27,975 nt of DNA from an uncultured Eubacteriales bacterium (GCA_902783795.1 CACZSO010000363.1:1-27975), one strand, 5' to 3'. Counted from the first letter of the stretch, positions 1 through 27,975 are shown. Translations and numbers: made by a program. Notes: generated from the sequence alone by a model not told the origin.

Positions 1-131
1 GTATATTTTCTGCTGCACTTTCCTTAGAGTCGCCTCCACCTGACGTTATCAGGCATCCTGCCCTGTGAAGCCCGGACTTTCCTCACCCGGAAGATCCGAA
101 GATCTCCGGCCGCGATCATTCATCCGACTCA
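1..131 (-). ncRNA. rnpB: RNase P RNA, 5' portion (probably type A), truncated by the window edge
   Basis: Minus strand reads GAGTCGGATGAATGATCGCGG-CCGGAGATC-TTCG-GATCTTCCGG-GTGAGGAAAGTCCGGGCTTCACAGGGCAGGATGCCTGATAACGTCAGG...AAGGAAAGTGCAGCAGAAAATATAC. It contains the universal GAGGAAAGTCC motif, a UUCG-capped P3-like hairpin and the conserved AGTGC..CAGAAA segment. Confidence 0.95.
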
Positions 132-139
132 GCATCGTA

Positions 140-168
140 AATTTATCACGTTTTCACTCATATGTCAA
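140..168 (-). promoter_or_regulatory. sigma70/sigA-type promoter of rnpB
   Basis: Minus strand TTGACA (168-163), 17-bp spacer, TGa-TAAATT (extended -10, 145-140), just upstream of the predicted rnpB 5' end. Confidence 0.7.
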
Positions 169-178
169 ATACAACACC

Positions 179-868
179 TTACATGAAGATAAGAGATTTC
201 AGTTCTTCTATGCAGGCTTCCGTCTCGGAAAACGCCTTCTGGATCCGTTCGGTTTTTTCTTCCTGGTCCAGCTTTTTCCTGATGATCTCCGCTTTTTTCA
301 GCTCTTTTTTCAGATACTCAAGGAAGATGTCCGGTCGTTTTTTTATAAGCACCGGGCCGTATTTAAGTTCCGTATCAGACATCTTCTTATCTTCCCCTTT
401 GGCTGCCCGGATGACCACATAATATTTGCCCTTATCTCTCACCATCGCTTCTTCTTCTATATGGAAGCCCAGGTCTTCCGCGGCTTTCCTTACCAATGCT
501 GTTTCTGTATGGGGAGACAGGACCAGATACCGGCAGGCTTTCAGCTTATCCCGGCCATTTTCCAGGATCTGTGTGATCAGGGCACCGCCCATGCCGGCGA
601 TCAGGATCTCATCAGCTTCCTCACTGTCAAGCACGGACAGGCCATCCCCCAGACGCACCTGGATCCTATCTTCCAGTTTATGTCCGGCGATATGACCCCG
701 GGCTATAAGAAGGGGGCCCTCCCGCACATCGGAAGCTATAGCGGTCTTTACCTTTTCTTCCTTTGCACAGATAATGGGGATGAAAGCGTGATCTGTCCCG
801 ATATCAGCCAGGCACCGGCAGGGAAGGATCATGTCTTTAATTGTAAGAAGCCGCTTCGATAGCTGCAA
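179..868 (-). CDS. trmK: tRNA (adenine(22)-N1)-methyltransferase
   Basis: MQLSKRL...LADIGTDHAFIPI...IASDVREGPL...VRLGDGL...IAGMGGALI are TrmK family motifs. The likely start is TTG at 868 after GAAAGGAAG; the ORF track start at 898 lacks an obvious SD. Confidence 0.92.
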   Translation of the reverse strand: MQLSKRLLTIKDMILPCRCLADIGTDHAFIPIICAKEEKVKTAIASDVREGPLLIARGHIAGHKLEDRIQVRLGDGLSVLDSEEADEILIAGMGGALITQILENGRDKLKACRYLVLSPHTETALVRKAAEDLGFHIEEEAMVRDKGKYYVVIRAAKGEDKKMSDTELKYGPVLIKKRPDIFLEYLKKELKKAEIIRKKLDQEEKTERIQKAFSETEACIEELKSLIFM

Positions 869-932
869 AACTGCCTTCCTTTCCGGTATCCAGGTCACTT
901 TTATATTAATAACCGAACTGTCTCATAAAAAG

Positions 933-2702
933 TTACGAAAGGAAATCCGGCCGGATATCCGCCAGTTCTTTCTTTTCTCTCAGAAGCTCCATAAGTTCAT
1001 TCGGATCTGTACAGACATTGATCTTTCTGTCCAGGCTCTGGTTCCTGACCCTAAGGACAGCTTCCTTAAGGGCCTGGGCGTGTTCTTCTTCAGACAATGT
1101 ATCTGCGTAGGAGGAAGCAAACAGCTCCGACACTTCCCGGTACTGATCCGTATCGATAAAGTGATCCAGGACTTTGGCCGGATCCGGTTTTCCAGCTTCC
1201 AGCTGTTTGAACACGATATCGGCAGTCTCACGGCCCAGTCCTTCTGAAAAGTCATCAGAAGCCAGGATTTTGCTGATCTTGGCAAAGAGGGCCGGGTCAG
1301 TGCAGATATCCGTCAGGATCAGTTTTTCTGCCTCTTTCAGCCCATATTCAGCGGATCTCAGCTTTTTCACGCTGCTCTTCGGCCGGGTATTCTCTTCCGC
1401 CGCCGTCCTTAACGGTCCCTGGTTTCCGATAATGGAGATCTGCTCCTTTAGTACATTGTAGGAGATGCCATATAAGGAGGACACCGCCTCAGCATAGGTA
1501 TTTCTTTCGATCTCATTAGAGAACCCGGCGATCCGTCTGGCCGTTTCATTGAAGAATGCGGCCTTATCTTCCGGATCCGAAAAATCATAATCTTTTTTAA
1601 GCACCCGGATCTCAAACAGGAAGGAGTTCTCTGCCTTTTCGATGCGTTTCCGGTATTCTTCCGGCCCCAGCGCCCTTAAAAATTCATCCGGATCCTTATG
1701 GGGCGACATATTCAGCACCCGGATCTTAAGTCCTGCTTCTTTCAGCACCGGGATAGCCCGGATGGCCGCCTTCTGCCCGGCATCATCCGAATCAAAGGTC
1801 AATATCACTTCATCGGTATAACGCTTCAGCAACATGCCGTGCTGGGAAGTAAACGCTGTTCCTAAGGAGGCCACAGCATTCGTGAATCCATACTGGTGCA
1901 GGGTGATCACATCCATGTAGCCCTCGCAGACCAGCATATACTTTTCACGGCTGCGTCTGGCTGCGTTCAGTCCGTACAGGTTCCGGGATTTATCAAAGAT
2001 CCGGGTCTCCGGAGAATTTAAGTACTTCGGCTCACCGCTCCCCATGACCCGGCCGCCGAAGCCTATGACCCGGCTGTTGGCGTCCATGATAGGGAACATG
2101 ACCCGGTTCCAGAACTTATCTGTCACCCCTTTTTCCCGGAAAGTCACCAGGCCGGATTCCCTTAAGATCTCATCGCTGTACCCTTTTTGTTTCAGATACC
2201 GGTACAAAGTATCCGGCCGGCTGCCGGCATATCCTAGACCGAAGGAACGGATCATCTCATCACTGATGCCCCGCTTTCTTAAATAAGCAAGACCCGGGGC
2301 GCCTTCCGGCCTTTTCAGGGAATGGACGTAAAAGACCGCCGCATCCTTATGCATGGTCATAAGCTGGGTCCTGAGGTCCTTTTCTTTCTGTCTTTCCGGG
2401 GTGTATTCTTCCTCCGGAAGGGCGATGCCTGCCCGGTCCGCCAATGTTTTGACTGCCTCCTGGAAGGTGTAATTCTCATACTCCATAATGAAGGTCAATA
2501 CATTGCCGCCGGCTCCGCAGCCGAAACAGTAATACATCTGCTTCGAGGGCGAGACTGAAAAGGAGGGGGATTTTTCATTGTGGAAAGGGCACAGGCCGAA
2601 ATAGTTGGCGCCTTTTTTCTGCAGCTGCACATACTGCCCGATGACGTCCACCACCGGGTTCGCTGCCCTTACCTGTTCTATAATTTCATCAGAATAATAC
2701 AT
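933..2702 (-). CDS. dnaG: DNA primase
   Basis: Zinc-binding CPFHNEKSPSF...CFGC, KYLNSPET, TOPRIM EGYMDV and FDSDDAGQKA motifs; SD AGGAG upstream. Confidence 0.98.
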   Translation of the reverse strand: MYYSDEIIEQVRAANPVVDVIGQYVQLQKKGANYFGLCPFHNEKSPSFSVSPSKQMYYCFGCGAGGNVLTFIMEYENYTFQEAVKTLADRAGIALPEEEYTPERQKEKDLRTQLMTMHKDAAVFYVHSLKRPEGAPGLAYLRKRGISDEMIRSFGLGYAGSRPDTLYRYLKQKGYSDEILRESGLVTFREKGVTDKFWNRVMFPIMDANSRVIGFGGRVMGSGEPKYLNSPETRIFDKSRNLYGLNAARRSREKYMLVCEGYMDVITLHQYGFTNAVASLGTAFTSQHGMLLKRYTDEVILTFDSDDAGQKAAIRAIPVLKEAGLKIRVLNMSPHKDPDEFLRALGPEEYRKRIEKAENSFLFEIRVLKKDYDFSDPEDKAAFFNETARRIAGFSNEIERNTYAEAVSSLYGISYNVLKEQISIIGNQGPLRTAAEENTRPKSSVKKLRSAEYGLKEAEKLILTDICTDPALFAKISKILASDDFSEGLGRETADIVFKQLEAGKPDPAKVLDHFIDTDQYREVSELFASSYADTLSEEEHAQALKEAVLRVRNQSLDRKINVCTDPNELMELLREKKELADIRPDFLS

Positions 2703-2712
2703 CCTGTCTCCT

Positions 2713-3714
2713 TCAGGGAACGAATATCTCTGTATACTTCTGCACCGCGTACTGGTCTGTCATGCCGGAAAGATAATCTGCTGTCACGATCTCTGCCGGA
2801 TCTGTCTTAAGCCGTTTGAGATATGAGGCCGGGATCAGTTCCGGATGCTTCATATAATAATGAAATAAGGCTTTCAGCACATGTGTCGCTTTTTCTTTTT
2901 CCTTTTCAACGCTTTCTGAATAATAGACATGGTCGAACATAAAGGATCTGAGGCCGTAGACTGCCTCAAAGACTTCGTCAGACATGCGGATATCCTTAAG
3001 GCCGCTGCTGTTCTCGATCACATCATGCACCATACGGTTCAGCCTCTCTTTCACGGTATGGCCCAGCACTTCCGTATATTCCGAAGGAAGATCCTCATCC
3101 TTCAGAACACCGGCGCGGATGGCATCGTCAATGTCATGATTTACATAGGCGATCTTATCTGACAGCCGGACCACCCTGCCCTCCAATGTAAAAGGCATAT
3201 TCTCCGTGCCGTGGTTCAGAATGCCGTCCACTGTCTCTTTTGTCAGATTCAGGCCCATACCTTCTTTTTCCAGGACCTGCACCACACGGACAGACTGTTT
3301 CGCATGCTGGAAACCTTCGAGCCCGCACTCCTTTAATAGATCATCCAGCGCGTTTTCCCCTGCATGACCATAGGGTGTATGGCCCAGGTCATGGCCCAGG
3401 GCGATAGCCTCTGTCAGGTCCTCATTCAAAAGCAGGGCCTTGGCTATGGTCCTGGCGATCTGGGACACTTCCAGGGTATGGGTGAGCCTGGTCCTGTAAT
3501 GATCATCTTCAGGTTTTAAGAAGACCTGAGTCTTATTTTTCAGTCTCCGGAAGGATTTAGAATGAAGGATCCTGTCCCTGTCACGCTGGAAGCAGGTCCG
3601 GACATCACAGGGTTCTTCTTCCCTGTCCCTTCCCAGGGATCTGTCCGAATGGGAAGCATAAGGACTTAAGTCCCGGTATTCTCTTTCCTCCATCATTTCG
3701 CGAATGGTACTCAT
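2713..3714 (-). CDS. dgt: Deoxyguanosinetriphosphate triphosphohydrolase-like HD-domain protein
   Basis: FQRDRDRILHSKSFRRLKNKTQVF, YRTRLTHTLEV, GHDLGHTPYGHAGE, DKIAYVNHDIDD, DYLSGMTDQYA; SD AGGAG. Confidence 0.93.
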   Translation of the reverse strand: MSTIREMMEEREYRDLSPYASHSDRSLGRDREEEPCDVRTCFQRDRDRILHSKSFRRLKNKTQVFLKPEDDHYRTRLTHTLEVSQIARTIAKALLLNEDLTEAIALGHDLGHTPYGHAGENALDDLLKECGLEGFQHAKQSVRVVQVLEKEGMGLNLTKETVDGILNHGTENMPFTLEGRVVRLSDKIAYVNHDIDDAIRAGVLKDEDLPSEYTEVLGHTVKERLNRMVHDVIENSSGLKDIRMSDEVFEAVYGLRSFMFDHVYYSESVEKEKEKATHVLKALFHYYMKHPELIPASYLKRLKTDPAEIVTADYLSGMTDQYAVQKYTEIFVP

Positions 3715-3759
3715 TTTCAGGTCTCCTAAAAAAACTGCAGTTTAAACCTTTACCTTTCT

Positions 3760-3765
3760 ATTATA
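3760..3765 (-). promoter_or_regulatory. Candidate -10 element for the dgt-dnaG-trmK transcript
   Basis: TATAAT on the minus strand about 45 nt upstream of the dgt start; no good -35 found. Confidence 0.4.
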
Positions 3766-3942
3766 CTTCAAAAGCCTCAGAAATGACACAGGAAATTATG
3801 AAATAAAAGTGAATTTCTTATGGCTTGACCTCTGAAAGCCTGAGAAAGGCTCTCAGCCTGGTCTGAAGCCTGCATCAAGGGATAGAGCTCGGTATGATTG
3901 GGCAGTTTTCACAATAAATTCATATTTATTCCCGATATTTTA

Positions 3943-3971
3943 TTGCTTTTCAGATAACATTGTGCTATGAT
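3943..3971 (+). promoter_or_regulatory. sigA-type promoter of hpf with extended -10
   Basis: TTGCTT (3943-3948), 17-bp spacer, TGc-TATGAT (3966-3971). Confidence 0.7.
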
Positions 3972-4022
3972 TTAAGCAGCCGGAGTATAGCTAAATAACT
4001 CCGGGGAAAAGGAGTGTGAACG

Positions 4023-4562
4023 ATGGAATATAAGATCACCGGAAAGAACATTGACGTAACAGATGATCTGAGAGCTTATGTTGAAAAAAGGTTTGCCAAG
4101 TTCAGCAAGTTCTTTAGTGACGACACGGAGATCCATGTGTCGCTCTCCAAGACCAAAAAAAATAAAAAAGTGGAAGTCACCATTCCCATGAAAGGCACCA
4201 CTATCCGCGCGGAAGAAACAAATACAGATATGTATACTGCCATTGACAACCTTCAGGAAGTCGTTGAGCGCCAGCTGAAGAAAAACCGTAAAAAACTTAT
4301 TGACCGTTATCAGAATGCGCCATCATTTTCATCTTTCTTTACCGAGGATCAAAGCGACTGGGATGTCGAGGAAGATGAAGCCATAAAGATCGTGAAGTCA
4401 AAGAAATTCGCGATCAAACCGATGGATCCGGAGGAAGCCTGCTTCCAGATGGATATGCTGGGACATAATTTCTATGTTTTCTATAATTCGGAAACAGACC
4501 TGGTAAGTGTGGTCTACCGAAGAAAAGACGGCTACTACGGACTCATCGAGCCTGAATATTGA
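4023..4562 (+). CDS. hpf: Ribosome hibernation promoting factor, long form (RaiA/HPF)
   Basis: ITGKNIDVTDDLRAYVEKRFAK...DMYTAID...LERQLKK-like N-terminal domain and C-terminal KKFAIKPMDPEEACFQMDMLGHNFYVF domain; SD AAGGAG. Confidence 0.95.
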   Translation: MEYKITGKNIDVTDDLRAYVEKRFAKFSKFFSDDTEIHVSLSKTKKNKKVEVTIPMKGTTIRAEETNTDMYTAIDNLQEVVERQLKKNRKKLIDRYQNAPSFSSFFTEDQSDWDVEEDEAIKIVKSKKFAIKPMDPEEACFQMDMLGHNFYVFYNSETDLVSVVYRRKDGYYGLIEPEY

Positions 4563-4590
4563 TCAGGCAGGAACAATATAATTTAAAAAG

Positions 4591-4619
4591 GCGGCGCCCC
4601 GGAGTTTCCGGGGCGCTGT
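4591..4619. terminator. Bidirectional intrinsic terminator between convergent hpf and DHHW genes
   Basis: GCGCCCCGGA-GTT-TCCGGGGCGC stem, with AAAAA on the left and TGTTCT on the right. Confidence 0.8.
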
Positions 4620-4629
4620 TCTGTCTGTT

Positions 4630-6156
4630 TTATTCACTTTTTGTGGTCCCTGCTTCTTCCAATGTTTCAGAAGCTTCCTGAAGCGCCGGAGGCTGGCAGA
4701 TGGACTTCATCACATTCATGGTATTCGTATCTGAAATAGCTTCCAGGTTATTGATGAAAATGATATCATCTATACCCTCTTCTTCTGCCAGGGCAATGAT
4801 GCTTTCCTTGTAGCCACGATAATCGATGACGATCACCTTATCATAATAATCCGCAAGGAAGGGTATAAAGGTATTGCCGAAGGATTCCTTCACCACCATA
4901 CAGGACCGGCCTGTTCCCAGCTCCGCATTTCTGATATACTCGATGGGACAGTCGCCGTAGATAAATGCCTGATACTTCTGGGTAGGCGCTACAGAAGAAA
5001 GGTCACGGACGATCTTTCCCTGCCTCCATCTGCCCTGAGAGGTATCATAGAACTCAAACTGGTTCGTAGTCAGGGGTTCATACGCATATACGGTATCCGG
5101 GTTGTTCTTAAGCTGCGAGTAACCATTGGAGGAATAATAGGACCCCAGGAAGTTCTCCATGACGATTTCCGTATATTCGCTGATCTCATGGGCTTCCCAG
5201 CCCTTTTCCTTCAGGAATTCCAAAAGCGTATAATAAGCGCCCAGCTGCGTCCAGTGATGGTCTGTCTTAAAATACAGATATTCTGTATTATGACTGATCA
5301 AAGCATCCAGGATGGGGATGCAGACCACCTTATCATCCAGGGACATGATATAATTATAAAAGTACTTGATAGCCTTATCCTCATTGGAAAGACGCCATTC
5401 TTTTTTTGTCCCTTCATCTAAAAGAACTGCAGAGTTATTCGGGATCAGGATGTCGTAGACCTGGGTGTCCGGAAGCAGTTTCTGTGTCTCTGCCACAGTC
5501 TCACTGTAGATATTAGCGGCTTTCAGGTTAAAGCCATAAACACAGTAGCCCACCATATCCTTCAGATTAACATTGCCGGCTTCCTGAGGATTCATCCGGT
5601 AAAGCTCATCGCCGTCCACATATTCTGTGGTACGAGGCTCTTTCGTAGTCTCAGCTGTCTCTGAAGATCCTTCATCAGTGGAAACGCTCTCCGTCACATC
5701 GGTTGAGATTTCAGACGATGGGGTCTCCGCCGATGCTGTTTCCTTCGTCTGAGATGGCTCCGCATTATCCGGGACTGAGGCTTCATCCGGTGTTGAAGGC
5801 GCTGACGGGAAGTCAGGGATATCGTCACCTTCCGCCATATTTTCCACGGCGTCCGCATTCAGGCCGTATAAAGTCTTTACTGACCGGTCAGCCATGATCA
5901 GAGTATCACGGTAGGGGAACGTATCTGAATACCAGGTGCTGATGCCGTCTGTATAGCCTCCCTCGATCAGTGAATCCCAGGAAAATTTCGGGAACTTCTC
6001 CAGATCCCGCTTTTCATATTCGGATACAGCAGGCCGGAACGGCAGCATAAAACCCAGGATGCAGCCCGTGATCATGACAGCAGCAAACAGCATACAAGTA
6101 ATGACCTTGTACGTCCGGTTCTTCTCTTCTGTTTTATTTCCGTTGTAATTATCCAT
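4630..6156 (-). CDS. DHHW-family membrane-anchored O-acetyltransferase (AlgJ/AlgX/PatB1-like SGNH-type)
   Basis: N-terminal TM helix, EKRDLEKFP motif, S/T/E-rich linker, LYFKTDHHWTQLGAY, VVKESFGNTFIPFL and VIDYR; lies 10 nt downstream of the MBOAT gene. Confidence 0.85.
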   Translation of the reverse strand: MDNYNGNKTEEKNRTYKVITCMLFAAVMITGCILGFMLPFRPAVSEYEKRDLEKFPKFSWDSLIEGGYTDGISTWYSDTFPYRDTLIMADRSVKTLYGLNADAVENMAEGDDIPDFPSAPSTPDEASVPDNAEPSQTKETASAETPSSEISTDVTESVSTDEGSSETAETTKEPRTTEYVDGDELYRMNPQEAGNVNLKDMVGYCVYGFNLKAANIYSETVAETQKLLPDTQVYDILIPNNSAVLLDEGTKKEWRLSNEDKAIKYFYNYIMSLDDKVVCIPILDALISHNTEYLYFKTDHHWTQLGAYYTLLEFLKEKGWEAHEISEYTEIVMENFLGSYYSSNGYSQLKNNPDTVYAYEPLTTNQFEFYDTSQGRWRQGKIVRDLSSVAPTQKYQAFIYGDCPIEYIRNAELGTGRSCMVVKESFGNTFIPFLADYYDKVIVIDYRGYKESIIALAEEEGIDDIIFINNLEAISDTNTMNVMKSICQPPALQEASETLEEAGTTKSE

Positions 6157-6165
6157 AGGAACCTC

Positions 6166-7605
6166 TTAAAACCTGAAGTATAAAAACGGATTATAGCTGT
6201 TGCCTACCAGTGCAAGCACCGAAAGGATCACTAACAAAGCAGGGGTAAAGGCATCAATGATATTGACCATGTGCAGAAGGATGCCGTCATGTTTATCTGC
6301 CGCTTTATGCAAGACTGCCTCGATGACCTTCCCCAGGGGGAAGCAGGCGATGATAGCCAGCGCCAGGAAAAACACCTTATTTAAAAGCGCTGATTCTGTC
6401 TCGATGCCATACAGGGCATGGCCGGAGAAACACAGCCCCTTCACTGTTTCAAATACATTATTAATATCCGTAAAGCGGAACAGGACCCAGCCGAAATAGA
6501 CCACGATCAATGTATATACATGACCGATGATCCTCGTAAACAGGTTCTTTTCCAGCAGTTTCGAAAGGAACAGCCGTTCCAGGGTGAGGAAAATGAAAAA
6601 GTACAGACCCCAGAGAATGAAGTTCCAGGAAGCGCCATGCCACATACCCGTCAGGAACCAGACGATGAGCATATTGAAAATAGTCCTGCCGGTGCCTTTC
6701 CGGCTGCCGCCCAGGGGGATATAAACATAGTCACGGAAGAACGTAGACAGGGAAATATGCCACTTCCGCCAGAAACCCTGGACCGTATGGGCTGAATAAG
6801 GATAGTCAAAGTTTTCCAGATAATGGAAACCGACCATGCGTCCCATGCCGATGGCCATATCTGAGTAAGCAGAGAAGTCCAGATAGATCTGGAGCATATA
6901 AGCCAGCATACCCAGCCACATGGACAAAGAAGAAACATTGACCAATGCCCCGGCGGCTTCCGGCAGCAGTTTGTCGGCAATATCCGCGCATCCGTTAGCC
7001 AGGATGGCTTTCTTCGCAAGTCCTACCGAAAAACGGCGCACACCTTCTGTCACATCATTAAGGGTGATCTTCCTGTCTTCGATCTCCGCCGCCACTGTCT
7101 GATACCGGACGATGGGACCGGCAATACACTGATGGAACAGGGAGGCATACAGAAGCACCTTCCAGTAAGCCGGCTGGGCCTCCACGTCGCCGCGGTAGAC
7201 ATCGATCACATAAGAGATCAGCTGGAAGGTATAGAAAGAGATGCCGATGGGCAGGATGATCTGGGGCACCGTCTCCGGCCAGCCGGTAAAGAACCGGATA
7301 TTATCCAGGAAAAAGCCCAGGTATTTAAACACGCCAAGAAGGCTGAGCATGAAGACAAGCTCCACGATCAGCCATCTTTTTTTCATTTCAGGAAATGCTG
7401 TTTTGCCGATCCTCTTAGCGGTAAACCAGCTGACAAAAGCTTCCCCGACCAGAAGGATCACAAATTTCGGGCCGCCGAAAGCATAGAATATCAGCGAGAA
7501 AAATAACAGGATGATATTCCGGGCTTTCGTATTTCTTATCAGGAAGTAAAGTGCAAGCTGAGGAACCAGAAACGCAAACACAAACAGGAGACTGGAAAAA
7601 ACCAT
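6166..7605 (-). CDS. MBOAT-family O-acyltransferase (AlgI/PatA/DltB-like)
   Basis: MVFSSLLF, LPIGISFYTFQLISY, IAGPIVRY, YLDFSAYSDMAIG, ENFDYPY, FWRKWHISLSTFFRDYVYIPLGG, catalytic-His region TGMWHG, C-terminal NPFLYFRF. Confidence 0.95.
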   Translation of the reverse strand: MVFSSLLFVFAFLVPQLALYFLIRNTKARNIILLFFSLIFYAFGGPKFVILLVGEAFVSWFTAKRIGKTAFPEMKKRWLIVELVFMLSLLGVFKYLGFFLDNIRFFTGWPETVPQIILPIGISFYTFQLISYVIDVYRGDVEAQPAYWKVLLYASLFHQCIAGPIVRYQTVAAEIEDRKITLNDVTEGVRRFSVGLAKKAILANGCADIADKLLPEAAGALVNVSSLSMWLGMLAYMLQIYLDFSAYSDMAIGMGRMVGFHYLENFDYPYSAHTVQGFWRKWHISLSTFFRDYVYIPLGGSRKGTGRTIFNMLIVWFLTGMWHGASWNFILWGLYFFIFLTLERLFLSKLLEKNLFTRIIGHVYTLIVVYFGWVLFRFTDINNVFETVKGLCFSGHALYGIETESALLNKVFFLALAIIACFPLGKVIEAVLHKAADKHDGILLHMVNIIDAFTPALLVILSVLALVGNSYNPFLYFRF

Positions 7606-7632
7606 GTTGTTCCTCTGTAGTCGAATTATCGT

Positions 7633-7679
7633 AAAAATGATTCCCGGCGTTTCTTATGCTGCCAGCGAAGCGCCGGGAA
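7633..7679 (-). terminator. Intrinsic terminator/attenuator between the second NlpC/P60 gene and the MBOAT gene
   Basis: Perfect 9-bp inverted repeat TTCCCGGCG / CGCCGGGAA (7641-7649, 7671-7679) followed on the minus strand by TCATTTTT; long 21-nt loop. Confidence 0.6.
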
Positions 7680-7686
7680 AAGATCA

Positions 7687-9012
7687 TCAGTAAAGTCTTC
7701 TGACCGCTATGATGGGGGCAATGTACAGGCTTCCGAAGGAAACTCTCTTGCCGGGACTGGGGGCATGGACGATTACACCGTTGCCGTAATAAATGGCTAC
7801 ATGGCCGTTATAGCAGACCATATCGCCCGGCTGGATGTTCTCCAGCGCCACTGCATATCCTAAGGACCGCAGGGTCGTGGAATCATAAGCATGAGAATTC
7901 GCCGCATACTGATCGATCAGGCCAAAGTGTGCATAGACCTGGGATACAAAGCCGCTGCAGTCAGCGCCATACTGAAGGCTGGCACAGCCCCAGGCATATG
8001 GCAGTACATTGACGTACTGGGCTGCAAAGTTCGGGATCTGGTATGTCATAGATGCCCGGTAAGCCCGTTCCGCTGCTTCTGCTGCTTCCCGCTCTTCCCG
8101 TTCCTTACGCTCTGCTTCTTCTCTGGCTTCTCTGGCCTTCCGCTCCGCTTCTTCCGCCATCTGCTGGTTAAACTCATCAAATGAGGTATCAGACTCGTGG
8201 GAAAGACGCTCACGGTTCAGCTCTATCGTCCATACCTGGTTGCGGATAATGGACGATGTTTCCGCCAGGTTATACTGGTCACAGATGTCTGAAAGGTAGC
8301 TGTAGTTTTCCAGTGCATAGACCAGGACCGTATACATACCTAAGTAGGAGCCGGATTCCTGTGCGTTCGGGAAAGCTTCTTTCAGCACGTAATTCACTTC
8401 TGCGGCATAATTCTTAAAGCGCTGTTTTGCTTCGTCAGGCAGGGAGGCGAAATCCTCACCCCACTTGACAGCTTCCGGAATAGGCGTGTTATCCCTGTAT
8501 TCTTCATGGACCAGCTGCTTAAAGGCAGCCGCCTCATCACCGAATACCACATATTTGCCCATGATGTAGCCTTCCATCCCGTTGATATAGACCTTATACC
8601 AAAGGGTACTGTTGGATATGCGCTCACCGATGACATAGATCTCCATGCCGCGGTATTCATGAGCCACCACATCCGACAGCATGGTGGAAGACGCCCTGAC
8701 GTTCAGGGAGGATTCTACATTCACAACGCCGATCACCCGTTTTTCATACAGGGTCTCCACATCTGCCTCCGGGGCATCTGTACCGTTATCGATCCTGTAT
8801 TTATCTGCATTCTCCTTGATAGGAGAAAGCCGGTTCATCAGCTGTTCGGCTGCATCCGGATTCGCTTCAAAATAGCGTCTTAAGGCCAGGGAGGCTCCGC
8901 CGAAAGCGGTCCTGGCGTCAATATTGTCAAAAGAAGTCGCCCGGGAAGCCAGGCTTCCCAGCGCGACTGTCATGAAAACGATAAATATTAAAGCTATCAG
9001 CTTCTTCTTCAT
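7687..9012 (-). CDS. Secreted SH3b + coiled-coil + NlpC/P60 (C40) peptidoglycan endopeptidase, paralog B
   Basis: Signal peptide MKKKLIALIF..., SH3b-like SLNVRAS...WYKVYINGMEGYI, E/R/A-rich coil, C40 domain LPYAWG...DCSGFV...GDMVCYNGHVAIY...IVHA with intact Cys-His-His. Confidence 0.9.
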   Translation of the reverse strand: MKKKLIALIFIVFMTVALGSLASRATSFDNIDARTAFGGASLALRRYFEANPDAAEQLMNRLSPIKENADKYRIDNGTDAPEADVETLYEKRVIGVVNVESSLNVRASSTMLSDVVAHEYRGMEIYVIGERISNSTLWYKVYINGMEGYIMGKYVVFGDEAAAFKQLVHEEYRDNTPIPEAVKWGEDFASLPDEAKQRFKNYAAEVNYVLKEAFPNAQESGSYLGMYTVLVYALENYSYLSDICDQYNLAETSSIIRNQVWTIELNRERLSHESDTSFDEFNQQMAEEAERKAREAREEAERKEREEREAAEAAERAYRASMTYQIPNFAAQYVNVLPYAWGCASLQYGADCSGFVSQVYAHFGLIDQYAANSHAYDSTTLRSLGYAVALENIQPGDMVCYNGHVAIYYGNGVIVHAPSPGKRVSFGSLYIAPIIAVRRLY

Positions 9013-9111
9013 ATAACATCTTTACGCCCCATGACCTGTGCTTTTTCTGCCGCAAGACAAGGCAGCTTTAGTACTGCTATAATAAAGAACAGAAAAAGTT
9101 CATCAGGGGTT

Positions 9112-10998
9112 TCAGTAAAGTCTCCTTACTGTAATAATTCTGTCGAAGTTTACATAACCGATCTCGACAGTTCTTCCTGCTGCGGCTTCATGGATCACAC
9201 GGTGATTACCGGCTGCATCCACGCCCCAGTAGATCGCGACATGGCCTTCATAACAGATCATATCGCCAGGCTGCATATCAGCTACGCCGACTGCTGCGCC
9301 TATGCCCCTTAAGGAGCCTGAGTAATAATTGCCATGGTTCGCAGCCCAAGCCTGTGAGACCAGGCCGCATCTGGCATAGATCAGCATGGCAAAACCGGAG
9401 CAGTCACATCCAGACTCCAGGCTGGTCCCGCCCCATACATAGGGCAGCCATCCGGTAAAAGGTTCCGCCTGTGCAACGATAGCCAGGCCGGCTGCATTAT
9501 AATTCATGCCTTCTTTACGAGGCGGTACGACCATTACAGAAGCACACTGTGCAGCAAGGGCGGCATTAGCCTGGGCATTTTCAGCTTCCTGGCGGGCGGC
9601 CTCTTCTTCCGCTCTCCTGTCCGCTGCTTCCTGTTCCGCCTGCTGTGCGGCAGCTTCTAATTCTTCAGCCCTTCTGGCTGCATCATCGGCCCCGCCATTT
9701 TCCGGAACAGCCGGTTCAGTTTCAGCCTGCTGTGCTGCTTCCTGTTCCGCTGCTAAAGAAGCGGCGATCTCCTGCTGTCTTCTTTCTTCCTCTGCCTGCC
9801 TTCTGGCTTCTTCTTCCCGGCGGGCTCTTTCTTCAGCTTCCAGTCTAGCCTGTTCAGCTTCCTGGCGCCTTCTTTCTGCTTCCTGTTCAGCGGCTATACG
9901 TTCTGCTTCTGCCTGTCTTCTGGCGGCTTCAGCTTCTGCGGCCTCCTGCTCCAGACGGCGGTTTTCTTCATCGATCTTAGCCTGGGCTTCTGCATTGATC
10001 TCTGCGAACATTTCAGCCTCAGACCGGCCGCTCATGGCGCTTAAGGAAGCCCTGGTCTCATTGACCTGTGCCAAAGCATTAGATGCAGCAGCCTTTGTCG
10101 CGCTTAATCCCTGCTCAGAAGCAATATCGATCACCCGCTGCAGGCAGTCACAGACGTAGACCACCACTGAGAACAGACGAGTGGGATTATTTTCAGCCTG
10201 TACTGCAGCATAGGTGTCACCCAGGCAGTAACGGACTTCTGCCGCATAATAAAGCAGCATATCGGCCACATCACCGGAAACAGCATTCAGATCCTGTCCG
10301 GGGATGGCAAAATCTTTCGGAAGGCCGCTGGCCTGAGGTACCGTCTCTTCCGGAGTCTGCGTGGTTTCAGGCACTGTAGTTGCCGGTACAGTCTCTTCCG
10401 CCGATGTTTCGGCTTCAGTCTCACTGATGCTCTCAGCAGTTTCTTCTAAGGAAGACGGCTGGGTCTCTTCAGCTTCTGACGAAGCTTCCGTTTCCTTCTC
10501 ATCTTCTGCTTCCTCCGGATCCTTGCTGAGTTCGATGAAATCAGACAGTGCATAACCGGTCTCGCCATACAGAGTGACCTTATACCAGAGACGTCCGCCG
10601 GTGGTCCTTTCACCTATAACAGCAAGTTCAGACATATCGCCGGTCACGGCTACCACATCAGACATGGTAGTGGGCAAGGCGCGGATATTCAGAGAATAAT
10701 CCACATGGACCAGGCCAGTCTTTGTCTCCTTATACAGGATTTCTCCTTCGGCTTCAGCCGGATCAACAGCGCCTTTATCTCTGAAGACCGCTGTATTTTC
10801 CACCGTAGGAAGGAGCATCTTCAGGACATTCGCCGCATCTTTATTATTTTCGAGATAACGGGAAAGCGCCACCGATGCACCGGCTACAGCTGTCTTGGAA
10901 TCCAGCTCATCATAGGTAAATGCTGCCGGTGAAGAAGTACCGAAAAGTACTGCCGCGATAAGTAATGCAATTGTCTGCTTAAAGTATTTTTTCATCAT
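9112..10998 (-). CDS. Secreted SH3b + long coiled-coil + NlpC/P60 (C40) peptidoglycan endopeptidase, paralog A
   Basis: Signal peptide MMKKYFKQTIALL... (likely start ATG 10998 or 10995; the ORF track uses TTG 11016), SH3b SLNIRA...WYKVTLYGETGY, T/E/S-rich linker, QEAE/EAERR coil, LPYVWGG...DCSGF...GDMICYEGHVAIY...VIHE. Confidence 0.9.
   Translation of the reverse strand: MMKKYFKQTIALLIAAVLFGTSSPAAFTYDELDSKTAVAGASVALSRYLENNKDAANVLKMLLPTVENTAVFRDKGAVDPAEAEGEILYKETKTGLVHVDYSLNIRALPTTMSDVVAVTGDMSELAVIGERTTGGRLWYKVTLYGETGYALSDFIELSKDPEEAEDEKETEASSEAEETQPSSLEETAESISETEAETSAEETVPATTVPETTQTPEETVPQASGLPKDFAIPGQDLNAVSGDVADMLLYYAAEVRYCLGDTYAAVQAENNPTRLFSVVVYVCDCLQRVIDIASEQGLSATKAAASNALAQVNETRASLSAMSGRSEAEMFAEINAEAQAKIDEENRRLEQEAAEAEAARRQAEAERIAAEQEAERRRQEAEQARLEAEERARREEEARRQAEEERRQQEIAASLAAEQEAAQQAETEPAVPENGGADDAARRAEELEAAAQQAEQEAADRRAEEEAARQEAENAQANAALAAQCASVMVVPPRKEGMNYNAAGLAIVAQAEPFTGWLPYVWGGTSLESGCDCSGFAMLIYARCGLVSQAWAANHGNYYSGSLRGIGAAVGVADMQPGDMICYEGHVAIYWGVDAAGNHRVIHEAAAGRTVEIGYVNFDRIITVRRLY
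9590..9960 (-). repeat. Low-complexity imperfect repeats encoding an E/A/R/Q-rich coiled coil
   Basis: Recurring DNA unit GCTTCCTGTTC(C/A)GC and protein repeats such as AEQEA, RRQAEAE and RRQEAE. Confidence 0.7.
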
Positions 10999-11029
10999 TC
11001 CCACTTTATTACTCAAAGGTTTAATAATT

Positions 11030-11046
11030 GTTACAAATTTATTACA
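11030..11046 (-). promoter_or_regulatory. WalR/OmpR-type direct-repeat box 1
   Basis: Minus strand TGTAAT-AAATT-TGTAAC, an exact match to the WalR consensus TGTWAH-N5-TGTWAH, at or just after the predicted transcription start of paralog A. Confidence 0.6.
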
Positions 11047-11053
11047 CCTCTGT

Positions 11054-11081
11054 ATTATAACACATCTTTTCAGTTTGTCAA
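11054..11081 (-). promoter_or_regulatory. Consensus sigA promoter of the NlpC/P60 cluster
   Basis: TTGACA (11081-11076), 16-bp spacer, TGt-TATAAT (11059-11054). Confidence 0.85.
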
Positions 11082-11253
11082 TGCTGTTCTCGAAAATAAT
11101 AGCATTAAATTGTTAAAAAATTTTGAACGAAGAATGAATCTGCCATATTTCTTAAAAATCTAAAAAAGTCTTGTTTTATGCGGTTTTCAGATGATATTTT
11201 CTTCATTATCTGCTTCATTTCCAGGGTAATATTTGTCCTGTTTTTTTCATCTT

Positions 11254-11270
11254 ATAACATTTTTGTAACA
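11254..11270 (-). promoter_or_regulatory. WalR/OmpR-type direct-repeat box 2
   Basis: Minus strand TGTTAC-AAAAA-TGTTAT, an exact match to TGTWAH-N5-TGTWAH; ends about 10 bp upstream of the -35 of the divergent SDR promoter. Confidence 0.55.
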
Positions 11271-11279
11271 TTTTCAGGC

Positions 11280-11308
11280 TTTACTTAAGGAAATTCTTTT
11301 CTTATAAT
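11280..11308 (+). promoter_or_regulatory. sigA-type promoter of the SDR gene
   Basis: TTTACT (11280-11285), 17-bp spacer, TATAAT (11303-11308). Confidence 0.65.
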
Positions 11309-11372
11309 AAAAAAGAAAAACGGACAGAGTTCTTAACAAATAAGCCCTCTGGCAGATGAAAGGAATAGATCT

Positions 11373-12077
11373 ATGAACCGAAAAGTGATCATAACCGGTG
11401 CTTCCGGAGGCATCGGTCTGGCCATTGCAAAAAAACTGTACAACGAACAGGACCGGATCATCGCCTGCTGTTTCCGTCATCCGGAAAAACTCCGGGACTT
11501 ACCCGGCATCACCCTGTTTACAGGGGATCTTTCCCGGGAAGATGAGGTCAGGCGTCTCTTTTCTCTGGCAGAAAAGGAATTTGCTGTTCCCGATGTGCTG
11601 ATCAATGCCGCCGGCATCGCTGACATCCGGCTTTTCCAGGATTCTGATGATGATAACCTGCTTCGAGTTATGAACACAGACCTTCTGTCCTGTATCCGCT
11701 GTTCAAAAGAGGCTGCCCGGCTGATGCTTAAAAAGAAGCGGGGAAGGATCCTGAATCTATCTTCTGTCTGGGGTTCTTTCGGTGCTTCCTGTGAAGTGGA
11801 ATATTCTGCAGCCAAAGGCGGCATCGAAGCCTTTACCAAGGCTCTGGCCAAGGAACTGGCCCCCTCTCACATCCAGGTCAATGCTCTCTCTTTAGGCGCC
11901 ATCGATACGGCTATGAATGACCTGTTGGATGAAGAAGAAAAGCAGGTACTTATATCAGAGATCCCGGCAGGCCGTATGGGAAAGGCAGAAGAAGTGGCCG
12001 AAATGGTCTCCCTTCTTATCAGTGCGCCGGAATACCTGACCGGGGCTGTCATTAAATTTGACGGCGGATGGATGTGA
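11373..12077 (+). CDS. Short-chain dehydrogenase/reductase, FabG-like (YmfI/EF-P 5-aminopentanone reductase-like)
   Basis: TGASGGIG, INAAGI, SSVWGSFGASCEVEYSAAKGG (YxxxK), GAIDTAMN, DGGWM. The SSxWG..GASCEV motif recalls the YmfI clade. Confidence 0.85.
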   Translation: MNRKVIITGASGGIGLAIAKKLYNEQDRIIACCFRHPEKLRDLPGITLFTGDLSREDEVRRLFSLAEKEFAVPDVLINAAGIADIRLFQDSDDDNLLRVMNTDLLSCIRCSKEAARLMLKKKRGRILNLSSVWGSFGASCEVEYSAAKGGIEAFTKALAKELAPSHIQVNALSLGAIDTAMNDLLDEEEKQVLISEIPAGRMGKAEEVAEMVSLLISAPEYLTGAVIKFDGGWM

Positions 12078-12093
12078 TCTTTTTATAAATGAA

Positions 12094-12121
12094 GCCGGGC
12101 GGGTCTCTGGACCCGCCCGGC
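12094..12121. terminator. Bidirectional intrinsic terminator between convergent SDR and glyQS
   Basis: Perfect 12-bp stem GCCGGGCGGGTC-TCTG-GACCCGCCCGGC followed by ATTTT. Confidence 0.88.
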
Positions 12122-12145
12122 ATTTTCTAAGTATTTATGAAATGA

Positions 12146-13534
12146 TTACCAGACCAGCCGGTCTCTGATGTAATCCTTTAACTCATCGATCCTGACACGT
12201 TCCTGCTCCATAGTATCACGGTCACGGACGGTGACGCAGCCATCTTCTTCTGAATCAAAGTCATAGGTGATACACCAGGGTGTGCCGATCTCATCCTGTC
12301 TTCTGTAGCGCTTTCCGATAGAACCCCTGTCATCAAATTCGCAGTTGAAATATTTGGAAAGTTCCTGATACAGGGCTTCTGCCTTCTCATTCAGCTTCTT
12401 GGAAAGCGGGAACACAGCCGCCTTTACCGGTGCCAGGGCCGGATGGAAATGCATGACGGTACGGACATCGTTCTCTCCCACTTCTTCTTCATCATAGGCA
12501 GAACACAGGAAAGCCAGTACCACACGGTCAGCACCTAAGGAGGGCTCCACCACGTAAGGGATGAATTTCTCCTTTGTATCATCGTCATAATAGGTCATAT
12601 CCTGGCCGGAGGTGTTCTGATGCTGGGTCAGGTCATAATCCGTCCTGTCAGCAATACCCCAGAGTTCGCCCCAGCCGAAGGGGAACAGGAATTCCAGATC
12701 CGTGGTGCCCTTGGAGTAGAATACCAGCTCTTCCGGATCATGGTCCCGGGCCCGAAGCTCATCCTCCTTCATGCCTAAGGTCTTCAGCCAGTCGATGCAG
12801 AACTGACGCCAGTAGGAGAACCACTCCAGATCTGTTCCGGGCTTGCAGAAGAATTCCAGCTCCATCTGCTCGAATTCCCTGGTACGGAAAGTGAAGTTGC
12901 CGGGCGTGATCTCATTCCGGAAAGCCTTGCCGATCTGGCCGATGCCAAAAGGCAGTTTTTTCCGGGAAGTACGCTGGACATTCTTAAAGTTCACGAAAAT
13001 GCCCTGGGCAGTCTCAGGCCGCAGATATACGGTATTCTTCGCATCTTCAGTAACACCCTGGAAGGTCTTGAACATCAGGTTGAACTGACGGATGTCGGTA
13101 AAATTATGAGACCCGCAGGTGGGACACGGAATATTCTCCGCGTCGATGTAAGCCTTCATCTCTTCATGAGACCAGGCATCCAGCGGTTTTTCAGGGGCAA
13201 TGCCCTTTTCATTCATATAGTCTTCGATCAGTTTATCAGCACGGAAACGTTCCTTGCACTCCTTGCAGTCTAACAGCGGATCCGCAAAGCCTCCCACATG
13301 ACCGGAAGCCACCCAGACCTGGGGATTCATCAGGATCGCGCAGTCCACACCCACATTAAAGGGGGATTCCTGCACAAACTTCTGCCACCAGGCTTTTTTC
13401 ACATTATTCTTAAGCTCCACGCCCAAGTTCCCGTAATCCCAGGTATTTGCCAGACCGCCATAGATCTCTGAACCAGGGTAGATAAAGCCCCGGGATTTAC
13501 AGAGTGCTACGATCTTCTCCATGCTTTTTTCCAT
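12146..13534 (-). CDS. glyQS: Glycine--tRNA ligase, single-subunit (alpha2) type
   Basis: [71 protein letters not shown]; SD AAGGAG. Confidence 0.97.
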
Positions 13535-13563
13535 ATCAGTTTCTCCTTACACTATGTCAATGA

Positions 13564-14292
13564 TCATTTGAAAATGATCGCTACTTTCTTACCGCCTGCA
13601 GAGTTGATGCAGTTCAGGTCTTTCGTATAAACGGCCCCTTTGGAATAAGCCACGACCTTGCCTTCTCCATACAGCACTGCCTTGATATCACAGATCATAT
13701 AACGGTAGGAACCGCCCTTGCTCTCTCCGGTCCAGCCGCTGATATCCACGGCTTTTCCTGAAGGATCCACGAATTCCATAGAAGAAAGGGCGCTGTCAGG
13801 CGACAGAAGCGTCCCGGCTTTCAGAATGCTTCCGGACCGTTTCTGCAGCTCCGACTTATTATATTCCAGGAAGTCTGCCGCATCATAATATTTCAGGATC
13901 TGGGTCAGGACATTTTTAGAGACTGAGCACGTCTCCACTTCAATGGCATTGACCTTTTTTCCCTTTTCATCAGGATAGGGATGGGCAGCATTATATTCTG
14001 CCAGCTCTTCCTCCAGAAATCCTTCATATTCTTTCGCATCATACTTCGATGTATCGAAATCATACAAAGTGCAGTCCCTGATCTCCAGTTTAGAGGTCAG
14101 GTAGATGCCGTTCGTTGTATTTCCGAAAGTATCCACTTCCGGTTCTGTTTCTCTTCTGGAATCCTTGCTGGTGCCGGAGGAATCCTGACTGCTGATACCG
14201 GGTTCTGTATCAGAACCTTCCGGTTCTTTTCCGCAGGCCGCCACGAGGACCAGCCCAAGGATAAGAAAAACAGTGATCATAACTTTTTTCAT
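13564..14292 (-). CDS. Hypothetical lipoprotein
   Basis: MKKVMITVFLILGLVLVAA-C lipobox followed by an S/E/G-rich tether. Likely start ATG 14292 with SD GGGAG. No recognisable catalytic motif. Confidence 0.8.
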   Translation of the reverse strand: MKKVMITVFLILGLVLVAACGKEPEGSDTEPGISSQDSSGTSKDSRRETEPEVDTFGNTTNGIYLTSKLEIRDCTLYDFDTSKYDAKEYEGFLEEELAEYNAAHPYPDEKGKKVNAIEVETCSVSKNVLTQILKYYDAADFLEYNKSELQKRSGSILKAGTLLSPDSALSSMEFVDPSGKAVDISGWTGESKGGSYRYMICDIKAVLYGEGKVVAYSKGAVYTKDLNCINSAGGKKVAIIFK

Positions 14293-14336
14293 AACCAAAC
14301 TCCCGTCTATAGATTAGATAGTCTATACAAAACTTC

Positions 14337-14365
14337 ATTTTAACCGTTATGCAGGATTTTAGCAA
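14337..14365 (-). promoter_or_regulatory. Internal sigA-type promoter for lipoprotein-glyQS
   Basis: TTGCTA (14365-14360), 17-bp spacer, TAAAAT (14342-14337), right after the recO stop. Confidence 0.6.
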
Positions 14366-14368
14366 GCA

Positions 14369-15112
14369 CTAATTTATCAAAACCTCCAGCATTTTTCTGG
14401 ATTCCGGTTCTCTGTCCCACACATGCATCAGGATCCTGTCTGAAACATAGGAAAGCTGCGAGAGCACATCGTCCCTTACCGCAAAGGTGTAAAGAGACTG
14501 AAGGCGTGTGGTCCGGATGAAATTATAGGCGTATAAAGCACTGCGGGATAAATAAAATCCCTTATCCTCCGGCTCACAGTCTGTGCAGACCGCCTGCATA
14601 AGAGAGGGCTTGAACCGCCCTTCCACCAAAGGCTTCCGGCAGACGCAGCAAACGGAAAGGTCCGGACTCAGACCATTCATCTGAAGCAGCTTCAGTTCAA
14701 AGACCCGACGGGTCAGCTGGTGTGCTATCCGTTCATCCGATAAAGCCTTCAACGTCCGATAGACCAGTTCTGTGAGTTCGCTTTCATCCGTATTCTCCCG
14801 GGCAAAATCCTGGGCTAATTCCAGAAAATAGCAGCCATAAGCGGTCTTCTCCACATCTTTGACAATGTCTTCAAAATACTCCGAGATCTCTGCCCTTGCC
14901 ACAGTATAGGCATTCCTACCCGGGCTCAGTGTAAACTGCCCGAAAGCAAAGGTCCGTGTCCGGGCGCCCAAGGGAGATGTCATCCTTTTGGCTCCTCTCA
15001 CGAACGCCGACATCCGACCCATTTCTTTTGTCAGGATCACCACCCGCTTATCCGCTTCGCCTATGGGCATGCCGGACAATATGATCCCGTTTACGATGAT
15101 TTCTGCTGCCAT
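14369..15112 (-). CDS. recO: DNA repair protein RecO
   Basis: GEADKRVVILTKEMGRMSAFVRGAKR, FAFGQFTL, YFLEL, FELKLLQMNGLSPDLSVCCVC...CTDC zinc finger. Confidence 0.95.
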   Translation of the reverse strand: MAAEIIVNGIILSGMPIGEADKRVVILTKEMGRMSAFVRGAKRMTSPLGARTRTFAFGQFTLSPGRNAYTVARAEISEYFEDIVKDVEKTAYGCYFLELAQDFARENTDESELTELVYRTLKALSDERIAHQLTRRVFELKLLQMNGLSPDLSVCCVCRKPLVEGRFKPSLMQAVCTDCEPEDKGFYLSRSALYAYNFIRTTRLQSLYTFAVRDDVLSQLSYVSDRILMHVWDREPESRKMLEVLIN

Positions 15113-15127
15113 AAGCTTTTTATTTCC

Positions 15128-16027
15128 TTACTTCTTATCATCCGAATATCCGAAGGTCCGTAAGAGCAGCTCATTATCCCGCCAGTCTTTTCTGACCTTT
15201 ACGAACAGTTTCAGATTCACCTGGTCTTCCACCAGCTTTTCTATATCTTTTCTGGCCTCGGTCCCTATTTTCTTAAGCATCTGGCCGTTTTTTCCGATAA
15301 TGATGCCTTTATGAGATTCTTTCTCGCAGATCACGGAGGCTTCTATGTCCCAAAGCCCGGTCTTCCGCTGGGACATCTTATCCATGACCACAGCGATCCC
15401 GTGAGGGATCTCATCCTTCAGCATCCGGAGGGCTTTTTCCCTGATGATCTCCGCTGCGATCTCCCTTAACGGCTGATCCGTCAATGTATCTTCGTCATAA
15501 TACAGCGGTCCTTCCGGCAGATACCGGAAGATAGCATTCATGACTTCGTCCACCCTTACGGAACGAAGGGCGGAAATACTGATCACTTCTTTAAATTCAC
15601 AAAGTTCCCTGAAGGCATCCTCTGTCTCAAGCACTTCATCCTTCTTAAAAAGGTCTGCTTTATTGATGATCAGGATCAGCGGCTTCTTTGAATCCATCAG
15701 TGCCTTAGCGATCTCATGTTCATTATTGCCTATGTATTCCTTCGGCTCCACCAGCCAAAGGATCACATCTGCATCGGAAACCGTCTTCAGCGCTTCCGAC
15801 ACCATGTATTCCCCCAGCTTGTTTTTTGCTTTGTGGATACCCGGTGTATCTAAAAAGATCACCTGGCCTCTGTTATCCGTATATACGGTCTGTATCCGGT
15901 TTCTGGTGGTCTGGGGTTTATTCGCGGTAATGGCGATCTTCTGCCCTATCAGATGATTCATCAGGGTGGATTTCCCCACATTCGGCCGCCCTACCAGGGA
16001 TACAAAGCCGGATCTAATTTTGCTCAC
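15128..16027 (-). CDS. era: GTPase Era
   Basis: GRPNVGKSTL, KPQTTRN, DTPGIH, NKAD, EIPHGIAV, KH-domain KGIIIGKNG; GTG start overlapping the upstream stop. Confidence 0.98.
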   Translation of the reverse strand: MSKIRSGFVSLVGRPNVGKSTLMNHLIGQKIAITANKPQTTRNRIQTVYTDNRGQVIFLDTPGIHKAKNKLGEYMVSEALKTVSDADVILWLVEPKEYIGNNEHEIAKALMDSKKPLILIINKADLFKKDEVLETEDAFRELCEFKEVISISALRSVRVDEVMNAIFRYLPEGPLYYDEDTLTDQPLREIAAEIIREKALRMLKDEIPHGIAVVMDKMSQRKTGLWDIEASVICEKESHKGIIIGKNGQMLKKIGTEARKDIEKLVEDQVNLKLFVKVRKDWRDNELLLRTFGYSDDKK

Positions 16028-17259
16028 TGCTGCTCCTTCTTCTTCATGCGGAGTATGTCATACATTTCAGGCATTACACTGAATCTCACATGAAGGATCT
16101 CACTTGCATGGCTTGCAGCCACCATTTCTTCGCCCCGGTCATTAAAGATATCCAGGACTTCTGTCTCTATATTCTCTCCGGAGGGCTTCATGATCTCTAT
16201 CACATCGCCCTTCTCGAATTTGTTTTTCTGTGTAAATACGGCACGTCCGGAAGCATCTGTTCCTGCAGTGCTGCCAATGTAGATATGGGTAGTCACATAC
16301 GTGGCGCCGTCATAGATCTGTTCATCTTTTCCGGGTTTTCCGAAGAAGAAGCCGGTGGTGAATTCCCGGTTCGTACACTTGCCAAGCTCTTCCTTATACC
16401 AGGGAAGCCGCGCCTCGTACTTTGCCGGATCTTCAAAAAGATCATCCAGCGCCAGACGGTAAGTCCTGGCGGCAGTCGCCACATAAAGGGCTGTCTTCAT
16501 ACGCCCTTCTATCTTAAGGGAATCTGTGCCGGTGGCGGCCAGTTCCTTCAAATGTTCGATCATATTCAGGTCTTTGGAGTTGAAAATAAAGGTTCCCCGT
16601 TCATTTTCAAACACCGGGAAATATTCTCCCGGCCGGGTCTCTTCCATGACACTGTATTTCCAGCGGCAGGGATGCGTGCACTCTCCCCTGTTGGCATCAC
16701 GCCCTGTCAGGTAATTAGACAGAAGGCACCGTCCCGAGTAGGAAATACACATGGCCCCATGGACAAAAGTCTCTATCTCCAGGTCTTCCGGAATATTGTC
16801 CCTGATATCTTTCAGTTCCTTAAGAGACAGTTCCCGGCCGGCCACCACCCGCTTTGCTCCTAAATCATGCCAGAAAGCAAACGTCTGGTAATTCGTATTA
16901 TTCGCCTGGGTAGAGATATGGATGTCAATGTCCGGGCAGACTTCTTTTGCTGTCATAAAGACACCGGGATCTGAGATGATCAGCGCATCCGGCTGTATCT
17001 CTTTCAAGGTCTCAAAATAAGTCCTCAGCCCCGGAAAATCTTCGTTATGCGCCAGGATATTGGCCGTTACGTAAACTTTCTTTCCCCGTTCATGGGCAAA
17101 GCGGATGCCTTCCTGCAGTTCTTCGTCTGAAGCATTCTTCGCACCTGCCCTTAAGCCATAGGCTTCCCCGCCGATATACACAGCATCTGCTCCATAGATC
17201 ACAGCTGTTTTTAATACTTCCACATTATTTGCGGGGACCAAAAGCTCCGGCTTCTTCAT
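16024..17259 (-). CDS. U32-family peptidase-like Fe-S protein (TrhP-like tRNA hydroxylation protein)
   Basis: PELLVPA, GADAVYIGG, HISTQAN, ETFVHGAMCISYSGRCLLS...NRGECTHPCR, DSLKIEGRMK, C-terminal beta domain. Confidence 0.9.
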   Translation of the reverse strand: MKKPELLVPANNVEVLKTAVIYGADAVYIGGEAYGLRAGAKNASDEELQEGIRFAHERGKKVYVTANILAHNEDFPGLRTYFETLKEIQPDALIISDPGVFMTAKEVCPDIDIHISTQANNTNYQTFAFWHDLGAKRVVAGRELSLKELKDIRDNIPEDLEIETFVHGAMCISYSGRCLLSNYLTGRDANRGECTHPCRWKYSVMEETRPGEYFPVFENERGTFIFNSKDLNMIEHLKELAATGTDSLKIEGRMKTALYVATAARTYRLALDDLFEDPAKYEARLPWYKEELGKCTNREFTTGFFFGKPGKDEQIYDGATYVTTHIYIGSTAGTDASGRAVFTQKNKFEKGDVIEIMKPSGENIETEVLDIFNDRGEEMVAASHASEILHVRFSVMPEMYDILRMKKKEQQ

Positions 17260-17286
17260 CTAACACTCCTGTTCTTTCAAGCAAAG

Positions 17287-17307
17287 GCCCGGATGCAAGA
17301 TCCGGGC
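17287..17307 (-). terminator. Possible weak terminator after the nitroreductase gene
   Basis: Stem GCCCGGAT-N5-ATCCGGGC followed on the minus strand only by CTTTG. Confidence 0.4.
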
Positions 17308-17331
17308 GCCCTGCTCTATCACTTATGATTT

Positions 17332-17859
17332 TCAGATAAAAGTGACATTCTTCTCTTCACTGTATTCATGCGGTTCTTTTGTTACCGCTTTATAACCTAC
17401 AGCGAAGGCTACCTGGTATACATTCCCTTCGGGGATCCCAAAAGCTTTGTTATAATATGCTTTCTTTTCACCGGTCATTACATCTTTGATGCAGCCTAAA
17501 ATGAGAGAACCCAGGCCAAGGCCTTCAGCAGCCAGTGCCATATTCTCTACCGCGATACCTGCATCCACAGCACTCCAGAAGAAGCCTTCGGGACCGCTTA
17601 AGATAATAAGATACGGGGCTTCATAGAAGAAATTATGCTCAGAGCTTCCGCCTCTGCCCTTTAACAGGTCTTCATGCAGCTCTTTAAGATACGGATTCGT
17701 CCCTTCGATCACAGAGAAATAGATCTCCTGGCGGTTAGCGGCTGTAGGAGCCTGCAGACCAGCTTTGATGACAGCTTCCAGTTCTTCTTTGGTGATCTTT
17801 TCCTCCTTATATCCTCTGGTGGAGCTTCTTTCTTCAATAGCTTTTAAAACGTCTTTCAT
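17332..17859 (-). CDS. Nitroreductase family flavoprotein
   Basis: IEERSSTRGY, APTAANRQ, DAGIAVENMALAAEGLGLGSLILG; SD AAGGAG. Confidence 0.92.
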   Translation of the reverse strand: MKDVLKAIEERSSTRGYKEEKITKEELEAVIKAGLQAPTAANRQEIYFSVIEGTNPYLKELHEDLLKGRGGSSEHNFFYEAPYLIILSGPEGFFWSAVDAGIAVENMALAAEGLGLGSLILGCIKDVMTGEKKAYYNKAFGIPEGNVYQVAFAVGYKAVTKEPHEYSEEKNVTFI

Positions 17860-17908
17860 GGTGTTACTCCTTTTTTATGTTTGTGGAACATGAATCAGCT
17901 ACAGTCAT

Positions 17909-17937
17909 ATTATATCAGAATTATCACCGGCAAACAA
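17909..17937 (-). promoter_or_regulatory. sigA-type promoter of the nitroreductase gene
   Basis: TTGTTT, 17-bp spacer, TGa-TATAAT (17914-17909). Confidence 0.65.
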
Positions 17938-17973
17938 GCCTTGATTTTTATGCCTCTCTCCTGCAACTACTGA

Positions 17974-18002
17974 TAGACAAGCATAGAAGAATACGGTATA
18001 AT
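17974..18002 (+). promoter_or_regulatory. sigA-type promoter of the AI-2E gene
   Basis: TAGACA (17974-17979), 17-bp spacer, TATAAT (17997-18002). Confidence 0.7.
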
Positions 18003-18034
18003 CCTAGACAGAAATGTTATCTAAGGAGGGCTCC

Positions 18035-19219
18035 ATGAAGCATAAACGTCTTAAGGATATGGAATGGTTTCCTTATGCGGTGGCAGCCTGCATAGCTGTG
18101 ATCCTGTATGTACTGCTTGCCCATCTTTCCAGTATTGTTAAATACATAAGGCATTTCATCAACTTTTTCCGTCCGGTCATCATCGGCGTTATCCTGGCCT
18201 ATGTGGTAAATCCCCTGGCGAATTTATTCAAGACCCGGGTATTCGGGCGGATAAAACGGGAAAAACTGAAGACTGTCCTGTCAAATCTGTCCGCCTTTCT
18301 GCTGGTGGTCTTGTTCCTGGTATTCATCCTGGCCCTGATGATCCCCCAGCTTATCGAAAGCATTAATCTTCTGGCGGATAATCTGGAGACCTATATGGAT
18401 TCCCTGATCGGGTTCTTCTCCCGCTTCGGCTTTTCCCTGGATTCGCTGAAAGTGGACTCCATCATCAGTTCTTCCGAGAACATGATAAACGGGATCATCT
18501 CCTATATCGAGGATAACCTTAGCACCATTCTTTCCACTTCTGTTTCCACTGCAAAAGAAGTGGCAGAATGGATCATCGCTTTCATCCTCTCCATTTATTT
18601 CCTTGCGGAAAAAGAGCACTTGAAAAGCGGTGTTTCCCACCTGTTTAAAGTTATCTTCGGAGAAAAAAAGTACGTTAGATCCGCGGCTTTTATCAAGCGC
18701 TGCGATGTGATCTGCAGCCGTTACATCGTCTATAATGTGCTGGACAGCCTGATCATCGGTGTGGTCAATGCTATTTTCATGAGCATAGCGGGCATGCAGT
18801 ACATAGGCCTGATCTCCTTTATCGTTGCTGTTTTTAACCTGATCCCTTCCTTCGGTCCCATCATCGGCGCAGCTTTAGGCGGTTTTATCCTTCTTATGGT
18901 GAAACCCTCGCATGCTTTGATCTTCCTGATCTTCACCCTGACCCTGCAGACAGTAGACGGTTATGTCTTAAAGCCTAAGCTTTTCGGCAACTCCTTAGGC
19001 ATTTCCGGCCTGTGGATCCTTATCGCCATCGTCGTAGGCGGAAGGATGTTCGGCCTCGCAGGCATCCTGCTGGCCATCCCTGCCATCGCTGTCATCGATA
19101 TTCTCTATCGTGAATACCTGATGCCCTGGCTGGAAAGAAGGAATGTATCAGATGGTTATGAAGATATCACAGAAGACCTGAGCGGTGATCCGCCGGAGGC
19201 CCCTCCGGAAGAGATCTAG
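18035..19219 (+). CDS. AI-2E family transporter
   Basis: Multiple TM helices, LAYVVNPLAN, FNLIPSFGPIIG, LQTVDGYVLKPKLFGNSLGIS, GILLAIP. Start ATG 18035 after AAGGAGG. Confidence 0.92.
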   Translation: MKHKRLKDMEWFPYAVAACIAVILYVLLAHLSSIVKYIRHFINFFRPVIIGVILAYVVNPLANLFKTRVFGRIKREKLKTVLSNLSAFLLVVLFLVFILALMIPQLIESINLLADNLETYMDSLIGFFSRFGFSLDSLKVDSIISSSENMINGIISYIEDNLSTILSTSVSTAKEVAEWIIAFILSIYFLAEKEHLKSGVSHLFKVIFGEKKYVRSAAFIKRCDVICSRYIVYNVLDSLIIGVVNAIFMSIAGMQYIGLISFIVAVFNLIPSFGPIIGAALGGFILLMVKPSHALIFLIFTLTLQTVDGYVLKPKLFGNSLGISGLWILIAIVVGGRMFGLAGILLAIPAIAVIDILYREYLMPWLERRNVSDGYEDITEDLSGDPPEAPPEEI

Positions 19220-19253
19220 CCATCCAAAAACCTTGACAGAACATTTTTATGTA

Positions 19254-19293
19254 AAAAACAGACGGCAGAAATCATACTCTGCCGTCTGTTTTT
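19254..19293. terminator. Bidirectional terminator between AI-2E and the tRNA pair
   Basis: AAAAACAGACGGCAGA-N8-TCTGCCGTCTGTTTTT. Confidence 0.9.
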
Positions 19294-19298
19294 AAGTC

Positions 19299-19369
19299 CA
19301 GGGGTAACAGGATTCGAACCCGTATTTACGGTTTTGGAGACCGTTGCTCTACCATTGAACTATACCCCT
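19299..19369 (-). tRNA. tRNA-Trp (CCA)
   Basis: AGGGGTA acceptor stem, anticodon arm ACGGT-CT-CCA-AA-ACCGT, T-arm ACGGG-TTCGAAT-CCTGT; 3' CCA not encoded. Confidence 0.96.
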
Positions 19370-19392
19370 ATCTGTCTGGTTTTTAAGAAAAG

Positions 19393-19466
19393 TCGAGGCG
19401 ACAGGATTTGAACCTGCGGCCTCTGCGTCCCGAACGCAGCGCTCTACCAAACTGAGCCACGCCTCG
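19393..19466 (-). tRNA. tRNA-Pro (CGG)
   Basis: CGAGGCG acceptor stem, anticodon arm CTGCG-TT-CGG-GA-CGCAG, T-arm GCAGG-TTCAAAT-CCTGT; 3' CCA not encoded. Confidence 0.96.
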
Positions 19467-19491
19467 ATGTCTTCTTAAAAGCACGTGAAAC

Positions 19492-19520
19492 AGTATATTA
19501 TAGTCATTCTCAAAAGTCAA
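19492..19520 (-). promoter_or_regulatory. Promoter of tRNA-Pro/tRNA-Trp
   Basis: TTGACT (19520-19515), 17-bp spacer, TATACT (19497-19492). Confidence 0.7.
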
Positions 19521-19564
19521 GCTTTATTTTGACTTATTTTGCCTGACAGCGTCCTGCCGCCTTA

Positions 19565-22500
19565 TCAGGCCTTTTTATACCAGAGCCGGACATTCTCTCT
19601 GCCCAGGATATATCCTGCCTGGATCGCGGCCTTTTCCGCGTCCACCGTACAGTTTTTGGGCAGGCGCTTTACCTGCTTCGTAGAAGAAAGATAGATGACC
19701 ACATCATCCTTCCCGTCCAGTTCCCGGATCTCGTTAAAGGCCTTTTCGAACTTATCATCATATTCAGCCTTATCCTTAAACTGGAACCATAATTCTTTCG
19801 GCACTTGCTCAAAAGGAGTGAGTTTTTCCGCTACAAGCTTTCCGGCAGGATCATCGCCGATGGAGACACGGCCGGCTATCAACACCTTCTGATCTTCCTC
19901 CAGATACATCCGGTACTTTTCATAATCTCTGGGGAACAGGATCACTTCCACGCTGCCGGAAAGGTCTTCCAATGTAATGAAGGCCATGAGCTGGTTTGTT
20001 TTCGTGGTCTTTACAGTCTTCTGGGTGATCATGCCGCCTATGGTGACCCGCTCGCCATCTGTCACCCTGGCTCTTCCCTCTTCTTCATCCACCAGGAAAT
20101 CGCTGGCATAGGCTGTCACATTTTTCTTAAGCAGATCCTCGTCTGCTTCCAGCGGATGGCCGGAAATATAGATGCCCAGCACTTCTTTTTCAAAGTATAA
20201 GAGCTCCCGTTTTTCAAACTCTCCCACCTGGGGATAAGGGGGCGCGAACTGCTTTCTTACATCATCCTGCAGCCCTTCCATGTTGAACAGGGAGAACTGG
20301 CCGGAGACCGTATCCTTCTTTTCATGCTCAGCCTGGTCCAGCAGTGTGGGATAATGCATCATCTGCTGCTTCCGGGTATAACCAAAGGAATCAAAAGCGC
20401 CGGATTTGATAAAGCTTTCCACCGTCTTTTTGTTCACTTCCCTGTTGGAAAGCCGGGACATAAAATCCTGAAGTGAGGTGTAATATCCATTCTGGTTCCG
20501 CTCCCTGACGATCTCCTGGACCACCGCCCTGCCGATGCCTTTGATGGCATTCAGCCCGTAGCGGATCTTGCCTTCATACACAGAGAACTCACCCCTTCCG
20601 GTATTGATATCCGGCGGGATCAGGGATATCTTCATCTGCCGGCAGACATTCACATAGGAGGCGATCTTATCCGAATTTTCCATAACGGACGTCATCAGCG
20701 CTGCCATGAATTCTTCCGGATAATAATACTTAAGCCAGGCTGTCTGATAAGCCACCACCGCATAGGCTGCCGCGTGGGATTTATTGAAGGCATAGGAAGC
20801 AAAAGCTGTCATTTCATCGAAGATCTTATCGGCGATCTTAGGATCGACGCCCCGGGCCGCACAGCCGGGCACTCCCTCTTCTGCATTACCGTACACGAAA
20901 TTCTGCCGCTCGGCATTCATCACATCGTGCTTCTTTTTTGACATGGCACGCCGCACCAGGTCCGCCCGTCCCAAGGTGTAGCCGGCCAGTTCCTGCACGA
21001 TCTGCATGACCTGCTCCTGGTAGACGATACACCCATAAGTGGGTTTCAGGATAGGTTCCAGTTCCGGCGTATCATAATGCACGGAAGAAGCATTCCGCTT
21101 ACCTTCCAGGTACTGGTCGATAAAGTCCATGGGACCCGGACGGTACAGGGAAATACCGGCGATGATATCCTCCATACTGTCCGGCTGGAGCCGTTTCATG
21201 AAGCTCCTCATGCCGGAAGATTCCAGCTGGAAGATACCGTCGCAATCGCCGGTGCCTATATAATGGTAGACCGCAGTATCATCAAAATCGATATGATCGA
21301 TGTCAATATCTTCGCCCCTGGATTCACGGATATTCTTCACCGCATCAGCGATCACCGTCAATGTCCTTAAGCCCAGGAAGTCCATTTTAAGAAGGCCCAG
21401 TTCTTCAATGGTAGTCATGGTGAACTGAGTAGTCAGCGGTGAGTCTGAAGCTGTCCTGGACAGGGGTACATATTCTGTCATAGGCTTTTCAGAGATCACC
21501 ACTCCGGCTGCATGCATGGAAGAATGGCGCGGGAGTCCCTCCAGCTTCTTTCCCATGTCGATGCAGCGTCTGGCCTGTTCATCGCCCTCATACAGCTCCC
21601 TTAGATCCGGGGATTCCCTCAGGGCTTTATCCAGCGTCATATTCAGTTCGTTAGGGACCGCCTTAGCCAGCCGGTCGCAGAAGGCATAGGAAAGATCCAG
21701 TGCCCGGCCCACATCTCTAAGAACACCTTTGGCCTGCAATGTTCCAAAGGTCACGATCTGTGCCACCTCGTCCCGGCCGTATTTCTCCACCACATAATCG
21801 ATGACTTCCGATCTTCTTTCGAAACAGAAATCCACATCGATATCCGGCATGGAGACACGCTCCGGATTCAGGAAACGCTCAAACAGCAGCTGGTAGCGGA
21901 TAGGGTCGATATTTGTGATCTCCAGGGAATACGCCACGATAGAACCTGCCCCGGATCCACGGCCCGGACCCACCGGTATGCCTTTGGAACGGGCATAATG
22001 GATGAAGTCCCAGACGATCAGGAAATAATCCACATATCCCATGGAACGAATGACAGAAAGCTCATACTTAAGCCGGTCCTCCAGCATCTTATCCGGCTCC
22101 GGATACCGTTTTAAAAAGCCCTCCCGGCAGAGTTTTTCCAGATATTCATAGGAGGTCATGCCTTCTGGTACTTCAAAATGGGGCAGTTTCGTAACGCCGA
22201 ATTCGATCTCCACCTGGCAGCGCTCCGCGATCAGGGCGGTATTATCACAGGCTTCCTTTGCATAAGGGAATAAAGCCCGCATTTCTTCTTCGGACTTCAG
22301 ATAAAACTCTTCTGTTTCAAACCGCATCCGGTTAGGATCGGACATTTTTTTCTGTGTCTGGATGCAGAGCAGCACTTCATGAGCTTCCGCATCCTCCTTG
22401 CGGATATAGTGGGTATCGTTGGTAGCCACCATGGGGATCCCGGTATCACGGTTAAGCCGCATCAGGCCGGTATTAACAGTCTTCTGCTCTTCGATCCCAT

Positions 22501-23032
22501 GATCCTGCAGCTCCAGGAAGAAATTATCCTCCCCGAAAATGTCCCGGTATTCCAGGGCAGAATCCCTGGCCTCTTCATACATGTTTTTCGCAAGATACCG
22601 CTGCACTTCACCTGCAAGACAGGCGCTCAAAGCGATGATCCCTTCATGATATTTCCTGAGGATCTCCTTATCCACCCGGGGCTTATAATAAAATCCGTCG
22701 ATGAATCCCTGGGAAACGATCTTCATGAGATTCTGGTAGCCGATATTATTCTCCGCCAGCAGGATGAGATGATGGTACCGGTCGTCCTGTGCATTGACCT
22801 CTCTGTCCAGCCGGGAACGGGGTGCCACATAGACTTCGCAGCCAATAACAGGCTTGATGCCTGCGGCAAGGCAAGCCCGGTAAAAATCTATGACACCGTA
22901 CATCACCCCATGGTCCGTAATGGCAAGAGAGGTAAACCCCAGCTCTTTCGCCCGGGCGGCCAGTTCTTTGATCTTGCAGGAACCATCCAGCAGACTGTAT
23001 TCTGTATGTACATGCAGATGGGTAAAAGCCAT
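19565..23032 (-). CDS. dnaE: DNA polymerase III alpha subunit (DnaE type)
   Basis: PHP motif HLHVHTEYSLLDG, GPGRGSGAGS, SMPDIDVDF, LLKMDFLGL, YAFNKSHAAAY, C-terminal OB fold. The 1155-aa length gives no sign of an intein. Confidence 0.98.
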   Translation of the reverse strand: MAFTHLHVHTEYSLLDGSCKIKELAARAKELGFTSLAITDHGVMYGVIDFYRACLAAGIKPVIGCEVYVAPRSRLDREVNAQDDRYHHLILLAENNIGYQNLMKIVSQGFIDGFYYKPRVDKEILRKYHEGIIALSACLAGEVQRYLAKNMYEEARDSALEYRDIFGEDNFFLELQDHGIEEQKTVNTGLMRLNRDTGIPMVATNDTHYIRKEDAEAHEVLLCIQTQKKMSDPNRMRFETEEFYLKSEEEMRALFPYAKEACDNTALIAERCQVEIEFGVTKLPHFEVPEGMTSYEYLEKLCREGFLKRYPEPDKMLEDRLKYELSVIRSMGYVDYFLIVWDFIHYARSKGIPVGPGRGSGAGSIVAYSLEITNIDPIRYQLLFERFLNPERVSMPDIDVDFCFERRSEVIDYVVEKYGRDEVAQIVTFGTLQAKGVLRDVGRALDLSYAFCDRLAKAVPNELNMTLDKALRESPDLRELYEGDEQARRCIDMGKKLEGLPRHSSMHAAGVVISEKPMTEYVPLSRTASDSPLTTQFTMTTIEELGLLKMDFLGLRTLTVIADAVKNIRESRGEDIDIDHIDFDDTAVYHYIGTGDCDGIFQLESSGMRSFMKRLQPDSMEDIIAGISLYRPGPMDFIDQYLEGKRNASSVHYDTPELEPILKPTYGCIVYQEQVMQIVQELAGYTLGRADLVRRAMSKKKHDVMNAERQNFVYGNAEEGVPGCAARGVDPKIADKIFDEMTAFASYAFNKSHAAAYAVVAYQTAWLKYYYPEEFMAALMTSVMENSDKIASYVNVCRQMKISLIPPDINTGRGEFSVYEGKIRYGLNAIKGIGRAVVQEIVRERNQNGYYTSLQDFMSRLSNREVNKKTVESFIKSGAFDSFGYTRKQQMMHYPTLLDQAEHEKKDTVSGQFSLFNMEGLQDDVRKQFAPPYPQVGEFEKRELLYFEKEVLGIYISGHPLEADEDLLKKNVTAYASDFLVDEEEGRARVTDGERVTIGGMITQKTVKTTKTNQLMAFITLEDLSGSVEVILFPRDYEKYRMYLEEDQKVLIAGRVSIGDDPAGKLVAEKLTPFEQVPKELWFQFKDKAEYDDKFEKAFNEIRELDGKDDVVIYLSSTKQVKRLPKNCTVDAEKAAIQAGYILGRENVRLWYKKA

Positions 23033-23060
23033 AAAACACCCTTTCTAACAGTGTGTATCC

Positions 23061-23711
23061 TTAAATATATTCCAGCAGTTCCGCCGGTGCCTTGATAAAA
23101 AAGACAGCCCCGGACTCTTCTTTTTCTTCTTCTGTATGCAGGCCGAACCCGTAAAGAGCTCCGGCAAAATCGATGCCTAGCTCCTTCGCGCCCAAGGCAT
23201 CATTCATGGTATCTCCCACCATAAGCACCCGGGAAAGATCCCTGATCCCGCATTTTTCAATGCAGTTTCTTATAATATCTGTCTTTGTCAGTTTCCCCAC
23301 AAAATCACAGCCTTCGATGGCATCCATGCGTTCCGTAAAATGGTAGGCTTCGGAGATCTTCTCTGCATAGTCGCAGCGTTTATATGTACCCGTCGCCACC
23401 TTGATCCCCCGGTCTCTCAATGCATCTATGGTCTCCAGGATCCCGTCATAATAGTCAGCTTTCAAAAGATTTACTTCACTGTAATGTGTCCGGAAATCAT
23501 TCGTTATCTCCCAGATCTTTTCTTCTGTCAGGTCAAACATCCTTCCGATCTGGACGTTAAAGGGAGGACCGATAAATACTTCAAGTTCCTTATCTGAAAG
23601 ATCCGCAAGGCCATATTTCCTAAGCGTATATCCGGCAGACCCGGTCACGCCTTCCTTCGTATTCATGAGTGTCCCGTCAAAGTCAAAAATCACCAGGTCA
23701 TAGCGGTTCAA
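23061..23711 (-). CDS. HAD-superfamily phosphatase (PGPase/5'-nucleotidase-like)
   Basis: Motif I FDFDGTL and motif IV MVGDTMNDALGA. Likely TTG start at 23711 after AGGAGG; the ORF track start at 23774 is the promoter -35. Confidence 0.9.
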   Translation of the reverse strand: MNRYDLVIFDFDGTLMNTKEGVTGSAGYTLRKYGLADLSDKELEVFIGPPFNVQIGRMFDLTEEKIWEITNDFRTHYSEVNLLKADYYDGILETIDALRDRGIKVATGTYKRCDYAEKISEAYHFTERMDAIEGCDFVGKLTKTDIIRNCIEKCGIRDLSRVLMVGDTMNDALGAKELGIDFAGALYGFGLHTEEEKEESGAVFFIKAPAELLEYI

Positions 23712-23745
23712 TCCCCTGTCCCTCCTGTTTATCTGTCCTGTCCTG

Positions 23746-23774
23746 ATTATAGCGGAAAACGGCCTTTTTTTCAA
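23746..23774 (-). promoter_or_regulatory. sigA-type promoter for HAD-dnaE
   Basis: TTGAAA (23774-23769), 17-bp spacer, TATAAT (23751-23746), immediately after the cobT stop. Confidence 0.75.
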
Positions 23775-23776
23775 TC

Positions 23777-24847
23777 TCAGGCCTTGAAATCTTCGTACTC
23801 TTCCACCCTGATATCATCAAAGGTCGCCATCTTCTGATACACCAGAAGTCCCATATCCAGAAGCGGAAGGGCCGCAACTGCCCCGCTGCCTTCACCTACA
23901 CACATATCTGCTATAATGAGCGGCGAAAGGCCCAAGGCGTCTAAAACTGCCATGCCGGCCTTTTCTTTTGAAACATGGCTGGCAAACAGGTATTCCTTCA
24001 CCAGCGGACATAAACTGACCGCCAATACAGCGGCAGCCCCGGTGATCAGTCCGTCTAAAAGCACCGGGATATGATAGATGGCACCGCCCAGACACAGTCC
24101 CATAAGTCCTGCGATATCCAGGCCCCCTACTTTTCTTAAGACATCCACCGGATCCGTATTATCCGGCTGATGCTTTTCGATCCCTTCTTTAATGACCCGG
24201 ATCTTCCTTAGCAGCCCTTCATCAGATAACCCGGCCCCGTAGCCGGTCATCTCTTCCACAGAACGTTTCAGCATAACAGAAAGCACCGCACTGGAAGTGG
24301 TCGTATTTCCTATGCCCATCTCTCCGGTAAGCAGGATATCCATGCCGTCTATTTTCGCCTGTTCTGCCTTCCGGATACCGATATTGATGGCTTTCAGGGC
24401 TTCTTCACGTGTCATGGCCGGCTGTAGAAGAAAGTCTTCGGTACCATAAGAGACCTTATCCTCCGGGACTGTCACACCCTCTACATCCACAGCGACCCCG
24501 ATGTCCACCGGCACCACTTCACAGTCTGCCATACCTGCCATAAGTGCCACGGTACTCACGCCCTTTTTAAAATTTCCGGTGACCGTGGCCGTCACTTCCT
24601 GACCTGTCTGGCTCACGCCTTCTTTGACCACCCCATTATCTGCGCACATGATCACCAGCCGGCGTTTTTTCAGCTGTACATCGGCAGTCTTCCGGATCCC
24701 CGCCAGGCGGATCACCGCATCTTCCAGCTTCCCTAAAGAATACAGCGGCTTCCCGATATGCCGCCAATGTTCCTTCGCTTCCTGCATGGCCTGTCTGTCA
24801 GCCGGCTGTATCCTGGCTATGATCTCCTGTATGGTAAGATCTTTCAT
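23777..24847 (-). CDS. cobT: Nicotinate-nucleotide--dimethylbenzimidazole phosphoribosyltransferase
   Basis: KPLYSLGKLE, ADNGVVKEGVS, TGEMGIGNTTTSSAV, VGGLDIAG, VLLDGLI, SKEKAG, GEGSGA. Start ATG 24847 after AAGGAG. Confidence 0.95.
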   Translation of the reverse strand: MKDLTIQEIIARIQPADRQAMQEAKEHWRHIGKPLYSLGKLEDAVIRLAGIRKTADVQLKKRRLVIMCADNGVVKEGVSQTGQEVTATVTGNFKKGVSTVALMAGMADCEVVPVDIGVAVDVEGVTVPEDKVSYGTEDFLLQPAMTREEALKAINIGIRKAEQAKIDGMDILLTGEMGIGNTTTSSAVLSVMLKRSVEEMTGYGAGLSDEGLLRKIRVIKEGIEKHQPDNTDPVDVLRKVGGLDIAGLMGLCLGGAIYHIPVLLDGLITGAAAVLAVSLCPLVKEYLFASHVSKEKAGMAVLDALGLSPLIIADMCVGEGSGAVAALPLLDMGLLVYQKMATFDDIRVEEYEDFKA

Positions 24848-24956
24848 CTCACACTCCTTTATGACCCGGTCCGTCTTTAAGATGTGGGAATGACCCGGCC
24901 GCAAAATCCTGTATAAACCATAACATAAAAAGGTCATATCTTCAAGCGCTAAACAA

Positions 24957-24986
24957 TGGACATTTCCATCTCACCTGTGATATAAT
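24957..24986 (+). promoter_or_regulatory. sigA-type promoter of the ThDP enzyme/aldolase operon
   Basis: TGGACA (24957-24962), 18-bp spacer, TGa-TATAAT (24981-24986). Confidence 0.65.
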
Positions 24987-25072
24987 CTAGAAAAACCAGA
25001 CCCTGTTTTTTACCGGATCTGTATAAGACAGCTCTTTCTATTATTAACTTTCGGGAGGCACAGCTTACTAAA

Positions 25073-26911
25073 ATGAAGATCAGATTAGCGGATTACGCCG
25101 CTCAGTTTTTATGTGACCATGGAGTCACGGATGTATTCAGTGTAGTGGGCGGCGGCGCCATGCACTTAAATGATGCCCTGGGACATCATCCGGGGCTGAA
25201 AGTTACGTATAATCACCACGAACAGGCCTGTGCCATCGCCGCAGAAGCCTATGCCCGGCTGGATAACCGGATCGCCGCGGTCTGTGTCACCACCGGCCCC
25301 GGCGGGACGAATGCCCTTACCGGTGTCGTAGGCGGATGGCTGGATTCCATCCCCATGTTCATCCTGTCCGGCCAGGTACGTTATGACACTACGGCCCGCT
25401 ACGGTATGCAGTTTACCGATGGTCTGCCTCTGCGCGCTTTAGGCGACCAGGAATATGATATCGTAAAATCTGTGACCCCCATGACCAAATATGCGGTCAT
25501 GATCGAGGATCCCCTGACTATCCGCTATCATCTGGAGAGAGCCTGGCATCTGGCCACCACCGGCCGTCCGGGGCCTGTCTGGGTGGATATCCCGGTAAAT
25601 TACCAGGGCATGACTATTGAAACGGATGATCTTCCCGGCTACGATCCTGCTGAAGATGATAAAGATCTGCCTCCGGCAGTCTCAAAAGAGACCCTGGATC
25701 AGGTCATTTCTCTTCTTAAAGAGGCGAAGCGACCGGTCTTCCATGCCGGCTATGGCATCCGTCTTTCCGGCGGATACCAGGTTTTCCGAGAGCTTATGGA
25801 AAAACTGAACATCCCGGTAGTCACTTACTGGAACGCGGTGGACCTGATCGAGGATGAGCATCCCTTATACTGCGGCCGTGCCGGCAATATGGGCGACCGC
25901 CCCGGCAACTGGGCCATCCAGAACGCTGACTTGATCCTGGCCATCGGCACCCGCATCTCCATCCGCCAGGTAGGCTATAATTATGACACCTGGGCCCGGG
26001 CAGCTAAAGTTGTCATGGTAGATATCGACCGGGCAGAGATGAAAAAACACACCTTGCATGTGGACCTGCCGGTATGGGCGGATGCAAAGGATTTCATAAC
26101 ACGGCTGAATGACCGGCTTTCCGGTACACTGTTTACCGGTACGGACTGGCTCGAGACCTGTCAGCGCTGGAAAAAGGAATACCCTGTCTGCCTGCCGAAA
26201 CATTGGGAGGAGAACGGGGAGACCGCCAATGTCTATGCTTTCGTGCACTACCTCTCTTCCCGGCTTCCCGAGAATTCATTGACCGCTGTTTCTAACGGCG
26301 CCTGCTGTGTGGTCGGCAACCAGACCTATGTGATCCAGAAAGGCAGCCGCATGGCAAATAACAGTGCTATCGCCTCTATGGGCTACGGACTGCCGGCAGC
26401 TATCGGCACCTGTATCGGCGGAGGCCGCCGGACCACCATCTGCTTAGAAGGCGACGGTTCCATCATGATGAACCTGCAGGAGCTTCAGACTATTTTGACG
26501 AACCGCCTGCCCATTAAGATCTTCCTGATCAATAATAACGGCTATCACTCCATCCGGATCACCCAGACTAATCTGTTTTCCGAGCATACCAAGGTAGGCA
26601 TCGGGCCGGAATCCAAAGATCTGTCCTTCCCGGATTTCCGGAAGATCGCCCAGGCATTCGGCTACCCCTATTTTGAGGCCCACAGTAATAAAGAGATGAT
26701 GATGGTGGTGGACCGGGTACTGGAAACACCGGGGCCGGTATTTACAGAGATCTTTACGGACACTGTCCAGGTCTGGGAGCCAAAGAGCGCCACAAAGAAA
26801 CTGGAAGACGGTACTCTGGTCAGCCCGCCTCTGGAAGACCTGGCGCCGTTCCTTCCCAGAGAAGAACTGAAGAAAATTATGATCATCCCACTCATCGATG
26901 AGGAAGGATAA
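25073..26911 (+). CDS. Thiamine-diphosphate-dependent enzyme (acetolactate-synthase-like; polysaccharide-locus/YerE-like clade suspected)
   Basis: GGGAMHLND, HHEQACAIAAEAY (catalytic Glu), TTGPGGTNA, GRPGPVWVDIP, SMGYGLPAAIG, ThDP motif EGDGSIMMNLQEL...NNNGY. Confidence 0.9.
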   Translation: MKIRLADYAAQFLCDHGVTDVFSVVGGGAMHLNDALGHHPGLKVTYNHHEQACAIAAEAYARLDNRIAAVCVTTGPGGTNALTGVVGGWLDSIPMFILSGQVRYDTTARYGMQFTDGLPLRALGDQEYDIVKSVTPMTKYAVMIEDPLTIRYHLERAWHLATTGRPGPVWVDIPVNYQGMTIETDDLPGYDPAEDDKDLPPAVSKETLDQVISLLKEAKRPVFHAGYGIRLSGGYQVFRELMEKLNIPVVTYWNAVDLIEDEHPLYCGRAGNMGDRPGNWAIQNADLILAIGTRISIRQVGYNYDTWARAAKVVMVDIDRAEMKKHTLHVDLPVWADAKDFITRLNDRLSGTLFTGTDWLETCQRWKKEYPVCLPKHWEENGETANVYAFVHYLSSRLPENSLTAVSNGACCVVGNQTYVIQKGSRMANNSAIASMGYGLPAAIGTCIGGGRRTTICLEGDGSIMMNLQELQTILTNRLPIKIFLINNNGYHSIRITQTNLFSEHTKVGIGPESKDLSFPDFRKIAQAFGYPYFEAHSNKEMMMVVDRVLETPGPVFTEIFTDTVQVWEPKSATKKLEDGTLVSPPLEDLAPFLPREELKKIMIIPLIDEEG

Positions 26912-26915
26912 ACCT

Positions 26916-27975
26916 ATGGGAAAAGTCCATCTGTTAGACTGTACTCTCCGTGACGGCGGCTATATCAATGACTGGCGCTTTACGGAAGACGGGATACACG
27001 GCATTTTAAAAAAGCTTAAAAACACCGGCATAGAGATGATCGAGATCGGTTTTCTCAAAGGGTCTTCTTATGATCCTGACCGGACGATGTTCCCGGATAC
27101 CCTTTCCTGTGACCGCGTCCTTCAGGACCGGGACCCTGACATCACCTATGTGAGCATGCTGGATATGACGGCCCCGGTGCCCCTTTCCTGCATCACAGAA
27201 AGAAAGCCCCAGGGCCTGGACGGCATCCGAGTCATATTTAAAAAGCATAAGATCGAGGAAGCCTATCCTTACTGTGCCCATATAAAAAAAATGGGCTATA
27301 AGCTTTTCGTCAACCTGGTCTCTACGGACCAGTATTCAGACGAAGAATTCATCTCCTGCCTGAAGAAATACGAAGCTCTGTCCCCGGATGGCTTTACCAT
27401 CGTGGACACCTTCGGCCTCATCAAGCGTAAACAGTTCCTTCATTATGTCCATCTGATCCATGAGACAGCCGATCCTCAGATCATGCTCTGTTATCACGCC
27501 CATAATAATCTGCAGCAGGCCTTTGGAAATGCGGAGGCTTTGATCGACCTGGATCTTCCGCGTGATATCTGCATCGACGCCTGTGTCTTTGGCATGGGAC
27601 GCGGAGCAGGAAATCTCTGTCTGGAGCTTTTTGCTGATTATATGAATGAAAATTTCGGCACCGGATACCGGATCCAGCCTATGCTGGAGATCATGGATGA
27701 GTATCTGACGGAGTTTTACCGGCGGCGTTTCTGGGGCTATGCCCTGCCCTATTATCTCACCGCATCTTTAGGATGTCATCCGAACTACGGCACTTATCTC
27801 GCTGAAAAAGGAACTTTGACGGAAAAGATGTTCAATGAGATCCTGAAAAGCATTTCCCCTGAGGATAAGCTGACCTTCTCACAGGAAAAAGCAGAACAGT
27901 ATTTCCTGGCCTATATGGAAAGCTTCCTGGATGACCGGGAAGACCTGGCCCGGCTTTCTGACCTCCTTAACGGAA
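26916..27975 (+). CDS. DRE-TIM metallolyase / HMGL-like aldolase catalytic-domain protein (partial, runs off the window; not in the ORF track)
   Basis: Hand translation is open from ATG 26916 to the window end: MGKVHLLDCTLRDGGYINDW...IVDTFG...YHAHNNLQQAFGN...DACVFGMGRGAGNL...WGYALPY...CHPNY; continues beyond the TIM barrel. Confidence 0.9.
   Translation, partial: MGKVHLLDCTLRDGGYINDWRFTEDGIHGILKKLKNTGIEMIEIGFLKGSSYDPDRTMFPDTLSCDRVLQDRDPDITYVSMLDMTAPVPLSCITERKPQGLDGIRVIFKKHKIEEAYPYCAHIKKMGYKLFVNLVSTDQYSDEEFISCLKKYEALSPDGFTIVDTFGLIKRKQFLHYVHLIHETADPQIMLCYHAHNNLQQAFGNAEALIDLDLPRDICIDACVFGMGRGAGNLCLELFADYMNENFGTGYRIQPMLEIMDEYLTEFYRRRFWGYALPYYLTASLGCHPNYGTYLAEKGTLTEKMFNEILKSISPEDKLTFSQEKAEQYFLAYMESFLDDREDLARLSDLLNG

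What the first reader, a model, noticed from the sequence alone, without database searches (positions are those of the whole stretch)
4630..11270. Candidate cell-wall module: tandem NlpC/P60 autolysins linked to an MBOAT/DHHW O-acetylation pair
Seen: four co-oriented genes (hydrolase A, hydrolase B, MBOAT, DHHW) downstream of a consensus promoter carrying WalR-type boxes. Known: MBOAT+SGNH/DHHW pairs (AlgI/AlgJ, PatA/PatB, Bacillus cereus-group PatA1/PatB1) O-acetylate envelope polymers, and wall O-acetylation modulates autolysins. Inference: a co-regulated cut-and-protect unit in which wall acetylation is tied to endopeptidase expression. I am not aware of this arrangement being characterised in Clostridia.
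Basis: partly seen in the sequence, partly recalled or inferred. Interest (0 to 1): 0.7.

Follow-up and report, generated by a model that had tools for sequence, protein, structure and literature searches.

The report
Wall hydrolases joined to acetyltransferase pair
In one uncultured rumen/gut Lachnospiraceae genus, two secreted cell-wall-cutting enzymes and a two-protein wall O-acetylation machine lie in one gene cluster behind a single regulated promoter; the parts are ordinary, and the link between them is real but confined to this genus and untested for function.

Summary
Four minus-strand genes lie where stated: two paralogous secreted SH3b/helical/NlpC-P60 endopeptidases, an MBOAT and a DHHW (PatB1-type) transferase. 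They follow a 12/12 consensus promoter. The window's only two exact TGTWAH-N5-TGTWAH boxes flank that promoter. A strong terminator comes only after the DHHW gene.

The four-gene order is kept in at least 13 of 16 other species of the same genus. The HydB-MBOAT gap is only 14-32 bp in seven species. The promoter and boxes are footprinted across the genus. One metatranscriptome contig bridges the HydB/MBOAT junction.

The link does not extend further. Among the 80 closest MBOAT relatives in a 185,579-species collection, MBOAT-DHHW adjacency is near-universal (79/80). An NlpC/P60 neighbour occurs only in the nine loci of this genus. Free-standing pairs carry no such boxes. Two sister species have a terminator and a promoter between the hydrolases and the pair, and one species lacks the pair there. 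Flanking unrelated genes are equally syntenic.

Best reading: a mobile acetyltransferase cassette was captured once behind a WalR-type-controlled hydrolase operon. The acetylated polymer and any effect on the hydrolases are unknown. This is a new variant of known kinds, of moderate interest.

The parts
11254..11270 (-). Upstream WalR-type direct repeat, TGTTAC-AAAAA-TGTTAT. It lies about 175 bp upstream of the -35 of the hydrolase promoter. It also lies 10 bp upstream of a 10/12 promoter-like site (11280-11308, + strand) facing the divergent SDR gene.
   Evidence: Exact match. Relatives carry an equivalent box 30-60 bp upstream of their -35. Promoter scan.
11054..11081 (-). Sigma-70-type promoter: TTGACA, 16-nt spacer with TG extension, TATAAT.
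   Evidence: 12 of 12. TTGACAAA plus TATAAT/TATACT is conserved upstream of HydA orthologues in 10 species of the genus. An RNA-library contig ends at 11026, and no contig was laid on 11028-11500 (weak).
11030..11046 (-). WalR-type direct repeat TGTAAT-AAATT-TGTAAC, starting 8 bp after the -10 hexamer, about +1 to +17 of the predicted transcript. This is an operator position.
   Evidence: Exact match. The same position is kept in relatives: identical in G125, TGTAAC-N5-TGTAAC in G126 and G132, and one half-site degenerate in G123, G133 and G122.
9112..10998 (-). HydA, a secreted peptidoglycan endopeptidase. It has a signal peptide, a conserved N-terminal segment, an SH3b domain, an acidic linker, a helical domain, a long Glu/Ala/Arg coiled coil and an NlpC/P60 domain. 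The ORF could also start at TTG 11016.
   Evidence: Catalytic C539, H592 and H609 in P0001 numbering.
9013..9111 (-). HydA-HydB spacer with a long hairpin (-32 kcal/mol, z -2.6) and no U-tract after it.
   Evidence: No RNA contig bridges this junction.
7687..9012 (-). HydB, a paralogue of HydA. It has the same architecture but a short coiled coil.
   Evidence: Catalytic C352, H404 and H416. AF2 model pLDDT 85. The NlpC/P60 domain aligns to 8er5, 6b8c and 8i2d at TM about 0.8.
7633..7688 (-). Terminator-like hairpin in the HydB-MBOAT spacer: an 8-bp GC stem followed by AAUCAUUUUU. It is probably a leaky terminator or attenuator. No promoter match was found in the 81-bp spacer.
   Evidence: A 514-nt RNA-library contig reads through it, 7397-7910.
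6166..7605 (-). MBOAT acyltransferase of AlgI/PatA type, with at least 8 hydrophobic spans, His283 and His323, and a C-terminal FLYFRF acyl-shuttle motif.
   Evidence: The motif is defined in PMC12148441.
4630..6156 (-). DHHW-family SGNH-like O-acetyltransferase of PatB1 type. It has an N-terminal membrane anchor, a Ser/Thr/Glu/Pro-rich linker and a catalytic domain.
   Evidence: DHHW at 299-302, Ser425 in ESF, and D445-x-R447-x-Y449.
4594..4616 (.). Bidirectional intrinsic terminator shared with the convergent hpf gene. It ends the unit.
   Evidence: A 10-bp, 9-GC stem; the fold has z -3.75.

Best explanation
This is a lineage-specific four-gene envelope unit. The promoter at 11081-11054 drives two secreted DL-endopeptidase-type NlpC/P60 hydrolases, HydA and HydB. 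Each is targeted to the wall by an SH3b domain and carries a helical/coiled-coil module ahead of the catalytic domain. Transcription reads on, probably attenuated at the 7633-7688 hairpin, into an MBOAT-DHHW pair. That pair should work by the general MBOAT-SGNH mechanism. The MBOAT takes acetyl from cytoplasmic acetyl-CoA onto Tyr476 of its C-terminal FLYFRF tail. The tail hands the acetyl to Ser425 of the membrane-anchored extracellular DHHW enzyme, which esterifies a hydroxyl of a wall glycan. An OmpR-family regulator that recognises WalR-type direct repeats sits on the transcript start, a repressing position, and on a second upstream site. That ties the unit to the same signal as at least two other wall genes in this genome. 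The pair is a self-contained, horizontally mobile cassette. It was captured once, downstream of the hydrolase tandem, in the ancestor of this genus. Shown here: gene identities and catalytic motifs, the promoter and boxes and their conservation, the genus-restricted linkage, the compact junctions in most species, and one bridging RNA contig. Inferred: the regulator's identity, the direction of regulation, the degree of read-through, the acetylated polymer, and any effect of acetylation on HydA or HydB.
For: Catalytic motifs:
- The NlpC/P60 Cys-His-His triads are invariant in 21 orthologues.
- The DHHW gene has Block V DHHW, the Block I Ser and the Block II DxRxY, aligned to B. cereus PatB1 (PMC9487903).
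- The MBOAT has its conserved His residues and a C-terminal FxYxxF motif that is invariant in 15 orthologues (PMC12148441).

Promoter and boxes:
- The promoter scores 12/12.
- The two boxes are significant on the window background and on local composition.
- The promoter and both box positions are kept across species whose surrounding sequence has diverged.
- Genome-wide there are only 11 exact boxes. The intergenic clusters lie upstream of HydA, GlmM and an SH3b-SLT lytic transglycosylase.

Linkage:
- The four-gene order holds in at least 13 of 16 other species of the genus.
- The HydB-MBOAT gap is 14-32 bp in 7 species.
- The genus MBOATs form one clade.
- One RNA-library contig spans 7397-7910 at 99.4% identity.
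- A strong terminator follows only the DHHW gene.

Mobile cassette:
- The pair is adjacent in 79 of 80 loci across Lachnospiraceae, Oscillospiraceae, Erysipelotrichaceae and Eggerthellaceae, with no recurrent neighbour.

Precedent:
- In C. difficile, WalRK controls an NlpC/P60 gene that has two upstream box matches. It also controls wall-modification genes, including dltDABC (PMC9210968).
Against: - Outside the genus the pair is never next to an NlpC/P60 gene: 0 of 71 loci and 0 of about 10 genera sampled.
- Free-standing pairs carry no box enrichment upstream: 0 exact of 67.
- Within the genus, the unrelated flanking genes are equally syntenic.
- G126 and G132 have a terminator plus a TTGACT-17-TATACT promoter between HydB and the MBOAT gene.
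- G122 keeps the hydrolases but has an AMP-binding/aminotransferase gene where the pair would be.
- The window's own junction has a terminator-like hairpin.
- RNA contigs cannot prove a single transcript and may include DNA carry-over. None bridges HydA and HydB.
- No response regulator or kinase in this 88%-complete genome reaches the NCBIfam WalR or WalK cut-offs.
Confidence: 0.55

Rival explanations
1. The adjacency is incidental. A mobile MBOAT-DHHW cassette landed downstream of the hydrolase tandem and was inherited with the rest of a syntenic housekeeping region. It acetylates a polymer unrelated to HydA or HydB, and co-transcription is a neutral by-product of its position.
For: The cassette is free-standing in variable contexts in 71 of 71 loci outside the genus. 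It has no boxes when it stands alone. Flanking SDR and hpf are equally conserved. It has its own terminator and promoter in G126 and G132 and is absent in G122. The window carries a terminator-like hairpin.
Against: In seven species the gap is squeezed to 14-32 bp with no room for a promoter, so there the pair depends on transcription coming from the hydrolase side. All parts act on the same compartment. The arrangement has been retained while the DHHW protein diverged to 45-66% identity.
Confidence: 0.3
2. This is a targeting model rather than a protection model. The O-acetyl mark on a wall glycan creates or tunes the ligand for the SH3b or helical modules of HydA and HydB. Co-expression would then control where the hydrolases are retained, as loss of PatA1/PatA2 acetylation releases the autolysin BslO from B. 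anthracis.
For: Both hydrolases have an SH3b wall-binding domain and a conserved helical domain of unknown function. B. anthracis patA1/patA2 mutants fail to retain BslO and BslA (PMC7759979). PatB1 is the closest characterised relative of the DHHW protein.
Against: The B. anthracis proteins bind by SLH domains, which are absent here. In vitro binding of SLH proteins did not depend on the O-acetyl group. There is no evidence on the ligand of these SH3b domains.
Confidence: 0.1
3. The boxes belong to an OmpR-family regulator other than a WalR orthologue, for example a PhoP- or MtrA-like protein. The unit would then answer to a signal other than wall-growth homeostasis.
For: No regulator passes the YycF/WalR cut-off: the best scores 193 bits against 340, and RpaB, PhoB, VanR and MtrA models score higher. 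No kinase passes the WalK cut-off: 216 bits against 725. From my own knowledge, the reverse complement of the box resembles Bacillus PhoP repeats (TTHACA-N5-TTHACA).
Against: The other intergenic box clusters sit at an SH3b-SLT hydrolase gene and at glmM, which is typical WalR-type regulon content. The WalK model is the top NCBIfam hit of the C16 kinase. C. difficile WalK is also non-canonical.
Confidence: 0.2

Closest known systems
Bacillus cereus/anthracis PatA1-PatB1 (MBOAT plus DHHW-family SCWP O-acetyltransferase)
   Same: It is the same two-protein design and the same Pfam families. The DHHW, Ser and DxRxY catalytic blocks align to PatB1 (5V8D, E 9e-11). The MBOAT has the C-terminal FxYxxF tail. 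That system also has a functional link to an autolysin, through BslO retention and chain length.
   Different: The substrate here is unknown, and no SLH proteins or pyruvylated SCWP genes are in the window. The closest solved relative is the uncharacterised Eubacterium siraeum 4NZK (8e-28), not PatB1. Here the pair lies in one cluster with NlpC/P60 genes.
Gram-negative O-acetylpeptidoglycan cluster patA-patB-ape1
   Same: An MBOAT-SGNH pair is genetically linked to a peptidoglycan-active hydrolase, and the acyl-Tyr shuttle mechanism is shared (PMC12148441).
   Different: PatB belongs to a different SGNH family (DUF459), not DHHW. The linked enzyme there is an O-acetyl esterase, not an endopeptidase. 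The organisms are Gram-negative.
Clostridial CcsH-CcsI (MBOAT/DHHW in the cellulose synthase locus)
   Same: It is an MBOAT/DHHW pair in Clostridia, embedded in an operon with a hydrolase (CcsZ) (PMC7710045).
   Different: There is no cellulose synthase (ccsA/ccsB) or GH5 gene here. The partners are peptidoglycan endopeptidases.
WalR-controlled coiled-coil hydrolases (B. subtilis CwlO, S. pneumoniae PcsB, M. tuberculosis RipC)
   Same: A secreted enzyme with a long helical/coiled-coil region ahead of a C-terminal NlpC/P60 or CHAP domain. TGTWAH-N5-TGTWAH boxes lie at the promoter. Foldseek lists CwlO, RipC (in FtsEX/RipC) and Cg1735 among the matches.
   Different: An SH3b domain and a distinct helical domain of about 95 aa are present. 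One box sits at +1, a repressing position, rather than only upstream of the -35. No FtsEX genes lie in the window, and I did not search the genome for them.
C. difficile WalRK regulon (CD630_27680 NlpC/P60; dltDABC)
   Same: A clostridial NlpC/P60 gene has two WalR-box matches and is repressed when Wal is on. An MBOAT-dependent wall modification (Dlt) is under the same regulator (PMC9210968).
   Different: In C. difficile the hydrolase and the MBOAT system are separate loci. Here they are fused into one unit.

Membership tests
Bacterial polymer-acylating MBOAT (AlgI/PatA/DltB type) | MBOAT profile match above the curated cut-off | tested here: met
   PF03062 at 100.1 bits against a cut-off of 27. 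DltB structures 8jem and 6bug match at E 3e-21.
Bacterial polymer-acylating MBOAT (AlgI/PatA/DltB type) | Universally conserved catalytic His | tested here: met
   His283 (WHISL) and His323 (MWHGA) are present. I assigned them by motif, not by structure superposition.
Bacterial polymer-acylating MBOAT (AlgI/PatA/DltB type) | C-terminal FxYxxF acyl-shuttle hexapeptide fused to the MBOAT (non-Dlt systems) | tested here: met
   The protein ends in FLYFRF (474-479). NPFLYF[QR]F is invariant in 15 orthologues. The motif is defined in PMC12148441.
Bacterial polymer-acylating MBOAT (AlgI/PatA/DltB type) | Adjacent SGNH-type partner | tested here: met
   The DHHW gene starts 10 bp downstream. The two are adjacent in 79 of 80 related loci.
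Dlt D-alanylation system | DltA, DltC, DltD and DltX partners | tested here: not met
   TIGR04091 (DltB) scores 131 bits against a cut-off of 375. The partner is DHHW, not DltD, and there are no dltA/dltC genes in the window.
DHHW family (PatB1-type O-acetyltransferase) | Profile match above the cut-off over the full length | tested here: met
   PF14286 at 294 bits against a cut-off of 25, covering positions 1-385 of 385.
DHHW family (PatB1-type O-acetyltransferase) | Block V DHHW, Block I nucleophilic Ser, Block II DxRY oxyanion Arg | tested here: met
   DHHW at 299-302, Ser425 and D445-Y-R447-G-Y, aligned to PatB1 KDSF and DLRHY (blocks as in PMC9487903).
DHHW family (PatB1-type O-acetyltransferase) | Acetyl transfer to a secondary cell wall polysaccharide | not testable with these tools
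   The substrate is unknown, and no polysaccharide genes recur next to the cassette.
NlpC/P60 peptidoglycan endopeptidases | Profile match and papain-like Cys-His-polar triad | tested here: met
   PF00877 at 42.9 and 50.5 bits against a cut-off of 23. D-C-S and G-H-V are invariant in 21 sequences. The fold matches 8er5, 6b8c and 8i2d at TMt about 0.8.
NlpC/P60 peptidoglycan endopeptidases | Export and wall targeting | tested here: met
   There is an N-terminal hydrophobic signal segment. SH3_3 matches in HydA, and SH3b structures 2kyb and 2kt8 match HydB.
WalR (YycF/VicR) regulon | TGTWAH-N5-TGTWAH direct repeat at the promoter | tested here: met
   Two exact boxes, conserved in position across the genus.
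WalR (YycF/VicR) regulon | Cognate WalR/WalK encoded in the genome | tested here: inconclusive
   No protein reaches the NCBIfam cut-offs. The best kinase (C16) has HK_WalK as its top hit at 216 bits against 725, and its regulator is cut by the contig end. The genome is 88% complete.
WalR (YycF/VicR) regulon | Regulator binding and regulation | not testable with these tools
   This needs EMSA or a reporter assay.
O-acetylpeptidoglycan (OAP) cluster patA-patB-ape1 | PatB of the DUF459 SGNH family and an Ape1 esterase | tested here: not met
   The partner is DHHW, not DUF459. No esterase gene lies in the cluster.

The most novel reading that the evidence does not exclude
In this genus, whose genome shows no OatA-type AT3-SGNH fusion, the DHHW pair O-acetylates peptidoglycan itself. 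Its capture into a WalR-type-controlled endopeptidase operon would then make peptidoglycan O-acetylation part of the growth-coupled hydrolase programme. That would be the first peptidoglycan-directed DHHW enzyme and a Gram-positive counterpart of PatAB. A cassette that moves between Firmicutes and Actinobacteria with no polysaccharide genes attached is easier to explain if its substrate is universal.
Probability: 0.15. Interest if true: 0.65.

Novelty: new variant of a known kind. Interest (0 to 1): 0.4.

Why it matters
MBOAT-SGNH pairs are a general route for decorating bacterial envelopes, and only one DHHW-family enzyme (PatB1) has been characterised biochemically (PMC9487903). Here a DHHW pair is placed under the promoter of two wall endopeptidases. 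That gives a natural, genus-wide experiment on whether wall O-acetylation is coordinated with wall cleavage in gut Clostridia. Within the genus there are built-in comparators: species with fused, attenuated, separate and missing pairs. The conserved boxes also give a first handle on a WalR-like wall regulon in uncultured rumen Lachnospiraceae. The practical limits are that the organisms are known only as MAGs and that the substrate is unknown.

Tried and rejected
- Context as a guide to the substrate. I clustered all neighbours of 80 related loci and found no recurrent family beyond the pair itself; the apparent large clusters were shadow ORFs overlapping the pair. Upstream genes in other genera are unrelated: an M24 peptidase, LysR, an ABC ATPase and HicB.
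- Identifying WalRK. The kinase on C373 looked WalK-like over its full length, but it is an orphan next to a T2SSE ATPase and a Germane-domain protein. No regulator passed the YycF cut-off.
- RNA evidence for the HydA/HydB junction and for the middle of the MBOAT and DHHW genes. No contigs were laid there in four metatranscriptomes. This says nothing either way.
- RNA contigs ending at 7639-7664 might hint at an internal 5' end. I rejected this as evidence because Logan contigs break at low depth and at polymorphisms.
- An internal promoter in the window's HydB-MBOAT spacer. No match was found.
- The order of events from a tree. The basal branching within the genus is unresolved, so I cannot tell whether the own-promoter state of G126 and G132 is ancestral or derived.
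- Foldseek on the HydB model gave no clear match for the helical domain, and I did not pursue it.
- Reading the MBOAT gene as DltB. I rejected this (membership test).


Full report
**What is there**

The window is contig C363 of a 375-contig, 88%-complete MAG. The region is housekeeping: trmK, dnaG, a dGTPase-like HD protein, hpf, then the cluster, then an SDR, GlyRS, recO, era and dnaE.

Between the convergent hpf (4023-4562, +) and the divergent SDR (11373-12077, +) lie four minus-strand ORFs.
- HydA (9112-11016 as an ORF) has a signal-type hydrophobic N-terminus, an SH3_3 domain (1.3e-6) and a C-terminal NlpC/P60 domain (5.4e-11).
- HydB (7687-9012) has NlpC/P60 at 2.2e-13.
- The third gene is an MBOAT (PF03062, 1.9e-28).
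- The fourth is a full-length DHHW protein (PF14286, 1.9e-87).

HydA and HydB are paralogues. They are 40% identical over the N-terminal 155 residues and 47% over the catalytic domain. From the alignment of 21 orthologues and the position of the ribosome-binding site, HydA most likely starts at ATG 10998 or 10995, not at TTG 11016.

**The enzymes look competent**

In both hydrolases the D-C-S and G-H-V motifs are invariant across 21 sequences from the genus. The third triad residue is His in this window's HydA and HydB, and Asn in some HydB orthologues. The residues are C539/H592/H609 in HydA and C352/H404/H416 in HydB.

An AlphaFold2 model of HydB (mean pLDDT 85) shows three modules:
- a beta-rich SH3b module (86-151);
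- five long helices (158-331);
- a compact catalytic domain.

The catalytic domain superposes on solved peptidoglycan endopeptidases: C. innocuum CI_01448, E. faecium SagA and B. subtilis LytE and CwlO, at TM 0.7-0.8 normalised by target.

The DHHW protein has an N-terminal membrane anchor (15-44) and a Ser/Thr/Glu/Pro-rich linker. It carries the three sequence blocks that define PatB1-type transferases: DHHW at 299-302, Ser425 in ESF and D445-x-R447-x-Y. These align directly to B. cereus PatB1 (5V8D, 9e-11). They align better still to the uncharacterised Eubacterium siraeum protein 4NZK (8e-28) (the blocks are described in PMC9487903).

The MBOAT has at least eight hydrophobic spans and the conserved His residues. 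Its very last six residues are FLYFRF. This is the FxYxxF acyl-shuttle motif. Its Tyr was shown in C. jejuni PatA to be auto-acetylated from acetyl-CoA and to donate the acetyl to the SGNH partner (PMC12148441). NPFLYF[QR]F is invariant in 15 orthologues. It is not a Dlt system: the DltB model scores 131 bits against a cut-off of 375, and no dltA, dltC or dltD gene is present.

**Signals**

The only 12/12 sigma-70 match in 4000-11500 is TTGACA-16-TATAAT at 11081-11054, with a TG extension.

The window's only two exact matches to TGTWAH-N5-TGTWAH lie in the 356-bp spacer upstream of HydA. The expectation is 0.05 per window. None of 20,000 simulations of that AT-rich spacer gave two.
- One box (11030-11046) starts 8 bp after the -10 hexamer, on the predicted transcript start.
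- The other (11254-11270) is about 175 bp upstream of the -35. It lies just upstream of a promoter-like site facing the SDR gene.

The HydA-HydB spacer folds into a long hairpin with no U-tract. The HydB-MBOAT spacer has an 8-bp GC stem followed by AAUCAUUUUU, which is terminator-like but imperfect. The only strong terminator follows the DHHW gene.

**Regulator**

The promoter and both box positions are footprinted in the genus.
- TGTAAT-AAATT-TGTAAC is identical in G125.
- TGTAAC-N5-TGTAAC occupies the same place in G126 and G132.
- One half-site is degenerate in G123, G133 and G122.
- Every species examined has a box 30-60 bp upstream of the -35, while the sequence between the sites has diverged.

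Genome-wide there are only 11 exact boxes. The intergenic ones cluster upstream of HydA, upstream of glmM (three overlapping), upstream of an SH3b-SLT lytic transglycosylase, and in a palindrome upstream of a GH32 gene. That is the content expected of a wall-homeostasis regulon.

It also matches C. difficile. There WalRK controls an NlpC/P60 gene with two box matches, which is repressed when Wal is on, as well as pgdA, asnB and dltDABC (PMC9210968).

I could not identify the regulator. Only five OmpR-family regulators were found, and none reaches the YycF cut-off. The best kinase (on C16, with its regulator cut by the contig end) has WalK as its top NCBIfam hit but at 216 bits against 725. 'WalR-type' is therefore a statement about the motif.

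**Is the linkage conserved?**

Within the genus, yes. The genus consists of uncultured Lachnospiraceae MAGs from sheep rumen, goat omasum and other animal gut samples.

HydB- and DHHW-type genes lie on one contig at constant spacing in 13 of 16 other species. The remaining three comprise two genomes that are 54-59% complete, and G122. Gene-by-gene inspection of 12 loci shows the order SDR <> HydA-HydB-MBOAT-DHHW >< hpf.

Three facts limit what this means.
1. The unrelated flanking genes are just as conserved, so this is general synteny.
2. The junction is not uniform:
 - 14-32 bp in seven species, which forces co-transcription;
 - 82-109 bp with hairpins in the window and in G129;
 - 273-303 bp in the sister species G126 and G132, containing a terminator and a TTGACT-17-TATACT promoter and no box;
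 - in G122 the hydrolases are followed by a 1039-aa AMP-binding/aminotransferase protein instead.
3. Outside the genus the link disappears.
 - In a sample of 120 genera of the family, about ten carry an orthologous pair (36-59% identity), and none has an NlpC/P60 gene beside it.
 - Their NlpC/P60 genes lie on other contigs.
 - Among the 80 best MBOAT relatives in the 185,579-species collection, the DHHW gene follows the MBOAT gene in 79. An NlpC/P60 gene precedes it only in the nine loci of this genus.
 - The other 71 loci come from Lachnospiraceae, Oscillospiraceae, Erysipelotrichaceae and Eggerthellaceae/Coriobacteriaceae MAGs at 52-64% MBOAT identity. They have no recurrent neighbour and no enrichment of boxes upstream (0 exact of 67).

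The genus MBOATs form one clade. The simplest history is a single capture of a mobile two-gene cassette behind the hydrolase tandem.

**Expression**

Four animal-gut metatranscriptomes from one study hold near-identical sequence. Their contigs cover most of HydA (9262-11026), parts of HydB, the 5' part of the MBOAT gene and the 3' end of the DHHW gene.

One 514-nt contig with 3 mismatches spans 7397-7910, across the HydB-MBOAT spacer and its hairpin. One contig ends at 11026, and none was laid on the spacer upstream. That fits the predicted start near 11047.

These are assembled contigs from RNA libraries. They show presence and bridging. They do not show strand, level or a single transcript.

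**Mechanism proposed**

An OmpR-family regulator gates a strong promoter. Two secreted endopeptidases are made. Read-through, probably damped at the 7633-7688 hairpin, yields the MBOAT and DHHW proteins. These move acetyl from acetyl-CoA through Tyr476 and Ser425 to a wall glycan.

The glycan is not known. Two points lean weakly towards peptidoglycan. The three AT3-family proteins of the genome are only 354-429 aa, with no OatA-type SGNH fusion. And the cassette moves across phyla with no polysaccharide genes attached.

The genome's other two MBOAT pairs belong to a different four-gene module, DUF4358-MBOAT-AlgX/DHHW-like-GDSL.

Whether the acetyl mark restrains, directs or ignores HydA and HydB is open. 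From my own knowledge, known effects of O-acetylation concern lysozymes, lytic transglycosylases and glucosaminidases. They also include retention of the B. anthracis autolysin BslO. None concern DL-endopeptidases.

**Verdict**

The parts are new members of well-known families, and MBOAT/DHHW pairs are already described in Clostridia (CcsH/CcsI). What is new is the arrangement: an acetyltransferase cassette placed under a WalR-type-controlled endopeptidase promoter, fixed in one uncultured genus. It comes with natural variants (fused, attenuated, separate, absent) that would make the coupling testable.

I score interest at 0.4.

Noticed in passing
G000 contigs C113:3796-3897 (L045) and C91:2380-2430 (L047): Clusters of exact or near-exact TGTWAH-N5-TGTWAH boxes lie directly upstream of glmM (phosphoglucosamine mutase) and of a 584-aa SH3b-SLT lytic transglycosylase. 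Together with HydA they outline a candidate wall regulon in this MAG.
   Followed up: partly
G000 contigs C318 (L135:2303-6486) and C83 (L136:5830-10188): There are two further MBOAT systems of a different build: DUF4358, then MBOAT, then an AlgX/DHHW-like protein, then a GDSL lipase domain (fused to the DHHW-like protein on C83). The same DUF4358 or GDSL neighbours appear beside MBOAT pairs in two other genera (L028, L029).
   Followed up: partly
L058-L129 (search for related loci): The MBOAT-DHHW cassette occurs at 52-61% MBOAT identity in MAGs labelled Eggerthellaceae/Coriobacteriaceae, Erysipelotrichaceae and Oscillospiraceae, always as a free-standing pair. This suggests cross-phylum transfer. 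Some labels (for example a Bifidobacterium bin) may be binning errors. Several Eggerthellaceae loci carry two DHHW genes in tandem.
   Followed up: no
L040 (G122:C11) 2614-5733: In one species of the genus the two hydrolase genes are followed by a 1039-aa AMP-binding plus class I/II aminotransferase fusion protein instead of the MBOAT-DHHW pair. No DHHW orthologue was found in that 81%-complete genome at E 1e-30.
   Followed up: partly
window 8150-8500 and 9700-10275 (HydB residues about 185-290 and the equivalent part of HydA): A helical domain of about 95 residues, conserved in all 21 hydrolase orthologues (motifs YAxxINYCL and YSVLxYLLE), has no Pfam match and no clear Foldseek match. Outside the genus only one full-architecture relative was seen (G002:C6, 28% identity).
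   Followed up: partly
window 9708: RNA-library contigs from two samples carry a 15-nt in-frame deletion in the coiled-coil region of HydA. The coiled coil also varies greatly in length between species.
   Followed up: no
window 13564-14298 (-): A 244-aa ORF between the glycyl-tRNA synthetase gene and recO has no Pfam match.
   Followed up: no
G000:C136:1940-1990 (L046): Two overlapping box matches lie inside a long perfect palindrome (GGGGTCAGACCCC ... GGGGTCTGACCCC) upstream of a GH32 sucrose/fructan hydrolase gene. This is probably the operator of a different regulator.
   Followed up: no
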